A stretch of 37,371 bases of DNA from a virus (taxonomy: Duplodnaviria; Heunggongvirae; Uroviricota; Caudoviricetes). The stretch is from positions 1 to 37,371 of IMG/VR virus record IMGVR_UViG_2579779116_000018, one strand, 5' to 3'. The notes beneath the pieces were generated by a model. That model saw only the letters and a list, made by a program, of their open reading frames with translations, ran no database searches and was not told the origin of the DNA. The position numbers were made by a program, and so were the translations under genes. This document shows, one piece after another, positions 1 through 37,371 of this stretch. Positions within the stretch are counted from its first letter, which is position 1; the number at the start of each line of letters is the position of its first letter.

Positions 1-270
1 ATGAACATTACCAAAGCAATCCATAACTATGCTCGCCGCCGTGGAATCGAACTTCAACTCGAAGATGAGCAGGTTAGATTCTGGGAGATAGAACAAGATT
101 GTGAATGGATGTTCAGCTATTCGATTGCTCAATGTGGTTGCTTGTTCTGGAAAGGTAATGTGTATCTTCCTCGCGATATTAAAGAAGAACTTCCGGCGAT
201 GATTGGCACCGATAAGAAGTTAAAGGAAGTCTTAGATTTTATCTACAAAGAGTTTATTAGCAAGAAGTAA
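1..270 (+). CDS. hypothetical protein (89 aa)
   Basis: ORF starting at window edge, followed by intrinsic terminator at 281-307; no recognisable motif. May be 5' truncated by the window. Confidence 0.45.
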   Translation: MNITKAIHNYARRRGIELQLEDEQVRFWEIEQDCEWMFSYSIAQCGCLFWKGNVYLPRDIKEELPAMIGTDKKLKEVLDFIYKEFISKK

Positions 271-280
271 TTTCTAATTT

Positions 281-307
281 GGTGGGTGCAATTCCCACCG
301 CTTTTTA
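281..307 (+). terminator. rho-independent terminator
   Basis: Hairpin GGTGGG-tgcaattc-CCCACC followed by GCTTTTT directly after the stop of ORF 1-270. Confidence 0.6.
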
Positions 308-322
308 AATGGAGAATCAAAC

Positions 323-403
323 ATGTTAGCTTTTATCTCATTCGTGGGAGGTAGTCTCACAACTATGATCAGCCTTTCTTATATTGTCGTTAGTATGGGG
401 TGA
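323..403 (+). CDS. small hydrophobic peptide (26 aa)
   Basis: ATG at 323 preceded by TGGAGAA about 7 nt upstream; product MLAFISFVGGSLTTMISLSYIVVSMG is hydrophobic. Below the ORF-track size cutoff; found by hand. Confidence 0.3.
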   Translation: MLAFISFVGGSLTTMISLSYIVVSMG

Positions 404-406
404 GCA

Positions 407-532
407 ATGAAACAATTTCATGATGGCATTTCATCTAAGACATTCAAGAAAGAATATAGCGGATTGTGTATTAACTGGATTGATTTGATTGGTGCGGTTG
501 TGTTTGGTCTGGTAATCAGCATCAACTTTTAA
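407..532 (+). CDS. small membrane protein (41 aa)
   Basis: ATG at 407 preceded by GGGGTGAG; C-terminal hydrophobic stretch LIGAVVFGLVISINF. Found by hand. Confidence 0.35.
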   Translation: MKQFHDGISSKTFKKEYSGLCINWIDLIGAVVFGLVISINF

Positions 533-533
533 C

Positions 534-549
534 GATATAAATATATCGT
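534..549. promoter_or_regulatory. 16 bp perfect palindrome CGATATAAATATATCG (possible operator)
   Basis: Perfect inverted repeat 30 nt upstream of the start of the 578-1624 gene; AT-rich core resembles a -10 element. Confidence 0.3.
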
Positions 550-577
550 AATTCAGATAACAAGAGGAAATTCTACT

Positions 578-1624
578 ATGAAAATTAGGTTTGCGTGTGA
601 TATTGATTGGATTAAAAACAGTAGTCGTTCAATATCACCTAGTGTATTCGAATCTCGCATAATCGCTCTGTGTAAAGAAATTAACTATGAATTTCTTGGA
701 TTCTATGGTGAGTGGAAAGGGATTAAAACAAAACTTGTTCTAAAATGTAGTGAGGGGCATGTTTATAATTCTGCCACAATCGATGGATTTATTGGTTCTG
801 GGCGTCGTTGTCCTGAGTGCAAAAAGATTAATCTGGTAAAGAAAAAAATTCGTGCAATCTCTCCCGAAGAATATACGCGACGTCTTAATGATGTATGCCT
901 AGAAGATGGTTATACATTCATTGGATTCTATGGTGAGTGGAAAGGTAACGAGACAAAAGTAATCATGCGGTGTCCTCATGGTCATGAATATAACACAGCC
1001 ACTATAAACAGCTTTCTATGTGGTATTCGTTGTCCTGAATGTAAGCGAGACAAGCTAATAGCACGAAATACAATTTCTATTGAAGAGTATAACGAAAATA
1101 TAGAAAATATGTGTTCGTCTATCGGTTATGTTTATCATGGTATTGTTGGAGAATGGAAAGGGTATAACACTAAAATATCCCTTACTTGTTCGGCTGGTCA
1201 TACATTCAAGACGGCATCTATTAGAAGTTTTCTGTATAATGGTAGCCGTTGTCCTTGTTGTGCAAGTTACGGTTATAACGTGGCTAAAGCTGGTTATCTA
1301 TATGTACAGCACGTCACGGGCGAAGTTGAAGCCATTAAATTTGGAATCACCAACCGAAAACCGGAACAGCGAATGAGACAGCACATCAACCGTTCAAAGC
1401 TGAATCATGAACTTGTGTTCTCTATGAAATTTGAAGACGGGCAAAAGGCGCTGGATGTAGAAACGAGAATTAAGCAGATCTGGAAGGGGAAGACCGGATA
1501 TGTTTCAAGAGAGTTAATGGAAGATGGTTTTACAGAAACATTACCAGCCGAAATTATGAACGTTTTTTTAAAAGATGTTAAATCGATGTGCAATCTTGCT
1601 GTAATGAATATTAGCCTCGCCTAG
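578..1624 (+). CDS. protein with three tandem Zn-ribbon-like repeats and C-terminal T5orf172 (GIY-YIG-like) domain (348 aa)
   Basis: RBS AAGAGGAA before ATG. Three copies of about 50 aa unit F-x-G-E-W-K-G...T-K...C-x-x-G-H...R-C-P-x-C; C-terminal GYLYV...KFGIT.RKPEQRMRQH matches the T5orf172 signature from memory. Paralogous to 3405-4580 and 4735-5304. Confidence 0.75.
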   Translation: MKIRFACDIDWIKNSSRSISPSVFESRIIALCKEINYEFLGFYGEWKGIKTKLVLKCSEGHVYNSATIDGFIGSGRRCPECKKINLVKKKIRAISPEEYTRRLNDVCLEDGYTFIGFYGEWKGNETKVIMRCPHGHEYNTATINSFLCGIRCPECKRDKLIARNTISIEEYNENIENMCSSIGYVYHGIVGEWKGYNTKISLTCSAGHTFKTASIRSFLYNGSRCPCCASYGYNVAKAGYLYVQHVTGEVEAIKFGITNRKPEQRMRQHINRSKLNHELVFSMKFEDGQKALDVETRIKQIWKGKTGYVSRELMEDGFTETLPAEIMNVFLKDVKSMCNLAVMNISLA

Positions 1625-1637
1625 CGCGGGGCTTTTT
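1613..1637 (+). terminator. rho-independent terminator overlapping stop codon
   Basis: AGCCTCGC-ctagc-GCGGGGCT hairpin (one G-U pair) followed by TTTTT; stop TAG of the upstream gene lies in the loop. Confidence 0.6.
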
Positions 1638-1651
1638 ACTATGGGGTTATT

Positions 1652-3331
1652 ATGAAAACTAAGTTGTATTCATATATCCGCTTCTCGTCTATGAAGCAAG
1701 CGGATGGTAGTTCTTATGAACGCCAGAAGAGAACAGCGAAAGAGATAGCCGCAAAATATGATCTTGAGCTAGTTACAAGCTATCAGGATTTTGGTGTATC
1801 TGCATTCAAAGGGGCTAACAGTAGAACAGGTGCACTATCTCGCTTTCTGGATGAGATTGGTCGATCTGTTCCGGTTGGTAGCTGGCTGGTTGTGGAAAAC
1901 TTGGACCGTATCTCTCGCCAATCCATCATTGAAGCACAAGAGCTATTTCTCTCGATCATACGTAGGGGAATAACCATTGTCACTGGTATGGATGGGAAAG
2001 TGTATAGCCGCGAATCGGTTAATGCTAATCCCATCGATTTACTATTGAGTGTCATGTTGTTTGCGAGAGCTAACGAGGAAAGCCAGACTAAGCGCAATCG
2101 TACTAACTCAAGCGCACTGATTAAGATTAAGTCGCATCAAGAAAATCCCCAGAATCCGGCAGTGGCAATCGAGGAAGTTGGGAAGAATATGTGGTGGACG
2201 GATACCACTTCCGGTTATGTGTTGCCTCATCCTACATACTTCCCTGTTGTTCAGGAGATTGTGGAATTACGGAAGAATGGACGTTCAACCGCCGAAATAC
2301 TGGATCACCTTAACGAGACATATGCACCACCACCAGCAGTAAGCAACAAGAAGCATTCAAAATGGTCACGGGCAATGGTTGAAAGGTTGTTTCATACCCG
2401 CGCTTTGATTGGTATCAAGGAGGTCTCTGTCGATGGTGTTAACTATGAGTTAAAGGATTATTACCCTCGTGTTATTGATGATGCTACGTTCTATCACCTT
2501 AAGAAAAATATTGGTGCTAGAGCATGGAACTTTGGAGACAAGGAAGAAGTTAAACCGATCCCCCTGCTTAGTGGTATTGGCCTATTGAAATGTGATCATT
2601 GCGGTTGCGCTATGGTTAAAGTGAAGGGAACGAACAAACGTTCTGACCAGTATCGTTATACATGTGATGCGACCCGTTCACGTAGACTTGATTGCGAGCA
2701 TCCAAACTGGAGTTTTCGAGGTGATCAATTAGAGAAAGCTGTATTGCAATTGCTGGCTGATAAAATCTGGATTGCTGAGGACAAGGCTAATCCGGTTCCG
2801 GCGTTGAAAGTACAGGTTGATGAAATATCACGCAAGATTGATAACCTGATTGCCCTTTCTGCTATGACAGGAGCAACGAAGGAGCTAGCCGATCAGATTA
2901 CTACCCTCAATAGCGAGCGTGAAACACTCTACAATCAGATCAAGATGGCAGAAGAGGAAATGTATTCTGTTGACTCTCAAGGCTGGGAGAAGCTCGCAGA
3001 ATTTGATTTAGAAGATGTTTACAACGAGGAACGACTAAAGGTCCGGTTTAAGATTAAGCAAGCTCTAAAGCGGATCGGGTGTAGCAGGATTGACAGAAAC
3101 AAAAACTTGTTTGTACTGGAATACATCGATGGAAAGACCCAGAGAGTTGTAATAGAAAATTCAAGAGGAACGAGGAAAGGACAAATCTTTGTCGATTTGA
3201 AAACTATCAATGATAGGCAGATTCTGGAGAGTAACGGGCTTGTTCTGCATCCATGTTTAGACATGCTGACAGATAAGAACTGGAAACCAGAAGAGGAAAT
3301 ACCAGGTCCATTACAGGAATTTGGAATTTAA
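1652..3331 (+). CDS. large serine recombinase (559 aa)
   Basis: N-terminal resolvase-type catalytic domain (YSYIRFSSMKQ with candidate nucleophilic Ser), recombinase domain, Cys-rich zinc ribbon CDHCGC...YTCDATRSRRLDCEH, and C-terminal coiled coil: the typical large serine recombinase architecture. Confidence 0.9.
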   Translation: MKTKLYSYIRFSSMKQADGSSYERQKRTAKEIAAKYDLELVTSYQDFGVSAFKGANSRTGALSRFLDEIGRSVPVGSWLVVENLDRISRQSIIEAQELFLSIIRRGITIVTGMDGKVYSRESVNANPIDLLLSVMLFARANEESQTKRNRTNSSALIKIKSHQENPQNPAVAIEEVGKNMWWTDTTSGYVLPHPTYFPVVQEIVELRKNGRSTAEILDHLNETYAPPPAVSNKKHSKWSRAMVERLFHTRALIGIKEVSVDGVNYELKDYYPRVIDDATFYHLKKNIGARAWNFGDKEEVKPIPLLSGIGLLKCDHCGCAMVKVKGTNKRSDQYRYTCDATRSRRLDCEHPNWSFRGDQLEKAVLQLLADKIWIAEDKANPVPALKVQVDEISRKIDNLIALSAMTGATKELADQITTLNSERETLYNQIKMAEEEMYSVDSQGWEKLAEFDLEDVYNEERLKVRFKIKQALKRIGCSRIDRNKNLFVLEYIDGKTQRVVIENSRGTRKGQIFVDLKTINDRQILESNGLVLHPCLDMLTDKNWKPEEEIPGPLQEFGI

Positions 3332-3367
3332 GCGGCCTAAATCGACGTATAACGAGCTAAAACAGTT

Positions 3368-3396
3368 AAGGGGTACATTCGTACCCCTTTTTAATT
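3368..3396. terminator. bidirectional intrinsic terminator between convergent genes
   Basis: Perfect hairpin AAGGGGTAC-attc-GTACCCCTT followed by TTTTTAATTT; sits between the recombinase stop (3331) and the minus-strand gene stop (3405). Confidence 0.7.
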
Positions 3397-3404
3397 TAAT
3401 TGCA

Positions 3405-4580
3405 TTAGAGAGCGTTTAAGAGAGTATTAAAGTATTCATCCATTAAATCAGGATTGTTGTCATCAATACAGAAAAATTCCGGTTTATTGATGCCGTAGAA
3501 GTGAGTATGTAGCTTGAATGTATCGTCATCAAATACATCTTTCGGAGATACCCACATATTAGCCTCGTCCGGTTGATTGGTTAGGTAGTCATAAACCAGT
3601 TGCTGTAAGTGCGGCAACTCATCAATAGTCAGAGTTTCCGACCATCCATCCTTGAAATCTTTGTAGGGTGCTGCATGAGTCTTGAAGCGTTGTTTTACTT
3701 CATGCTCTAAATCGGCAGCTTTCCAACCATCCTCAAACTCATGAGTAAAGATTAAGCGGTGAGTGAAGTTGCTCTTTCTGGTTTGTTCTCTCATTCGTTC
3801 TTCTGGTTTTCGGGTAGTGATTCCAAATTTAATAAATTTGTCATCTAATAATTGAATGTAGAAACTAGCCTTACCCTGATAAGTCCGGTTAGACAGTTGC
3901 ACCAGTTGGTCTTTAATGCAAAGCGGACAAGTGAAAGAATCAGCACATCTTAAATGAGATTCCCATTCGTGGTTATGTGACTTGCAATAGGTTTTAAATT
4001 TAACATCCTTTAGGTGTGGGGTGTTTATGGTAAATCCTTTGAAGATGTAAGGTGTAGTCTCGCAACGTGCATTGATGATTGTCTCTTTGTCCTTAATAAC
4101 TTCATCAAAAGTCTTGCCACTTCTTACCCGTTGGGATTTTTCAGCCATACAGATTTTACAATCAAAATCAAAATCATCCTTGAGAGCATGTAATAGAGAT
4201 GGCGTCATGATTTGATTGTGTATAGGACACAAAACACGGGCTTTTGTCTTGTTGCGCCCTTTCCATTCTCCTTGCCATCCTAGAAACTTCTTTCCCTTCT
4301 CATTACAACGAGATTCCATTTTCAACCATACAGCCTTTTCAGTCTGGAATAACTCACCCCCGTTAGTATCTTCCAGTTTGCGTAATTTGTAGTCCTTATA
4401 TTCTTGTGTATCTAAATTGTAGATTCGAAAGTAAGTGTGATTACCCTTCCACGGTAGGATAAATCCACCAAATACGAAAGCAGGTTCCAGTTTAGCGATG
4501 ATTCGTTGTTGGTACTCTTCCGGCGATAAACCGCGAGTTTTCTTAACAAAAGGAATTTCGGCAGCGTAAGCAAGTTTCAT
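3405..4580 (-). CDS. Zn-ribbon-repeat / T5orf172 domain protein, paralog B (391 aa)
   Basis: Start moved from ORF-track 4691 to the internal ATG at 4578-4580, which has RBS AGAGGAAACTACT upstream and gives an N-terminus (MKLAYAAEIPFVKKTRGLSPEEY) matching the paralogs. WKG/C...CP.C repeats and C-terminal FYIQL...KFGITTRKPEERMREQ. Confidence 0.75.
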   Translation of the reverse strand: MKLAYAAEIPFVKKTRGLSPEEYQQRIIAKLEPAFVFGGFILPWKGNHTYFRIYNLDTQEYKDYKLRKLEDTNGGELFQTEKAVWLKMESRCNEKGKKFLGWQGEWKGRNKTKARVLCPIHNQIMTPSLLHALKDDFDFDCKICMAEKSQRVRSGKTFDEVIKDKETIINARCETTPYIFKGFTINTPHLKDVKFKTYCKSHNHEWESHLRCADSFTCPLCIKDQLVQLSNRTYQGKASFYIQLLDDKFIKFGITTRKPEERMREQTRKSNFTHRLIFTHEFEDGWKAADLEHEVKQRFKTHAAPYKDFKDGWSETLTIDELPHLQQLVYDYLTNQPDEANMWVSPKDVFDDDTFKLHTHFYGINKPEFFCIDDNNPDLMDEYFNTLLNAL

Positions 4581-4639
4581 AGTAGTTTCCTCTAAAATAA
4601 TAAGTTCACTACTATTTATTAGAGAAAATTGTCTTACTA

Positions 4640-4667
4640 TTGCATTCTCTATCTGAATGTGTATAAT
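4640..4667 (+). promoter_or_regulatory. putative sigma70 promoter for the 4735 gene
   Basis: TTGCAT (4640-4645), 16 bp spacer, TATAAT (4662-4667), in the divergent intergenic region 4581-4734. Confidence 0.4.
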
Positions 4668-4734
4668 ACGCGACCCTAAATCCCAAACCAACCATATTGA
4701 GGTTATGCCTATAAGTTAAAAAAGTGAGGTCTAT

Positions 4735-5304
4735 ATGATTCCAGTAATGGCTAAAGATATTGTTTTTACTCCTAAATCCTCCCGTGCTGTAACTCCATCG
4801 GCATTAGAACAACGCATTCTGACTCACATCAAAGATAAGGACTTACCATTAGTCTTTCATGGCTTTCTGGGTGAGTTTAAAGGGCTTCATTCAAGAATTG
4901 CTCTAACATGTACCCGATGCGGTAATAGAGCCGACAAATCAGCTACTAACCTGCTTAATGAAGGTAAACGATGTGTTTGCTTCAATAGTGACTACTTTCA
5001 ATATAAAGCGGGTGTGCCTTATCTCTATGTAATGAAGTCTGGGGATATTGGTAAATTTGGTGTTACAAAGTCAATCATCAAGCGACGTGTTAATCTGGGT
5101 GTACGCAATCCCGGTCATAACTTTGATATTGTCTTTGCTGGTGAAATGCCATCAATGAAACATGCTTTAGCCACTGAAAGAGCAATAAAGAGATTACTGG
5201 ATGTGGGTATAGGCGGGATTGAATACGGCAAAACTGAAACATTCCACTACTGCAATAAATCACTAAACAATATAAAGAATATTGCAAGTGTGGAGTGGAA
5301 CTAA
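4735..5304 (+). CDS. Zn-ribbon / T5orf172 domain protein, paralog C (189 aa)
   Basis: RBS GTGAGGT before ATG; one GEFKG...C..C...RCVC repeat and C-terminal PYLYV...GKFGVTKSIIKRR T5orf172-like segment. Confidence 0.75.
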   Translation: MIPVMAKDIVFTPKSSRAVTPSALEQRILTHIKDKDLPLVFHGFLGEFKGLHSRIALTCTRCGNRADKSATNLLNEGKRCVCFNSDYFQYKAGVPYLYVMKSGDIGKFGVTKSIIKRRVNLGVRNPGHNFDIVFAGEMPSMKHALATERAIKRLLDVGIGGIEYGKTETFHYCNKSLNNIKNIASVEWN

Positions 5305-6794
5305 TGCAAGATATTAAAATTCATTTTCAAGATTACAGTTTCGTTAAGGTTGATTGCTCTCCTTCTATCGGAATGGAATTAAGAGATTATTTCTCTTTTG
5401 AGGTTGAAGGGGCTAGGTTTAGCCCCCGATACAAGTATTCAGGCTGGGATGGACGAATAAGACTGTTTACGCATGAGAATACCCTACCAATTGGACTATT
5501 AAAAACGTTGGGTGTCTTTGTTAAAAATATGGGGTATTCAGTCTGGATTGACCCGCGATTGCTTGAGAAGGAAGATGTAACCAAAGAACAGATTGATTCA
5601 TGGATTGATTCTTTAGAAGTGTATTCCGGTAGCAATAAAATCAATCCTTACTGGTATCAGCGTGAAGCAGTCTTTCAGGGTATTCATAATCGCCGTAGAA
5701 TGCTGGTTCTTCCTACCAGTGCGGGTAAGTCATTGATTGCTTGTATGCTGTCTCGTTGGTACTTAGAGCATTACACCGGAAAGGTGTTAATCATTGTCCC
5801 GACTACATCGCTAGTGGTTCAAATGAGGGATGATTTCATCGATTATCGGTTATTCCCTTATGAAGCAATCCATACAATGATGAGTGGTAGCGGGAAACAT
5901 CCGGGAGACAGGTTAATCACGGTTAGTACCTGGCAATCAGCTTGCAAGATGCCTCCTGAATGGTTCAAACAATATGGAATGTTGATAGTTGATGAATCGC
6001 ATAAGGCTAGTGCCAAAAATATTACCAATATCATTAACGGAATGAATCATTGCCAATTTAAGATCGGCATGACTGGTTCCCCGAAAGAATCAAAGTGCCA
6101 TTTAATGCAGTATGTCGGGCTTTTCGGTGATATTTCCAAGATCGTGAGTATTGACCGCCTGATGGAAGAAGGGCAGGTGACAAAACTGAAAATTAACTGT
6201 CTTTTCCTTCGTTATACCGATGAGGAATGTAGCGCGGTTAAGGGGAGAGAATATGCGGAAGAGATCAAGTATATTACATCTAACCCACGACGTAATAAGT
6301 TTGCTTGCAATTTGGCGCTAAAACTCGCTAAGAAGGGCGAAAACGTATTCCTGATGTTCCGCAATACTAAGCACGGAAAACTTATGTATGACGCGTTACA
6401 GAAGGTACACGACAAGGTTTATTATATTGACGGTGGAGTTAAGACAGAAGAACGTGATGAATTTAAGAAAATGGCGGAGGGTGACACCGGGATCATTTGT
6501 GTTGCGTCTTATGGTGTGTTCTCTACTGGTGTTTCAATTAAGAATTTGCACCATGTTATTTTCGGTCATCCAGTGAAGGAATCAACTATCGTTCGTCAGA
6601 GTATCGGTCGTGCATTGCGTAAACATGGTTCTAAGGATATTGCAACGGTCTGGGATCTTATAGATCATCTGTGTATATTCGGTCGTAACGGAAAAATCAA
6701 GCATAAAAATTATGCGGTAAAACATGCACTTGAGAGAATCCGCTATTATCTAACCGACAAGTTCAGATATGCAACTAAAACAATTGCTATATAA
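5304..6794 (+). CDS. SF2 DEAD/DEAH-box DNA helicase (about 496 aa)
   Basis: Walker A LPTSAGKS, DESH box (LIVDESHKAS), motif III MTGSPK, motif VI VRQSIGRALR. Start taken as ATG 5304 (RBS GGAGTGG) rather than the ORF-track GTG at 5295. Confidence 0.85.
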   Translation: MQDIKIHFQDYSFVKVDCSPSIGMELRDYFSFEVEGARFSPRYKYSGWDGRIRLFTHENTLPIGLLKTLGVFVKNMGYSVWIDPRLLEKEDVTKEQIDSWIDSLEVYSGSNKINPYWYQREAVFQGIHNRRRMLVLPTSAGKSLIACMLSRWYLEHYTGKVLIIVPTTSLVVQMRDDFIDYRLFPYEAIHTMMSGSGKHPGDRLITVSTWQSACKMPPEWFKQYGMLIVDESHKASAKNITNIINGMNHCQFKIGMTGSPKESKCHLMQYVGLFGDISKIVSIDRLMEEGQVTKLKINCLFLRYTDEECSAVKGREYAEEIKYITSNPRRNKFACNLALKLAKKGENVFLMFRNTKHGKLMYDALQKVHDKVYYIDGGVKTEERDEFKKMAEGDTGIICVASYGVFSTGVSIKNLHHVIFGHPVKESTIVRQSIGRALRKHGSKDIATVWDLIDHLCIFGRNGKIKHKNYAVKHALERIRYYLTDKFRYATKTIAI

Positions 6795-6796
6795 CA

Positions 6797-6827
6797 AAAA
6801 AGCGCCCACTAGAGGCGCTTTAATTTT
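6797..6827. terminator. bidirectional intrinsic terminator
   Basis: AGCGCC-cactaga-GGCGCT hairpin flanked by A-run on one side and T-run on the other, between convergent helicase and M15 peptidase genes. Confidence 0.65.
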
Positions 6828-7179
6828 ATCCATTCCATCGTGATTTTTTCGATCTGGAATCGATATGCGTAAAGGTTTTATATTTGCCTAAGCCGTATTG
6901 AGTAGGATATTTCCCATCAAGATAAGCATGGACAATATCAGGGGAGACACCCTTGATCACAATGTCAGCCGCACGGCCTCGAACGTGATAGCTGTTGGTT
7001 GCACCGCCTACATTCTTGTTATGAGTTGGGCAACGGTTCCCACTGTTAATAATTACTGGTTTCCCGAAGTGTTCGCGTACATCCTCAAGAATTACCAGTA
7101 ATTCAGCGTCGATTGTATCATAATCACATTTTCCACATTTACATTTAAATTCCTTGCGAGAAAAATGTTTGCTTAACAT
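6826..7179 (-). CDS. peptidase M15-family zinc peptidase, candidate endolysin (117 aa)
   Basis: N-terminal LSKHFSRKEF and SGNRCPTHNKNVGGATNSYHVRGRAADI ... THID match the M15 (VanY / L-Ala-D-Glu peptidase-like) metal-binding signature; strong RBS TAAGGGGGT; last gene of the late operon. Confidence 0.7.
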   Translation of the reverse strand: MLSKHFSRKEFKCKCGKCDYDTIDAELLVILEDVREHFGKPVIINSGNRCPTHNKNVGGATNSYHVRGRAADIVIKGVSPDIVHAYLDGKYPTQYGLGKYKTFTHIDSRSKKSRWNG

Positions 7180-7188
7180 ATTACCCCC

Positions 7189-7536
7189 TTAGATCATTTC
7201 GAAGATATAACCAATAAAGCGCATACCCTTGATATAATAAGGAGCAGTGCCTACACACACCGCGCGTGCATCACCCAGACAGTTAAAGCTATAAGGATTA
7301 ACTACATCGACTTCTTGCCCGACACGAAAACGATACTTAGGACGTTTAGCCAATGTAGCGACACAAAACACGGTCCCTTTTTCATGATCGCGGATACATT
7401 CTTTATATTGTTTATGTTTAACTCTCTTCGCCTCAAAATCATAGGTCATTGATTCTGGGCTAATGCCATTAATAAAAATACCGGAAAGCTGATCGACCGG
7501 ATAAGTAGGAAATTCAGTGAAAATATTTTTAGCCAT
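7189..7536 (-). CDS. hypothetical protein (115 aa)
   Basis: RBS TGGGGGTATAAC before ATG; tightly packed in the late operon; no motif recognised. Confidence 0.6.
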   Translation of the reverse strand: MAKNIFTEFPTYPVDQLSGIFINGISPESMTYDFEAKRVKHKQYKECIRDHEKGTVFCVATLAKRPKYRFRVGQEVDVVNPYSFNCLGDARAVCVGTAPYYIKGMRFIGYIFEMI

Positions 7537-7574
7537 GTTATACCCCCATAAGATTCTATGAGGGTATTTATGGA

Positions 7575-8258
7575 TTAAACGTATTTCATGCGCGATTTAA
7601 TGTGCTTATTAATGTTCTTAAGCATCATTTCCTCGTTGCTTTCCCACGATCCTAGCGTCGAATAACGAGTAGAAATTTTATCCGATTTAACGGCAACAAT
7701 TCGCTTACTCTGTTTCTGGATGCGTTTCTCTAAGCGACGTTTTGCCACCGCCGATCCATTCCTAGCGCGTTTGGTTCGGGATTTCTTAGGCTTGTACTTC
7801 TTCATGATAAAAGTCCCTTCCTTGTTCTCTACCTTGATGAAGTTGCCGTTTTCGATGTTACGCATCATCTTACCGCCTTTGATGGCCTTAATGTTCCCGT
7901 GGGAGTCTAAGACCTTACCGTTGGCGATTGGAACTAGCTTATTGATTTTGCCCCCATCGAAATAGTGTTTCAGATAGTCGTCCTGACTGCCGATCTTCTT
8001 GTCCTTATCCCTTGCGCCCTTGATGAAGATTTGGTGTCTGGTCCCTGATCGGTTCTTGTAGTTGGTATTACCTACAGCTTGCTGAGTCCAGCGAGTAGGT
8101 CTATCAACATTCTTGTTAATCTTCTTCTGGAGTGCTCTGGAAGCAAAGATCGCCCCTTCCCCTAGTGCCCTTTCGAATGTATCGGTTGCCTTTTCAGACC
8201 ATTGCCGTAACGCTTTCTTAGTCCTTAGAGCGTTTCGTTTATTGGTACTGGTTGCCAT
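7575..8258 (-). CDS. hypothetical basic protein (227 aa)
   Basis: RBS AGGGGGCTAAC before ATG; Lys/Arg-rich; function unknown. Confidence 0.6.
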   Translation of the reverse strand: MATSTNKRNALRTKKALRQWSEKATDTFERALGEGAIFASRALQKKINKNVDRPTRWTQQAVGNTNYKNRSGTRHQIFIKGARDKDKKIGSQDDYLKHYFDGGKINKLVPIANGKVLDSHGNIKAIKGGKMMRNIENGNFIKVENKEGTFIMKKYKPKKSRTKRARNGSAVAKRRLEKRIQKQSKRIVAVKSDKISTRYSTLGSWESNEEMMLKNINKHIKSRMKYV

Positions 8259-8259
8259 G

Positions 8260-8430
8260 TTAGCCCCCTAATAACGAAAAGACCCCCGCCAGTGTCCTTA
8301 GCAATTGTTCATCCACGGTCATAGCCGGGAGTTCAAGCCCAAAGGACGTTAGCAGAGGTCTAATTGCTACGTTATAAGTGAGGGCGATAATCAAGAGATA
8401 ACCAAAATATTTCTTAAGTTTATTCTTCAT
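8260..8430 (-). CDS. small membrane protein (56 aa), possible lysis accessory
   Basis: Hand-found ORF MKNKLKKYFGYLLIIALTYNVAI... with RBS AAAGGGGTGAAT; one hydrophobic helix; no Cys, so not a lipoprotein o-spanin. Confidence 0.4.
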   Translation of the reverse strand: MKNKLKKYFGYLLIIALTYNVAIRPLLTSFGLELPAMTVDEQLLRTLAGVFSLLGG

Positions 8431-8448
8431 ATATTCACCCCTTTATTA

Positions 8449-8727
8449 TTATTTTTGTCTGAGTAAATCGATAACTTGGTCAAATTTAGCGTCCATAGCA
8501 ACCACTTTCTTTTCTATACCGTGAAGGGTTTGTTCCATGCGATAAACTCTCTCGGCGATCTGGTCATGGTTACTTTGCATTGTTTCAAACTTCTGATTAA
8601 ACAATGCATCATTGGACTCTAATTTCGACAATCTATTTTCAGTTGCTAATTGATTTCGGTGAAGTCTCCATAATCCACCGCAAATTAAGGCGATAACACC
8701 GATACCGCCATATATAATTTCAGTCAT
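8449..8727 (-). CDS. membrane protein with N-terminal TM helix and coiled coil (92 aa), possible holin or i-spanin-like
   Basis: MTEIIYGGIGVIALICGGLW TM segment followed by a charged helical region; RBS GGGGGCGTA; follows the terminator after the tip gene. Confidence 0.5.
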   Translation of the reverse strand: MTEIIYGGIGVIALICGGLWRLHRNQLATENRLSKLESNDALFNQKFETMQSNHDQIAERVYRMEQTLHGIEKKVVAMDAKFDQVIDLLRQK

Positions 8728-8767
8728 TACGCCCCCGATATTTTTATATAGTTTAATGGCAGAATTA

Positions 8768-8813
8768 TTTAGATAAAAATAATCCCGCCTAACTCAAAAG
8801 AATTAAGCGGGAT
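8768..8813 (-). terminator. intrinsic terminator downstream of the tail tip gene
   Basis: On the minus strand, AATCCCGC...GCGGGATT stem (8 bp, 18 nt loop) followed by ATTATTTTTATCT. Confidence 0.55.
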
Positions 8814-8833
8814 TAATTATTAAAATTAAATTT

Positions 8834-11800
8834 TTAAGAAACAGTAATACCGGTAGTGGCTTTTTTAGTTACCATTACAGTTAAATCACTGATCCATGTG
8901 CTAGGCGTCCAGTTGTTGATTGCGCTTGATTGCACTTCAAAGGTCAAGGTCACAGCACCTTTACCCGCTGGCATATCAATAACACCTGAGTAAAGACCAG
9001 TATTACCGCCATACGCCCTATTATACAACTCTGACCCATTCTTACGAACAATAAGGCGACAGGTGTCGTAATAGGTATTATTGTTCGACCCTTCACGCGC
9101 TCGCAATCCACCAAAACTAATTGCCGGAATAACGATTTGACGATCGAACTTGTGATCATCTTCAACGCGAACAGTGACCGTACCCTGTGGATAACCAGCA
9201 TAACCAGTATCAACGTTAACATCACGATGCGGGAACTTACGTCCAATCACCTTAACGAAATCACCCTTAACCTGAGTAGCTTCGAGCATACCCTTAATAA
9301 CACAGCTAGAGTTAATCGTGACGTTGTTCAGAGTACCAGAATCAGCAGTGATATTACCTTTAACGGTTGCATTCATGAACGTAGCGGACCCGTTCTTGTT
9401 GATATGCCATCCGGTCGATCCGTTCCAGTTGGAAGACTGGATATAGTTACCGATTTTAGCGTTATCAATTGCACCGTTTACGATCTTCGCGTTAGTGATT
9501 GCCCCGTCCTGAATCTTCGCGCTGTTAATTGCAGCATTGCCGATTTTAGCCGTGGTAATCGCCGCATCATTAATCTGGGCTGTACCAATTGCAGCATTAC
9601 GAATCATCGCATTATCGAGATAAACCTTGTTACCTTCGATACCAAACGGGCATACTTCCGATCCGTTCTGTGGAGCTACCGCGATTTTATCAGCATTAAA
9701 GATGATTCTCGTCGGTTGCGCCGGATCGTTGGTTGCGCTCATGTGAATACCAGCCACGCGACCATCTGCATTAACTGCCAGATTGTATTTGCTGTTAATG
9801 GTTCCTTTCAAAGCATCGATTTTTACATCTGCTTCCTGATTCACACCAGCAATCTTGCCATCCATTTCTACCCGAACTTGATCAATCTTACTTGCGCTTG
9901 CTGCCTCACTGGTAGCAATAGCTTGTTTCAGGGTAGTAGCAGATGCGCTAACTTCTTTGGTGATATCGCCTTTCAGTTCAGCTTTAACCTGATCAATCTT
10001 AGTTGCACTGGCTTGATCACCAGAGACAATAAGACTCTTTAAGGTATCGGCTGAGGCTTGCACCGTCTGCCCTGTTTCGGTAGTGATTTGCTTATGCATT
10101 GCATCAATTTTAGCATCGGCATTAGCGCCAGCTTGAGCAATAGCATCCGCGATAGTTTCATCTAAGCGGTCTTGTAAACCAATCAGGTCTTCCAGTGCTT
10201 CTTTGTCCTGATCGTCCCAGCTAATGGTAGATTTCATTTGCATGAAATACGGTTCAGACCAAACAGCATCATCCATACCGAAAATATCGTAGTGAGCACC
10301 ACGGATATAATAATCACCGTCTGCCAAATCAAAGGAAGTATGGCTAACACTATTCGTGCTTACCGCCCTTGCATCGGAGAAAGTGTTATCGGTTGCATAC
10401 TGGATGATTGACCCTGCATAGTCATGTTCTACGTCATCCGCCCAGCTAACAAACGCAGTATTAAAGCCACCACGCGCACTAAAACCTTTCATTGGCTTAT
10501 GTTGTGGGTTGATAGCCACTAAACGCGCTGGGGCGCTCTCTGAGTTGTTATAGCCCTTAGCCGATACTTCTACCGTCAGTTGACGCGAAAGGCCGTTAAA
10601 CTGGTTCATATCAAGCGTATAAGTCCATGATTCAGGATCGCGGGTACGGTACTGAATAGACTTACCAGCCTTGTTAGTCACCTTGATAATGTATGCTTCA
10701 AACAGGTCACTAAACTTGTTAGTTTCACCGTTGATCTCAACATCTAAGCCTTGCTGGTTTTCCCATTCGATAATCAGATCATTACCTTCGAAAGTTCCTG
10801 GCGTGCTACCCTGATTTTTGATTCGAATAACCGGAGTCGGCAATTCATAGGTAACAGTCGGATTCTGGTTAATCAGTTCTACCCAATCGGATCGAGCGAT
10901 GATACCGAAAGCACAAACTCGGTAATCATAAGAGCGATCTTTAGCCAGTGCGTTGACACTGAAAATTTGCTGTGAAGTCTGTCCCAGCTTAATCCAGTTA
11001 GGCGATCCACTTACACGGTAATCAATCTGGAAACCGTAGCGGTTAAAATCTTCCGGTGCGTCCCATGTCAAAGTTACGTTTTTACCGTGGATTGTCTCAC
11101 CAGTTGCCTTAATTCTGAAATTAGTCGGTTTCTGTACTGTCATTGAATCCGGTAAACCGCTTGGTCGGTTGTCTGGGTTAGCCGCATAGTTCAGGTCAGT
11201 ATAAACCTGAGAATTATATTCTGTGGCAGTGATAGTCATCATCCCAGCAATACCAGAATCAATCGAGCGATCAATTGCAGTAATACGCCATAAGGAATTA
11301 TTCAGCTTCAATTCATCATAGGTTACGCTGATAACGTCCCAAACTTCGGCAGTGAATGCGTCAGTAGTCATAAAGCTGATAACCTGAGTGATACGAGATT
11401 TATTTCGTTCAATGCTCGCAAGTTTATCAATCTGGTCTTTAGACTTAACAAAACGATATTCAATATCTTTAGCGATAATTCGACCATCTTGACGAATAGT
11501 AGCATCGTTTTCAGCATCAGCCGGATAACGTAGCATTTGCTCTGAATAGTCGATTGATGGTTCTTGATACATCGCGTTAATGGTATTGAAATAACCGTTA
11601 GTGCCACCTGTTTTCAGTGATACCTTACCCATCATGATATTGTCTTCATTGAAGGTATGCTTAACAATATCAGGAGCATCCAGTTTCAGGGTAATACGTC
11701 CAAAGGATTCGAACATCACCCCGCCGAAAGTCTGCATAAGGCTAGTCAAGTTCTCTTTAAAGCTGGCGTTCGGATCACATGCACCGTTTGAATGTAGGTC

Positions 11801-12610
11801 CATCTGGCGTACTTGTTTACGTACTTTCAGGAATGAATCAACGTTAATGTTTTCAATTGGTACGGATAAGCCATATTTTTCATTTGTTAGGTAGTGGAAA
11901 ATCTGATCCACGCCGTTAGTGCTAGCCTCAATAGCATTGGTTTCAAGGTTACGGATTTTTAAGCCCATAACATCAACCGCTACTTGGCTATTAGGCTGGA
12001 GAATATCAACACCAGCAGCAAGAGATTTATCATCACGACGTAACACAATACACATGGTTGCAATACCATTGCCTTTGTAGTTGTCGTTCCAGTCTGATCC
12101 TAAATGACGTTTTGCCAGTGACAAAGCGGTGTTAGGATTCTTACCCGTGCGAAACTCAACTTCTAAAACTTTCCGGTATTCTTCTTTAATGTTGCCTTTG
12201 TCCAGTACACCATCACGGATCGTCATGTTCTTACCAACAAGAACATTTTTGTTATCGATAAACAGTGCTTTGTAATGGTCGATTTCACCCTCGGCAATAG
12301 CGAAGATTTGCACTAACTTATTGTTTTCTTGCTTGGAAATTGCTTTGTAAACGCAGATTGCACCTGTGCGGGTAGTACCGAAAAGAACGGGTAATACTGT
12401 CTTAGGATCGTTTGATGTTCCTAGTGTCACCGCATTATCTGGGCTTTGTACTTTCGGTGTTTTCGGTGCGCCTACAGTGGAAGCGATCAAGGTCATTGCA
12501 CCAGCAGCCATACCGATAGCGACTGCGGTCATAACAGAAAATGTTGCAGCAGCAGCCATCCCAGCAGACGCACCAGCAATAACCGCGCCTACCAATACTT
12601 CAAATCCCAT
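8834..12610 (-). CDS. tail tip / central fibre protein: gpI C-terminal-like N-terminus fused to gpJ-like host specificity protein (1258 aa)
   Basis: N-terminal Gly/Ala-rich hydrophobic region then PKTPKVQSPDN...LPVLFG resembles the C-terminal half of lambda gpI; central FN3-like repeats; AxI-type beta-helix repeats (NAAIGTAQINDAAITTAKIGNAAINSAKI); C-terminal about 150 aa (SGTLNNVTI..SC.IKG...DDHKFDRQIVIP...VIDMPAGKG) resemble the lambda J receptor-binding end. Start ATG overlaps upstream stop (TAATG). Confidence 0.85.
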   Translation of the reverse strand: MGFEVLVGAVIAGASAGMAAAATFSVMTAVAIGMAAGAMTLIASTVGAPKTPKVQSPDNAVTLGTSNDPKTVLPVLFGTTRTGAICVYKAISKQENNKLVQIFAIAEGEIDHYKALFIDNKNVLVGKNMTIRDGVLDKGNIKEEYRKVLEVEFRTGKNPNTALSLAKRHLGSDWNDNYKGNGIATMCIVLRRDDKSLAAGVDILQPNSQVAVDVMGLKIRNLETNAIEASTNGVDQIFHYLTNEKYGLSVPIENINVDSFLKVRKQVRQMDLHSNGACDPNASFKENLTSLMQTFGGVMFESFGRITLKLDAPDIVKHTFNEDNIMMGKVSLKTGGTNGYFNTINAMYQEPSIDYSEQMLRYPADAENDATIRQDGRIIAKDIEYRFVKSKDQIDKLASIERNKSRITQVISFMTTDAFTAEVWDVISVTYDELKLNNSLWRITAIDRSIDSGIAGMMTITATEYNSQVYTDLNYAANPDNRPSGLPDSMTVQKPTNFRIKATGETIHGKNVTLTWDAPEDFNRYGFQIDYRVSGSPNWIKLGQTSQQIFSVNALAKDRSYDYRVCAFGIIARSDWVELINQNPTVTYELPTPVIRIKNQGSTPGTFEGNDLIIEWENQQGLDVEINGETNKFSDLFEAYIIKVTNKAGKSIQYRTRDPESWTYTLDMNQFNGLSRQLTVEVSAKGYNNSESAPARLVAINPQHKPMKGFSARGGFNTAFVSWADDVEHDYAGSIIQYATDNTFSDARAVSTNSVSHTSFDLADGDYYIRGAHYDIFGMDDAVWSEPYFMQMKSTISWDDQDKEALEDLIGLQDRLDETIADAIAQAGANADAKIDAMHKQITTETGQTVQASADTLKSLIVSGDQASATKIDQVKAELKGDITKEVSASATTLKQAIATSEAASASKIDQVRVEMDGKIAGVNQEADVKIDALKGTINSKYNLAVNADGRVAGIHMSATNDPAQPTRIIFNADKIAVAPQNGSEVCPFGIEGNKVYLDNAMIRNAAIGTAQINDAAITTAKIGNAAINSAKIQDGAITNAKIVNGAIDNAKIGNYIQSSNWNGSTGWHINKNGSATFMNATVKGNITADSGTLNNVTINSSCVIKGMLEATQVKGDFVKVIGRKFPHRDVNVDTGYAGYPQGTVTVRVEDDHKFDRQIVIPAISFGGLRAREGSNNNTYYDTCRLIVRKNGSELYNRAYGGNTGLYSGVIDMPAGKGAVTLTFEVQSSAINNWTPSTWISDLTVMVTKKATTGITVS

Positions 12611-13029
12611 TATTCACCCCCGAATCTATAAACTTGTTCATAGTCAATGTCTGAAACAGGAATGGTCATCCAGATACCATCTTCTTCAACGAGGCCATAA
12701 CCGGAATAATGAGGAACTACGGAATAATAATTACGGTTTCCTAATTTGTGGGCTGTGACCAGTAAGTCGCCGTCCTGTAAATCATCAGTGACTAATTTGA
12801 AATGTTTCTTAATTGGTTGAAGGATATTTGAATACCCGCTTAATTCTTTGCAGATTTTCAAGCCTTCTTCTTTAGTTGAATATTTTTTATAAAGAGAATT
12901 ATATAGGTCAGTACCAGCGAGAATATCGATGATCTTACATGCAATTAGATTGCAATCATTCTCACCCTGAACGAACTCCTGACCTATTAAAGAATTGATG
13001 TAATCGGTGATAAGCCTAGTTTTTAGCAT
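12610..13029 (-). CDS. putative tail tip assembly protein with NlpC/P60-like Cys/His motif (gpK-like), about 139 aa
   Basis: Position between minor tail genes and the J-like gene; ENDCNLIACKI Cys motif and downstream His residues; start placed at internal ATG 13027-13029 with RBS GGAGGT. Family call is tentative. Confidence 0.5.
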   Translation of the reverse strand: MLKTRLITDYINSLIGQEFVQGENDCNLIACKIIDILAGTDLYNSLYKKYSTKEEGLKICKELSGYSNILQPIKKHFKLVTDDLQDGDLLVTAHKLGNRNYYSVVPHYSGYGLVEEDGIWMTIPVSDIDYEQVYRFGGE

Positions 13030-13075
13030 GTTGAATACCTCCATGCTGTTATTTACTAGGCTTAGGGAGAAGGGA

Positions 13076-13846
13076 TTATTTCTTGAAGTCTTCGTACATT
13101 CTACGAAGGTTGTATTTTGGATGGCCTAAGCTAACCATGATTTGACTCAATTTAACCGCGCCGGGTTTACCGTTTTCAATCCACACGCGCCGGATTTCAT
13201 CGTAATGCTGCCAACAGCCTTGACCTTTAGCAATACGTATAGAATGTGTATATTTCTTGGTAGAGCTTTCTGGTCGCTTGCGCCCTAGATGTGCTTTTCT
13301 AATCTTTTCGCGTGTTTCTTCTGATACAGGTTTACCATAACGGGGGTTATTCTCTCCACGAGTAGCAGCCGATAATTTAGCTAATATTTCTGGGTTTGTT
13401 ACTTTTTTGCCTCTCATTGCACTAGGTTTACCATAGCGATGGTTCTTTTCACCCATTCGAGATGCCGACATTTTAGCTCTAGATTCCGGTGTATGTTTTC
13501 TTCCGTAAAAAGGATGATTTTCACCACCATCAAAACCACCGACACCACCAGGAGCTATATTAAGACATACACCACGCCCCCATTTTTCGCGTGCTGCCTC
13601 CACTAACAGGATTTCACATTCAAACGCTTCCTCGGCAGTATCAAACAATTTTGAACGAACAACTTCAAATTCATATATCGGGGTTTCTGATTCTTTATTT
13701 TTACGCTTCATCATTTTAATAACTTTACCCGATCCCACATATCCATCGTCTAGATTTGTGGTTGTTCTTTTTCCGACGTAATGATAGATTTTACCAGAGC
13801 GATTAGATTTAATAGTGGTGTGATAAACGTAATGGAATTTTTGCAT
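13076..13846 (-). CDS. GIY-YIG homing endonuclease with NUMOD3-type repeats (256 aa)
   Basis: N-terminal HYVYHTT...SGKIYHYVGK...GYVGSG (GIY-YIG module) and three copies of N-x-P-x-Y-G-K/R-x-x-S/T-x-E-T/S-R-x-K-I/M (NUMOD3-like DNA-binding repeats); own RBS; inserted between minor tail genes. Confidence 0.85.
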   Translation of the reverse strand: MQKFHYVYHTTIKSNRSGKIYHYVGKRTTTNLDDGYVGSGKVIKMMKRKNKESETPIYEFEVVRSKLFDTAEEAFECEILLVEAAREKWGRGVCLNIAPGGVGGFDGGENHPFYGRKHTPESRAKMSASRMGEKNHRYGKPSAMRGKKVTNPEILAKLSAATRGENNPRYGKPVSEETREKIRKAHLGRKRPESSTKKYTHSIRIAKGQGCWQHYDEIRRVWIENGKPGAVKLSQIMVSLGHPKYNLRRMYEDFKK

Positions 13847-13920
13847 ATAGGAAAGCCCTCAAAAATAAAGAATCTCTCCTATATTTATTGAGGGCTTTAG
13901 TGTGCCATTTAGTTTCAGTC

Positions 13921-14574
13921 TTATTTTTTAGACGAGTGCCAGCGGCTTTCGCTATTCCACTTCCCGGCACGAGAGAAGAATAGATCATTCTCGTTTCCGG
14001 CATAGGATCGGTGGATACCATCGGAGGCATGACTACGAGCGTTTTTATCTAGAACTTCCCAGATACTATTAAGCTGAAATTCCGATTCGTTTTTACACTC
14101 ATCATCTTCATGTTCGATGTTAATACCGATGGAATCGACCACCCCACGGAAAACAGGGTAAGTAGTTTCAACCTTGCCCGTGTTAGGGTTCAGGAACACC
14201 ATTTCGATTTTTACATCAGATTTATCGAATTGCTTGTTTCGAATCAGGGTAATGTATTCCTCGCGAACGTTAGAAACGGTTACGTTAATCCCGTTGTTGT
14301 TGATCTCCTTCTCTTCGGTATTCGATGAGATTTGAAGAAAATCACCCGTTGCGAGATACGTAAATCCGTTATAGTCCAAATCGAAATACCCATCTGTAAG
14401 CCGTAGAACGTCCCCTGACGCGGTTACTACTTCGATAATGTGAAACATCGATCCAGTGGAGAAAAGCTGCGGTAGCGTCAATCTAGACACGTTCTGACCT
14501 GTCTGGTCGTTGTAGACCTCGATGAAGTCCAGATTAGTGCATAGTTTGCTGAATGATTCCTGAATAGTTGCCAT
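13921..14574 (-). CDS. minor tail protein (217 aa)
   Basis: Start at internal ATG 14572-14574 overlapping upstream stop (TAATG coupling); syntenic with lambda L/M-type minor tail genes downstream of the tape measure gene. Confidence 0.55.
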   Translation of the reverse strand: MATIQESFSKLCTNLDFIEVYNDQTGQNVSRLTLPQLFSTGSMFHIIEVVTASGDVLRLTDGYFDLDYNGFTYLATGDFLQISSNTEEKEINNNGINVTVSNVREEYITLIRNKQFDKSDVKIEMVFLNPNTGKVETTYPVFRGVVDSIGINIEHEDDECKNESEFQLNSIWEVLDKNARSHASDGIHRSYAGNENDLFFSRAGKWNSESRWHSSKK

Positions 14575-15134
14575 TATACATTCTCCACTAATTCGAATTT
14601 CATCTTGCCAATCTGGGCGATCTTCCAATCGATATTTTCAGTTTTGAGAACAAATTCGCCTTCTACGTTCTGATACTTGATCACCTCACCAGCCAGGACG
14701 TTTTGACGCAAGTTAGGGAAGAGTTTCATTTCACCACCTGATTTCACGTCTTCGGTGATCGTGTAGATTTTCTTGTGGTTCTCAAACTGGATGACAGTTC
14801 CCGCTTTCAGTGTTCCGGTGAAGTTGGAGAGTCTCACCTTACGCCCACCGCGAGCAGTACCAGCAGCAGCCGTTACCATCTGGCGTACATCACCTGTATA
14901 TTTTGAAAAGTAAGACAGTGGCACACTGAAAGGACGACCAAAAAGGTGACGTGCTACAAATTCTTTTACTTCGTTAATATCCTGAGCCATGAAATTCGCG
15001 GTAAATTCTGCTTCGTAAAAATGGATGCCAGTAAAGCGACGCTGGAACTTACCGGAGATAGATTGCGCCTTGAAGAAAGGTTGTTTTGATTTAAGAGTAA
15101 AATCTGTGATTTTAATATTCTTTGATTTGAACAT
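14574..15134 (-). CDS. minor tail protein (186 aa)
   Basis: First gene after the tape measure gene; its SD (GGGGG) lies in the 3' arm of a hairpin (15141-15179). Confidence 0.55.
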   Translation of the reverse strand: MFKSKNIKITDFTLKSKQPFFKAQSISGKFQRRFTGIHFYEAEFTANFMAQDINEVKEFVARHLFGRPFSVPLSYFSKYTGDVRQMVTAAAGTARGGRKVRLSNFTGTLKAGTVIQFENHKKIYTITEDVKSGGEMKLFPNLRQNVLAGEVIKYQNVEGEFVLKTENIDWKIAQIGKMKFELVENV

Positions 15135-15140
15135 AGAAAA

Positions 15141-15179
15141 GCCCCCATAGTTTTATGATTATTTATCACTATGGGGGGC
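15141..15179 (-). promoter_or_regulatory. intergenic stem-loop sequestering the SD of the downstream minor tail gene
   Basis: GCCCCCCATAG...CTATGGGGGC stem (10 bp, 18 nt loop) between the tape measure stop and ATG 15134; followed by UUUUCU-AUG on the minus strand. Confidence 0.45.
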
Positions 15180-15185
15180 TTTTAA

Positions 15186-17540
15186 TTACATCTTACGACG
15201 CTGTGCGTCTTCTACCGCCTGAGCAACTAACTTAGCGTGACGTTTGATAGCATCCATAACCATCTTGTCTGAGCTATTAACATTGCCGTTAATGTTCAAA
15301 GGTGCGTTAACTTCAATCGGCTGAGAGTTACCACCACCTGATTTTTGAGCAGCAAGGAAGTCTTTCAAATCACCGTTAGTACGCTGATCAACTACTCGTT
15401 CACCCTTATCAAGCAACCATGTACCCTCACGAGGGATGTTATCAATACCATCATGAGCCATACCGCTAACGTTAGTAGACTTGATGTTTGCGATGCTCCC
15501 CATGTTCTGAGAAACAGCCAATGCAGCAGCAGCGATTTTTTGACCTGTGGTTACGTTGGTCGGATCGTTCCATGCTTCGGTAGCAGCCGTCCACATGTTC
15601 ACCGTCGCTTGTCCAATGGAGAATGCCTTATGAGCATTGAAAGCCATCTGCATAGCTTTAGTGTTTTCCTGCCCGAAGAGAGTCATTGCAGCAGCAAAAC
15701 CGCCATACATATCATCGGCTATTGACTGGCGAGCATCAGCATATTTCTTTTCAATTGCAGCCATCCGTTTTTGATGGTTTTCATTGAGTTTTTCTAATGC
15801 AGCCATCCGTTTAGCTGGATCATTAATACCATCAATATTGAGTTTTTCGGTCTTATAATCTTGTTCAGCTTCCGATTTCTCTTGATCGATTGCATTAAAT
15901 TTAGCAAACGGGTTATTTGAATCCTGATAGTCTAAGCTATTAGTCAATTGATTGGTTTTAAAACCATCCATTCCCTGTAACTGACTATCAATCTGAGAAT
16001 AGTTTTGCTCGGTATCATTCACACGACGCATATATTCTTCGTAGGAGATAGCTTTACCATCAAGTAACCGTTTATGGCTTTCTAGCTCGTTGTCCCTGAT
16101 TTGTTGCAAAACTGTTAAGGCATTCAGAGCATCAATCGGATCAGCACCCAACATCATTTTATAGATGTTTTCTGCGTTCTGATCTAACAGTTGCTGACGT
16201 TTAGCGGCTGCGTCTTGCTGAGAGATTAAGCCCATATCTAAAGCAGTGTCTAAATCTTTCAAGCTGGCTTCTAACTGCTTGTTTTGAGAAGCAATAGACG
16301 CGGCTGTCTGTCCTTGCAATTTAACATCAAGAGCATTCAGTCGCTTGATTGCATCCTCGCGTGCTTTCTGTGCTTTTTCTGCGGCTTCCTTAGCCTTTTT
16401 AGCTGCCTCTTCCGCTTTCTTCTTGGCTTCTTCTTGTTCTTTTTTCGATGGTCCGGTGACGCCTCCACCTTGACCCGTTGGGGTAAATCCGGTATCCGAT
16501 TTATTTCCAGTGATAGTAATTACCGGATCACCGTTTTTATCACGGGTAACGCCTTCACTATCCACCCAACGATCAGGATAATTTGGTTTATTGTTGAAGC
16601 TGGCTTGTCCACCCGCTAGACCAGTAGAACTATAACCATGCTTGTTAATAAAACCACCGTTAGCCATAGCCATATTCTGGCGAGCTTTTTCAAACCTTTC
16701 ATTAAAAGTCTTTAATGCGTTGAATAAAGCGGTCTTTTCCCAATCTTTATCAAACCAGTTGTAAAGATTATTCATCCCTTCAACAACTGGATTTAGTGCA
16801 TTTGCAGCCATACCCTTTAAGTTATCGGTAAGGGTATCCATATTTTTAGAGAATTTATTATATTCTTCGGCTGTGTCATTGGTGATTTTAACAGTTTGCT
16901 GATTAATGGCGTTTACAGCTTCCTGATAAGATCCGTATTTCTGCAATTCATCAGCCATATGACTTGAATCACTGGCTAACGATTCCATCATAAACTTAAC
17001 ATCAGCGATAGACGCACCAGCCTTGCGCATATCATAGAAGACCTTGATCGCCGCTTTCATCCCGCCTTGTGGATCGTTCATAAACTCGGCATAATCTTTA
17101 ATCTTCAAACCTACACTTTCTAGGTCGTCTTCAATACCGCCACCGTTACGCCATGCATCAGCCAGCTTATCTAAGGTGTCTTTGTTAATATCACCAAATT
17201 TCTCAACGGTTAAGCCAGTACCGGAGAATTGCTTCTCTAATTTCTGGAGTGTTTCGACGGTTAAACCAGTTGCTTTTGAAACTTCGCTGTATTCCTTTAC
17301 ATAATCACCGATGGCATTTGCAGCAGAAATAGCGCCAGCAGCCAAACCAACAAAACCACCAGCAGCCAAAGCAAGCGATCCACCAGTTCCGCGAAGGGTT
17401 CCACTTAAACTAGATAAACCACCAGACAAATCAAGATTCATTGCCCTTTCTGAAAGGTTATCAAGCATCTCTATCGCCTGATTGGTACTTCTCCTTAGAC
17501 CGTCATTATCTCCTTCTATTGTTACTATATGTCTTGTCAT
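15186..17540 (-). CDS. tail tape measure protein (784 aa)
   Basis: Long alpha-helical protein with Gly/Ala-rich N-terminal region and Lys/Glu/Ala coiled-coil segment, directly downstream of the G/T chaperone pair; RBS GGGGTAATTT. Confidence 0.85.
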   Translation of the reverse strand: MTRHIVTIEGDNDGLRRSTNQAIEMLDNLSERAMNLDLSGGLSSLSGTLRGTGGSLALAAGGFVGLAAGAISAANAIGDYVKEYSEVSKATGLTVETLQKLEKQFSGTGLTVEKFGDINKDTLDKLADAWRNGGGIEDDLESVGLKIKDYAEFMNDPQGGMKAAIKVFYDMRKAGASIADVKFMMESLASDSSHMADELQKYGSYQEAVNAINQQTVKITNDTAEEYNKFSKNMDTLTDNLKGMAANALNPVVEGMNNLYNWFDKDWEKTALFNALKTFNERFEKARQNMAMANGGFINKHGYSSTGLAGGQASFNNKPNYPDRWVDSEGVTRDKNGDPVITITGNKSDTGFTPTGQGGGVTGPSKKEQEEAKKKAEEAAKKAKEAAEKAQKAREDAIKRLNALDVKLQGQTAASIASQNKQLEASLKDLDTALDMGLISQQDAAAKRQQLLDQNAENIYKMMLGADPIDALNALTVLQQIRDNELESHKRLLDGKAISYEEYMRRVNDTEQNYSQIDSQLQGMDGFKTNQLTNSLDYQDSNNPFAKFNAIDQEKSEAEQDYKTEKLNIDGINDPAKRMAALEKLNENHQKRMAAIEKKYADARQSIADDMYGGFAAAMTLFGQENTKAMQMAFNAHKAFSIGQATVNMWTAATEAWNDPTNVTTGQKIAAAALAVSQNMGSIANIKSTNVSGMAHDGIDNIPREGTWLLDKGERVVDQRTNGDLKDFLAAQKSGGGNSQPIEVNAPLNINGNVNSSDKMVMDAIKRHAKLVAQAVEDAQRRKM

Positions 17541-17543
17541 AAA

Positions 17544-17918
17544 TTACCCCAATTGTCCGCTCTTGAGCTTTTGTAATAATGAAGCGTCGAAAAAACTATC
17601 AACCAAAGCAGCGTTACGTTCTTCCTCTTTCTTACGAGCAATTTCTTTTATTTCTTCTTGCGTTTTAAATTGCTTGTCGTCCTTAATCATTCGGAATTGG
17701 TTAACATTGATTTTATTCAACCATTCACGAGTCATGTTAGGAGATGTAACGTGCATGTAATACATCGACTGTGCATGTCGCGCATCTTGAAACAGGGGGC
17801 TTTGTGGTTCAAGATATGTATCGAATATATGCAACGCCCAAAATAGCGTAATTGGCATATTATCCATCTCATCTTTACTCAAGCCCCGACGCATCATTTG
17901 CCGAAAATAAAAATTCAA
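17544..17918 (-). CDS. tail assembly chaperone T-frame ORF (expected C-terminal part of a G-T fusion)
   Basis: ORF lies in the -1 frame relative to the upstream G-like ORF and overlaps its end. The ORF-track start is a TTG, not a credible independent start; the T frame is open from 17942. Confidence 0.5.
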   Translation of the reverse strand: MNFYFRQMMRRGLSKDEMDNMPITLFWALHIFDTYLEPQSPLFQDARHAQSMYYMHVTSPNMTREWLNKINVNQFRMIKDDKQFKTQEEIKEIARKKEEERNAALVDSFFDASLLQKLKSGQLG

Positions 17919-17926
17919 GAGCGGGT

Positions 17927-18235
17927 TTACTTTACCTCGTTTTCAATTACCGCCGCATCTTTCATCAATGATGCTTGAGCAACTAAGCCGATTAATTCGC
18001 TGCGGACGCTAGTATACAATGCCTTAACTTGTTCAATAGATTCAAATACTGGCTTACCGTCTTCATCTTCAATACAACGAAGAATAGAGCGTTCATCACG
18101 GTCTTTTTTATCAGTATTGAAAACATGTTCATTAAATTCTTGTACCGACATAGGGCGAGCATAGAACGTAAATCCTCCGAGGGTTAAAGATTCACGTTTC
18201 GGAGAAAGAGCTTTCAGCATTTCATTCAGATTCAT
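17927..18235 (-). CDS. tail assembly chaperone, gpG-like (102 aa)
   Basis: Small acidic protein immediately upstream of the T-frame ORF and tape measure gene, the conserved G/GT/TMP arrangement. Confidence 0.6.
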   Translation of the reverse strand: MNLNEMLKALSPKRESLTLGGFTFYARPMSVQEFNEHVFNTDKKDRDERSILRCIEDEDGKPVFESIEQVKALYTSVRSELIGLVAQASLMKDAAVIENEVK

Positions 18236-18280
18236 TATTGTTTCCTCATTAATAGTGATTACGCTGTATTTATTTAGAAT

Positions 18281-18787
18281 TTAAGAGATTTTCAAAGTCT
18301 GCTTAGTGCCAGTCTTCTTAATGTTATTGAGGAAAGCAGCCGGAGGATTGCTTAACCAATAGTAATGAAAACCGCTTTGCATACTGTTATAAGGAACAGT
18401 GACAGCAGCACCACCCAAATTAACGGTTATATTCCCCGCTCTACCGTTCTGGAGATATACAGCCATAGTAGGAGTACCGCCATTGAATTGACCAACGATA
18501 ACGCCAACCAGATGGCCTACGCCCACGTTTTCGGGGTTCTCCATAGATCCTTTACCGCGCATGTCAGTTACTGGATAGTTTGAAGCAGTTACACCCCAGT
18601 TATTACCCAATGAAGTAGACCATGCAGCAGTAGCAACAACCGTATCCATACCACGACCAGCCATTGCCGACATATTACGCGGAGCCGGAACTTTTAAAGC
18701 TGTTAATGCTTCTTTCATCCATCGCTTACCCGTCACTGATACAGCCGATGACCCGATCCAGCCGGGAACTTTAACGACATTTGCCAT
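18281..18787 (-). CDS. hypothetical structural protein (168 aa)
   Basis: Gly-rich protein between the tail tube candidate and the chaperones; RBS GGAG; function unknown. Confidence 0.55.
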   Translation of the reverse strand: MANVVKVPGWIGSSAVSVTGKRWMKEALTALKVPAPRNMSAMAGRGMDTVVATAAWSTSLGNNWGVTASNYPVTDMRGKGSMENPENVGVGHLVGVIVGQFNGGTPTMAVYLQNGRAGNITVNLGGAAVTVPYNSMQSGFHYYWLSNPPAAFLNNIKKTGTKQTLKIS

Positions 18788-18802
18788 TTTGATTACTCCA
18801 AT

Positions 18803-18829
18803 AAAAAAGCCCCACCATTAAGGCAGGGC
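18803..18829 (-). terminator. intrinsic terminator (copy 1 of an identical pair)
   Basis: Minus-strand RNA GCCCUGCC-uuaa-GGUGGGGC (two G-U pairs) followed by UUUUUU; the same 27 nt recurs at 24578-24604. Confidence 0.7.
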
Positions 18830-18946
18830 TTATAATTAATCTTTAGCCTTGCGGCTTCGTTTAGCTGTGGCTTTCGCCGTAACAACCTCAATTTCAGGAA
18901 TCACCGTAGGTTCATCTTGAATTGGCTGGGGTTGTTCTTCGAAAGT

Positions 18947-19423
18947 TCAACCACCAGCGGTAAACACTTCCTGTTTGATCGGAGCACCATCAACAGCAAA
19001 GGTATATTCTTTAGTTACGACTTCTTCATCGCCACCCTGCATAGCCGCTTTAGAGATAAAGCCGTTGAAAGCGGTGCGAATACCAGTCTGCTTACCAGCA
19101 TCAACATAATATTCAATCTTAATCTGAATACGCGTGCCATCTTCGGCTGCCTTATCCAGTTTAGCGTGTACCGCATCACCTGGGATGTAGTTAACGGTCA
19201 GAGTCAGATCAGGAACGTTCAGTTTCCCTACCAGTTTACGGTTATACTGAGAAGAGAAGGATTTAACTTCTACAGTACCGCGTTCGATAGCAGTTTCAGG
19301 GAAGCCAGCGCACTCTTTAATTTCTTCGTAACCGGAGTGATCGAGAGTGGTATTAGTGGTATCCGCGTGATAGAACAGACTTACCAGACCACCAGTAAAA
19401 ATATCTTTAAATTGCTGAGACAT
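18947..19423 (-). CDS. putative major tail tube protein (158 aa)
   Basis: Size and position upstream of G/T chaperones; strong RBS AAGGGGTAATT; followed by the same terminator module as the capsid gene, consistent with a highly expressed major structural protein. Family not confirmed. Confidence 0.6.
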   Translation of the reverse strand: MSQQFKDIFTGGLVSLFYHADTTNTTLDHSGYEEIKECAGFPETAIERGTVEVKSFSSQYNRKLVGKLNVPDLTLTVNYIPGDAVHAKLDKAAEDGTRIQIKIEYYVDAGKQTGIRTAFNGFISKAAMQGGDEEVVTKEYTFAVDGAPIKQEVFTAGG

Positions 19424-19452
19424 AGAATTACCCCTTAATTAAATTGTTATTA

Positions 19453-19471
19453 CGGGGGAACTAGTCCCCCG
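19453..19471. other. GC-rich intergenic hairpin CGGGGGA-actag-TCCCCCG
   Basis: Perfect 7 bp stem between the fibre stop and the tail tube start; a similar hairpin occurs at 36743-36761. Confidence 0.4.
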
Positions 19472-19478
19472 ACTTTTA

Positions 19479-22400
19479 TTATTTAGTTGCTTTGAGTTCG
19501 GCTAATTCAGCTTTCGTTTCGGCAAGTTCTTTAGCCATAGCATCAAACTTAGCGCTCATTTCCTGAAACGCCTTAATTAAAAGAGCGTTGACAGCAGAGT
19601 TAGAAATTGTTAAGATCTCTTCTGGCTTATCAGGATCGCCGATCTTAGAAGTTGTTACTGCTTCCGGCAATTCTTTTTCAAGATCCTGAGCAATAATACC
19701 AACTTCATGAGCGATAACAGTGCGGTCCGTCAAAGACTTAACCTTATCGTAGGTGTACACAGTCAAGCGATTAACTTTATCGGTGGCATTCTCCTTATAC
19801 TCTTCCTTGTTGATTTTCAGACGAGCATCAGAACGAATATAAACATCGTTAAAGTTACCATTGCGTCCAGCTTGGAAATCACCGGAGGCGTTAAAGTCAA
19901 AGTTTGTGGTATGGATATGAAGACGTGCCATAGCATTAGTAATAACACCACTAGGAACGTGTACACCCATTGCCGCGATGTGGTCTAAACCCCATTTGGT
20001 CGCTTTCCATACGTTATATGCGGAAGTTTGAGCATTAGGACAATCAACCAATAAGCCAGCAGCGCGAGTTTTCCATTCTGACCATGCACCACCTTGTACT
20101 TCTCCGCGAATCAAACCACGGTCGCTACCGTTTGCATACCCACGTTCTAAGCGAATCATACCAGTCTGGAAAACATGGTCAAATTCTCCGCTGTTATAGT
20201 TTCGAATGCGCATTTGACCTGAGCCATCACCCCAGATAACACCACGGTTAGTACCATTAGCATCCTTAAACCAGAGTTCTTTATTACCATCTCTATACAT
20301 CTGAATTTGGTTATTGGTACGCAAAACATTAGTAACCACCAAATCACCATTTATCCGAGCACGACCACCCGTTTCTAAACTACCAGCAACTCTGAATTGA
20401 ATCGAACCGTTAGAATCACGCTGAGAATATAGATGATAGCTTGTTTCGTCAGCAAGTTCCCACACCTGAGCGCGAGTTTCATTACCCCAAGATTTAACAA
20501 AGAATACAGATTTCGATCCTTCGTCGTTACGTTCCCAATACAGTCTGCTTCCAAGATGTGTGGTTGCGTTCACTTCAACTCGTTTACGTTCGTTGTTGAG
20601 ACGCATTAAATGATTACCAGCATCGCTACCACCTAGTGTAACGTTACCATTGGCTAGGCTATAGATGAACGGCCTAAAGGTATTCCACGGACCCATAGTG
20701 TCGCCTGATTTTGTGCTCATCAGATAAACGTTACTACCGTCATTTCGCCACCATGAACCATAGTTACCATATACAGTACGGAAGCCATCAGCATATAAAG
20801 AAATGAATTGACCGTTAGTATAAACTCGCTTCATATTGCCAGTTTGAAGTTCTATCTGGCCGTCAATATGTTGACGAATAGAACTACCGCCTACATCACT
20901 ATACCATTCAAAAACGTTAGTATCAGCATTGGCATAACCGATCCATCCTTGACGAGTAATATCTCCAGTACGATTATCTTGAAACGCAATATGGTTGGAT
21001 TGACCAGCAGGTCGGCGTAGTGTAATGGCATTAGATCCGCCATTTAACAGCATACGACCAGAAATAATATTACCTTTATGAGTCCCAGCAATAGAGCTAC
21101 TAGATTCAACGGTTAGAATATCCTGAGCATCAGTGGCACCAGTAGCCAGACGATAGCTGGCACCTTGAACAGTCTCATGCCAGATCATTTCATTATAGTT
21201 ACTACGGAATTTACGAATATATTTCCGTCCAGTACCTCTATCATTGCTTAGATGAACAATGTCATAGCTGTTTTGTGTATTGTCGTCAAAACTCAACACA
21301 CCACGTTTATTTTCGGTGTTGAAAAGAGTTACGTTGCGACCACCGATAACACCAACGGAAGGTTTAATTAACGTGGCTTCCGGCGTATCATAAACCGTCA
21401 AACTTACATAAACAGATTTCCCATATTCGACAATAACGTTATCGGTATAACGCTGATATTTCACGTAGATATCATAGTTATCACCGGAAGTATTGACAGC
21501 AAATACCTCAAAATCTTTGTTTGTATTTCTACGGTATGCAATTACGTTAAGACCTTTAGGTCTATCGTTACCACTACGCAGAAGAATTTCTACTACGTCA
21601 ACCTGATCATATGCCGTAACGCTGTAACCATTACCACCATGAATACGGAAAAACACACTACGCCCGTTTTGTGGAATTGTTGCGGTTGCCAATTTGAAAT
21701 ATGCAGATACGTTTTCGCTAGAATTAGGAACAGACATAACGACGTTTTTAACAAACATCTTATCAACTTCTGCTTTAGTGTATGCACCAATCTCGCCAGG
21801 AGTCGGCTTATCACCTTCGTGATACATCTTATAGCTAAAGTTCTTCTGTCCTTCTCTATCAAAACCATAGGTTTCAACACGAGATCCACCAGACGCATAA
21901 CGGAAAGTAAATCCGCGACCGTGCGCTTTACCGGCAGAATGAGGAACGTTAAGGGTCAGATCCATGAGTCCATCTTGTCCATTGGTACGGAAAGCACCAA
22001 AGTAGTTAAGATCTCGCGCTGTCTGATCTTCCAGATAGTTAGCTGTCTTGCTTAACAAATACCCGCCATGCTTAGTATTGGTATTCTTCTTGATGTAAGC
22101 AGCATCGGCACTACCTTCAATAGAATCAATTCGCTGGTTAGCTGCGGCAATTGCGGCATCAGTAGAAGATTTATTCTGGTCTACCTTGTTGTTAATAGCG
22201 GTATGGTTGCTGTTAACAGTGCCAGTAAGGTTACTGATTTTAGTATCAGCATCTTTCTTGTTGTCGGAAACGACCTTTTCAATCGCTGTTTTGTTAGCTG
22301 CAACCGTGCTAGTTAAGCTAGAAATTTTGTTATCTGCATCGGTTTTATTTGCAGTAACAGTTTTAGTTAAGTTGCTAACGTTGGTGTTAGTGGTATTAAC

Positions 22401-22928
22401 TTTGTTGTTAATCGCGGTGTTATTGTCATTAACCGTCGTGGTTAAAGCTGCGATTTTATTGTCCGCATCTCGTTTATTATTTGCTACAGTAGTTTCTATA
22501 GCTGATTTGTTAGATGCAACTGTCCCTGTAAGGTTATTGATCTTAGTATCAGCATCGGTTTTATTTGCCGTGACTGTCTGGGTTAAGTTACTAACCGTGG
22601 TGTTAGTAGCATCAATGCGCTTATTGGTCGCTGTATCTTTCGTGGTAATAGTCTGATTCAGTTCAGCTTTAGCACTAGCCAGATTATTAGCGGCTTCTTG
22701 TTTGTTGGAAGCAATAACACGGTCAGTGCTAGTTTTGTTATTGTCTACTTTCGTATTCAGTTCAGCGTGTTTTTCTGGAGAAACACTAATTTGGACTACG
22801 TTATTATTTTTGTCTTTGGTGTAAATCACATGATCCGCCAACTGTAAGGCGATTTCACCCTGTGATAATTGTTCCGGCGTTGGTTTTTTACCAGCCGTTT
22901 GTGTGCGTTTAAATTGGATTGATTGCAT
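19479..22928 (-). CDS. fibre protein with C-terminal intramolecular chaperone (peptidase S74) domain (1149 aa)
   Basis: C-terminus SDARLKINKEEY...VIAHEVGIIAQDLEKELPEAV...LLIKAFQEM matches the auto-cleaving chaperone domain of T5 L-shaped fibre / endosialidase type; N-terminal third is Thr/Asn-rich tandem repeats; KPTPGEIGAYTKAEVD motif. Confidence 0.85.
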   Translation of the reverse strand: MQSIQFKRTQTAGKKPTPEQLSQGEIALQLADHVIYTKDKNNNVVQISVSPEKHAELNTKVDNNKTSTDRVIASNKQEAANNLASAKAELNQTITTKDTATNKRIDATNTTVSNLTQTVTANKTDADTKINNLTGTVASNKSAIETTVANNKRDADNKIAALTTTVNDNNTAINNKVNTTNTNVSNLTKTVTANKTDADNKISSLTSTVAANKTAIEKVVSDNKKDADTKISNLTGTVNSNHTAINNKVDQNKSSTDAAIAAANQRIDSIEGSADAAYIKKNTNTKHGGYLLSKTANYLEDQTARDLNYFGAFRTNGQDGLMDLTLNVPHSAGKAHGRGFTFRYASGGSRVETYGFDREGQKNFSYKMYHEGDKPTPGEIGAYTKAEVDKMFVKNVVMSVPNSSENVSAYFKLATATIPQNGRSVFFRIHGGNGYSVTAYDQVDVVEILLRSGNDRPKGLNVIAYRRNTNKDFEVFAVNTSGDNYDIYVKYQRYTDNVIVEYGKSVYVSLTVYDTPEATLIKPSVGVIGGRNVTLFNTENKRGVLSFDDNTQNSYDIVHLSNDRGTGRKYIRKFRSNYNEMIWHETVQGASYRLATGATDAQDILTVESSSSIAGTHKGNIISGRMLLNGGSNAITLRRPAGQSNHIAFQDNRTGDITRQGWIGYANADTNVFEWYSDVGGSSIRQHIDGQIELQTGNMKRVYTNGQFISLYADGFRTVYGNYGSWWRNDGSNVYLMSTKSGDTMGPWNTFRPFIYSLANGNVTLGGSDAGNHLMRLNNERKRVEVNATTHLGSRLYWERNDEGSKSVFFVKSWGNETRAQVWELADETSYHLYSQRDSNGSIQFRVAGSLETGGRARINGDLVVTNVLRTNNQIQMYRDGNKELWFKDANGTNRGVIWGDGSGQMRIRNYNSGEFDHVFQTGMIRLERGYANGSDRGLIRGEVQGGAWSEWKTRAAGLLVDCPNAQTSAYNVWKATKWGLDHIAAMGVHVPSGVITNAMARLHIHTTNFDFNASGDFQAGRNGNFNDVYIRSDARLKINKEEYKENATDKVNRLTVYTYDKVKSLTDRTVIAHEVGIIAQDLEKELPEAVTTSKIGDPDKPEEILTISNSAVNALLIKAFQEMSAKFDAMAKELAETKAELAELKATK
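22070..22720 (-). repeat. in-frame tandem coding repeats within the fibre gene
   Basis: Protein-level repeats of the type TVTANKTDADTKI(N/S)NLTGTV..N.TAIN(N)KV recur several times; nucleotide repeats visible. Approximate bounds. Confidence 0.6.
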
Positions 22929-22944
22929 CTAGAATCACCTCACT

Positions 22945-22977
22945 ATAAAACAGGAATAAGGGAGGCGTTAACCTCCC
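22945..22977 (-). terminator. terminator-like hairpin upstream of the fibre gene
   Basis: Minus-strand GGGAGG-uuaacg-CCUCCC followed by UUAUUCCUGUUUUAU. Confidence 0.45.
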
Positions 22978-23007
22978 AACGTTCATGTTTTATTTAGGTA
23001 AGCAATC

Positions 23008-23841
23008 TTAATACTCACCGAAATCGATCCGGTCAGTCTTAGCCACTGCGCCAATTTCGCTAGGTGTCGGTTTCTCATTGGTGGAATATACCTTGATCCA
23101 TTCAGAACGACCGTTTTCCTGAATATTTCGGACACGTAAACGCGGTGCGCCAGAAGTATTACAGGTTAATTGCCATGCGCCATGCTCATTAGCTTGAAGG
23201 TGAATTAATGCTGTGTCGGTTGAATATGGATTACCGCTAGCAGTTCCCTTGTAAGTTACGAAACGGTTTCCGGCTAATGCCTCGCTATCAATCGGACCCG
23301 TGAAAGGATTTACACCAGCACCGATACCAAAATCACCCTGACGTAAGATACGGCCTTCGGTCGCTATACCCCTTGCTAGAATCCCGCCATCTGGTTCAAG
23401 TTTAAATTCCAGTGTTACAGCTTTGTTATCACTACCACGGGTTTTATGTGATGTGACGTAAGCATCATAGATGACATAGTAACCAGTGTTAGCAGCACTA
23501 TAGCCAGAGTTCACAACATAGAACATACGGAAGCGTAAAGGTGTTTTATCCTCTACCGCTTTCATCAACATTGCTTGATGTTCATCGTCAAGAACACGGT
23601 TTAACGTGAGTGTCGTCGGTTCCAGTCTACGATAACCAGCAAGTTTCCCCGTAGCGTCCTGATCGTACTCTTCCAGAGTTTCTATCTCTGTGGATTCGGT
23701 TAGCGTAGGGAATGCTGCGACGTTCTCAATAGAACTAAAACTAGGATCGAAAAAGTCGACCTGATTGTCTATCTGGTTAGAGATCGACACTTCAACATGT
23801 GATCCAGTGAAAATATCTAAGTTATCTTGTGTAATATTCAT
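23008..23841 (-). CDS. structural protein (277 aa), possibly neck/collar or fibre-associated
   Basis: RBS AAGGGGTAATA; C-terminal EKPTPSEIGA motif shared with the downstream fibre; role not determined. Confidence 0.6.
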   Translation of the reverse strand: MNITQDNLDIFTGSHVEVSISNQIDNQVDFFDPSFSSIENVAAFPTLTESTEIETLEEYDQDATGKLAGYRRLEPTTLTLNRVLDDEHQAMLMKAVEDKTPLRFRMFYVVNSGYSAANTGYYVIYDAYVTSHKTRGSDNKAVTLEFKLEPDGGILARGIATEGRILRQGDFGIGAGVNPFTGPIDSEALAGNRFVTYKGTASGNPYSTDTALIHLQANEHGAWQLTCNTSGAPRLRVRNIQENGRSEWIKVYSTNEKPTPSEIGAVAKTDRIDFGEY

Positions 23842-23850
23842 TATTACCCC

Positions 23851-24273
23851 TTAAAAACGCGCTAGATAAGAAAATTTAAGGCTAAGTGTCCCAACGATAC
23901 CACCATCACTAGAATCATCGTCATAATCGGTATTAGAGGCTACTGGAGTGATATCTGAAATTGAGAAGCCCAAATCTTTAAAACGTGGGTTATCCGGCTG
24001 AATCTGGATTATCTGGCAAATACCCTCATGAATTTTGGTTTCATGAATCTGAGAATATAATTGCATTTCGATAACGCATTCAGCTTGCATTGCATTACCA
24101 CCACGAACACGCGTATAAGTTTCATTCATGCCAGTGATCCAACAAACCACGTCATCACTAAAGCCTTGCTGAGTTTGTTCTACGTTTAAAGCCAGACCTA
24201 AATCTTGTTCGATAATATCTTGCAAGGCGCGTTTGATTTTCAGTCTAGGCATATTATTAACGGTAGCGAGCAT
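23851..24273 (-). CDS. head-tail connector protein candidate (about 140 aa)
   Basis: Start placed at internal ATG 24271-24273 with RBS AGGGGGT; small protein directly after the capsid gene region, typical position of head completion proteins. Confidence 0.5.
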   Translation of the reverse strand: MLATVNNMPRLKIKRALQDIIEQDLGLALNVEQTQQGFSDDVVCWITGMNETYTRVRGGNAMQAECVIEMQLYSQIHETKIHEGICQIIQIQPDNPRFKDLGFSISDITPVASNTDYDDDSSDGGIVGTLSLKFSYLARF

Positions 24274-24547
24274 GTGTACCCCCTGCCAGAGTGATAAAGC
24301 AATCAGAAGTATTATCACCATTGCGCTTAACGTATTGAACTTTGAAACGCTGATTTTCTACAATGACAATATCACCCTGCTTTAAGTCTCCCTCACGACA
24401 AAATAGAAATTCTGTCTCTGTCATTACCCCTTGTTCGTCGGTAGTAGTAATTTCATGATAAGCACGAATTGATTTACCACCTTCCACCGAAAATACAGGA
24501 GCACTCTTAAACATTCTTGATAATTGTGATTCTGATAATTTGAACAT
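24257..24547 (-). CDS. head-tail connector protein candidate (96 aa)
   Basis: RBS AAGGGGGTAACT; first gene after the capsid terminator; typical position of a head-tail adaptor. Confidence 0.5.
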   Translation of the reverse strand: MFKLSESQLSRMFKSAPVFSVEGGKSIRAYHEITTTDEQGVMTETEFLFCREGDLKQGDIVIVENQRFKVQYVKRNGDNTSDCFITLAGGTHARYR

Positions 24548-24577
24548 AGTTACCCCCTTTATGGAGTATTTACATAC

Positions 24578-24604
24578 AAAAAAGCCCCACCATTAAGGCA
24601 GGGC
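24578..24604 (-). terminator. intrinsic terminator (copy 2 of an identical pair)
   Basis: Identical 27 nt to 18803-18829: GCCCUGCC-uuaa-GGUGGGGC then UUUUUU, immediately downstream of the capsid gene. Confidence 0.7.
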
Positions 24605-24697
24605 TAATTATTATTTTGCTTTCGGTGGACGTCCCACCTTTTTAGCTGTGGCTTTCGCCGTAACTACCGGAATTTCTTCCGGCAATTCTTCGTTATT

Positions 24698-26704
24698 TCA
24701 CTCTTCGCCCATTTTCAGAACTTTCAGAGCTTCCGGCTGAACTACGGTGAAGTCCAGGTCTACCCAGATACGCGGAACGATAGCAGACTGTGCGCGGTAA
24801 GTGGTGTCATCCATATCCAGTTCCAGACCACCCCATTCACCGATCATGATACCGGAGAAGTCACCCAGAACGATGTGGTCTGCCGGAATAACGCCAGAAG
24901 TAACTACATCGTAACCAGCCAGTTTGCCGTTTTCGATGATATAACCGGAAACGCCGTTATCTTTCAGGGTAGATTCCAGTTCAGCAGCAGTTGCACCGCT
25001 CATTGCAAACTTGATGGACTGTGCCGGAACGCCAGCGTCGGTCAGTGCTGCAATTTCTTTCAGGAAGTCTTTGTAAGAGAAGGCAGTTTTCTTAGTAACG
25101 CGACCACCGTCTACCAGTTGCTTAACCAGACCAGCCGGACCACGAGTATTATCTTTGTCAGACAGAATCAGTTGTTCCAGTTTGATCCGAACAGCTTTGT
25201 TAATGTGATCAGTGATCAGGGTAGCGATGCCGGGAACTTGCTTGATGCTCGCTCTGCTAATCGGGTTGCCTCCAGCAAACGTCTTAGGAGACATTTTCAC
25301 GTTCGAAAAGGTAGCCTTCGACTCGGGGGCACTTCCATTTTCATCAACAAAACCAAAGGCTTCGACGCTGGAAGCAGTCATTTTTGGTACTGCAATCGGG
25401 CTATTCAGACCAGACAGAACAGTCACACCCAGACGACCCAGACACGAAGCAGGAAGCAGCATTTCGATGTAGGATTCAGTCAGCAGTTTTTCATCGGTGA
25501 TAGCAGTCAGGTCAGCTTTGGTGTTGCCAGCAGCAGCAGCACGCATAGCAGCAGCCGGAACGAATACAGAGCCACCACGAGCAGCACGACCACGCTGCAT
25601 TGCAGCACCAGCAGCCATAGCGGAATATTCAGCTTCGTTAGCACCCAGAGCAGCACCATCTACCAGAGAGCGAATTACGTTGTTCAGGTCAAAAGTTTTT
25701 TCCATGTTTTTTTCCTTATTAATTTGTTCGTTATTACGTTGAGCATTGGTAATGTTATTTAGTGCCTTAGTGCGGAATGCTTCCGGCGTCATGTCTTTAA
25801 TTGCCAATGCGCGTTTCAATTCTTCGTCGTCAATATTTAGTTCGCGTGCAATTTCGCGAATTTCTAATTCGTCTTCTTCGGAACGTTCAGCCACTTCTTC
25901 GATTTTTTCTTCTTCAATCGGAGCGGCTTCACGTTCTTCTTTTACTTCTTCTTCTTCCCGAACAGTTGAACTATCATCATCAACACTTTCAGGATGTTCA
26001 GCGTCTTTTCCGTCTTCGAGATTTTCATCTTCTTTATTCTCTTCAACTTGGCGCTCTTGAGTTTCTTCAACTTCCGATTCTTTATTTTCTTCTACCGGAG
26101 TTTCTTCAACCTGAGCGGATTCTTGTTCTTCTTTGATTTCTTCGATTTGTTCTTTAGTCATATCGCGTTTAGCCCCCAAATTAACTGTGATAGTATTTAG
26201 AGAGCGATTTAAACCGACCGAATCATCGGCAGGGACCGTCACAAATGAAATTTCAAAAGGCGCCCACTTAGTAACAATCAATTGCCCTTTGGTGTAGTCG
26301 ATGTGATATTCTTTAATGTCATAACCGACAGAAATTTTTTCCATCGTACCTTCAATGACTTTATTGCGAATATCATTAGCCAAAGTGCCATGCTTAGAGA
26401 ATTTAACCAGAGCACGACCTACGTTATCCGTATCGATTCGAGCGTCGCAGACTACACCAATGTGATTATCGAAATTATGATTGAACAGCAACGGAGCGTT
26501 ATTATTCAGACGAGACAGATCAACCGCTTCCGGTGTATGTACCAGAATTTCATCTAATACCACCATTTCTTGATTTTGCTCATCCCAGAATTGGCGCTGG
26601 TAAGGCTGGGTACTGGAGAAAGCAATTTCAAATTCGTATTGATCGTTATGCCCTTCATTAATAACTCCACCGTAACCGTTAAGATCGCGGCGAAATTTAA
26701 GCAT
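24698..26704 (-). CDS. prohead protease (S78-like) - scaffold-like linker - HK97-fold major capsid protein fusion (668 aa)
   Basis: N-terminal domain with PLLFNHNFDNHIGVV, KISVGYDIKEYHID and FEISFVTVPADD (caudoviral prohead protease signature); Glu-rich about 120 aa linker; C-terminal about 350 aa typical of HK97-type capsid proteins; single uninterrupted ORF. Confidence 0.85.
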   Translation of the reverse strand: MLKFRRDLNGYGGVINEGHNDQYEFEIAFSSTQPYQRQFWDEQNQEMVVLDEILVHTPEAVDLSRLNNNAPLLFNHNFDNHIGVVCDARIDTDNVGRALVKFSKHGTLANDIRNKVIEGTMEKISVGYDIKEYHIDYTKGQLIVTKWAPFEISFVTVPADDSVGLNRSLNTITVNLGAKRDMTKEQIEEIKEEQESAQVEETPVEENKESEVEETQERQVEENKEDENLEDGKDAEHPESVDDDSSTVREEEEVKEEREAAPIEEEKIEEVAERSEEDELEIREIARELNIDDEELKRALAIKDMTPEAFRTKALNNITNAQRNNEQINKEKNMEKTFDLNNVIRSLVDGAALGANEAEYSAMAAGAAMQRGRAARGGSVFVPAAAMRAAAAGNTKADLTAITDEKLLTESYIEMLLPASCLGRLGVTVLSGLNSPIAVPKMTASSVEAFGFVDENGSAPESKATFSNVKMSPKTFAGGNPISRASIKQVPGIATLITDHINKAVRIKLEQLILSDKDNTRGPAGLVKQLVDGGRVTKKTAFSYKDFLKEIAALTDAGVPAQSIKFAMSGATAAELESTLKDNGVSGYIIENGKLAGYDVVTSGVIPADHIVLGDFSGIMIGEWGGLELDMDDTTYRAQSAIVPRIWVDLDFTVVQPEALKVLKMGEE

Positions 26705-26723
26705 TTAATCACCTTTAATTAAT

Positions 26724-26740
26724 TGGGGGCATTGCGCCCC
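26724..26740 (-). other. GC hairpin GGGGGC-attgc-GCCCCC between portal and capsid genes
   Basis: Perfect 6 bp G/C stem in the 45 nt intergenic spacer; no clear U-tract. Confidence 0.35.
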
Positions 26741-26749
26741 CGTTGGTTA

Positions 26750-28261
26750 TTAGGGATCGGCTGGGGAATTTTTTTCTTCACCCTCGCCATTAACGATAAT
26801 ATTTAGTGCGCTCTTTTCGGCTTGAATCTCTGAGAATACTTTTTCAGGATCATCACCACGTTCAAGAATAACGGCAGTACGTGATTTAAGTCCGTTATCA
26901 ATTAAAGCAATCTCGGCGCTTACGTCTTTAAATGGATCGACGGATTCAAAACGCGGACGGATAATAGTTGTATTATCGATAATATGCGGAATTGCAGTAA
27001 TACGAATCGGAACAATACCACGCGCGGAATAATGTCGAAGATAACTTTCGAAAATAGGCAATACAACCGTCTCAATTAATTTGTTTTGCAGTGCTTTAAC
27101 TCGTGTGCGCTGGGTTAGTTCCCCAAAACGCGCGGCTGAGTAGTTGATCTGTGAACAATCTCCTGTTAAGCCCTGTTTGAACACGCCTAAGCCCATTGAT
27201 ACGCTAGTAAACATCGCATCATTGAAGCTGTTAAAGTCATCACCGCTTTGCGTCGCCTGGATGCTCTTGATCGTTGCCCCTTCCGGTAATTCCTGAATAG
27301 TACCCGGTGCAAAATCCTGTACTACTTCCGGCGCTTGATATTGTTCATCATCTTCACCAGTATCAAAATCGTCACCAGAATCTTTCGGACGTTCGATAAA
27401 GCCCATAGAGCTAGCTGCAATACGTTTCTGGATGATCGCGGTTTCGCGGAATGCGTCTTGATGTGCGATATCCTTGATCACTGGCAGGAAGTCAGTCACA
27501 CCACGCAGGGATTCGGCTGTAAGTGGTTGATAATAATGGCATACTTGCGATGCATCTACGCGATAGTTATCACCTGTGTAAGTCTGAGTCAGTAGGTTGA
27601 TTTTACGAAACCAGTATGCAACAGGGCGCATTGTTTCTACGTCATACTCGATCCCCTGAAATATCGCACGGTCTTTGCTTACTTCACGATTGAGCGACCA
27701 GTCGCACTTATCAGCAGACAGGATAGAAACATTTAACTCATTGTTTTCTTTGGTTAAAACGATGAAGCACTCACCACCCATAACGCGCTCACGTTCAGCC
27801 ATTACCAGCAGTTCACGGAAGTTAAAGCGACCGTTACGAGAGAAGCGTTTAGCGTTCTGCGCCCACTTCCAGAAAGCATTCTCGATCTGCTTATTCAGTG
27901 CGCTATCAAGTTTGCCATTTGATTTAACGATTGACGGCTTAGGATCTAGGCCAGTAGCAACCACCATATCGGTGATGTATTGCGTGTAGCGACTGCCAAC
28001 GGAAGTGTTTAAGGCCAGAGTACGACCCTGATCATAAAGGCGCTTACCGTTCGATTTGAGAGCCTTATTGAAGGTTCCTGTAATGGTGTCTTGTTGAAGC
28101 TGCCCATCAATGCGATCACCGACTAAGCCCAAAGAACGCTTAGACAAATCTTTCTGGAATTTTTCTACTTGTTTGTCGATAAAGATTTTTTGTTGTTGCT
28201 GGCGGTGATTAGTTTTAACTGGAGTTTCTACCGCCTTTTTGCGTCGAAAAAGATTAAACAT
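26750..28261 (-). CDS. portal protein (503 aa)
   Basis: Size and position between large terminase and capsid genes; RBS AAGGGGTAAATC; acidic C-terminal tail. Confidence 0.85.
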   Translation of the reverse strand: MFNLFRRKKAVETPVKTNHRQQQQKIFIDKQVEKFQKDLSKRSLGLVGDRIDGQLQQDTITGTFNKALKSNGKRLYDQGRTLALNTSVGSRYTQYITDMVVATGLDPKPSIVKSNGKLDSALNKQIENAFWKWAQNAKRFSRNGRFNFRELLVMAERERVMGGECFIVLTKENNELNVSILSADKCDWSLNREVSKDRAIFQGIEYDVETMRPVAYWFRKINLLTQTYTGDNYRVDASQVCHYYQPLTAESLRGVTDFLPVIKDIAHQDAFRETAIIQKRIAASSMGFIERPKDSGDDFDTGEDDEQYQAPEVVQDFAPGTIQELPEGATIKSIQATQSGDDFNSFNDAMFTSVSMGLGVFKQGLTGDCSQINYSAARFGELTQRTRVKALQNKLIETVVLPIFESYLRHYSARGIVPIRITAIPHIIDNTTIIRPRFESVDPFKDVSAEIALIDNGLKSRTAVILERGDDPEKVFSEIQAEKSALNIIVNGEGEEKNSPADP

Positions 28262-28271
28262 GATTTACCCC

Positions 28272-28766
28272 TTATCGCGTAAGACGTAATTTGATATTTT
28301 TAATCGGGCTAATTCCCTGTTTACGTCGTTCGGCTTGAATTAATTTAGATAACTGACGTTCATAATCAGTCTTCAATTGCTGGAGAACACCCAATGACTC
28401 ATAGGCGAAAGTATTCCCTTTCACTGTCATTTGAGATAATGCGGCTTCGTCCCCAGATAAACGGGCGAAAATAACTTGCTCGATTAAGGCGATAGTTTCC
28501 CGCAGATAGTCTTTCTTGGTCTGTTTCTGGAATACTGGCAATACAGTTAATTCCTGCATAGAGATTAATTCATCGTCACGAGTAATAACGATGGTCATTT
28601 TTCCTTCTGGGAAGTCTAATGTTTTAATCTCGTGATTTTCCGGTGCATCATCGACTTGATAAACGATAGCTTTACTATTTCCGACCTGAATGGTTACACC
28701 CTCTTCATTCGCCAGCGTTATTTTTTCGCCTTTACGAATTACTAAGGGAATTAGTTCTAAACTCAT
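28272..28766 (-). CDS. hypothetical head morphogenesis protein (164 aa)
   Basis: Located between large terminase and portal genes (position of lambda W-type genes); RBS AAGGGGTAATT; no motif recognised. Confidence 0.55.
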   Translation of the reverse strand: MSLELIPLVIRKGEKITLANEEGVTIQVGNSKAIVYQVDDAPENHEIKTLDFPEGKMTIVITRDDELISMQELTVLPVFQKQTKKDYLRETIALIEQVIFARLSGDEAALSQMTVKGNTFAYESLGVLQQLKTDYERQLSKLIQAERRKQGISPIKNIKLRLTR

Positions 28767-28814
28767 AATTACCCCTTATTTAATTGTTATTGGATTAACA
28801 ATATTTAGGAGTAA

Positions 28815-28832
28815 GCCGCCCCGAAGGACGGC
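28815..28832 (-). other. UUCG-tetraloop hairpin downstream of the terminase gene
   Basis: Minus-strand RNA GCCGUCC-UUCG-GGGCGGC (one G-U), then a moderately U-rich segment. Confidence 0.4.
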
Positions 28833-28838
28833 GAGTTA

Positions 28839-30743
28839 TTAGAACGATGTTACCCAGCTACGGCCTCTATTTGGGCGTCTGGCGATGTTTTGACGTTGTG
28901 GTCGTGTGATTGGCTTAGTTTCTTCGATTTGCTCGTCAGATTGCGATTTAGGAGCTTCTACAGGTTCTTCTGGTTCACGGTTCAAACTATCTTTGATGGC
29001 TTCGAGTTTTTCCCATGACATTTTATTGAGTACATGACGAGAAGCAGCATAGGAATAAGCCAGGCAGTCGAGAGCCTCGTTTCGTTGCTGACCAACTTTT
29101 ACCCAACGTGTGGTATTACCCTGCCGTTTCAACTGTTCAGATAACAATTGCTCGCAATAGTCATCAGGAACGTCACCAATCTGGAAGACCGTATGAGGAT
29201 CGCTGTCTCTCAAGTTCCGGTTAATCATTTCACGGATCATCGTCTTAAGGTTGTTTACGCCCAGAATTTTGAGAGTAAAACCGCCCGTTCTTGTGTCCTT
29301 AGCCGGAAGGATTGGAGCATCAGCATTACTTGCGCCTTTAATGGCGCATAGGTTTTGCCACCTAGTGCAAAAACGGTAGATCACGTTTGTAGCTCGTCCG
29401 TTCGATGAGTCCACGAAAGCAGATAACATCGGGATTCGTTCACCGGATCGGGTATAGAATTTCGCTTTCAGGAAGTTATAAAGCTGGTCATATGCTGGCG
29501 ATTCGTGGCGTTCGCAGTTCACATCATAGAATGATCGGTGATCAACTACGCATATCCCCTTACGAGAGATACCCAGCAAGGTAGATTCCAGACGGTCTTT
29601 TTGCTGGTCAACTCCACCTACCAGAGCCAGTACATCATCAGGAATATTGTCTAGGCTAATATCAGTTTTCAGCGTTTCCAGTTCGTCGGCTGTGCGGTCT
29701 TCGTTAAGATCATCGAAGGTTTCGCCTAAGACAGTGTTATAGAACGTTGCCAGGGACATATTCGCGTAGCTATCAGCAAAGTCCACCACACACGCACGGA
29801 TAGAACTAAACGGAGACATAAGGCGGTTAGCATGAAAACCGATTACTTCCGCATTTGGTTCGGTGGCGACCCATTCTCCCTGAGCAACAGCACGGAGGCG
29901 ATCCCCTTCGGTCCAATCGGTTTCACATTCAGGGCAACGGTAAACGGCTGTATCTGGGTTGGGTAATGATTTACCGTTAATCGTATGCCAATCGAAATGT
30001 ACGTTACTCCATTCCATTACGTGCTTGTGTCCGCAATGCTGGCAAACGACATGATATTTTCTCTTATCCGAGAGTTCCCATTGTTGGTTAATCGCCCCAT
30101 CACGAGCGGTTGGAGTGGAAGCAATTACGATCCTTGCATCTTCCCCGAAAGTGGTTGCGCGTTGTTCCGCTAGCTGGATCGGGTTCCCTTCGTCTGACTC
30201 ATCAGCCGCATCAACTTCATCAAGAATAATCAAAGGGAGTGTTTTACCGCGAAGATGTGACGGACTATTCAACGACATGAAATACATAAACGATCCGTTA
30301 CGAAGCTGAATAATCGATGAGTTGTTAACGGCATTGCGATCTGATTTGTCGGTGATCATCGCTTTTAATTCTGGCGTTGCCTCTAATACTGGCTTCACCT
30401 TACCAGCGATCCAAGAATTTAGTTCCCTAACGTTACTTTGCAAGACCCCAATATTAGTAGGGTTACTCGCGATCCGATGGAAGATAATTCCGTTAAGAAT
30501 CATGGTCTTACCCAACTGCGCCGAACATTTAAACACAATTTTTCTACGGTCTTCGGTGATCGCGTCCATCATTCCACGTTGGAAGGGATGCAATTTAATT
30601 AGCGATCCGGCTTTAACACCATCGGTTGCAACTACATTAGCCTCTACCCATTCGCTAGGTTTCATGGCTTTAGGTGGGCGAATTGCAGCAGAGATATTTC
30701 TGAGAATCTTTTTTAATTTTGCCTTATTAGAAATCAGTTTCAT
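28839..30743 (-). CDS. terminase large subunit, lambda gpA-like (634 aa)
   Basis: HPFQRGMMDAI, Walker A-like KCSAQLGKTM, Asp-rich LIILDEVDAADE, Cys cluster CQHCGH...CPEC; first gene of the minus-strand late operon. Confidence 0.9.
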   Translation of the reverse strand: MKLISNKAKLKKILRNISAAIRPPKAMKPSEWVEANVVATDGVKAGSLIKLHPFQRGMMDAITEDRRKIVFKCSAQLGKTMILNGIIFHRIASNPTNIGVLQSNVRELNSWIAGKVKPVLEATPELKAMITDKSDRNAVNNSSIIQLRNGSFMYFMSLNSPSHLRGKTLPLIILDEVDAADESDEGNPIQLAEQRATTFGEDARIVIASTPTARDGAINQQWELSDKRKYHVVCQHCGHKHVMEWSNVHFDWHTINGKSLPNPDTAVYRCPECETDWTEGDRLRAVAQGEWVATEPNAEVIGFHANRLMSPFSSIRACVVDFADSYANMSLATFYNTVLGETFDDLNEDRTADELETLKTDISLDNIPDDVLALVGGVDQQKDRLESTLLGISRKGICVVDHRSFYDVNCERHESPAYDQLYNFLKAKFYTRSGERIPMLSAFVDSSNGRATNVIYRFCTRWQNLCAIKGASNADAPILPAKDTRTGGFTLKILGVNNLKTMIREMINRNLRDSDPHTVFQIGDVPDDYCEQLLSEQLKRQGNTTRWVKVGQQRNEALDCLAYSYAASRHVLNKMSWEKLEAIKDSLNREPEEPVEAPKSQSDEQIEETKPITRPQRQNIARRPNRGRSWVTSF

Positions 30744-30828
30744 GTAATTACCCTCATTACGAAATATGAAGGTATTTATTAAATTGTTGATATTTTGATA
30801 AATACGGGTATTAATTAAAGGGGGTTGT

Positions 30829-31431
30829 ATGCTAATTAATCAGCAACAAAGAGATGAATTAGAATTAGCCTTGTCTTGTACCGATCATGAATATCGTTTA
30901 CCAGTTAAGCATAAGCATTTAAAAACCGACTACACAACATCTGGCTTTAGTCGTGAGGAAGCGAAAGAGATTTTAATCGAGTTGTATCGCGATCATGGGT
31001 ATACCGATATTCATAACTTCTTTAAGAAGCATCGCACATCACAGACAGAGTTTCGGAGAGTCCGAGATTGGTTTGATTTTGATATCAAGCGTTATTATCG
31101 CATTGATGACGGTCCTATCTATAGGTTGCAGTGGAAGCCGATCCGAGAAGTGTTGAAACAGAAGAGATTGAATCACGCTATTACACGCTATCGTAACGTG
31201 GCTTTCAAGAAAGGCTATGGTGATACAAGGGAATTGTTTGTAGAACTCGCTAACGTGCGTTATAGCCACTATTACAACGATCCTAAAGGGTTCTTTGAAG
31301 TGCTTCGCAAGGTTGATATAAGTCGGGGGACATACTATTCACGGTTGAAGAAGTACGGGATTAAGGCAGAGTTCTTTATGTCGGTTGACGATGGAGAACT
31401 TTTTCCGATAAAATGTAAGTCCTCTAAATAA
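30829..31431 (+). CDS. hypothetical protein with C-terminal DNA-binding-like motif (200 aa)
   Basis: RBS AAAGGGGGTT; C-terminal RGTYYSRLKKYGIKAEF resembles the motif in 31467-31694 and 34911-35093. Confidence 0.6.
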   Translation: MLINQQQRDELELALSCTDHEYRLPVKHKHLKTDYTTSGFSREEAKEILIELYRDHGYTDIHNFFKKHRTSQTEFRRVRDWFDFDIKRYYRIDDGPIYRLQWKPIREVLKQKRLNHAITRYRNVAFKKGYGDTRELFVELANVRYSHYYNDPKGFFEVLRKVDISRGTYYSRLKKYGIKAEFFMSVDDGELFPIKCKSSK

Positions 31432-31466
31432 AGGTGAACATTCACTTTAATTTGGAGGAAGTAACT

Positions 31467-31694
31467 ATGACTACTAAAGCTACTCGCGGTCGCCCTGCCC
31501 GTTTTAACGCTGAACAGATGGCTGATATTGCCTACGCTTACTATACAGCGGATCGTGGTAAGGAAGCGAAAGAACAGATTCTTAGTGAACATGGGATCTC
31601 AATCGCCCAATTCTATAAGAATATGAAGAAGTTAGACATTAAATTCTATGTTCAGATCGGTGATGGTCAGATCGTAGAAGCAACAGGTTTTTGA
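31467..31694 (+). CDS. small putative DNA-binding protein (75 aa)
   Basis: Start at ATG 31467 with strong RBS GGAGGAAG; N-terminal TRGRPARF (AT-hook-like) and C-terminal IAQFYKNMKKLDIKF motif. Confidence 0.55.
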   Translation: MTTKATRGRPARFNAEQMADIAYAYYTADRGKEAKEQILSEHGISIAQFYKNMKKLDIKFYVQIGDGQIVEATGF

Positions 31695-31708
31695 GTTTTG
31701 ATTCTCTT

Positions 31709-31732
31709 TGCCACTCTTCGGAGTGGCTTTTT
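31709..31732 (+). terminator. rho-independent terminator
   Basis: GCCACTC-ttcg-GAGTGGC hairpin followed by TTTTTT, directly after the 31467-31694 gene. Confidence 0.7.
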
Positions 31733-31828
31733 TGTATGTAAAACAATCGGCGCAAAACTGCGCTCATCTCGAAGCTGAGTCCAAATCTTGACTGGTCTAT
31801 AGATGCCAGCAAAAATGCTGTTATCTAT

Positions 31829-31863
31829 AAAAACAAAAAGCCCAGCGCAATTATGCGCCGGGC
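31829..31863 (-). terminator. rho-independent terminator after the Rha gene
   Basis: Minus-strand GCCCGGCGCA-uaau-UGCGCUGGGC (one G-U) followed by UUUUUGUUUUU. Confidence 0.65.
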
Positions 31864-31869
31864 GATTAA

Positions 31870-32700
31870 TCAGATCCCAAAATCAACAAGGGAAATTACG
31901 TTACCTGATTCACGAATCTGTTTAGCAGCTTTGTTTTGAATCAGAATAGTGTTATTTGGCTGCGGTAGTTTAAGAGTTGCTTTTTGTTCTTCTTCCAGAA
32001 TACCCAATTCAACCAACACAGGAAGAACATCAACAGTAAACTCAAGTTGGTAGTGAGCATTCATGCGGCAGAAAGACAGAGAAGAGTCATTAGCAACATA
32101 CCCACACGGCTTGTTATTTTCATCGTAGACGCGCTCAATGTAGCCAGCAGTACGCAAGGCCGTCAGTGCTTCTTTAACCTTCGTAGCGCCCTTTTTAGCG
32201 CCTAACAGACGGGTCATTGAATGGCTATCTACGGATTTGCGAACATGAAGTTCAATCAGCTTTTTATTTTCGCGAGTTTTCTTTAATGCCAGTTCGATCC
32301 AGTCTGTTTCTTCAAAGTCTGCATACGGGTTAACGGCTAAACGTTCCTGACGCAGTTTTTCATTTTCTTCTTTCAGTCGCTTCCATTCCTGAATAACAAC
32401 CATTCGACGCTTAACATCGTAACCAGTGACAAGAGTCAGCGTCATTTCTTCGTCTAAGTGATATACTGGTTCTTTAACAGCATATCCTAAGTTATTGATT
32501 CTCTCGACAAATTCAGTTTTGAGCTGATCGATAATACCTAAAGATTCGTACATTTCGCGAATATCGCGCATTACATTGCTGTGCTTCTTATCGGTAAATT
32601 CAGCGATCTGACGAGAAGACATGGTCAGCGGTTTGGTGTTATCAACAACCAGAGACACGGAAGCAGTTTTAACAGTATTCATAGTAGTAACAGTATTCAT
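31870..32700 (-). CDS. Rha-family phage regulatory protein (276 aa)
   Basis: N-terminal LTMSSRQIAEFTDKKHSNVMRDIREM matches the Rha signature; RBS AAGGGGAATT; gene begins with an 18 nt direct repeat (MNTVTT-MNTVKT). Confidence 0.8.
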   Translation of the reverse strand: MNTVTTMNTVKTASVSLVVDNTKPLTMSSRQIAEFTDKKHSNVMRDIREMYESLGIIDQLKTEFVERINNLGYAVKEPVYHLDEEMTLTLVTGYDVKRRMVVIQEWKRLKEENEKLRQERLAVNPYADFEETDWIELALKKTRENKKLIELHVRKSVDSHSMTRLLGAKKGATKVKEALTALRTAGYIERVYDENNKPCGYVANDSSLSFCRMNAHYQLEFTVDVLPVLVELGILEEEQKATLKLPQPNNTILIQNKAAKQIRESGNVISLVDFGI

Positions 32701-32803
32701 AGTAAAAATTCCCCTTAAACGGTTTAGTGATTGATTCTCCTGTTTTTAACTGTCCACACGCCAACGGCGCGCGGAACAATTTTATTTATAAGAAGTTTTT
32801 ATC

Positions 32804-32950
32804 TCATTTAGATTCAGCAATCGCGCGATCAATTTCTTCTTGAATGCGACGCTGGCGTTCATGGAAGTCAACCATTGAGAAATTCAGGTTTGGGGTCCAC
32901 GGTTTGCGGTTCGGGTTTTTACGTCCATCAATTTTCTTAGTAGTGTTCAT
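32804..32950 (-). CDS. small basic protein (about 48 aa)
   Basis: Hand-found ORF MNTTKKIDGRKNPNRKPWTPNLNF... with RBS AAAGGGG, immediately downstream of the minus-strand promoter. Confidence 0.35.
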   Translation of the reverse strand: MNTTKKIDGRKNPNRKPWTPNLNFSMVDFHERQRRIQEEIDRAIAESK

Positions 32951-33008
32951 AATTAACATCCCCTTTACAAATCTAGGTCAAATAGGTTCAAAGTTGTCAA
33001 GTGCGATA

Positions 33009-33037
33009 ATCATAAAAAAGTCAGAAATTTTTGTCAA
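33009..33037 (-). promoter_or_regulatory. sigma70-type promoter (minus strand)
   Basis: On the minus strand TTGACA (33032-33037), 17 bp spacer, TATGAT (33009-33014); drives the small ORF and Rha gene. Confidence 0.5.
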
Positions 33038-33072
33038 TACCCCTTGACAAGACGCCAAAGGGTTGACCTAAC

Positions 33073-33525
33073 TTACAGCATATCTAAGCCTTCATCGTAA
33101 CCGTAGAAGCCACCGTGAGAAGAAAAACAGATTGGAGCGTAGTCTTCGTCTTCCTCATCTTCTTCATCTTGTTCTGGGGCTTCCTGAGCGGGTTGTTTAC
33201 CATAATCAGCCATAATCTGGTCAAGATCGGCGATCCCATAGTAAGAGCCTAAATCAACGTCATATTCACGAACATCAAACGGCAGGTCATCACGAACAAT
33301 AATTGCCGGAATGTTGTTGTATTGTTCACGACCTTCATCAGTAAAGCAGTCTACGATCACCGTAGGGCGACCATTACGTTTAAAAGCATAGAAAGCAGTT
33401 GAGAAATTGGAGTCTTCGGAATGACGAATGATGTTATAACCACGATTAGCGAAAACATGCATCATAGCCAGATTATCATCATGGTTCAGACCCAGAAGTA
33501 CGAAAGGAGTTTTAGTATTGATCAT
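33073..33525 (-). CDS. acidic hypothetical protein (about 150 aa)
   Basis: Start placed at ATG 33523-33525 with RBS AGAGGATACCACT; C-terminal acidic run EEDEEDED; first leftward gene leaving the control region. Confidence 0.6.
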   Translation of the reverse strand: MINTKTPFVLLGLNHDDNLAMMHVFANRGYNIIRHSEDSNFSTAFYAFKRNGRPTVIVDCFTDEGREQYNNIPAIIVRDDLPFDVREYDVDLGSYYGIADLDQIMADYGKQPAQEAPEQDEEDEEDEDYAPICFSSHGGFYGYDEGLDML

Positions 33526-33725
33526 AGTGGTATCCTCTAAAAGAAAGTGAATCAAACAAAGTACACTAGTATTTATAACGAGAATTTTTTATCTATTTGG
33601 AAGTGATTAGATTCAGTCGGCTTCGCCTCCTTCATAGATTTTGATTAAATCATCATCAAAACGAAGAAGTATCTTTAGAATATAAGAATCTTTCTTTTGG
33701 AGAAATTATAATCAGGAAGCAATTT

Positions 33726-34057
33726 AGCAACCGAAGGTTGCAATCCCGAAGGGATACCAATACCTTTCATGATCATTAAAGTGATCTAGAATCATCTAGT
33801 AACCAGTTAACTACTATTATCTTCAAAGTGATTATTACTATCTTTCTAGAATCAGTTAGTAACTAGTTTAAAATCCCTTTCAAGAAAATCCTTTCAGAAG
33901 TGATTCTCGATGCCACGCAGTGGCGTCGCAGACGTTTGAGAGTGAGCGAAGCGAGCGAGCAAACTAGTTAATTCCTTCTAAGACCATCTAGTATCATCTA
34001 GTTTAAATTAGTGTTACTAGAAGTAATTGGTTAGCGCTTCGCGCAGTCGGGCTACGC
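33726..34057. repeat. three pairs of short tandem hairpins interleaved with CTAG-rich AT-rich repeats
   Basis: Pairs at 33726-33753 (GCAACCgaaGGTTGC + ATCCCgaaGGGAT), 33911-33934 (GCCACgcaGTGGC + CGTCgcaGACG), 34032-34057 (GCGCttcGCGC + GGGCtacGCCC), separated by repeats such as TCTAGAATCATCTAGTAACCAGTT. Confidence 0.4.
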
Positions 34058-34203
34058 CCTCCTAATATCTTTTTGGTTATTTGTTGTTTTTGGTTTTACA
34101 CATGAGCGTAGCGAATGTGTTATATAATATCTATGCACGCCCGATCCCCGCTTTTGCCCCTCACTAAGTTAATGTTTTATAAAGAGTTTTTCTTACCAAT
34201 CCT

Positions 34204-34393
34204 TTTCGGGGGCAAATTTCAGGGGCAAAAATTAGATTTTCAGGGGCAATTATTGGCATTTCAGGGGCAAAAATGAGGGGCAAAATCACCGTTTCCCAGA
34301 ATTTCAGGGGCAAAAATAGTAGGTTTCAGGGGCAAAAATGGGATAGTGAAATCTAGGGGGATTTTGGTTCAGGGGCAAAATTCAGGGGCAATT
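34204..34393. repeat. iteron-like direct repeats, consensus TTCAGGGGCAAAA (about 10 copies)
   Basis: Copies at approx 34204, 34218, 34238, 34260, 34274, 34304, 34324, 34352 (degenerate), 34369, 34381, irregularly spaced; all same orientation; immediately upstream of the promoter at 34461. Confidence 0.7.
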
Positions 34394-34460
34394 TTCATAG
34401 TGTAGGGCTAGTGTAGGTTTGAAAGTCCTTTCTTGACACTATGTAGGTTTGGTGCTATAC

Positions 34461-34490
34461 TTGACAATTCGAGAAAAAATGTGGTATAAT
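34461..34490 (+). promoter_or_regulatory. strong sigma70 promoter with extended -10
   Basis: TTGACA (34461-34466), 18 bp spacer, TGGTATAAT (34482-34490). Confidence 0.6.
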
Positions 34491-34727
34491 ATTTGTATTG
34501 AAAGTGAAAATTTACCGATTTTCCTTCCTATTGTTATCACCGTGTTAAATTGTTATATGTTTGTGAAGATTTGGATCTGAGAGAAAATCTTGTAACAAAT
34601 CTTTACAATTCATAGCTCAATTAATGCTCACCGCTTTAGCAAAAAGTGCTATGCAATTTTCTAAATTGATTGAATAAACATCAATTTGGTTAATTCGTGT
34701 TCTTCTCTTTAGCAATTCGTGCTGCGG

Positions 34728-34780
34728 TTTAACACATTTAACACGTCTGATAACATCTGAATAACATTTTAACATATCTC
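34728..34780 (+). repeat. five phased TAACA repeats at about 10-11 bp spacing
   Basis: TTAACACA, TTAACACG, GATAACATC, AATAACATT, TTTAACATA in the same orientation, one per helical turn. Confidence 0.4.
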
Positions 34781-34817
34781 TGTTATAAATACATATATAA
34801 GAGATAAATGTGAGGGG

Positions 34818-34847
34818 TTGAAAAATAAAATACAATCCCCATATAAA
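34818..34847 (+). promoter_or_regulatory. possible second promoter
   Basis: TTGAAA (34818-34823), 18 bp spacer, TATAAA (34842-34847); weaker match. Confidence 0.3.
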
Positions 34848-34854
34848 TAATAGT

Positions 34855-34875
34855 GAGCGGTTAACGCTCTTTTTT
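34855..34875 (+). terminator. intrinsic terminator / attenuator within the leader
   Basis: GAGCG-gttaa-CGCTC hairpin followed by TTTTTT, 35 nt upstream of ATG 34911. Confidence 0.5.
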
Positions 34876-34910
34876 AAGAAATCATTAATCCAGATTTAGG
34901 AGGATTTAAG

Positions 34911-35093
34911 ATGGCACGACCTGTTAAGTTCACTCGTGAAATCGTTTTAGAAATGGCAAAGCGTTATTTTGAACTGACACCTGATGTAGTGATGGGTGAA
35001 TGGTTTAAAGGTGAAGGTATTGATCAATCAACCTTCCACAAACTCTTAAAGAAGTATGACATTAAAGTAAAGATTACCGCAGAGGTGTGGTAA
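34911..35093 (+). CDS. small putative DNA-binding protein (60 aa)
   Basis: Strong RBS AGGAGGA; MARPVKF N-terminus and STFHKLLKKYDIKVKI C-terminal motif, paralogous to 31467-31694. Confidence 0.6.
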   Translation: MARPVKFTREIVLEMAKRYFELTPDVVMGEWFKGEGIDQSTFHKLLKKYDIKVKITAEVW

Positions 35094-35206
35094 TAACCTT
35101 TCACTGAGAATTATATGATGGCTTTAAAAAAGAAAAAGCCTCCCTTGTTGCAGCAAAGGAGGCTTGAAATGAACAATTAAAACTAACTTTCCACGGAGTA
35201 TTTATA

Positions 35207-36148
35207 ATGTTATTTTCCGCTAACTTTTTCACTAACGAAGTAACCAACGCTAAAGCAGTTATCAAATTTGGCACCGAAGCAAACAAGAAGATTCAGCCGA
35301 AAGTTGTTGCTCATGTTTCCTTTGCACAGCAGAAATCCGCTTTCGCTGGCTTTAAAGCACATCGTGAAGCACTGATCGCGGCTGGCTTTGGTGTTGACGG
35401 TAAACTGCCTAACGGCATTCGTAAAGCAATCGACCGCGTTAAACCTGCTAAAGACGTTGCAGTAGACCACATCGTTACTTTTACCGTTAAGAACTCTTCT
35501 GAACTGTTCCACCTGGTTATTGCTGGTGATACTGCTATCGTTTCCGCTCCTAACATGGATTTTCAGGATACCGCTGATTGCCAGATCACCTTCGGTCGTC
35601 GTAAAGAAGTTACCGGAAAAGCTAAACTGAACTTCACTAAATCCGGCAATCCTTACTTTGCTGTTTTCTTTAACAGCCACGCTACCGAAAAAGAAGTTGT
35701 AGAACTGGTTGCTTATGAAGGTGAAGAGAAAGAACGTATTGAATCTTGCGAAGCATTTCTGGAACTGGAAGCACAGGTGAATGCTGTTTCTCCGGTTGTT
35801 GAAGATCGCTTTGCTGCACTGGAAGCACAGATCGCAGAACTGAAAGCTGCACTGGAAGAAAAAGACCAGATTATCGAAGCACAGAAAGCTGAGATTGAAG
35901 AACTGAAAGCTAAAGAAGTTGCTCCGGTGGCAGTAGTTGAAAACGCGGCTGATGAGGCCGCAAATGATGAAGTAGAAGTGAAAATCGATGTGATGCGTGA
36001 TCCGATGGCTGCACTGCAATTACTTCGTTCTTTTAAGGGCAAATCTCATTTTTCTAGTGATGTAGAAGATGAGGAAGAAGAACAGAAACGCAATGCTGCA
36101 ATGCTTCATGATGAAATGTACGGTACTAACTTTTCTTACTGCCAATAA
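35207..36148 (+). CDS. abundant hypothetical protein with coiled coil and acidic C-terminus (313 aa)
   Basis: RBS GGAG; codon usage visibly different from the rest of the window (CTG, GAA, AAA, GCT, CGT-rich, as in highly expressed E. coli genes); heptad-like EAQIAELKAALEEKDQIIEAQKAEIEELKAKE; followed by terminator. Confidence 0.75.
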   Translation: MLFSANFFTNEVTNAKAVIKFGTEANKKIQPKVVAHVSFAQQKSAFAGFKAHREALIAAGFGVDGKLPNGIRKAIDRVKPAKDVAVDHIVTFTVKNSSELFHLVIAGDTAIVSAPNMDFQDTADCQITFGRRKEVTGKAKLNFTKSGNPYFAVFFNSHATEKEVVELVAYEGEEKERIESCEAFLELEAQVNAVSPVVEDRFAALEAQIAELKAALEEKDQIIEAQKAEIEELKAKEVAPVAVVENAADEAANDEVEVKIDVMRDPMAALQLLRSFKGKSHFSSDVEDEEEEQKRNAAMLHDEMYGTNFSYCQ

Positions 36149-36171
36149 AAAAAGGGACTCCGAAGAGTCCC
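36146..36171. terminator. bidirectional hairpin terminator
   Basis: GGGACTC-cgaa-GAGTCCC flanked by AAAAAAA on the plus side (U-run for the minus-strand transcript) and TAGTAAGTTT on the other. Confidence 0.6.
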
Positions 36172-36245
36172 TAGTAAGTTTAGGTTAGGTTGCACAACAA
36201 AGATGAGGTTATAATGAACATAATGCTACATTATCTAGTAAAGCC

Positions 36246-36273
36246 AGAAAAATAACCGCCCCTTTCGAGGCGG
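36246..36273 (-). terminator. second minus-strand terminator (tandem)
   Basis: Minus-strand CCGCCUC-gaaa-GGGGCGG (one G-U) followed by UUAUUUUUCU. Confidence 0.5.
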
Positions 36274-36431
36274 GAGGATTAATACTCAATCTATACTTGT
36301 TATGTTTTTATGTTGTATAGTCACTGACTATGAAAACACTGTACTGAATGTGTTTTATGGCTTTTAATCGGGAACTCTCTTTCGAAAATTCCCTGTTAAA
36401 ACCACATAAGGAGAAATGGCAGATTACAATA

Positions 36432-36716
36432 TTATTTAGTCTGTTTGAAAACAAACGTTAAAAATTCGATTAAGCAATATACCCAGCATACAGTAAGCAG
36501 TAGATGCATAGAAATAGCCGGATGGAAGTTAAAAAGTGTCATACTAACTAGACCAACAATATAAGAAATCCCTTCGACAATTAAAGCTAGACTAGAAAAT
36601 GCAACAAACGCACCTAAGAATAATTCAGCACGTTCTCGATTTTCGGTTCCGAGTTTATAAGCAGAAATAACAGCCAGAATAGTAATGATGACAGCATAGG
36701 TAATAAAAGTAGCCAT
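36432..36716 (-). CDS. small integral membrane protein (94 aa)
   Basis: RBS AGAGGATATAAAACT; three predicted hydrophobic helices; function unknown, holin-like size. Confidence 0.55.
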   Translation of the reverse strand: MATFITYAVIITILAVISAYKLGTENRERAELFLGAFVAFSSLALIVEGISYIVGLVSMTLFNFHPAISMHLLLTVCWVYCLIEFLTFVFKQTK

Positions 36717-36742
36717 AGTTTTATATCCTCTTAAAAGTTAAG

Positions 36743-36761
36743 CGGGGGAGAACATCCCCCG
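36743..36761. other. GC-rich hairpin CGGGGGA-gaaca-TCCCCCG
   Basis: Same stem as the hairpin at 19453-19471 with a different loop; sits between the Nu1-like gene and the membrane protein gene. Confidence 0.4.
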
Positions 36762-36810
36762 TAGACGTTGACCCGTTCAACATCTTTCATACATTTATTT
36801 ATAACGCGTT

Positions 36811-37371
36811 TTAAGACACATCAAATTCATCGTCTTCTTCTGGTTCTTGTTCTTGTTCTTCCGGTTCATCCATTAATGGTAATTCTTCTTCCTCGTCTTC
36901 TCCCAAATCTGCATTTTCGAACAAGTCCCCTACTTCATTTAAACGACGCTCGATAATCTCCCTTAGCTTATTCTTTAATGTTTTCTGGTCAGTGGCAGAT
37001 TCGAGAATTTCTAAAGCGTCGATTGTGGCGATCTGCAAAATAGTCTGCTTCACTTTCCCGCAGTATTCCGCTAGTTCCTGTTCTACATACCCGACCGGAA
37101 TCAGGAGATTCATAGCTTCCTGGTTCTCTCGTTCGGCTGCATCCGCTAATGCTCTTTCCCGGCGCAACTTCTCAACATCTATTTGTTCTTTTATAGAAGT
37201 TTCTTTGAGCGGATTAATGATGTTCTTCAAGACCCATTCTGTCCCTTCTTTGGCTGGTACGCGTCGTGTATTGGTATTAAATGGCATTCCTCGTTCTTGC
37301 CATTTCTTAGCGGCGTTAATTGTATAGCCGTATAAGCGGGAAATTTCTGTAAGGGTTAATTCTTCTTTCAT
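36811..37371 (-). CDS. Nu1-like DNA-binding protein, candidate terminase small subunit (at least 186 aa)
   Basis: N-terminal LTLTEISRLYGYTINAAKKWQERGMPF resembles the lambda Nu1 winged-helix segment (IRTIQNWQEQGMPV); acidic C-terminus. The ATG coincides with the last 3 nt of the window, so the true 5' end is not verifiable. Confidence 0.6.
   Translation of the reverse strand: MKEELTLTEISRLYGYTINAAKKWQERGMPFNTNTRRVPAKEGTEWVLKNIINPLKETSIKEQIDVEKLRRERALADAAERENQEAMNLLIPVGYVEQELAEYCGKVKQTILQIATIDALEILESATDQKTLKNKLREIIERRLNEVGDLFENADLGEDEEEELPLMDEPEEQEQEPEEDDEFDVS

Follow-up and report, generated by a model that had tools for sequence, protein, structure and literature searches.

The three genes and their shared motif

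The window analysed here (the whole stretch of 37,371 nucleotides) contains three small open reading frames, which we call P1, P2 and P3. Each is preceded by a Shine-Dalgarno sequence, and the gene coordinates, like the peptides quoted in a preliminary description of this DNA, proved to be correct (Table 1). In RefSeq records of E. coli prophages the products carry the label 'hypothetical protein', and the homologues of P1 (n=42, from E. coli, Salmonella and Proteus) bear that name throughout. P1 and P2 constitute a separate, self-terminated transcription unit, which is placed at differing genome positions.

Table 1. Coordinates of the genes, modules and sequence features in the window
Feature	Position	Strand	Description	Evidence
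ATAAATAC promoter-like motif	30798..30805	+	24 nt ahead of P1 start
P1	30829..31431	+	200 aa: N-terminal helix, then two tandem module copies	ORF + SD; AlphaFold
P1 module a	30937..31128	+	residues ~37-100; degenerate, without literal motif	BLASTP, hhalign, model
P1 module b	31216..31404	+	residues ~130-192; holds ISRGTYYSRLKKYGIKA	BLASTP, hhalign
P1 motif ISRGTYYSRLKKYGIKA	31318..31368		residues 164-180 of 200
P2	31467..31694	+	75 aa: RGRP arm, three-helix HTH, beta-hairpin	ORF + SD; AlphaFold
P2 RGRP arm	31485..31496	+	residues 7-10
P2 motif ISIAQFYKNMKKLDIKF	31596..31646		residues 44-60 of 75
Terminator-like hairpin with T-run	31710..31737	+	closes P1-P2 unit
Iteron array TTCAGGGGCAAA	34153..34392	+	nine direct copies and one inverted copy
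Two overlapping consensus sigma-70 promoters	34433..34490	+	11/12 and 12/12; towards P3; TAGTGTAGG boxes on flanks
ATAAATAC motif	34785..34792	+	upstream of P3; belongs to GTTATAAATACAT-variant family
Hairpin with T-run	34855..34877	+	just ahead of P3 ribosome-binding site
P3	34911..35093	+	60 aa: ARP arm, HTH; gene 1 of P3-Q operon	ORF + SD
P3 ARP arm	34914..34922	+	residues 2-4
P3 motif IDQSTFHKLLKKYDIKV	35019..35069		residues 37-53 of 60
Q	35207..36148	+	313 aa: variable N-domain, then coiled coil; acidic tail closes with LHDxMYGTxFS

A regular expression for the shared motif had exactly three matches across all six translated frames and none in 200 shuffles, a test that is circular because the pattern came from these same sequences. 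The proteins had been thought to end in this motif; in fact 20, 15 and 7 residues follow it in P1, P2 and P3, respectively, and these form a beta-strand or hairpin. The two small proteins do begin with the RGRP and ARP segments that had been noticed: R7, G8, R9 and P10 are invariant in the P2 family, as are A2 and P4 in the P3 family, in which R3 is nearly so (one K).

Homology among the copies and predicted fold

The suggestion that the three proteins form a paralogous family was borne out by both BLASTP and profile-profile comparison. BLASTP aligned P2 with P3 over the full length (E 2e-6), P3 with module b of P1 (E 4e-4) and P2 with module a (E 1e-3). The hhalign comparisons across the family gave E values from 5e-11 to 1e-5: the P2 family matched the P3 family with 97% probability (E 5.5e-11), and the P1 family matched those of P2 and P3 with E 1.6e-7 and E 3.7e-8. 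Taken separately, module a of P1 was aligned with the P2 and P3 families (E 7.7e-9 and E 3e-9), and module b with the same two families (E 1.4e-8 and E 3.1e-8) and with module a (E 1.4e-5). Judged by these alignments, the module is tandemly duplicated in P1, and the three proteins hold four modules, two of them in P1; an HMM scan over all ORFs of the window detected no further copies. By the same comparisons the three proteins are paralogues that share a single lineage-specific, previously unnamed module with a putative DNA-binding function.

In structure prediction, which the preliminary description had proposed together with a profile search, each module that was modelled came out as three helices with a beta-hairpin, at AlphaFold pLDDT values of 80-92 (for P1, 76.5 overall and 84-92 within the modules). 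The predicted helices comprise residues 42-56, 61-67 and 72-82 in module a of P1 (followed by strands 86-92 and 97-99), residues 134-147, 152-161 and 166-175 in module b (followed by strand 180-186), and residues 15-27, 32-41 and 46-55 in P2, in which strands 61-64 and 68-71 form a predicted hairpin after helix 3 and residues 1-9 are disordered. In these models the shared motif is the third (recognition) helix of a helix-turn-helix (HTH), and not a C-terminus. The strands after helix 3 recall winged HTH domains; however, the canonical winged HTH also has a strand between helices 1 and 2, which is absent from the predicted modules. Sequence-profile searches of the PDB gave nothing significant (the best relevant match was a SorC HTH, E 0.28), and the best Foldseek hit against BFVD had an E value of 0.14.

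Relation to known DNA-binding families

Pfam and PHROG scans of P1, P2 and P3 assigned no family at threshold. HTH_3 and Phage_AlpA gave no match, the HTH_23, HTH_28 and HTH_Tnp_1 models did not detect the proteins, and HTH_7 (PF02796) failed to match any of the three even at E<=10. The Edwardsiella P2-like protein reached 14.9 bits with HTH_7 (E 0.031), the gathering threshold of this Pfam model being 23.8 bits. The profile search did, however, reveal distant links to HTH_7 and to transposase-type HTH_23/28, in which arm aligns with arm. Against a set of HTH_7 units (A6), nine of the ten members of which pass HTH_7 and which was collected using the family's own profile, hhalign returned the P3 family with 95% probability (E 2.1e-8), the P2 family with 91% (E 1.2e-6) and module b of P1 with 93%; module a was not significant. 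As far as profiles allow such a judgement, the module is a far-diverged relative of HTH_7 and of the transposase-type HTH_23, HTH_28 and HTH_Tnp_1 domains. These in-register links, the mutual homology and the AlphaFold models together support the original assignment to the helix-turn-helix type.

The layout of HTH_7 (a G-R-P arm at the N-terminus, then a three-helix HTH of ~45 residues) is matched by P2 and P3, while the P1 modules lack the GRP arm. There are also clear differences. In resolvases and Hin, HTH_7 is joined to a serine-recombinase catalytic domain, whereas P1, P2 and P3 stand alone (200, 75 and 60 aa), the Resolvase domain of the window being located in a separate gene (1652-3331); moreover, the family adds a beta-hairpin after helix 3, and P1 has two tandem copies. 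Unlike HTH_23, HTH_28 and HTH_Tnp_1 (CENP-B/Psq class), it is associated with neither a transposase catalytic domain nor an IS element context. The start of the two small proteins had been called AT-hook-like. This holds for the RGRP core of P2 (KATRGRPARF), but P3 has only MARPVKF and the P1 modules have nothing of the kind. The P2/P3 arm aligns with the GRP arm of the HTH_7 units and is better described as the arm that opens HTH domains of the resolvase/Hin type. In Hin, the minor groove of A/T-rich DNA takes up this arm, and the major groove is read by helix 3. By analogy with HTH_7-type domains, the arm of the module would enter an A/T-rich minor groove and its helix 3 would contact the major groove.

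Distribution of the family

Outside a lineage of Enterobacterales prophages whose integration site is ycdX, the module family occurs in one T4-like metagenomic phage only. This prophage lineage is present in ~1% of complete E. coli genomes (58/5426) and also in Salmonella, Proteus and Edwardsiella. Megablast and tblastn searches found no match for P2, P3 or the Q-like protein of L009 in isolated phages, and none for P3 in plasmids; a search of the literature on ycdX prophages retrieved nothing relevant. Among the proteins of the lineage scanned against Pfam and PHROGs there is no recognisable CI/Cro-type repressor, and the HTH paralogues are therefore obvious candidates for its regulatory circuit.

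The iteron-promoter-P3-Q cassette

P3 is the first gene of a cassette composed of iterons, sigma-70 promoter, hairpin, P3 and Q in all loci, the T4-like phage included; in the window it lies ~500 nt downstream of the iterons. The hairpin that precedes it is kept as a structure in all related loci; an Rfam search over 30600-37371 found nothing. A divergent operon is situated opposite the P3-Q operon. The module had been described as distributed around the control region, which is true of P3 but not of P1-P2: in the window they are 2.4 kb away from the iterons, although in Edwardsiella the P1-like and P2-like genes are directly upstream of P3.

The order of repeat array, promoter and genes resembles that of the origins of lambda O, plasmid Rep_3/RepA and T4 oriE systems; in T4 oriE, 12-nt iterons are combined with an early promoter (PMC3016281). 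Judged by layout, which differs from that of the P3-Q cassette, repEB and repEA of oriE were rejected as a model for P3-Q: these ORFs encode 45 and 50 aa and run antisense to gene 5. With its small HTH first gene behind strong promoters in an early operon, a putative initiator (Q) downstream and a divergent operon opposite, the P3 operon resembles those of lambda Cro and of AlpA in Gram-negative PICIs. The likeness is positional only, as P3 has no sequence relation to HTH_3 or Phage_AlpA, and it differs from both in the terminator-like hairpin between the promoters and P3. A role of the TAGTGTAGG boxes and this hairpin as the P3 operator was also considered and rejected, since Edwardsiella shares the P3 helix and has neither sequence.

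Do the paralogues read the iterons?

The three proteins had been put forward as candidate binders of the iterons (34204-34393); in that case they would be initiators or iteron-specific accessory factors. Several features speak for this: P3 always travels with the iteron array and Q, it has a different helix in the two lineages whose iterons are of types B and E, and in Edwardsiella the P1-like and P2-like genes begin within or beside the array. We consider such a role unlikely. Eight related prophage loci (nine with the window) carry iterons of five sequence types that are unrelated to one another. The P1 proteins of L003 (type B, CCTCCTAC iterons) and L007 (type D, TAGTGTAGG iterons) share 99% identity, the P2 proteins of L007 and L006 (type E, TGGAATCCGGGGG iterons) share 100%, and the P3 recognition helix, STFHKLLKKY, is unchanged in types A, C and D (TTCAGGGGCAAAA, TTCRRATGCTAC and TAGTGTAGG iterons). 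The N-domain of Q, in contrast, switches with the iteron type: loci of different types have unrelated N-domains, and those that share a type have N-domains with 63-100% identity. Moreover, P1, P2 and P3 have no Pfam or PHROG match to Rep or lambda-O families. As a claim of specificity, the earlier proposal is thus not supported. This covariation indicates that Q, not P1-P3, would read the nearby iterons, with its variable N-domain conferring the specificity, and the part played by lambda O or Rep_3/RepA in iteron-binding initiation fits Q and not P1, P2 or P3. P3 is physically tied to the iteron/Q cassette and may therefore have an accessory or autoregulatory role there.

A putative regulatory role

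The mutual homology, fold class and distribution of the paralogues, and their lack of covariation with the iterons, lead us to propose that P1-P3 are probably lineage-specific HTH regulators acting on conserved sites, P3 within the cassette, while the iterons are left to Q; DNA binding and a regulatory role are the most likely reading of these observations. The module would combine a flexible basic arm (RGRP in P2, ARP in P3) with a three-helix HTH and a short beta-hairpin. The recognition helix is the best-conserved part of each protein, and these helices are constant while the iterons change; therefore, conserved sites, not the iterons, are most likely recognised. P3 most likely serves the P3-Q operon as a small regulator or autoregulator in the manner of Cro or AlpA, possibly as a partner of Q, and P1-P2 are probably additional regulators.

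It is also conceivable that the paralogues work mainly by contacting other proteins, or that the DNA transactions in which they take part lie outside transcription, with roles as a directionality factor for the serine integrase, a packaging-specificity helper beside TerL or a loader bridging Q and a helicase. Many small terminase subunits begin with a small HTH domain, P1-P2 adjoin TerL in E. coli and Salmonella, no directionality factor is assigned to the serine integrase of the prophage, and P3 is paired with Q in every case. However, the adjacency to TerL is not kept in Edwardsiella, a separate Nu1-like small terminase is present (phrog_57, E 6e-15; 36811-37371), P1, P2 and P3 have no Pfam or PHROG match to TerS families, the integrase is located at the opposite end of the element, and the invariant recognition helix and basic arm speak for DNA contact. 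The small terminase role was rejected on account of the separate Nu1-like protein and the non-conserved position next to TerL, and we regard this group of functions as a whole as quite improbable.

With these results, three hypothetical proteins that recur in a lineage without a studied relative gain a name and a fold, and the search for the iteron-binding protein shifts to Q. As DNA-binding domains go, the module is of an ordinary kind. Should the cassette be a portable origin, the iteron types and Q domains that have been exchanged in nature would form a ready specificity series for experiments.

Promoter-like motifs

The sole family of 10-11-mers that four diverged prophage lineages share in their control regions consists of variants of GTTATAAATACAT, and a TTATAAATAC motif, which resembles the T4 late promoter TATAAATA, stands ahead of nearly every transcription unit in the prophage lineage. 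P1-P3 might accordingly be imagined as specificity or activator factors for the class of phage promoters marked by TTATAAATAC, the two-module P1 serving as a minimal sigma-like adaptor, which we hold to be very unlikely. Equally unlikely is the extended version, in which the paralogues would be dedicated to recognising and regulating the TTATAAATAC promoters, with a sigma-like P1, and P3 would couple them to an iteron-P3-Q cassette that would serve as a mobile origin and that T4-like phages also carry. A divergent copy of ATAAATAC, at 30772-30779, faces TerL.

Paralogy and fold of P1, P2 and P3

The small-protein genes P1, P2 and P3 had been grouped by the motif (F/Y)(Y/H)K.(M/L)KK(L/Y)(D/G)IK; the three genes are present and the motif peptides quoted for them are correct. 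The pattern occurs three times in a six-frame translation and in none of 200 shuffles, a test that is circular. The paralogy of the proteins is upheld by comparisons independent of the pattern: BLASTP aligns P2 with P3 over nearly their full length (E 2e-6), P1 with P3 (E 4e-4) and P1 with P2 (E 1e-3), and profile-profile comparison among the three homologue families gives E-values of 5.5e-11, 1.6e-7 and 3.7e-8. The motif is not the C-terminal end that it had been taken for, since a further 20 residues come after it in P1, 15 in P2 and 7 in P3. The two BLASTP alignments to P1 cover different regions of this protein (residues 40-97 and 133-186). In sub-alignments, each half of P1 is similar to both the P2 and the P3 family (E 3e-9 to 3e-8), and the two halves are similar to each other (E 1.4e-5). 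P1 is therefore a tandem duplication (copies P1a and P1b), and the window has four modules in all, no fifth being found when all its ORFs were scanned with an HMM.

AlphaFold models made from family alignments give P1a, P1b and P2 one secondary-structure pattern, three helices and then a beta-strand or hairpin, with block-mean pLDDT of about 80-92 within the modules. The motif maps to helix 3 and the turn into the first strand, while residues 1-9 of P2, including its RGRP arm, are disordered in the model. No Pfam or PHROGs family was matched by P1, P2 or P3 at threshold, and no significant match to the module proteins was found among PDB sequence profiles or, with Foldseek, among viral models. 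When 1.84 billion representative proteins were searched exhaustively with an HMM of all modules, only 27 were retrieved at E<1e-3. Those from outside the family are long proteins with repeated HTH units (Pfam HTH_7, HTH_23, HTH_28 and HTH_Tnp_1). Nine of ten units taken from these repeat proteins pass HTH_7 alone, and the units match the P3 family at 95% probability (E 2.1e-8) and the P2 family at 91% (E 1.2e-6), in register, so that the GRP arms pair with one another, as do the third helices. The sequence of the Edwardsiella P2-like protein is closer to canonical (GRKPTYAPE...GVSTATLYRW), with sub-threshold matches to the same set of Pfam families.

Structure prediction and the alignment with HTH_7 units thus agree with the helix-turn-helix type suggested in the preliminary description, and P1-P3 are very probably HTH DNA-binding paralogues. 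From these sequence comparisons we conclude that the module, which has no name, is distantly related to the HTH domains of the resolvase/Hin and transposase class, a link that misses Pfam thresholds and is partly circular, since the reference units came from the family's own profile. The GRPR arm of Hin sits in the minor groove of an A/T tract; the start of the small proteins, aligned with the arm of HTH_7-passing units, may therefore fairly be called 'AT-hook-like' as a functional analogy.

Homologues of P1, P2 and P3 are limited to E. coli/Shigella, Salmonella, Proteus and Edwardsiella, and none of them bears a functional name. The family has neither a name nor a Pfam or PHROG model, and a literature search on ycdX prophages gave nothing relevant. 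It is undescribed but of a well-known kind, the small HTH proteins of temperate phages.

The prophage lineage and its gene order

The window is a phage-like element, whose identifiable genes, other than those listed below, form a long stretch of structural genes. Of 5426 complete E. coli genomes, 58 carry near-identical DNA as a chromosomal prophage, which splits ycdX, adjoining ghrA, and in which P1, P2 and P3 are all labelled 'hypothetical protein'. All E. coli and Salmonella members of the lineage sit in ycdX (encoding a PHP-domain phosphatase) by ghrA (L001 27272-27676; L003, L005-L008). Isolated phages include no close relative, the top TerL match being to the 141-kb phage DCP80 (43% identity).

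Features of the window and related loci
Feature	Location	Strand	Remarks
Serine integrase	1652-3331
CapR-homology-domain genes	578-1624, 3405-4691, 4735-5304		surround the integrase gene
UvsW-like helicase	5295-6794
TerL, large terminase	28839-30743	-	lambda gpA-type
P1	30829-31431	+	200 aa; good Shine-Dalgarno upstream
P2	31467-31694	+	75 aa; good Shine-Dalgarno upstream
Rha-type regulator	31870-32700	-
CTAG-box stretch	33786-34017		ATCTAGWA at 33786/33796 and 33988/33998
Iterons TTCAGGGGCAAA	34153-34392		nine direct copies, one inverted
TAGTGTAGG-type boxes	34399-34451		three
Sigma-70 promoters	34433-34490		two, overlapping
TAACA repeats	34729-34773		in P3 leader stretch
Terminator-like hairpin, T-run	34855-34877
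P3	34911-35093	+	60 aa; good Shine-Dalgarno upstream
Q	35207-36148	+	313 aa
TerS, small terminase	36811-37371	-	Nu1-like; gene starts exactly at last window base
ATAAATAC copies	30798-30805, 34785-34792	+
ATAAATAC copies	7564-7571, 18266-18273, 30772-30779, 33569-33576, 35198-35205	-
Iteron type A	window, L001		TTCAGGGGCAAAA
Iteron type B	L002, L003		CCTCCTAC
Iteron type C	L004		TTCRRATGCTAC
Iteron type D	L005, L007, L008		TAGTGTAGG
Iteron type E	L006		TGGAATCCGGGGG
T4-like cassette	L009 4894-6625		iterons TAGCGATTAC, promoter, hairpin, P3-like, Q-like, 80-aa coiled-coil gene

Comparison of gene context in eight related prophage loci (L001-L008) revealed a common order: TerL (-), P1 and P2 (+), Rha (-), a 51-64-aa gene (-), a gene of about 150 aa (-), about 1.3 kb of non-coding DNA, P3 (+), Q (+) and, farther on, TerS (-). 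L005 is without P2. In Edwardsiella (L004) the TerL-Rha interval is empty of genes, and P1-like and P2-like genes, recognized with the family HMM, lie immediately upstream of P3. P1-P2 is therefore a movable pair, and the three paralogues form one cluster in Edwardsiella.

Several further observations concern these elements. The Edwardsiella P1-like gene (L004 4484-5224) has an in-frame TGA within module a and its start codon inside the last iteron; past TerS the same prophage carries a reverse transcriptase-TIR gene (L004 9413-11044) resembling a defence gene. In the window, TerL and TerS lie 6 kb apart with the entire early/control region in between, which is unusual for a lambda gpA/Nu1-type pair. 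Two of the three CapR-domain genes match PHROG endonuclease families, one also having a T5orf172/MUG113 domain.

Iterons, Q and a mobile cassette

The repeats at the iteron position differ greatly among the related prophages and fall into five unrelated types (A-E). P1-P3 had been put forward as candidate binders of the iterons; as iteron-specific binders they would be expected to change with these types. Between loci of types B and D, identity matrices give 99% identity for P1; between types D and E they give 100% for P2, and the P3 recognition helix STFHKLLKKY is unchanged in types A, C and D, differing only in B and E. Q, in contrast, shows <30% identity between iteron types and 63-100% within a type, and it is the Q N-domain that switches with the iterons. 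Linkage of Q to the iterons could add to the iteron-Q correlation, but a conserved P3-containing segment separates the iterons from Q. As a claim of specificity the proposal is therefore unsupported, and it is quite improbable that P1-P3 read the iterons; P3 may have an accessory or autoregulatory role in the cassette.

Q proteins of all types have a coiled coil in common and differ in their N-domains, and the C-terminal tail LHDxMYGTxYS is kept except in Edwardsiella and L003. The only N-domain pair with detectable similarity is that of the window and Edwardsiella (29% identity, E 1e-10), whose iterons have TTCA..GC in common. No known family was found for Q. Such a pattern would be expected if Q were an initiator-like protein whose DNA-reading domain can be exchanged while its tail, binding a partner, stays constant, and the swaps (window; L002-L008) would represent a natural specificity-swap series for this uncharacterised protein. 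The TAGTGTAGG-type boxes of the window flank or overlap the -35 regions of its strong promoters; in L005, L007 and L008 this box recurs as the multi-copy iteron.

A more distant P3-like protein, P0094, is encoded on a 168-kb T4-like metagenomic contig (L009), between counterparts of T4 genes 3 and 2. Ahead of it come some ten copies of TAGCGATTAC, then a sigma-70-like promoter and then a hairpin; the protein encoded after it has an N-domain homologous (38% identity, E 3e-14) to that of one Q type. P3 thus belongs invariably to a cassette (iterons, promoter, hairpin, P3, Q) found in unrelated phage backbones, and the insertion of this cassette in the contig indicates that it can move between a lineage of temperate prophages and a lytic T4-like phage. 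P2, P3 and the L009 Q-like protein had no match in isolated phages, nor P3 in plasmids.

Conserved elements of the control region

Downstream of the promoters ahead of P3 (11/12 and 12/12 consensus matches, with TG extension) come about 360 nt in which no ORF is convincing. The terminator-like hairpin lies just before the P3 ribosome-binding site, and in Edwardsiella and the T4-like phage its structure is kept with a different sequence. The leader (34433-34877), for which Rfam gave no match, may act as an attenuator or form a separate non-coding RNA.

Conservation in P2 and P3 is highest in the recognition helices, whose targets should therefore be conserved DNA. The control region contains two kinds of conserved element, the motif TTATAAATAC and CTAG-containing boxes. 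The core of the former, ATAAATAC (extended form aaAAwTTCTCGTTATAAATAC), is present in seven copies in the window against 2.3 expected, a number reached in 0 of 100 shuffles. All are intergenic and point to the next gene: five lie 24-43 nt upstream of start codons (P1, TerL, the ~150-aa gene and two late genes), one 118 nt upstream of P3, and the seventh, in the P3-Q gap, points at a terminator on the minus strand. None has a proper -35 ahead of it. All related loci keep the motif (with copies in L003-L008), which is the source of the only 10-11-mers common to the control regions of four diverged lineages. It resembles the T4 late promoter, TATAAATA, and may mark a class of promoters particular to the phage or, alternatively, an RNA element. 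In the 1.35-kb non-coding region CTAG occurs 11 times against 2.8 expected, a four-fold enrichment (p ~1e-4); the boxes recur in all related loci and, in the window, have GC-rich hairpins between them. Some of the boxes lie 10 bp apart, a distance that could be spanned by a two-module protein such as P1.

That P1-P3 are transcription regulators acting on such conserved sites is possible, if a little short of probable. P3, behind two sigma-70 promoters and a structurally conserved terminator-like hairpin, would regulate the P3-Q operon as a small protein placed like Cro or AlpA, and P1-P2 would form a regulatory pair, separately transcribed and with its own terminator. Of greater interest than the HTH module are features beside it: the modular exchange of iterons and Q, the occurrence of the cassette in a T4-like phage as well, and the motif resembling T4 late promoters.

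On the minus strand of the P3-Q gap (35136-35206), ATAAATAC is followed some 30 nt on by a strong terminator hairpin (35165-35136). This unit may produce a short RNA running towards the P3 3' end, with a length near 55 nt should the motif prove to be a promoter, and the same arrangement recurs in L004-L007.

Follow-up and report, generated by a model that had tools for sequence, protein, structure and literature searches.

Comparison of 30 related loci suggests that a family of enterobacterial prophages may carry an exchangeable DNA-recognition system, in which a 313-aa protein would act as a modular binder of a repeat array located upstream of its own operon. The window, meaning the whole stretch of 37,371 nucleotides that was analysed, is the prophage of a temperate siphovirus, inserted in the E. 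coli gene ycdX. The two ORFs described in the initial annotation, encoding 313 and 150 aa, were found at its coordinates; both 'hypothetical proteins' are present in 64 of 5,426 complete E. coli genomes (~1%), and relatives also occur in Salmonella, Shigella, Proteus and Providencia prophages. We read the region at 33.0-36.2 kb as a control or replication module in which the 313-aa protein recognises and organises the array as a replication origin, an interpretation that we give slightly less than even weight. Its basic N-terminal domain would recognise ~ten AGGGGCAA boxes (34154-34391), its coiled coil would oligomerise it and its acidic C-terminal module would recruit partner proteins. The array and the adjacent conserved T-rich/hairpin block would then most likely form the replication origin, and the dose of the 313-aa protein would depend on strong sigma-70 promoters, a leader attenuator, p60 (a 60-aa protein) and a short antisense transcript that terminates at the hairpin 35136-35165. 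The 150-aa protein (p150), transcribed oppositely from the other side of the region, would be an abundant acidic adaptor docking via its C-terminal peptide. If this holds, two 'hypothetical proteins' of enterobacterial prophages would gain a function. The 313 operon and the 150-aa gene diverge from a 1,385-bp non-coding region (33526-34910), and the relevant features are as follows:

28839-30743, gpA-like TerL
31434-31694, 86-aa gene, paralogue of p60
31870-32700, Rha protein, encoded separately from the 313-aa gene
33073-33525, minus strand, p150 gene, 150 aa from the ATG also used by RefSeq
33570-33578, minus strand, TTATAAATA motif, possible -10-like element lying 45 nt before the p150 ATG
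33610-34125, left intergenic half, conserved across lineages and free of array-type specificity in alignments with Salmonella, Proteus and Providencia
34154-34391, plus strand, (T)TCAGGGGCAA(AA) box array, where the 313-aa protein is proposed to bind
34400-34449, plus strand, three GTGTAGG/ATGTAGG boxes overlapping the promoters, the main-array box type of phages with the other N-domain type
34433-34490, plus strand, two tandem sigma-70 promoters (11/12 and 12/12 consensus positions, TG before each) facing the p60-313 operon
34855-34875, plus strand, small attenuator- or terminator-like hairpin with a T-run, closing a ~370-nt untranslated leader, immediately ahead of the ribosome-binding site of p60, and kept in all lineages
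34911-35093, plus strand, p60, 60 aa of (G)RPxKF… type, first gene of the operon
35136-35165, minus strand, 12-bp hairpin followed by a T-run between p60 and the 313-aa gene, predicted intrinsic terminator of a leftward (antisense) transcript
35199-35207, minus strand, TTATAAATA, candidate -10 of the short antisense RNA, overlapping the SD-to-ATG spacer of the 313-aa gene
35207-36148, plus strand, 313-aa gene, second in the operon
36153-36273, minus strand, two terminator-like hairpins (36153-36172 and 36256-36273)
36811-37371, Nu1-like TerS

The comparison set comprised 28 single-cassette loci and two double-cassette loci (L266 and L274). In all lineages, an array of direct repeats occupied the same position, ~0.5 kb upstream of the 60-aa gene, beside a conserved block of hairpin and T-rich sequence. 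N-domain type and box sequence matched without exception in the single-cassette loci (28/28): 14 combined the window-type N-domain with four to nine copies of AGGGGCAA, 12 the Providencia-type N-domain with six to nine copies of GTGTAGG, and two carried N-domain types of their own, one with eight copies of MMGGACAAA and the other with twelve of CTAGGGAT. Both the window-type and the Providencia-type groups included E. coli prophages with TerS proteins 89-99% identical, and the alleles of TerS, p60 and p150 assorted independently of array type. TerS and p60 were each rejected as the array binder, since their alleles do not follow box type. The N-domain types showed no detectable homology to one another, and the coil and C-terminal part were homologous (hhalign 96%). 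The two double-cassette loci encoded two tandem N-domain-plus-coil proteins and contained two distinct arrays. The co-variation of N-domain and box, together with the independence of the flanking genes, therefore argues for the 313-aa protein as a modular array-binding protein. On this evidence direct binding is probable, and the co-variation could also be indirect, via a third, unseen specificity partner. Such natural cassette swaps constitute a specificity experiment performed by evolution; if the reading is true, they would provide new DNA-binding domains with cognate sites and possible orthogonal protein-DNA pairs.

The position of the intergenic region, between the separated TerS and TerL genes, would suit a packaging function. 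No other large non-coding block is conserved, and contigs of three assemblies end at or near the array. The region might thus hold cos, with the GC-rich block resembling cosN and the arrays resembling cosB, and the 313-aa protein might be an abundant packaging accessory or a recognition factor, in the manner of lambda gpFI or of a site-specific Nu1-like TerS helper; high abundance would suit a gpFI-like accessory. However, array type varies among phages with a near-constant TerS and the arrays are therefore not TerS sites, assembly problems can explain the contig ends, and the 313-aa gene lies outside the late operon under sigma-70 consensus promoters. A packaging role is thus improbable.

The architecture of the 313-aa protein is in line with site recognition. 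Its N-terminal domain (residues 1 to ~165) is basic (pI 9.6) and beta-rich, whereas the remainder is acidic and contains a coiled coil (~182-236), as the initial annotation had proposed, and a disordered C-terminal region ending in the conserved motif AAMLHDEMYGTNFSY. Searches of Pfam, PHROGs, NCBIfam and PADLOC with the 313-aa and 150-aa proteins returned weak coiled-coil noise only, sequence-profile searches against the PDB found nothing, and neither protein resembled any fold in a fold search. With the 313-aa protein as query, HMMER run exhaustively over 1.8 billion cluster representatives retrieved full-length matches in about three clusters only; two matches, to giant repeat proteins, were dismissed as spurious. 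No homologue of either protein was detected by tblastn/megablast in 50,697 phage records and 72,556 plasmids, and scanning the GTDB species representatives with a TerS profile gave no relative. The literature on ycdX prophages and on the RefSeq accessions contained nothing relevant that we could find. This prophage family has no sequenced free-living representative and, if the interpretation is true, its origin or switch would now be identified. In one metagenomic protein (P0200), ORF6N, a known DNA-binding domain, was fused to this coil (72% identity to the 313-aa protein over 46 residues) and to a C-terminal module that some family members share. Regulators of the KilA-N, ORF6N and Bro-N class are built likewise, with DNA recognition at the N terminus, then a coiled coil and a C-terminal module that can be exchanged, but the present N-domains have no match among those Pfam families and are mutually unrelated. 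An SSB-like protein (OB fold plus an acidic tail with an aromatic last residue) was rejected: the basic N-domain and acidic tail are present, but there was no OB-fold match, and the array co-variation implies sequence-specific binding.

We next consider how much of these proteins is made. The codon adaptation index (CAI) was calculated with weights from 30 real E. coli ribosomal-protein, EF and rpoA genes. The 313-aa gene reached 0.718, the highest value of the 37 ORFs in the window (median 0.39) and within the ribosomal-protein range (0.54-0.84); relative to the same protein written in phage-wide codon usage, its z was 9.6, a level attained in none of 5000 simulations. The 150-aa gene ranked third (0.593, z=4.3). 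The bias was kept in every relative, with CAI of 0.57-0.79 for the 313-type genes and 0.52-0.67 for p150. These values confirm that the 313-aa gene uses codons like highly expressed host genes, and very high expression, highly likely for both genes, is the best reading of the bias. The added statement that this usage was unlike the rest of the window proved overstated: no other gene exceeded it, but those for the tail tube (0.69) and the major capsid (0.58) were optimised too. Because these phage genes share the optimisation, the bias is due to translational selection on both genes, family-wide, and not to host origin. A recent host derivation, the other option raised initially, is contradicted by the GC content (43%) and GC3 (35%) of the 313-aa gene, which are like the remainder of the phage, and by the confinement of its homologues to this prophage family. 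The long antisense ORF at 35210-36019 (269 aa) is a by-product of the codon bias and not a gene. For a site-specific DNA-binding protein, such extreme optimisation may indicate a stoichiometric or spreading action.

A codon bias that reflected copy demand could also mark an abundant virion or assembly protein, such as a scaffold, decoration protein or head fibre. The CAI of the 313-aa gene matches that of the tail tube and exceeds that of the capsid, the protein is acidic with a coiled coil of some length, and its coil gave a weak match to the PHROG head maturation protease (E=0.009). Against this, the N-domain swaps together with the repeat array, and not with capsid genes, independently of the neighbouring genes. 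In addition, the capsid gene already has a fused protease/scaffold region, and the 313-aa gene does not belong to the late operon but lies on the opposite strand, within a regulatory region that has LexA-like boxes in relatives. An ORF6N regulator-type protein moreover shares the coil and C-terminal module. A scaffolding or decoration protein was accordingly rejected, and we regard a virion role in general as very improbable.

Turning to the array itself, the nine direct boxes, two of them with one mismatch, start at 34207, 34220, 34241, 34262, 34275, 34305, 34327, 34370 and 34383, and an inverted box with one mismatch lies at 34154-34162. The boxes were clustered (10 of 18 window matches with ≤1 mismatch in the array, including every exact copy; 5.4 expected), and their spacing was kept between E. 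coli and Salmonella. The left half of the intergenic region contained GC-rich GCGAAGC-type mini-hairpins, TCTAGAA..TTAGTAAC repeats and a conserved block at 33967-34062 (…GGTTAGCGCTTCGCGCAGTCGGGCTACGCCC), followed beside the array by a T-rich tract (34064-34100). Rfam gave no match in the region, and the 14-mer TTCACGGACAAAAA had chance single matches only in viral contigs. No DnaA boxes were found, and a DnaA-dependent origin was rejected for that reason. Apart from the 313-aa candidate, the window encodes no recognisable replication initiator, just a UvsW-like helicase, a point in favour of the origin reading.

The closest parallel to the proposed origin is lambda O with the ori-lambda iterons, as well as SPP1 G38P, in which the N-terminal part of a ~300-aa protein fixes the repeat recognised and both vary together between phages. 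Lambda O also has an exchangeable C-terminal part, presumably contacting partners, and shares with the present system an acidic linker and an AT/T-rich tract beside the repeats. In contrast, the 313-aa protein showed no sequence or fold homology to known initiators (lambda O, PF04492; the winged-helix Reps RepA/RepE), and it has a long coiled coil and extreme codon bias. The array is upstream of the operon instead of inside the gene, with ~ten boxes at irregular 13-43-bp spacing, and its origin activity is a candidate function from sequence. Several considerations weigh against an origin, the lack of DnaA boxes among them: ribosomal-protein-level codon usage is unusual for an initiator occupying ~ten sites, it would be strange for a single phage to have two initiator-origin pairs (L266, L274), and the cassette polymorphism in near-identical prophages, with other-type boxes over promoters, fits immunity or regulation at least as well. 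An origin or initiator function is speculative, if a serious possibility.

The main rival is accordingly an immunity or regulatory switch, in which the arrays would be operator-like sites and the 313-type proteins type-specific regulators, either repressors or SOS-induced antirepressor-like derepressors, setting immunity or incompatibility groups. The near-identical E. coli prophages with alternative N-domain/array cassettes resemble heteroimmune phages, the arrays lie just upstream of the operon's own promoters, and GTGTAGG boxes of the other type cover the consensus promoters of the window-type operon. These tandem promoters are kept in E. coli relatives with the same leader type. A search of the whole window identified no CI-like repressor, and LexA-like boxes occur in pairs in the leader of about half of the relatives. 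LexA control of the window's own operon was rejected, since its leader has no box. The gene order (small-protein gene, antisense RNA, ~300-aa gene) is that of arc-sar-ant: P22 immI (Pant, arc, sar, ant) likewise has a near-consensus promoter, a small first gene, an intercistronic antisense RNA, predicted in our case, and a ~300-aa second gene, with synthesis in a burst. Mu repressor c binds DNA through its N-terminal domain, has a coiled coil (leucine zipper) and ends in a regulatory tail, and its many operator repeats vary in type among heteroimmune relatives. The 313-aa protein, however, has no homology to Mu c or to the Ant, Arc, Mnt or CI families, and P22 Ant binds a repressor protein, not DNA. 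None of the ANT, AntA, pRha, ORF6N and KilA-N domains that would mark a P22 Ant- or Rha-type antirepressor was found in it. Maintenance repressors are normally of low abundance and lack codon optimisation, so that the CAI of the 313-type genes is untypical of them. To judge from LexA control in relatives, lysogens would keep the operon off, and the 313-type protein would therefore not be a maintenance repressor. Furthermore, the promoters of the window are not overlapped by boxes of its own type. On balance, we consider a switch rather unlikely.

A wider interpretation, which we offer as a possibility only, is that of exchangeable specificity cassettes, in which unrelated novel-fold N-domains are mounted on a common coil/C-terminal chassis, each with its own 8-12-box array at a fixed position, and made at ribosomal-protein levels. 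Such cassettes might define replication, immunity or incompatibility types among near-identical enterobacterial prophages, and the other-type boxes over promoters and the double cassettes might let one type control another.

Several elements of the operon would affect the dose of the 313-aa protein. The p60 gene was always directly upstream of the 313-type gene in relatives, and we read its product as a small putative HTH DNA-binding protein. The hairpin 35136-35165 was kept in seven lineages with compensatory changes, and the predicted antisense RNA of ~65 nt had a folding z of -3.6. The spacer GGAGTATTTATAA before the 313-aa gene was kept even where the coding sequence was unrelated. The conserved antisense terminator and the leader attenuator therefore argue for tight dose control. 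Downstream, the hairpins at 36153-36273 would shield the 313-aa gene from leftward TerS/p94 transcription. A similar design is known from the IncFII plasmid R1 (copB-CopA-repA), with a small regulatory gene, a short antisense RNA whose strong hairpin lies opposite the next leader, and a ~300-aa dose-sensitive DNA-binding protein. Unlike in R1, the antisense RNA proposed here is predicted from a conserved terminator and a -10-like motif, the proteins have no homology to CopB or RepA, and the host element is a phage, absent from the plasmids searched.

On the other side of the region, p150 is acidic (pI 4.1) and consists of an alpha/beta N-terminal domain (residues 4-110) and a tail with 14 acidic and no basic residues. 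The acidic C-terminal run noted initially exists (EQDEEDEEDED, residues 117-127) but is not the end of the protein: 23 further residues follow, its most conserved part. This acidic-aromatic C-terminal peptide (DEDYAPICFSSHGGFYGYDEGLDML) is predicted to be disordered, ends in GL(D/E/Q)ML-COOH, and was invariant from E. coli to Proteus, though overall identity drops to 34%. A Walker A motif (GxxxxGK[ST]) was absent from the alignment of 38 p150 homologues, and a P-loop NTPase/kinase was rejected, the fold topology being weakly similar and nothing more.

The initial annotation had placed both genes among immediate-early candidates for host takeover or anti-defence. One or both proteins might act in this way; p150, for example, might be a DNA mimic like Ocr/ArdA, produced in quantity to titrate a host enzyme. 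Its acidity, its codon optimisation and its variability, greater than that of its neighbours (44-98% identity), would suit such a role, and a strongly codon-biased early anti-restriction gene has a precedent in T7 gene 0.3 (ocr). Nevertheless, no model of defence or anti-defence proteins, and none from Pfam, PHROGs or NCBIfam, matched either protein, p150 had no homology or fold match to Ocr or ArdA, and its most conserved part is a short aromatic peptide, not a charge-patterned surface. It is also a syntenic core gene of the lineage as far as Proteus, which excludes variable cargo, and the co-variation of the 313-aa protein with the array indicates a cis-acting DNA target on the phage itself. 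We found no positive evidence for an anti-defence or takeover role and judge it quite unlikely.

We instead read p150 as a probable adaptor for a partner, docking by its conserved C-terminal peptide; that this partner is a replication protein such as the host helicase is suggested by analogy, and is doubtful. SPP1 G39P (cf. the lambda P helicase loader) similarly combines a small folded N-domain with a natively disordered, functionally essential C-terminal tail, and T7 Ocr is comparably acidic and abundant by codon bias. Lambda P, G39P and Ocr nevertheless differ from p150, with which they share no sequence or fold similarity and whose conserved element is the short aromatic peptide. As for timing, early expression by the host RNA polymerase is plausible for the 313 operon, given its tandem promoters and the LexA-like boxes of relatives, but the 150-aa gene showed no sigma-70 promoter and had just the recurring TTATAAATA motif. 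This motif has five exact copies in the window (0.9 expected), all within 32.7-36.8 kb.

The two ORFs singled out by the initial annotation were confirmed at 35207-36148 (plus strand, 313 aa) and 33073-33525 (minus strand, 150 aa, hereafter p150); the 313-aa gene is directly preceded by that of a 60-aa protein (p60, 34911-35093, plus strand). They belong to a temperate siphovirus prophage with the following landmarks:

1652-3331, large serine recombinase
5295-6794, UvsW-like helicase
28839-30743, minus strand, gpA-like large terminase (TerL), followed in the late operon by portal, protease-capsid fusion, tail tube, tape measure, fibres and endolysin
36811-37371, Nu1-like small terminase (TerS)

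Of 5,426 complete E. coli genomes, 64 carried DNA near-identical to the window, chromosomal in every case, while 50,697 sequenced phages and 72,556 plasmids held nothing similar to the element. In strain BS74R-D, the prophage splits ycdX and all genes of the studied region are annotated as 'hypothetical protein'. The window positions 1 and 37371 coincide exactly with gene boundaries, and its right end is about 0.7 kb shorter than the integrated BS74R-D prophage (locus L001, 24655-25748), two small genes and attR being missing. All homologues presented the same slot order (TerL … Rha, p150, intergenic region, p60, 313-type gene, the 94-aa protein p94, TerS), and Salmonella, Proteus and Providencia prophages carried the same slot, most of them likewise integrated in ycdX. 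TerS, whose C-terminus is acidic in the window (…EEDDEFDVS), lies 6 kb from TerL with genes of both strands in between, whereas lambda-type terminase genes are not usually separated in this way.

The 1,385 bp between the p150 gene and the 313 operon contain many elements, from left to right:

leftmost part, GC-rich GCGAAGC-type mini-hairpins and TCTAGAA/TTAGTAAC repeats
33967-34062, conserved block kept in all lineages
between this block and the array, T-rich tract
34154-34391, array of TTCAGGGGCAAAA boxes, nine direct copies and one inverted
34400-34449, three GTGTAGG boxes between the array and the promoters, partly inside the latter
34433-34490, two tandem sigma-70 promoters matching 11 and 12 of 12 consensus positions
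downstream, untranslated leader of about 370 nt ending in a small hairpin and T-run (34855-34875), then p60 and the 313-aa gene

CAGGGGCAA occurred without mismatch in this array only, with box spacings of 13, 21, 21, 13, 30, 22, 43 and 13 bp. A Salmonella relative, with coding flanks only 36-78% identical, retained the left block as well as the boxes at their spacing.

In addition, 25 further loci were gathered with a TerS profile, and box sequence was tabulated against the type of the basic N-terminal domain (N-domain) of the protein in the 313 position for all loci. The N-domain type matched the box sequence with no exception among the tabulated loci, which are mutually related, their count not being a number of independent events.

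N-domain types and array boxes of the tabulated loci
Window-type (51-100% identity): AGGGGCAA, 4-9 copies, 14 loci
Providencia-type (66-100% identity): GTGTAGG, 6-9 copies, 12 loci
L132-type (named after locus L132): MMGGACAAA, 8 copies, 1 locus
Proteus-type: CTAGGGAT, 12 copies, 1 locus

In the E. coli loci, TerS was 89-99% identical across the window-type and Providencia-type groups, and p60 (54-100% identity) and p150 (60-96%) alleles were found in both; therefore, the array follows none of the three. TerS and p60 were accordingly rejected as the array binder, their alleles not segregating with box type. These mosaic combinations argue against mere shared ancestry as the source of the match. 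The simplest reading would be a modular 313-type protein whose swappable N-domain reads the cognate array, and the 313-aa protein probably binds its array physically. We regard this undescribed pairing of an array with its putative binding protein, in an unstudied prophage family, as the real finding. Two E. coli loci, L266 (2071-4101, 4950-5310) and L274 (2640-4874, 5770-6210), each carried two tandem array-binder-type genes and two distinct arrays, TCCCCG-type plus ATACC-type or GATGTACAAG-type.

The 313-aa protein matched no family, and an exhaustive search of 1.8 billion representatives returned only two more full-length clusters (50% and 34% identity). In an AF2 model built on a 12-sequence alignment, residues 1-155 form a beta-rich N-terminal domain with two helices (pLDDT about 70-92) and residues 182-236 a long helix, while the acidic tail is disordered. 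With a pI of 9.6 the N-domain is basic, in contrast to the acidic remainder. In profile-profile comparisons of 313-type proteins, the coil and C-terminal part were homologous (96% probability), whereas no homology was detected between different N-domain types. The C-terminal module exists in at least two interchangeable forms, and in one metagenomic protein the 313-type coil and C-terminal module are fused to a genuine ORF6N domain, which is DNA-binding.

As to function, the module is most likely, if only tentatively, a phage origin plus the protein recognising or organising it, with regulation resembling copy control. We favour this because no other initiator is recognisable in the phage, because the conserved T-rich and hairpin block adjoins a type-specific array, and because the N- and C-terminal parts share out their tasks as in lambda O. 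An immunity or regulatory switch, the chief alternative, is in our view somewhat less probable; a cassette polymorphism resembling heteroimmunity, the presence of other-type boxes over the promoters and a layout like that of arc-sar-ant speak for it. The AT-rich DNA of 33610-34125 is interspersed with several GC-rich mini-hairpins that have GNA triloops (GCGAAGC, GCGTAGC, CACGCAGTG), and the conservation of the 33967-34062 block spans E. coli to Providencia. These hairpins and the block are candidates for cos, for a single-strand initiation signal or for a portion of an origin. Contigs of three independent assemblies (L005 and L006, both at position 1, and L040) end inside or beside the repeat array, which may reflect an assembly problem from co-resident related prophages or hint at a physical DNA end.

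Codon bias was then quantified. The codon adaptation index (CAI) was computed first with Sharp-Li weights and then with weights rebuilt from a reference set of 30 E. coli genes, namely those for ribosomal proteins, EF-Tu and EF-G together with rpoA. The 313-aa gene reached 0.718 (reference genes, 0.54-0.84; ordinary host genes, mostly 0.33-0.51) and ranked first among the 37 window ORFs, with the tail tube at 0.69, the p150 gene at 0.593, the capsid at 0.578 and a median of 0.39. Encoded in phage-wide codon usage, the 313-aa protein and p150 would be expected at 0.48±0.025 and 0.435±0.037, the observed values lying above these by z=9.6 and z=4.3, respectively. The GC3 of the 313-aa gene was only 0.35 because A/T-ending optimal codons are preferred; a high CAI with a low GC3 therefore indicates translational selection inside a low-GC phage rather than DNA acquired from the host. 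The bias is a trait of the whole family: 313-position variants showed CAI values of 0.61-0.79 throughout the E. coli and Salmonella loci, the Providencia variant one of 0.57, and p150 homologues 0.52-0.67, with the neighbouring TerS at 0.25-0.39. Both genes are thus very probably highly expressed, as the initial annotation had proposed for the 313-aa gene, and the early expression it suggested is plausible; its alternative of a host origin is refuted, and its anti-defence function gained no support. The extreme codon optimisation is poorly explained by an origin and by an immunity switch alike; the protein may coat DNA stoichiometrically or spread outward from the array, or it may be turned over rapidly.

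Regarding regulation, p60 and the 313-type gene are separated, in 7 of 7 lineages examined, by a 12-bp hairpin (35136-35165 in the window) that is followed by a T-run on the minus strand; it shows compensatory changes and is, as judged from its sequence, a conserved intrinsic terminator. The spacer between the 313 Shine-Dalgarno and ATG, GGAGTATTTATAA, was kept even before unrelated coding sequence, and reads TTATAAATA on the minus strand. The window holds five TTATAAATA copies (0.9 expected), all between 32.7 and 36.8 kb:

32783-32791, minus strand, upstream of Rha (31870-32700)
33570-33578, minus strand, upstream of p150
34783-34791, plus strand, upstream of p60
35199-35207, minus strand, over the 313 spacer
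36796-36804, minus strand, upstream of p94 (36432-36716)

The sites upstream of Rha, p150, p60 and p94 lie 45-120 nt from the start codons and showed no recognisable -35 element. TTATAAATA resembles the T4 late-promoter core and may mark a phage-specific promoter class; TATAAATA also occurs at 536-543 and 34842-34849 (both plus strand). From the terminator and the conserved -10-like motif over the 313 ribosome-binding-site spacer, both on the minus strand within 35126-35207, a cis-antisense RNA of about 65 nt against the 313 leader is predicted (fold z=-3.6), of the sar or CopA kind. Paired LexA-like boxes (CTGT-N8-ACAG and CTGG-N8-ACAG; at -221/-203 from the p60 start in loci L253-L271) were present in the leader of about half of the relatives, and Salmonella loci carried a perfect sigma-54-type TGGCAC-N5-TTGC motif (L003, 7365; L132, ~5237); the window leader has neither. 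GTGTAGG boxes, the motif of the alternative N-domain type, occur here in a phage of the AGGGGCAA type, both inside its tandem consensus promoters and immediately upstream of them, and may allow one phage type to regulate another. p60 and an 86-aa protein (31434-31694) are paralogous (E=3e-6; common pattern (G)RPxKF…GI…F.K..KK.DIK), and the C-terminus of a 200-aa protein (30829-31431) resembles them by eye; the three appear to form a small HTH-like family.

p150 (pI 4.1) found matches by word-based search in E. coli and Shigella prophages only (44-98% identity), and a syntenic Proteus prophage encodes a homologue at 34% identity. Although disorder is predicted for the last 40 residues of p150, no other stretch of the protein is as well conserved; here an acidic run precedes DY.P[IV].F…Y..GL.ML-COOH (DYAPICFSSHGGFYGYDEGLDML in the window), a putative docking-peptide signature. 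At best, p150 may be read as an adaptor made in abundance and docking through its tail on a partner, possibly a replication protein; an anti-defence role, though conceivable, found no support.

Three CapR/T5orf172 (GIY-YIG-like) genes and one homing-endonuclease-like gene (578-1624, 3405-4691, 4735-5304 and 13076-13846) point to heavy homing-endonuclease traffic in the window; the homing-endonuclease-like gene is inserted in the tail operon, and its BS74R-D relative is annotated with a NUMOD3 domain. Prophages of Proteus and Providencia have a 218-aa gene related to it, inserted beside p150. Finally, p94 is a conserved protein encoded between TerS and the 313-aa gene, its gene flanked by terminator-like hairpins. 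Its hydrophobicity suggests three transmembrane segments, and roles as a holin or in superinfection exclusion are possible.

Follow-up and report, generated by a model that had tools for sequence, protein, structure and literature searches.

The control region of an uncharacterised Escherichia coli prophage contains a dense cluster of very short hairpins. The hairpins are clustered, retain their position and strand among relatives, share a loop class, show stem covariation, and lie beside an iteron array and its cognate protein. The DNA analysed here (37,371 nt, referred to as the window) holds nearly the entire prophage, which is integrated in ycdX. We assign a probability of roughly 35% to the reading that the G+C-rich islands of this region are strand-specific d(C-GNA-G) DNA mini-hairpins that extrude in an origin/control region. 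From the sequence, we infer that the cluster may function as DNA rather than RNA, with a role in unwinding and priming.

The first-pass annotation had described three tandem pairs of mini-hairpins with 3-nt loops at 33726-34057. All three pairs were found there (Table 1), and their spacing, given as about 180 and 120 bp, was measured as 185 and 122 nt. However, the reported span proved too narrow: three weaker mini-hairpins, at 33619, 33946, and 34106, had been missed, and the feature extends over ~33600-34130. In the window, 16 triloop hairpins had a stem of at least 4 bp with at least 3 G-C pairs, including the six reported ones. C-G-closed GNA/TNC hairpins with a stem of at least 4 bp numbered six window-wide, all of them inside 333 nt (33727-34059). 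In 300 dinucleotide shuffles of the window, used as the chance model, the mean was 1.1 such hairpins per window (maximum, 5), with never more than two per 350 nt. Detection was confined to perfect Watson-Crick stems, and wobble pairs in outer stems could be hidden. These clustering statistics, together with the conserved compensated pairs described below, strongly support the earlier view that the elements are structured and non-random. DNA folding retained the mini-hairpins only.

Table 1. Coordinates of features in and around the mini-hairpin cluster (positions in the window; for hairpins, the strand is that carrying GNA)
Feature	Coordinates	Strand	Sequence	Remark
Position 1 mini-hairpin	33619-33627	-	GGC-GAA-GCC	+ strand: GGC-TTC-GCC
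A element	33640-33715			AT-rich imperfect palindrome with TATAAT-like hexamers (TATAAT 33707-33712)
Position 2, first hairpin	33727-33741	+	GCAACC-GAA-GGTTGC	
Position 2, second hairpin	33743-33755	+	ATCCC-GAA-GGGAT	1-nt gap to first hairpin
CTAG-rich direct repeats	33785-33868	+	TCTAGAATCATCTAGTAAC, TCTAGAATCAGTTAGTAACTAG	Include palindrome AACTAGTT; conserved blocks in relatives
Operator-like imperfect palindrome	33885-33905		AAATCCTTTC-A-GAAGTGATT	AAGTGATT is one half-site
Position 3 island	33912-33924	+	GCCAC-GCA-GTGGC	
Position 3 island	33924-33934	+	CGTC-GCA-GACG	
Position 3 island	33946-33952	+	GC-GAA-GC	Minimal hairpin
Second CTAG-repeat block	33977-34028	+	TCTAAGACCATCTAGTATCATCTAGTT ... 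CTAGAAGTAATT	
Position 4, first hairpin	34034-34044	-	GCGC-TTC-GCGC	
Position 4, second hairpin	34049-34059	-	GGGC-TAC-GCCC	
Position 5 composite	34099-34119	+	CACAT-GA-GCGTAGC-GA-ATGTG	Inner GC-GTA-GC at 34106-34112
Iteron array	34204-34393	+	TTCAGGGGCAAAA	~11 copies; inverted copies at 34147-34163
Two tandem near-consensus sigma-70 promoters	34433-34490	+		Promoter scan

The islands have 64% GC, compared with 26% in the local background and 41.6% in the full window. The description of the locus as a divergent control region is fair: a gene on the - strand starts at 33525, and promoters and genes on the + strand begin at 34433. A TTGACA-17-TATAAT-type promoter was present at the equivalent site in all relatives examined. 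Among 5,426 complete genomes of E. coli, 58 carried the hairpin-bearing intergenic region, and related prophages were seen in E. coli, Salmonella, and Edwardsiella. The element was found solely as a chromosomal prophage; a near-identity search of deposited phages and plasmids gave no match to it, nor did a protein-based scan of species-representative genomes. A literature search for the exact hairpin strings, the exact iteron strings, and ycdX prophages yielded nothing relevant. The prophage encodes tail fibres in its two largest ORFs (1258 and 1149 aa), as well as a UvsW-type helicase. The 313-aa, 150-aa, and 60-aa neighbour proteins had no match in sequence searches of Pfam, NCBIfam, PHROGs, and PDB; among its best 120 matches, the homologues of the 313-aa protein were near-identical E. 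coli and Shigella proteins only.

Hairpin pairs were conserved in E. coli, Salmonella, Edwardsiella, and RB49-like genomes, where position is kept and stem changes are compensatory; hairpins at matching positions have different, fully Watson-Crick stems. The position 2 pair occurs in nine distinct versions with 98.9% of cells paired. Double changes affect 8 of its 10 base pairs, the closing C-G is invariant, and 31 of 90 cells were double-changed with no single-sided (G-U type) change. Position 1 in relatives reads GGGC-AAA/ATA/TAAA/TAAC-GCCC or GTGC-GATT-GCAC, with GNA absent in many of them; in the window, its + strand flanks are an invariant CAGTC before and TCCTTCAT after. Position 3 reads ACGCC-GTA-GGCGT, GCGCC-GTA-GGCGC, or GTCC-GAA-GGAC, and GTGA-GCGAAGC-G is retained there in most relatives. 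Position 4 is ACGGC-TAC-GCCGT, AGGGC-TGC-GCCCT, or a tetraloop TAAA version. Since Salmonella relative L071 carries a different paired outer stem at position 5 (GGAATA-GA-GCGAAGC-GA-TATTCC), the outer stem of this site is compensated. Orthologous loops are not always GNA (AAA, ATA, CCT, and TAAA were seen). Among 41 distinct triloop hairpins from at least 20 related intergenic regions, 25 were C-G-closed with GNA/TNC loops, whereas ~3% is expected. The 68 distinct flank-plus-core instances were divided between the strands as 41 (+) and 27 (-).

The d(C-GNA-G) mini-hairpin is exceptionally stable in DNA (PMC13037366; PMC4496689) and, when its stem has 5-7 bp, extrudes at physiological superhelicity (PMC4496689). 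The hairpins of the cluster would belong to this class, in which a short G+C stem is closed by C-G and the G-N-A triloop contains a sheared G-A pair. The excess of GNA/TNC loops, the invariant C-G closure, and covariation that passes purely from one Watson-Crick pair to another all favour structures acting as DNA. GNA occurs on either strand, so a DNA property suffices and transcripts from both strands are unnecessary. The surroundings of 26% GC, directly adjoining an iteron array whose protein domain co-varies, point the same way. We propose that the hairpins lie in an easily melted AT-rich flank beside iterons and an operator cluster of a temperate phage. Negative supercoiling, transcription, or opening by an iteron-binding protein would cause the islands to fold on the strand that carries GNA (+ at 33727-33952 and 34106; - at 33619 and 34034-34059). 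The folded hairpins would keep the region open and provide structured, SSB-free landmarks on defined strands. Host primase, the PriA primosome, or possibly RNA polymerase could then start at the hairpins, which would serve as auxiliary origin or initiation signals. No primase, helicase loader, or initiator was recognisable in the prophage proteins scanned, and the prophage would therefore have to recruit host priming functions.

Mini-hairpins are paired with initiation at the phage G4 origin, RSF1010 ssiA, and the N4 promoters (PMC13037366). The N4 early promoters have a 5-7 bp stem with a closing C-G and a 3-nt loop that starts with G and ends with A; with this geometry, inverted repeats that are so short can extrude when the DNA is supercoiled, giving a strand-asymmetric, very stable hairpin (PMC4496689; PMC13037366). 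The islands resemble them in their 4-7 bp stems, GAA/GCA/GTA loops, and invariant C-G closure. However, the -8G, A-tract ruler, and +1C flank of N4 are not shared, the prophage hairpins stand in tandem pairs and on both strands, and no T7-like or virion RNA polymerase domain was found in the prophage proteins scanned. The GGA loop, which is reported to confer high N4 polymerase affinity (PMC13037366), occurred in 0 of 25 distinct hairpins here. Identity with N4-type promoters was rejected on flank consensus and polymerase; stem sequences vary freely. When hairpins were oriented by GNA strand, no shared flank motif emerged, and no promoter-like or priming consensus.

The G4 origin (GCGAAAGC) and RSF1010 ssiA (CCGAAGG) carry mini-hairpins at primer start sites, and two consecutive mini-hairpins bind SSB poorly (PMC13037366). 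Judged by sequence class, the prophage hairpins appear to fit this group. The - strand hairpins at 33619 and 34049 each have GACTG next to them on the 3′ side, and at position 1 it does not vary. However, positions 2 and 3 lack the CTG start triplet, as does position 4 of type B; the restriction of the triplet to the 3′ side of positions 1 and 4, in some variants, weakens the DNA reading, as do the orthologous loops that are not GNA. The RSF1010 ssi sites lie on opposite strands beside iterons and an AT-rich segment. The prophage layout is similar, with hairpins on both strands, iterons, and AT-rich DNA, but a RepB′-type primase gene is absent. It is unlikely, though conceivable, that extruded d(C-GNA-G) hairpins are single-stranded primer or RNA start sites outside the N4 group, in temperate siphophages and RB49-like phages. 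Synthesis at such sites could be started by host primase, RNA polymerase, the PriA primosome, or an as yet unrecognised small phage factor. A further role of the hairpins might be to stabilise an R-loop-type origin that is later dismantled by the UvsW-like helicase of the phage.

The iterons, spaced by 13/21/22/43 nt, vary in type among relatives, and the type tracks the N-terminal domain of a downstream protein of 313-394 aa. This protein had no detectable homology to known initiators in profile and sequence searches, and DnaA boxes in the region were at chance level, with a single weak match at 34094. The layout (AT-rich region, iterons, promoter, and putative initiator gene) resembles that of iteron replicons, and we infer that the iteron array is a candidate origin; however, it could instead be an operator or partition array. 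The earlier suggestions had been origin-associated stem-loops, processing sites, and small-RNA terminators. The origin reading gains indirect support from the adjoining iterons, the variable cognate protein, the d(C-GNA-G) loops, the use of both strands, and the lack of wobble pairs.

The flank of the cluster links it to T4-type phages. An 85-nt segment (33631-33715) is ~80% identical to intergenic DNA of the RB49 group, and the sequence match to the A element region extended to 59 phage records, all Krischvirus. In Salmonella relatives the A element differs in sequence and keeps its palindromic character; the orientation of its promoter-like hexamers varies by relative. The RB49-like modules are ordered GNA, GNA, TNC, promoter, and gene in the sense direction. 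They lie upstream of genes and lack iterons, which tells against the DNA reading in that a transcription-linked role fits equally. In a 50-kb census of RB49, GNA mini-hairpins were confined to two homologous modules and a few chance genic sites; a general punctuation role in RB49 was thereby ruled out.

PeSL cassettes consist of intergenic AT-rich DNA with sigma-70-type promoter elements and a stem-loop upstream of, downstream of, or within the promoter, and have been linked to modular exchange in RB49/phi1 and other T4-like phages (PMC2839356). Their stem-loops terminate transcription and occupy several positions relative to promoters (PMC2839356). The main rival reading, possible if doubtful, is that the islands are RNA stem-loops of short early transcripts in cassettes of this type. 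A weak A-element promoter would then drive rightward transcription; the first pair would fold at the 5′ end of the RNA, the middle island would be structure within it, and the last pair with its T-run would attenuate or terminate transcription and insulate the next promoter. The 33619 hairpin would act likewise on the leftward mRNA. Such hairpins would protect RNA ends and stop read-through among closely packed promoters. The RB49-group homology, with the same sense-direction order and the same kind of mini-hairpin pairs, is consistent with this possibility, as is the location of the prophage hairpins at mosaic joints, where they border replaced blocks; the matching RB49 sites are not named in PMC2839356. 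A -10-like hexamer (TATAAT, AATAAT, GATAAT, TAGTAT, or TATGTT) stands 13-15 nt before the first pair in most relatives, the A element holds TATAAT or TTGACA-17-AAGAAT in some, and every variant has a T5 run after the last pair. These hexamers and T-runs suit a transcription unit and count against a purely DNA-level role. However, the search gave no convincing -35. The sequences close to positions 2 and 5 include only -10-like hexamers (position 5 sits between TTTACA, 34095-34100, and TATAAT, 34123-34128), and the near-consensus promoters of the prophage are at least 370 nt away, at 34433-34490, whereas published ones adjoin the stem-loop (PMC2839356).

Terminator function, also raised in the first-pass annotation, would fit the third pair of some relatives but not that of the window, nor the other pairs. 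The type B second hairpin of position 4 (ACGGC-TAC-GCCGT followed by ATTCTTTTTG) scored as terminator-like. In the window, a scan of 33600-34130 called no intrinsic terminator, and the T-rich run begins at 34071, 11 nt past the position 4 stem. The stems are just 4-6 bp and of mixed sequence with GNA triloops, in contrast to the Gn-loop-Cn terminators of published PeSL cassettes (PMC2839356). The RNA stem-loop model also leaves the GNA/complement loops and the invariant C-G closure unexplained unless both strands are transcribed, and G-U intermediates are absent. When 33000-35400 was scanned against Rfam with a permissive threshold, the only matches were at chance level, far below gathering scores. 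RNA folding predicted larger Y-shaped folds for each island, with closing stems formed by GAAGTGATT-like and AATCCTTTC-like flanks; these were rejected, because the flank-flank duplex had -5.5 kcal/mol compared with -5.1 ± 2.6 for shuffled sequences, on either strand. Long-range pairing of GCGAAGCG (33946) with CGCTTCGC (34035) is possible in the E. coli types and not in Salmonella L054. A small ORF across the 33619 hairpin was excluded by length differences of 9, 11, and 12 nt among relatives.

The hairpins might also be RNA targets of a phage regulator: lying close to the starts of divergent early transcripts, they would be GNRA-like elements that load an antitermination factor. Lambda boxB and HK022 put elements lie in early divergent transcripts and consist of short G+C stems whose loops are GNRA-like, or of two stem-loops side by side. 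The 5-bp stems with GNRA-like (GNA) loops and the put RNA-like tandem arrangement with 0-1 nt between hairpins fit this possibility. For transcripts that diverge from the A element, GNA would be in the sense orientation at 33619 (- strand) and at 33727-33755 (+ strand); for those that diverge from the T-rich segment, the same would apply at 34034-34059 (- strand) and at 34106 (+ strand). Entire pairs are swapped among relatives as modules, as a specificity determinant might be. However, the loops are triloops rather than pentaloops, the structures are far smaller than put RNA, and neither a boxA-like motif, an arginine-rich small protein, nor an Rfam match was identified. GNA is missing from position 1 in many relatives, and stems vary freely with no obvious co-varying protein. 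An antitermination role is quite improbable.

Module exchange is apparent in the region. The position 2 pair is swapped as a block in relatives L039, L049, and L050, the type B relatives have the whole region from position 3 onward replaced, and replaced blocks have their borders no more than ~10 nt from hairpins. The islands, together with the conserved sequences that flank them, might be joints for module exchange with little regulatory role, in parallel with the shuffling proposed for PeSL; this explanation, compatible with the others, seems to us a poor bet. It draws on the hairpin-bordered block replacements and on the presence of the module in an unrelated T4-type genus, the RB49-like phages, which also shares CapR/T5orf172 endonuclease-like genes with the prophage (36% identity); in phage JSE such a gene adjoins the hairpin module. 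However, passive joints would not retain perfect compensated stems, a loop class, and a closing pair.

Repeats of two families are interleaved with the islands. The TCTAGAATCATCTAGTA family was confirmed, with four copies at 33785, 33845, 33977, and 33987. The near-repeats of AAGTGATT stood in part: three exact copies were found, at 33601, 33826, and 33898, but the first lies outside the span originally reported. The window holds no other exact copy, and one-mismatch copies occur at 33779 and 34021. CTAG occurs eight times in 33786-34020 and 78 times window-wide, a ~16-fold local excess. Relative L017 has a perfect 22-bp palindrome, AATCACTTTCTAGAAAGTGATT, as the counterpart of the operator-like palindrome, and RB49 also has TTACTAGAAGT followed by hairpins. 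The palindromes of the control region include AATCACTTT-CTAG-AAAGTGATT besides AACTAGTT.

As duplex, the hairpins are palindromes of 11-15 bp, and the region contains many other repeats. They could then be sites for dimeric proteins or, given that the prophage terminase is of the GpA/Nu1 (cos) type, a cos/terminase recognition region; this is very improbable. Palindromy is kept but half-site sequence is not; what is conserved is C-GNA-G, the asymmetric centre. Protein binding is already explained by the separate operator-like palindromes (AAGTGATT half-sites and AACTAGTT), and the small terminase gene, with its own upstream gap, is 2.7 kb from the hairpins.

Earlier knowledge of the d(C-GNA-G) hairpin came from chemistry and a handful of initiation sites, namely the G4 origin, RSF1010 ssiA, and the N4 promoters. 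New here is an array of 8-10 of these hairpins, both conserved and covarying, in the central control region of a prophage family that is widespread and uncharacterised. If the hairpins act as DNA, supercoil-driven extrusion would be a signal well beyond N4, and the prophage would offer a tractable system that combines a lysogen, a candidate origin, and clear mutations (loop flip or stem swap). If the hairpins act as RNA, phage transcripts would have a class of punctuation that is both new and compact. Under either reading, the region points to an unannotated putative family of iteron-binding proteins and to a control region that is not of the CI style.

The six hairpin positions of the first-pass annotation, which had described three pairs of mini-hairpins, matched the window sequence exactly. 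Window-wide there are 16 triloop hairpins with a stem of at least 4 bp and three or more G-C pairs; six lie at 33727-34059. These six have a common format, in which a C-G pair closes a G-N-A or T-N-C loop (the latter being G-N-A on the opposite strand). No other hairpin of this format was found at that strength in 37 kb. Dinucleotide shuffles gave 1.1 C-G-closed GNA/TNC hairpins per window, and never more than two within 350 nt. GC content was 64% in the islands vs 26% in the background. Three weaker hairpins of the same class, absent from the first-pass annotation, are included in the table. A lone DnaA-box-like TTTTACACA lies at 34094-34102, directly left of a composite hairpin (34099-34119); the window-wide count of this pattern was not above chance.

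Features of the prophage and its control region
Feature	Position	Strand	Remark
Three CapR/T5orf172 endonuclease-like genes	578-1624, 3405-4691, 4735-5304		
UvsW-type helicase	5295-6794		
Portal, capsid, tape measure, T4 gp37-like tail fibres	within ~6.8-30.7 kb	-	structural block
Homing-endonuclease gene	13076-13846		tail module
GpA-type large terminase	28839-30743	-	structural block
AAGTGATT half-site/palindrome copies	33601, 33779, 33826, 33885-33905, 34021		
GGC-GAA-GCC	33619	-	weaker hairpin
AACTAGTT palindromes	33861, 33962		resemble trp-operator half-sites
GC-GAA-GC	33946		weaker hairpin
GC-GTA-GC	34106		weaker hairpin, inside CACAT/ATGTG outer stem
~11 TTCAGGGGCAAAA repeats	34204-34393; inverted copies 34147-34163		right of hairpins
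Two tandem near-consensus sigma-70 promoters	from 34433	+	right of repeat array; kept in all relatives

Intergenic regions were compared among divergent E. coli prophages and IMG/VR contigs, and further regions from Salmonella, more E. coli and Edwardsiella were located via the conserved 60-aa protein. The hairpins were kept in position in these relatives, and their sequences differed. The first hairpin of the first pair (33727-33755) had stems GCAACC, TGCAGC, GGACAC, GGATGC, GCCCC, GACGCTC and ATGTTGC; the second had ATCCC, TATCCC, TCCAC and TCCGC, with the other forms TGC-GAA-GCA (GCGAAGC) in relative L050 and TGTGC-GTA-GCACA (GCGTAGC) in Edwardsiella. In nine distinct first-pair versions, each stem trimmed to five base pairs, 98.9% of cells were paired, 8 of 10 stem pairs showed both-sided changes, single-sided (G-U type) changes were absent, and both loop-closing C-G pairs were invariant. 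The covariation score was 0.96, vs 0.22 in shuffles and at most 0.16 with partners slid. Of the 41 distinct triloop hairpins in the collected regions together, 25 were C-G-closed GNA/TNC (~3% expected); their loops were GAA (6), GTA (6), TAC (5), GCA (4), TTC (3) and TGC (1), and GGA did not occur among the 25. The GNA strand was largely conserved per position (first pair +, middle island +, last pair -, 34106 +), except that one Salmonella lineage had the first hairpin flipped and many relatives had non-GNA loops at the 33619 position. Because the half-sites vary while the asymmetric centre is kept, the islands are unlikely to be palindromic sites bound by protein as duplex DNA. The shuffles and the stem covariation bear out the earlier proposal of non-random structured elements; the array of C-GNA-G mini-hairpins is real, strongly non-random and evolutionarily maintained.

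The hairpin region matched no Rfam family. A terminator scan gave no standard intrinsic terminator at the hairpins of the window, and larger Y-shaped folds suggested by RNA folding were no better than chance. The hairpins have the geometry of N4 promoters; however, they have no common flanking consensus and the prophage lacks a gene for a virion-type RNA polymerase, so they were not classed as N4-type promoters.

The hairpins lie in a 1.4-kb gap without annotated gene, bordered on the left by a - strand gene starting at 33525 and on the right by a + strand gene of 60 codons at 34911, with the 313-aa gene after it. All collected regions had the same layout: a ~150-codon - strand gene, 1.2-1.6 kb of gene-free DNA, the 60-codon gene and a gene for a 313-394 aa protein. 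The CTAG repeats reported earlier were recovered (local CTAG excess, 16-fold), as was the AAGTGATT motif, with three exact copies, no others in the window, and two near copies. AAGTGATT is a half-site whose inverted partner is AATCC(C)TTTC; one IMG/VR relative (L017) carries the perfect palindrome AATCACTTTCTAGAAAGTGATT, of the form AATCACTTT-CTAG-AAAGTGATT. The AAGTGATT-type palindromes and AACTAGTT have an operator-like appearance. At 33640-33715 is an imperfect palindrome, AT-rich and with TATAAT-like hexamers; relatives have other sequences there, palindromic again, with promoter-like hexamer pairs pointing rightward in some and leftward in others. On the - strand at ~33565-33580, upstream of the leftward 150-codon gene, CTCGTTATAAATA is conserved in all relatives and includes TATAAATA, the T4 late-promoter motif.

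At the place of the TTCAGGGGCAAAA array, other relatives have arrays of GTGTAGGTTT, CGGGGAT, GGTGGAATCCGGGGGA or CCTCCTAC. Repeat type varies together with the N-terminal half of the 313-394 aa protein encoded downstream (gene 35207-36148 in the window): the window and a Salmonella relative (L071) have the same repeat and 64% protein identity, and proteins beside other repeat types have only a C-terminal coiled coil and acidic tail in common. This association makes the protein the likely binder of the repeats. No known family was detectable for the 313-aa coiled-coil/acidic-tail protein, a candidate for a new iteron-binding (initiator or regulator) family. Downstream of the two sigma-70 promoters, ~380 nt without ORF are followed by a conserved terminator (34855-34869), which directly precedes the ribosome-binding site of the 60-codon gene; the segment 34433-34875 could correspond to a non-coding RNA or an attenuated leader.

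The window is a tailed-phage genome with structural genes on the - strand at ~6.8-30.7 kb and, at its left end, a large serine recombinase, the three CapR/T5orf172 endonuclease-like proteins and the UvsW-type helicase. Gene exchange with T4-type phages is suggested by the helicase, the endonuclease-like genes, the homing endonuclease and the gp37-like fibre. The prophage had no recognisable CI-like repressor. Among 5,426 complete E. coli genomes, 58 carried the hairpin intergenic region, on the chromosome in every case; the element is a chromosomal prophage. In UTME-12 it sits in ycdX and ends ~700 bp past the right end of the window; this copy (L038) has an IS1 element at 12802-13499, which separates the capsid gene from the portal gene, and its portal gene is 1266 nt long vs 1512 nt in the window; the copy is probably defective. 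The window had no DNA-level match to deposited phages or plasmids, and the closest large terminase was 43% identical. That terminase belongs to Escherichia phage DCP80 (PQ671644), a 141-kb record under Straboviridae/Gaprivervirus, a filing that seems at odds with a GpA-type terminase and possibly reflects misassignment or chimeric assembly. A Nu1/DUF1441-like small terminase gene (36811-37371) lies ~6 kb from the large terminase gene, an unusual arrangement in which the entire control region and genes of opposite orientation lie between the two. In an Edwardsiella tarda relative (L051), a reverse transcriptase-TIR fusion gene (6913-7183), probably defence cargo, adjoins the small-terminase gene.

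When deposited phages were searched sensitively at the DNA level, the only matches were to RB49-like phages (Krischvirus, 59 records), at 33631-33715 with ~80% identity and in unannotated intergenic DNA. In RB49 the matching locus spans 400 nt without genes, ahead of a DprA-like gene, and has the AT-rich element in two copies. One copy is followed by ACTCC-GTA-GGAGT and TCGC-GAA-GCGA, the other by TTACTAGAAGT and TCCGC-TAC-GCGGA, in the hairpin order and orientation of the window. Gene 3 is preceded by a second, shorter hairpin module, whose neighbour in phage JSE is a gene for an endonuclease with 36% identity to the window protein 578-1624. C-GNA-G-type hairpins were absent from other RB49 intergenic DNA (50 kb scanned), and the RB49 hairpins are part of a specific module, not general punctuation. 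Among deposited phages the module is restricted to Krischvirus. It has a common ancestry with the prophage array.

We propose that the mini-hairpins would act at the DNA level as origin or initiation signals (probability roughly 0.35), a reading placed slightly ahead on weighing four points for DNA against four for RNA. What is conserved in each element is the C-GNA-G core, an unusually stable DNA mini-hairpin (PMC13037366, PMC4496689), which in N4 allows extrusion of 5-7 bp inverted repeats at physiological supercoiling (PMC4496689). The core occurs on either strand, stem changes are solely Watson-Crick to Watson-Crick, and the hairpins lie in very AT-rich DNA next to an iteron array, in a phage with no recognisable initiator, helicase loader or primase. 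That they are instead RNA stem-loops of short early transcripts is a slightly less probable, tentative alternative. It is consistent with the -10-like hexamer 13-15 nt ahead of the first pair in most lineages, and with the T-run after the last pair (34034-34059), which makes a textbook weak terminator in relatives with the block from the middle island onward swapped; however, the T-run after the window's own last pair is not terminator-like. The homologous RB49-like modules are found ahead of genes, in the sense orientation and without iterons, and in the promoter-early stem-loop cassettes (PeSL) of RB49-like phages a promoter and a stem-loop are combined and terminator activity is proven (PMC2839356).

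For the function that we infer for the array, the DNA and RNA readings predict opposite outcomes of loop-flip and loop-shear mutations. The setting of the array is the central, control/origin-like region of a common enterobacterial prophage family that has so far gone unstudied. Known kinds of element include both mini-hairpins at sites of initiation or control and promoter/stem-loop cassettes; tandem pairs on both strands, with operators interleaved and specificity-swapping iterons adjoining, are an undescribed arrangement.

Follow-up and report, generated by a model that had tools for sequence, protein, structure and literature searches.

The stretch of DNA analysed here, called the window throughout, is 37,371 nt long. 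It is a tailed-phage genome with portal, capsid, tail and lysis genes, a gene for a gpA-type large terminase (TerL) and one for a large serine recombinase (serine integrase), and it carries an array of short direct repeats (iterons) in a long non-coding region (Table 1). Relatives of this DNA are flanked by E. coli ycdX and ghrA, and in strain VTB96775v a prophage of 34.8 kb lies between the two halves of ycdX. The window is an E. coli prophage of ~35-37 kb integrated in ycdX. Among 5,426 complete E. coli genomes, 57 contained the non-coding region, at 62 places, all 62 of them chromosomal and none on a plasmid; some 1% of complete E. coli genomes contain a member of the prophage family. In 27 related prophages the array was of one of two repeat types, CAGGGGCAA (G, as in the window) or TAGTGTAGG (T).

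The prophage family is without a characterised member. In the phage collection no isolated relative was found except the first ~26 kb of the record of Escherichia phage DCP80, the closest phage record, whose TerL is 43% identical. This record (PQ671644.1, 'Gaprivervirus', 141 kb) starts with ~26 kb of prophage-related DNA, in which a non-coding region with GCGAAGC-type motifs is followed by TerL, capsid, tail, lysis and TerS-like genes, and then continues with T4-like genes (motA, rIIA). Since the rest of the record is T4-like it looks chimeric, whether through an error of assembly or through genuine recombination.

Scans of the phage with Pfam, PHROGs and NCBIfam recognised no initiator, helicase loader, primase, partition ATPase or CI-like repressor. 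The UvsW-type helicase is a full-length close homologue of phage T4 UvsW (E = 1e-183 to PDB 2oca), and three CapR/T5orf172-domain genes flank its gene. These four genes, at 578-6794, are missing from the VTB96775v relative (NZ_CP178634.1 prophage) and are consequently regarded as cargo. At the right junctions of two relatives, L109 (1-351) and L132 (4758-5183), different host genes were found, a HicB-like antitoxin gene and ycdX, and the interrupted host ORFs both end in the phage-supplied peptide GNPNVVNP(K/Q). This common ending points to a short core shared by the sites of the serine integrase. ARAGORN reported a 91-nt tRNA-Gln(ttg) on the plus strand at 23996-24086, inside the block of structural genes on the minus strand; it is probably a false positive.

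Table 1. Positions of the features discussed, in window coordinates
Feature	Position	Strand	Remarks
CapR/T5orf172-domain genes	578-1624, 3405-4691, 4735-5304
Large serine recombinase (serine integrase)	1652-3331
UvsW-type helicase	5295-6794
Large terminase (TerL), gpA type	28839-30743
200-aa HTH-like protein	30829-31431		Both halves paralogous to the 60-aa protein; pI 9.5
86-aa HTH-like protein	31434-31694		Paralogue of the 60-aa protein
Four C(GNA)G tri-loop mini-hairpins	33727-33934	+
Tandem pair of C(GNA)G mini-hairpins	34034-34059	-	GGGCGTAGCCC and GCGCGAAGCGC; conserved across lineages
DnaA-box match, relaxed	34094-34102	+	TTTTACACA
Single inverted iteron	34152-34163 (match 34154-34162)	-	TGAGGGGCAAAA; 40 bp left of the array
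Iteron array	34204-34393	+	Nine clear copies and one degenerate copy in the same orientation; consensus TTTCAGGGGCAAAAAT, core AGGGGCAA
Degenerate tenth iteron	34353-34365	+	CTAGGGGGATTTT; read from the sequence
Two T-type iterons	34398-34417	+	TAGTGTAGG; between array and promoters; read from the sequence
Tandem sigma-70-like promoters	34433-34490	+	TTGACA-17-TATACT and TTGACA-18-TATAAT, both with TG
Third T-type iteron	34440-34450	+	TATGTAGGTTT; within the spacer of promoter 34433-34461
Untranslated structured leader	34497-34880	+	Terminator hairpin 34855-34869 and T run, just before the 60-aa ORF
60-aa basic RGRP/HTH-like protein	34911-35093	+	First gene of the operon; pI 9.0
Protein X, 313 aa	35207-36148	+	Putative iteron-binding protein; co-variation at 27/27 loci
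TerS-like protein	36811-37371		Nu1-like TerS candidate, phrog_57

The iteron array, its surroundings and protein X

A preliminary description of this DNA had placed about ten same-orientation repeats at 34204-34393, in non-coding DNA, with an irregular spacing of 12-45 bp and a strong promoter at 34461-34490. Its coordinates and count were accurate, and no credible ORF was found in the 1.35-kb stretch 33556-34910, which bears out the non-coding assignment. The spacing was roughly right, the start-to-start distances being 13, 21, 21, 13, 30, 22, 27, 16 and 13 bp. The promoter is a 12/12 match with an extended -10 element. We also agree that the array is not a CRISPR, since the repeats are 12-16 nt long and spaced by 13-30 bp and do not have the regular 24-48-nt form.

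When one mismatch or fewer was allowed, nine plus-strand copies of CAGGGGCAA were found in the array, starting at 34207, 34220, 34241, 34262, 34275, 34305, 34327, 34370 and 34383. All seven exact copies in the 37-kb window fall within the array. At the same tolerance the window contains 18 matches, compared with 5.4 +/- 2.1 in shuffled sequences, and 18 was reached in none of 100 shuffles. Six of the iterons (34220, 34241, 34262, 34305, 34327 and 34370) follow one another at 21, 21, 43, 22 and 43 bp. These distances are multiples of ~10.6 bp, and the six iterons are thus in helical phase. No relative of the array turned up when the DNA of the phage and plasmid collections was searched for near and for distant matches, and a literature search on the iteron motif and on ycdX prophages returned nothing relevant.

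The tandem promoters start 40 bp downstream (to the right) of the array, and the first of them (34433-34461) is an 11/12 match. The three T-type iterons around this promoter, in a phage with a G-type protein, are either a leftover of recombination or a potential site of regulation by a co-resident T-type phage. The leader that follows is strongly folded, with a minimum free energy of -102.4 compared with -65.3 +/- 4.9 for shuffled sequences (z = -7.65), and its segment 34541-34556 is complementary both to 34736-34745 and to 34761-34774. Relatives have one of two unrelated leader alleles, A (as in the window) and B; module B folds with z = -2.4 and has its own terminator at the same place. In close relatives the mosaic changes abruptly right at the last iteron, and the DNA to the right of it is promoter/leader module A or B. 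Rfam gave no match for the leader or the region. By analogy with P4 CI or ColE1 RNA II, the leader may be an RNA-based regulator.

C(GNA)G mini-hairpins are clustered to the left of the array. The window has seven of them, six within 33727-34059, where shuffled sequences have a mean of 0.04; the cluster has further positions at about 33620, 33945 and 34107. The hairpins distal to the array are on the plus strand and the tandem pair proximal to it is on the minus strand. The same strand switch was seen in L235, L176, L217, L182 and L211, five of the seven other lineages examined. The switch and the tandem pair were still present in relatives of no more than 43-68% TerL identity, in which the stem sequences of the proximal hairpins differ and the GNA loops are kept. 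Mini-hairpins of the d(GCGAAGC) type are unusually stable in DNA, and the hairpins may be single-strand DNA signals or RNA elements. The non-coding segment 33631-33717 is 77-82% identical to an unannotated element that occurs four times per genome in RB49-like (Krischvirus) T-even phages; we assume that this element may be a 'PeSL' promoter/stem-loop cassette.

Protein X is the second gene behind the strong promoter, the long leader and the terminator. Its residues 1-165 are basic (pI 9.6, net charge +7) and the remainder is acidic (net charge -23). The structure model, of moderate confidence (pLDDT 61), has a long helix at ~182-237 and gave no meaningful fold match. Comparison of X with Pfam, PHROGs, NCBIfam and, in a profile search, all PDB sequences gave no domain match, the only hits being to coiled-coil models. 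Two word-indexed protein searches returned mainly near-identical E. coli copies; an exhaustive search of 1.8 billion representative proteins found only 12 relatives, and none was found in 72,556 plasmids. Many members of the family end in ..AA, ..FA or ..LVA, which may be likened to ssrA-like ClpXP tags.

Repeat type and protein X in related prophages

Relatives were collected from IMG/VR by a scan with a two-iteron pattern and a scan with a TerL profile, which together gave ~45 related loci. The first, looser two-iteron pattern had returned mostly unrelated matches, taken as collagen-like coding repeats, and only one relative; the tighter pattern that succeeded in IMG/VR returned nothing related in one-genome-per-species contigs. 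The iteron of the window was kept in 14 IMG/VR relatives, in 6-10 copies, and the arrays of these close relatives differ by in-register deletions. In 12 relatives a TAGTGTAGG array of 6-9 copies occupies the same position. The search for the iteron in related phages proposed in the preliminary description was thus positive, while that in plasmids found no relative.

The type of the array follows the N-terminal domain of protein X. Each of the 15 loci with a CAGGGGCAA array encodes a G-type N-domain (~175 aa, 98-100% identity) and each of the 12 loci with a TAGTGTAGG array a T-type N-domain, a concordance of 27/27 loci; the two N-domains have no mutual BLASTP match at E 1e-3. G-type X was present in 35 and T-type X in 18 of the 5,426 complete E. 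coli genomes, and one genome had both types. X is the only gene that tracks the repeat type, and the part that does so is its N-terminal ~175-240 aa. Relative L177 has G-type X residues 1-243 with a different C-terminus, and its array is G. P0121 is a natural chimera with a third N-domain and a G-type X C-terminus.

Other markers at the locus are reassorted. The leader allele and the 60-aa gene both lie between the array and X, and all four combinations with array type were found for them. The alleles of TerL (98% versus 59% identity), of the 160-aa, 86-aa and 200-aa proteins and of Rha occur in every combination with both array types. Because intervening and adjacent markers reassort, the match between array and X is kept by selection and not by linkage alone. 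The array and the N-domain of X are very likely a lock-and-key pair, and X probably binds the iterons through this domain, as judged from co-variation that is kept across recombination. A role of the array as a G-quadruplex or as bent DNA was considered, but would not explain why a T-type array free of G runs replaces the G array whenever the protein changes.

The preliminary description had looked for the binder elsewhere. It did not name the 313-aa X, and the candidates that it did name (the 60-aa, 86-aa and TerS-like proteins) share alleles between phages that differ in repeat type. That a small RGRP/HTH protein (60-aa, 86-aa or 200-aa) binds the array would be in keeping with a paralogous family, two of whose members are basic, encoded beside the array, and direct-repeat arrays are indeed bound by small winged-helix proteins, among them P2 Cox and 186 Apl. 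However, identical or near-identical alleles of each of the three occur with both G and T arrays; L175, for instance, has a 100% identical 60-aa protein and a T array, so that both array types occur with that allele. As X alone co-varies with the repeat type, the array would be the target of X and not of the small RGRP proteins, and binding by one of the latter is highly improbable. The 60-aa protein, the 86-aa protein and the halves of the 200-aa protein are domains that begin (R)GRP-x-K/R-F and that gave no family match in Pfam or NCBIfam, and in relative L182 paralogues of the 60-aa, 86-aa and 200-aa types are all in the X operon.

More distant relatives have the same arrangement with other sequences. 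In L235, which is also in ycdX, X is 50% identical and the core AGGGGCAAAAA is kept in seven copies and one inverted copy; the spacing is wholly different and the inverted copy lies to the left of the array. Distant relatives with a TerL identity of 53-68% share the order TerS-like gene, X, small HTH gene, non-coding region with array, TerL. L182, L205, L210, L211 and L217 have this gene order, with an iteron and an X N-domain peculiar to each. The iterons are AGTAGCATTTGAA in L182, TCCCCGYG in L205, TCCCCCGGTATTAGG and GATGTACAAG in L210, AATGACACTCAATC in L211 and TGTGCAACGTTG in L217. L205 and L210 each have two X-like proteins and two arrays. The second X-like protein is encoded downstream of X (L205:2071-3072 and L210:2225-3316), and L176 retains an 80-aa coiled-coil remnant (2977-3219); all three products end in TLRLVA or TLRIVA. 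X and its iterons form an exchangeable specificity module with at least three types among E. coli phages and others in distant relatives.

Candidate functions of the module

Our best guess, which we hold tentatively, is that the array is the origin of lytic replication and X its initiator. The basic N-domain of X would read an iteron of ~9-12 bp (core AGGGGCAA), the coiled coil would join the bound molecules into one multi-protein complex over ~190 bp, and the acidic C-terminal part would contact a conserved partner. With X loaded on the iterons, transcription from the tandem promoters would run away from the array and provide X itself. On the left, at 120-470 bp, the GNA-loop mini-hairpins of opposite strands would serve as single-strand priming signals. 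Opposite-strand hairpin signals (ssiA/ssiB) lie by the iterons in RSF1010 oriV, and by this analogy we consider the priming role of the hairpins a lead.

In favour of an origin, the prophage is complete and yet has no recognisable initiator, helicase loader or primase, and the 34.8-kb relative does even without the UvsW cargo. The iterons vary freely in copy number (6-10) and spacing, with some of the distances at 21-22 bp. The same-orientation cluster is beyond chance, and a gene nearby has a putative DNA-binding part that co-varies with it. The hairpins just left of the array, with their recurrent strand switch, and the one relaxed DnaA box also speak for an origin. On the other hand, X resembles none of the known initiator families (Rep_3, phage O, RepA/TrfA/pi and similar). 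Neither a helicase loader nor a clear AT-rich unwinding element was found; the AT content near the iterons is only moderate and no 13-mer-type element was seen. The DnaA-box match is present only in G-type relatives and L235 and absent from T-type and other distant relatives, and is for that reason weak evidence. Furthermore, the two X-like proteins with two arrays in L205 and L210 would be more in keeping with a regulatory switch than with an origin, and the presence of an iteron within a promoter spacer in some relatives indicates at least a regulatory side-role.

Such a switch could resemble the control of phage Mu, with X as repressor/immunity protein or autoregulator, the array as a multi-site operator between divergent units and the types as heteroimmune classes. 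Mu c consists of a DNA-binding domain at the N-terminus, a middle part like a leucine zipper and a C-terminal tail and acts at ~9 sites over ~200 bp, and Mu and D108 differ just in the c/operator region. The architecture of X may be compared with that of Mu c, a CI-like repressor was not found in the phage, and sharp allelic types in phages otherwise ~90% identical are typical of immunity regions. One T-type iteron lies in the spacer of promoter 34433-34461 with two more just upstream, some relatives have the doubled proteins and arrays already described, and the ends of X, if they are indeed ssrA-like tags, would fit as well. Nevertheless we consider this reading rather unlikely. On neither strand of the window do G iterons and predicted promoters overlap, the only iteron in a promoter spacer being the foreign T-type one. 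The distance between array and promoter varies from ~40 to ~250 bp among relatives, and promoter scans of the distant relatives gave no consistent array-promoter geometry. Copy numbers of 6-10 would not be tolerated by a precise operator geometry. A maintenance repressor would not usually be the second gene after a strong promoter, leader and terminator, as X is. Immunity could come from other polymorphic HTH genes (those for the 86-aa and 60-aa proteins and Rha), and X is without a family match, so that homology to Mu c or the MuA N-domain was not found.

The preliminary description had listed a replication origin, a centromere-like site and the binding site of a regulator. This was the right set of options, but a centromere-like site for single-protein partition or anchoring in the style of pSK1 Par or ParR-parC is very improbable. 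Direct repeats and one inverted copy upstream of a gene for a coiled-coil DNA-binding protein would suit it, geometry and copy number are tolerant, and pSK1 Par, which works as a single protein, also has a coiled coil. However, every one of the 62 places in the complete genomes is on a chromosome. The prophage lies in ycdX and encodes a large serine integrase, neither ParA nor ParM nor TubZ came up in the family scans, and X had no match among the plasmids searched. Improbable too is a role in packaging like that of cosB or pac, in which the array would be recognised by the small terminase or by X as a specificity factor that hands the DNA to TerL. In every relative TerL is preceded, in the same orientation, by the long non-coding region, from which it is separated in DCP80, L211 and L217 by no more than one or two ORFs, and the layout of X (DNA-binding N-domain, coiled coil, acidic C-tail) is that of TerS proteins in general. 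The initial GRP-K-F/Y motif of the 60-aa paralogues, too, presumably resembles TerS N-termini. Against packaging, the TerS-like protein does not co-vary with the array, because it is 89-99% conserved across both iteron types, and the type of X is independent of the TerL allele (98% versus 59% identity). From the array it is 3.5 kb to TerL and 2.4 kb to the TerS-like gene. No cos or cosN was located, and the metagenomic contigs that end in the region do so at inconsistent positions, so that these ends are assembly breaks.

If the array is a replication origin, a wider proposal can be made, which we regard as doubtful. X and the iterons may represent a previously unrecognised class of initiator and origin, in which a small basic N-domain of unassigned fold would recognise the short iterons, a coiled-coil complex would form on the array, the opposite-strand GNA hairpins would provide the entry for the host primase, X would be the single replication protein of the 35-kb temperate phage, with no loader, and the N-domain/iteron types would be incompatibility classes among co-infecting prophages.

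The module pairs a defined DNA motif with an unannotated protein domain and includes natural specificity swaps (G, T, others and chimeras), by which the DNA-recognition code of a new protein family is made directly testable. If X and the array are initiator and origin, the replication of a phage without recognisable replication genes would be explained; if they are an immunity module, the missing repressor would be identified. With either function, hundreds of 'hypothetical protein' entries would receive an annotation.

Comparison with known systems

The lambdoid O/ori-lambda system is similar in that same-orientation repeats are clustered about two helical turns apart with a strong promoter nearby. 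A specificity-setting N-domain with an exchangeable C-terminus is the paradigm of lambda O/ori, and here also the N-terminal part would set the iteron specificity and differs between close phages while the C-terminal part is exchangeable. Unlike those of lambda, the iterons lie ~0.8 kb upstream of the gene and not inside it, they are not palindromic, and there is no P-like loader. Since X matches no Pfam, PHROGs or NCBIfam family, it is not recognised as a phage O or Rep protein. The iteron origins of plasmids (P1 oriR, F, pSC101, RK2) likewise have direct repeats ahead of the gene whose product binds them, as here in part at 21-22 bp, and one DnaA-box-like site is a further likeness. In RSF1010 oriV, opposite-strand hairpin elements (ssiA/ssiB) adjoin the iterons in a similar layout. 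Compared with plasmid and RSF1010 origins, the core is short (~9-12 bp), the spacing is irregular (13-30 bp), a Rep family match is absent, and the element belongs to an integrating phage without its own primase or helicase.

Mu c and its operators O1-O3, as compared between Mu and D108, share with X and its array the DNA-binding N-domain, the coiled-coil oligomerisation region and the C-terminal tail, the ~9-10 short sites over ~200 bp between divergent units, and the type-specific alleles. In contrast to Mu c, X has no sequence match in Pfam or PDB, so that a resemblance to the Mu repressor or to MuA was not seen, and in contrast to the Mu operators the G iterons are off the predicted promoters and all copies but one share their orientation. 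In pSK1 Par and type II ParR-parC a direct-repeat array again lies upstream of the gene for a coiled-coil or oligomeric protein, and changes in copy number are tolerated. The differences from them are the chromosomally integrated phage, the lack of a partition NTPase and an X with no HTH, RHH or DUF536 match.

Thus the module of X and array resembles lambda O-ori, Rep-iterons, Mu c-operators and pSK1 Par-centromere, with homology to none of the four detected. In the sources searched the protein family, the set of iterons, the specificity classes and the hairpin cluster are undescribed; what is familiar is the combination of a repeat array with a cognate oligomeric binding protein.

Follow-up and report, generated by a model that had tools for sequence, protein, structure and literature searches.

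A predicted structured, terminator-ended leader RNA ahead of an iteron-linked operon in an uncharacterised lineage of enterobacterial prophages

Introduction

The described systems that come closest to the locus analysed here are c4 of phages P1 and P7, CA of N15 and CI of P4. In these systems, a strong constitutive promoter drives a structured non-coding leader that carries a complement to a downstream site on the same transcript, expression is limited by premature termination or by a block of translation, and the leader is followed by a small first ORF and a gene for a protein of ~300-350 aa. The sequence of the present locus suggests a similar plan in outline, with a leader loop complementary to the ribosome-binding spacer of a downstream gene in five of eight leader types. 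It differs from c4, CA and CI in three respects: (i) the leader has no homology to them in sequence or structure, with no Rfam hit by cmscan (the c4/CA and P4 CI-type families are expected to be in Rfam), (ii) the complement is only 9-10 nt long and is absent from three leader types, (iii) the downstream protein is iteron-linked and is not an antirepressor homologue.

A strong promoter, a short RNA and a terminator placed before the first gene, with expression dependent on read-through, also make up the PR'-6S RNA-tR' module of phage λ and, with the StxS RNA, that of the Stx phages. The present locus shares this arrangement but has no Q-like gene, its RNA is twice as long and highly structured, and the genes downstream are a helix-turn-helix gene and an iteron-linked gene, not late genes. 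The rep leaders of pT181, pIP501 and pAMβ1 are likewise long, with a terminator directly 5' of a replication-control operon and with a small helix-turn-helix regulator. In contrast with these, no antisense promoter was found in the leader described here, and the cassette is of the iteron type and belongs to a temperate phage of Enterobacterales.

The λ O/ori, P1 RepA/oriR and P4 α/ori-crr modules resemble the locus in their ~10 direct repeats at two-turn spacing and in an adjoining A+T-rich segment. As in iteron-initiator modules, the specificity of the repeats co-varies with the inferred DNA-binding domain of the adjacent protein, here called p313. Unlike the proteins of those modules, p313 belongs to no known initiator family; its gene is separated from the iterons by a 380-nt terminated leader and a helix-turn-helix gene, and the origin is putative. 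HK022 put and λ nut provide the last comparison, through a conserved RNA hairpin motif that is found in each of two divergent units, between the early promoter and a terminator. The motif of the present locus has no similarity to put or nut in sequence or structure and no recognisable partner protein, and its hairpin is weak in several relatives.

The RNA family to which the leader belongs is new, although RNAs of this general kind are known, and the phage lineage that carries it is uncharacterised. We give about an even chance to the reading that this structured, terminator-ended RNA attenuates the p60-p313 operon of an iteron-bearing replication or switch cassette.

Genomic context of the leader

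The window, that is, the whole stretch of 37,371 nt that was analysed, is nearly one whole prophage of ~38 kb and ~40% G+C, located in ycdX of Escherichia coli next to ghrA. The prophage is distant from every INPHARED phage, with 43% identity in the best match of its large terminase (TerL), and a search of the literature on the ycdX prophage found nothing relevant. Its genes include a large serine recombinase, a UvsW-type helicase and several nuclease genes of the CapR, GIY-YIG and HNH types. The minus strand carries λ-type gpA terminase, portal, head, tail and lysis genes, the structural genes running from 30743 down to 6826. No repressor or replication-initiator family was matched by the ORFs scanned, and no N-, Q- or Nun-like protein was found among the window proteins scanned.

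The leader (Table 1) is part of a region of 1.35 kb that is poor in ORFs. On one side of this region is a leftward unit, with p160 followed by a Rha-family regulator, and on the other a rightward unit, with p60 followed by p313. Three kinds of element were considered for it and rejected: a λ-type Q module (no Q-like match, and late genes on the other strand), a retron (no reverse transcriptase gene) and a type III toxin-antitoxin locus of the ToxIN kind (no ToxN-family gene and no tandem repeats of ~34-36 nt). Repeats in the leader are limited to the TAACA motifs, of 5 nt, and a single pair of 32 nt with 72% identity.

Table 1. Features of the leader and its surroundings (positions in the window)
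Feature	Position	Strand	Description
Iteron array	34154-34391	+	T(C/G)(A/G)GGGGCAA, nine direct copies and one inverted copy, directly upstream of the promoters
Promoter P1	34433-34461	+	TTGACA-17-TATACT, 11/12, extended -10 TG; in tandem with P2
Promoter P2	34461-34490	+	TTGACA-18 nt-TATAAT, 12/12 consensus, extended -10 TG
Non-coding structured leader RNA (class A)	34497-34875	+	~379 nt, counted from the inferred start at P2 through the U-run
Long-range helix, 5' arm	34532-34562	+	TGTTA three times (34532-34551)
CTTTAGCAATTCGTGCT block	34707-34723	+	Longest sequence block common to class A and class B leaders
Long-range helix, 3' arm	34729-34778	+	Five phased TAACA repeats
AUCUCU...AGAGAU hairpin	34776-34805	+	Presents UAUAAAUAC (34784-34792)
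GAGGGGUUG-loop-CAAUCCCC hairpin and A/U-rich second motif copy UAUAAAUAAU (34842-34851)	34812-34854	+	Directly 5' of the terminator
Intrinsic terminator	34855-34875	+	5-bp stem GAGCG/CGCTC (34855-34869), 5-nt loop GTTAA, T6 (34870-34875)
p60	34911-35093	+	60 aa, three-helix helix-turn-helix, first operon gene; SD AGGAGG (34898-34903)
Intercistronic 12-bp hairpin	35136-35165		Reads as a minus-strand terminator; kept in relatives
GUAUUUAUAA	35198-35207	+	Spans the SD-AUG spacer of p313
p313	35207-36148	+	313 aa: variable N-terminal domain, coiled coil, acidic C-terminal region

Promoters, leader and terminator

An earlier note on this DNA had described one near-consensus promoter with an extended -10. 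That promoter, P2, is real and matches the consensus at every hexamer position, but it is not single: P1 is present in tandem and overlaps it at 34461. In 18 relatives with a leader of the same class (class A, see below), the promoter hexamers are conserved, the -10 hexamer of P2 without any change, and the spacer is variable; P1 is kept in class A relatives too. The -10-like TATAAATA motifs were rejected as internal promoters, being without a -7 T or a -35 element. Between P2 and p60, the promoter scan found no promoter better than 9/12. As there is no good promoter between the terminator and p60, expression of the downstream genes must stem from read-through.

The earlier description of the leader as free of ORFs holds. 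The longest ORFs in it, of 17 codons from ATG and 21 codons from TTG, are both without a Shine-Dalgarno sequence, and no ORF with a ribosome-binding site occurs in the leader interval on either strand. A reverse ORF of 72 aa over the leader has a TTG start and again no Shine-Dalgarno sequence; 4 of 17 class A variants interrupt it, and class B lacks it. No ORF is conserved, and the reading of a hidden small protein was rejected. The first credible ORF is p60, at the position at which the note had placed it, with an ATG start and a Shine-Dalgarno sequence, and it is conserved across genera.

The hairpin and T-run that the note had read as an intrinsic terminator were also recovered. The hairpin has an energy of about -8.3 kcal/mol, and its U-run ends 35 nt before the p60 ATG. 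The locus has the generic layout of an attenuator, with a promoter, an untranslated leader, a G+C hairpin followed by a U-run, and the first gene, with no promoter between. In both the minimum free energy (MFE) and the centroid folds, the terminator forms without any partner. Candidate antiterminators sought by eye are pairings of just 5-7 bp, for instance GCUCAC (34626-34631) with GUGAGC (34853-34858), and are not beyond chance. Because the terminator stem is just 5 bp long, partial read-through is likely without a dedicated factor. Judged from sequence, transcription would start at P1 and P2, and we expect termination to be partial rather than complete, with the p60/p313 side reached by read-through. 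The earlier note had attached a need for antitermination to its attenuator reading. There is no sign that a dedicated factor is needed, and no N- or Q-like gene was found.

In plasmids of the pT181 and pIP501 type, an antisense RNA made from within the leader induces the terminator fold, and countertranscript attenuation of this type would suit the layout here, in which a long leader runs into a terminator shortly before the first gene and a small helix-turn-helix protein is encoded with a replication-type protein. The minus strand of 34497-34875, however, has no promoter-like site of at least 9/12 in the promoter scan, such a promoter is absent from most other leader types too, and the terminator is already part of the minimum-energy fold when no partner is supplied. 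A countertranscript is thus very unlikely.

Relatives of the leader and their mosaic conservation

Relatives of the locus were gathered from IMG/VR, from E. coli genomes and, via p60 homologues, from Salmonella, Proteus and Edwardsiella. Two classes of leader, both mosaic, were distinguished: class A, that of the window, is about 380 nt long and class B about 300 nt. They occur in 27 and 31, respectively, of 5426 complete E. coli genomes, and there is no RefSeq annotation under the leader. E. coli UTME-12 (NZ_CP157095) and O55:H7 DEC5A are examples of lysogens. Searches of 34100-35200 against phages and plasmids by megablast and blastn gave no match, as did a p60 profile scan of genome contigs. 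A 17-mer scan returned 66 matches, roughly the chance number for a 17-mer in 596 Gb.

The plan of the locus is conserved. In all eight leader types, a sigma-70 promoter that scores 10-12/12 against the consensus precedes the p60 start by 128-450 nt, and in seven of them a short G+C hairpin is followed by a U-run that ends 35-36 nt before the p60 ATG. The terminator loops differ between types (GUUAA, GAAAA, UAUUAC, AAA, GCAA), and leader length ranges from 93 to 414 nt. The Edwardsiella locus is atypical, with a weaker promoter match, a wholly different terminator-like stem and an interrupted T-run. The earlier note had left the choice between a non-coding RNA and an attenuator leader; the non-coding part stands, with a structured sense strand (see below) and a plan that is kept in three further genera.

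Within this plan, the RNA itself is modular. Classes A and B have only four blocks in common, the middle two in permuted order: CTTTAGCAATTCGTGCT, the GGGGUUG...CAAUCCCC hairpin, the hairpin that presents UAUAAAUAC, and the terminator with the p60 ribosome-binding region. A degenerate second copy of CTTTAGCAATTCGTGCT lies at 34634-34650. The GAGGGGUUG-loop-CAAUCCCC element sits at the 5' end of class B leaders, and the UAUAAAUAC motif is kept in every leader type, on stems that differ between types. One Salmonella locus (L204) has its A-type domain ahead of the sigma-70 promoter and downstream of a promoter of the sigma-54 type; the A-type domain is thus not obligatorily the 5' UTR of the sigma-70 promoter.

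Fold of the leader RNA

The sense strand of the class A leader (34497-34880) folds with an MFE of -102.4 kcal/mol, as against -65.3 ± 4.9 kcal/mol for its shuffles (z = -7.65), and the antisense strand with -87.5 kcal/mol (z = -4.4). The corresponding values for class B are -82.0 kcal/mol (z = -4.55) for the sense and -61.4 kcal/mol (z = -1.4) for the antisense strand. Across eight independent types, the sense strand has the lower MFE in seven and the lower z-score in six. The asymmetry is due to many G-U pairs and argues for selection that acts on the sense RNA, not on the duplex DNA. This is far more structure than the earlier note had described.

In the alignment of 15 distinct class B sequences, a structure of 71 pairs has standard pairs in 97.8% of its cells, compared with 30-48% in slid controls. 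Five pairs and 10 cells are changed on both sides, levels reached by 1 of 500 and 0 of 500 shuffles, respectively. Where other pairs vary, most do so by exchange of G-U for A-U or G-C or the reverse. Between the A-type leaders of E. coli and Salmonella there are nine compensatory pairs, and entire internal hairpins have been swapped for other hairpins. The covariation is real but modest, because identity within the classes is 93-99.8%.

The arms of the long-range helix are invariant between these E. coli and Salmonella leaders even though the hairpins that they enclose have been replaced. Its 3' arm holds the five TAACA repeats to which the earlier note had drawn attention; they lie at 34730, 34739, 34751, 34762 and 34770, and none of 300 shuffles gave five within 50 nt. 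An inverted repeat in the leader, also claimed there, is present at 34561-34573 and 34596-34608 (13 nt, 92% complementary). For the AUCUCU...AGAGAU hairpin, 4 of 1000 flank shuffles fold equally well, and in the class B alignment, where it is helix 3, two of its pairs show compensatory change. This hairpin, with its conserved AAAUAC loop, is significantly stable in just 4 of 10 variant types.

Searched against Rfam with cmscan, the whole window and eight related loci gave no hits at the gathering score. In E-value mode over 33500-35300, all matches were far below the gathering scores and none was sensible over the leader. The covariance-model search that had been put forward as a check on the leader thus matched no Rfam family, whether C4 antisense RNA, RNAs of the P4 CI/IsrK type, riboswitches, or T-box and ribosomal-protein leaders.

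These results bear on the simplest alternative, that the promoter, hairpins and T-run have no function and arose by chance in A+T-rich intergenic DNA. A scan of 2.5 kb is consistent with it, as the counts of promoter-like and terminator-like sites there are not above those in shuffles. Chance would be very unlikely to produce a 12/12 promoter with TG, however, and the plan kept across genera, the covarying stems, the fixed position of the terminator and the z-score of the fold all speak for function. The alternative is scarcely credible.

A second alternative accepts the RNA as functional and places its targets elsewhere: the terminated RNA of ~380 nt would be the main product, a stand-alone sRNA acting in trans, and read-through would be incidental. 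The strong promoter and the defined 3' end that the RNA would have suit an sRNA, the A/U-rich tract, hairpin and U6 tail amount to the usual Hfq-binding 3' module, and the modules of the RNA are reshuffled separately from the genes around them. But no contiguous complementarity of at least 13 nt exists between the leader and the rest of the prophage, the best match of 12 nt being at chance level, and in seven of the eight types the terminator stands at a fixed distance from p60, which links the RNA with the operon. A comparison of the leader with all translation initiation regions by RNAduplex was uninformative, with long interior loops allowed. We regard a trans-acting sRNA as unlikely, though as an alternative to be taken seriously; attenuation of the operon is the preferred reading.

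Complementarity to the p313 initiation region

One complement to the leader lies on the read-through transcript itself. Over 10 nt, the leader loop UUAUAAAUAC (34783-34792) and GUAUUUAUAA are perfectly complementary, a result equalled in 10 of 500 shuffles. Complementarity of 9-10 nt between the loop and the initiation region of the p313-type gene is found in five of the eight types and is absent from L031, L200 and L202. In three of the five types, the flanking bases co-vary (C/G in Edwardsiella, U/A in two Salmonella types). The p60 initiation region has no comparable match to the leader loop. The complement is short and A/U-rich, and the two sites are not paired with each other when the read-through RNA is folded at equilibrium, the p313 initiation region having no partner in the leader. 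These patterns of sequence hint at antisense control of p313 by the leader loop as an extra layer.

The AAAUAC motif also occurs upstream of the leftward gene p160, in transcript orientation, with no convincing hairpin there, and could instead be a shared DNA site or a nut-like RNA site. As a cis antitermination site of the put or nut kind, the AAAUAC hairpin would alter RNA polymerase, or bring a phage factor to it, and so carry transcription past downstream terminators. Its presence in transcript orientation in both divergent units, as in λ nutL/nutR, and upstream of the terminator in every type would fit such a role. Several observations argue against it: no N-, Q- or Nun-like protein was found, p60 has no arginine-rich motif, nothing matched in Rfam, and the hairpin is weak in several types and unconvincing ahead of p160. 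A put- or nut-like site is therefore distinctly improbable.

Iterons, p60 and p313

The iterons (TCAGGGGCAA) are spaced at about 21-22 or 43 bp and are confined to the array, with 10 clustered sites and just two one-mismatch matches elsewhere in the 37 kb. The array adjoins the 500 bp of lowest G+C content in the window (34501-35000, GC 0.318). The earlier note had mentioned neither this array nor the co-varying protein encoded downstream, the two features that give the leader its meaning.

The first gene of the operon, p60, is conserved in E. coli, Salmonella, Edwardsiella and Proteus. The best fold matches of its AF2 model (pLDDT 75) are the DNA-binding domains of NtrC4, DeoR and Fis, none of them significant, and neither p60 nor p160 matched PHROG, Pfam, NCBIfam or PADLOC. 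On the plus strand, the 3' arm of the hairpin between p60 and p313 carries AAGGAGG, followed by a 3-codon mini-ORF.

The second gene product, p313, has few relatives. A homologue search returned only near-identical E. coli hypothetical proteins; against Pfam, PHROG, NCBIfam, PADLOC and PDB sequence families nothing beyond the coiled coil was found, and family profiles matched only coiled coils in the PDB. There is no homology to known initiators, the N-terminal domain has 11 relatives among 1.84 billion representatives, and the single-sequence AlphaFold model (pLDDT 46) is too poor for use. Among the p313-type proteins the N-terminal domains are swapped, so that only the coiled coil and C-terminal region are common (hhalign 98%). 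Most of these proteins end in -AA, which resembles a ClpX degron, a speculative reading in this case.

The iterons and the N-terminal domain go together. In 35 of 35 loci, the type of iteron agrees with that of the first 170 residues encoded by the gene that follows p60 (p313 in the window), and this linkage spans both leader classes and several p60 variants, and hence recombination breakpoints. Other arrays at the same place in related prophages consist of GTGTAGG, (A/C)GGGGA(T/A/C), CTAGGGAT or TAGTGCAGG. The iterons of the window recur beside the gene for a Salmonella protein whose N-terminal domain shares ~66% identity with that of p313, a Proteus and a Salmonella protein that are 56% identical to each other both have CTAGGGAT, and for proteins that are 40% identical the iterons differ by one base. 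From this pattern we infer that p313 is an iteron-binding protein. Clustered direct repeats that co-vary with the inferred DNA-binding domain of an adjacent protein are what is expected of an iteron origin, and the single array and the adjoining most A+T-rich 500 bp favour an origin-like role for the cassette.

An origin could also account for the locus at the level of DNA. Iterons and the A+T-rich 500 bp would then be the functional parts, the promoter would supply transcriptional activation or an R-loop primer, in the manner of T4 oriF/oriG or ColE1 RNA II, and the fold of the RNA would be secondary. Besides the position of the array beside the segment of lowest G+C, the UvsW-type helicase encoded by the phage would fit, as UvsW of T4 removes origin R-loops, and no other initiator or origin is recognisable. 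Against this stand the strand-asymmetric fold with its G-U pairs and the G-U to A-U or G-C switches, which point to selection on the sense RNA. In addition, the transcript ends in a terminator, where an rU:dA hybrid would be a poor primer; the leader, with a GC skew of 0.069 and almost no G-richness, is not R-loop-prone; and its length is as variable between types as given above. An explanation at the DNA level alone is improbable.

Proposed mechanism

On the preferred reading, the tandem sigma-70 promoters P1 and P2 would start a non-coding RNA of ~380 nt. This RNA would fold into a closed multi-branch domain, two conserved hairpins, an A/U-rich tract and a short terminator. Most transcripts would probably stop there, so that the leader RNA would be abundant and its 3' end would resemble those of Hfq-type sRNAs, and the fraction that reads through would be the sole evident source of mRNA for p60 and p313. 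The p313 protein would then bind the ten upstream iterons, and the cassette would be a replication-origin/initiator or switch module with the leader as its attenuator. More tentatively, the AAAUAC loop and its A/U-rich twin may block translation of p313, either in cis or as the free terminated RNA. The binding of p313 to DNA, the role of the cassette and the antisense pairing are read from patterns in the sequences compared.

A bolder form of this proposal would make the terminated leader RNA the immunity determinant of the prophage, its AAAUAC loops keeping p313 untranslated and the operon being prematurely terminated in lysogens. We consider this doubtful. If it were true, an RNA-based lysogeny switch, built of RNA domains that are exchanged as modules among phages, would have evolved independently of those of P4, P1 and N15, and the leader would be much more interesting than as it stands.

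Implications

The leader RNA family is absent from Rfam and unannotated in the ~1% of complete E. coli genomes that carry it, and it is also found in prophages of Salmonella, Proteus and Edwardsiella. The cassettes that it accompanies provide at least five natural and apparently orthogonal pairs of iteron and binding domain, together with a consensus promoter and an attenuator, and may be of use in synthetic biology. In a phage lineage unrelated to any cultured phage, the leader occupies the position from which the sole candidate for a replication or switch module would be controlled, and it offers an entry point to how these prophages stay silent and start replicating.

Iterons and the p313 family

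The iterons, an array of repeats directly upstream of the promoters of the structured leader RNA, fall into at least five types: TCAGGGGCAA, GTGTAGG, (A/C)GGGGAT, CTAGGGAT and TAGTGCAGG. Two genes downstream lies the gene for a 309-377 aa protein (p313 in the window), whose swapped N-terminal domains track iteron type with perfect co-variation across the window and the related loci L031, L033, L200 and L202-L205. The coiled coil and C-terminus are common to all these proteins despite the N-terminal swaps. The C-terminal residue is alanine in nine of ten aligned family members, with -AA in six of the ten (alignments A5 and A6), endings that resemble a ClpX degron. Unlike these relatives, p313 of the window ends in NFSYCQ, and may have lost the degron-like signal.

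Coordinates of features in the window
Feature	Position	Strand	Remark
Four TCTAGAATCATCTAGTA-like repeats	33785-34060		flank G+C-rich islands
Iterons	34154-34391
p313 gene	35207-36148
Promoter of 51-aa/Rha unit	33009-33050	-	sigma-70, 11/12; dyad TTGTCAA-N6-TTGACAA
Motif upstream of p160	33565-33600	-
Leader pyrimidine tract	34522-34530
p60 Shine-Dalgarno	34897-34904
p60-p313 hairpin and mini-ORF	35136-35180	both	hairpin 12 bp, conserved; - strand reading is a strong terminator
tRNA-Gln (UUG)	23996-24086	+	ARAGORN call, 91 nt
ORF containing the tRNA call	23851-24321	-
Nu1-like small terminase gene	36811-37371
Four nuclease-like genes	578-5304, 13076-13846
T4 UvsW-type helicase gene	5295-6794

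Promoters and shared motifs

The class B leader promoters contain TTGACA-NN-TGTCAA and share the sequence CTTTTTTAT(A/G)AT with the promoter of the 51-aa/Rha unit, which has a dyad of its own; the dyads and the shared sequence suggest a common operator for a putative repressor. Different promoters are found in two Salmonella loci, L204 (∼3020-3040) and L205 (∼2875-2895), where the iterons are followed, ahead of the leader, by a perfect sigma-54 consensus (TTGGCACGGCATTTGCATA); the L204 copy stands immediately 5' of the A-type RNA domain, in place of the sigma-70 promoters. A search of the window for a sigma-54 consensus site found none. The leader also shares a motif, (T)TATAAATA(C/A)TAGTG, with the region upstream of p160, the first gene of the leftward unit, where it lies in transcript-sense orientation. 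Homologous sites in L016-L194 have the motif as well, and the region itself is near-identical to part of the L205 leader.

Elements around the leader

In the predicted fold of the read-through transcript, the pyrimidine tract UCCUUCCUA near the leader 5' end can pair with UAGGAGGA, the Shine-Dalgarno sequence of p60 (the helix-turn-helix gene that follows the leader); this modelled pairing may be a cis-acting anti-Shine-Dalgarno, or chance. On the + strand, the 3' arm of the p60-p313 hairpin contains AAGGAGG, followed 6 nt on by a three-codon mini-ORF, ATG AAC AAT TAA. Upstream of the iterons, the G+C-rich islands between the TCTAGAATCATCTAGTA-like repeats include a conserved GGCTACGCC; this stretch may serve in packaging, as a cos site, or be bound by some other protein. 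The Nu1-like small terminase gene is separated by 6 kb from that of the large terminase.

Other genes and the integration site

The tRNA-Gln call, unusually long and placed within the - strand structural-gene region, may be spurious. Nuclease-like genes of the CapR-domain, GIY-YIG/T5orf172 and homing-endonuclease families, together with the UvsW-type helicase gene, are carried by a 38-kb temperate phage with a serine integrase. In the Edwardsiella tarda relative L198 (6913-7183), a gene encoding a 543-aa reverse transcriptase with a TIR domain lies beside that prophage's Nu1-like gene and is probably defence cargo. As at the window ends, a PHP-domain (ycdX-like) gene adjoins related prophages in Proteus and Salmonella (L200-L203), so the integration site seems to be conserved across genera.
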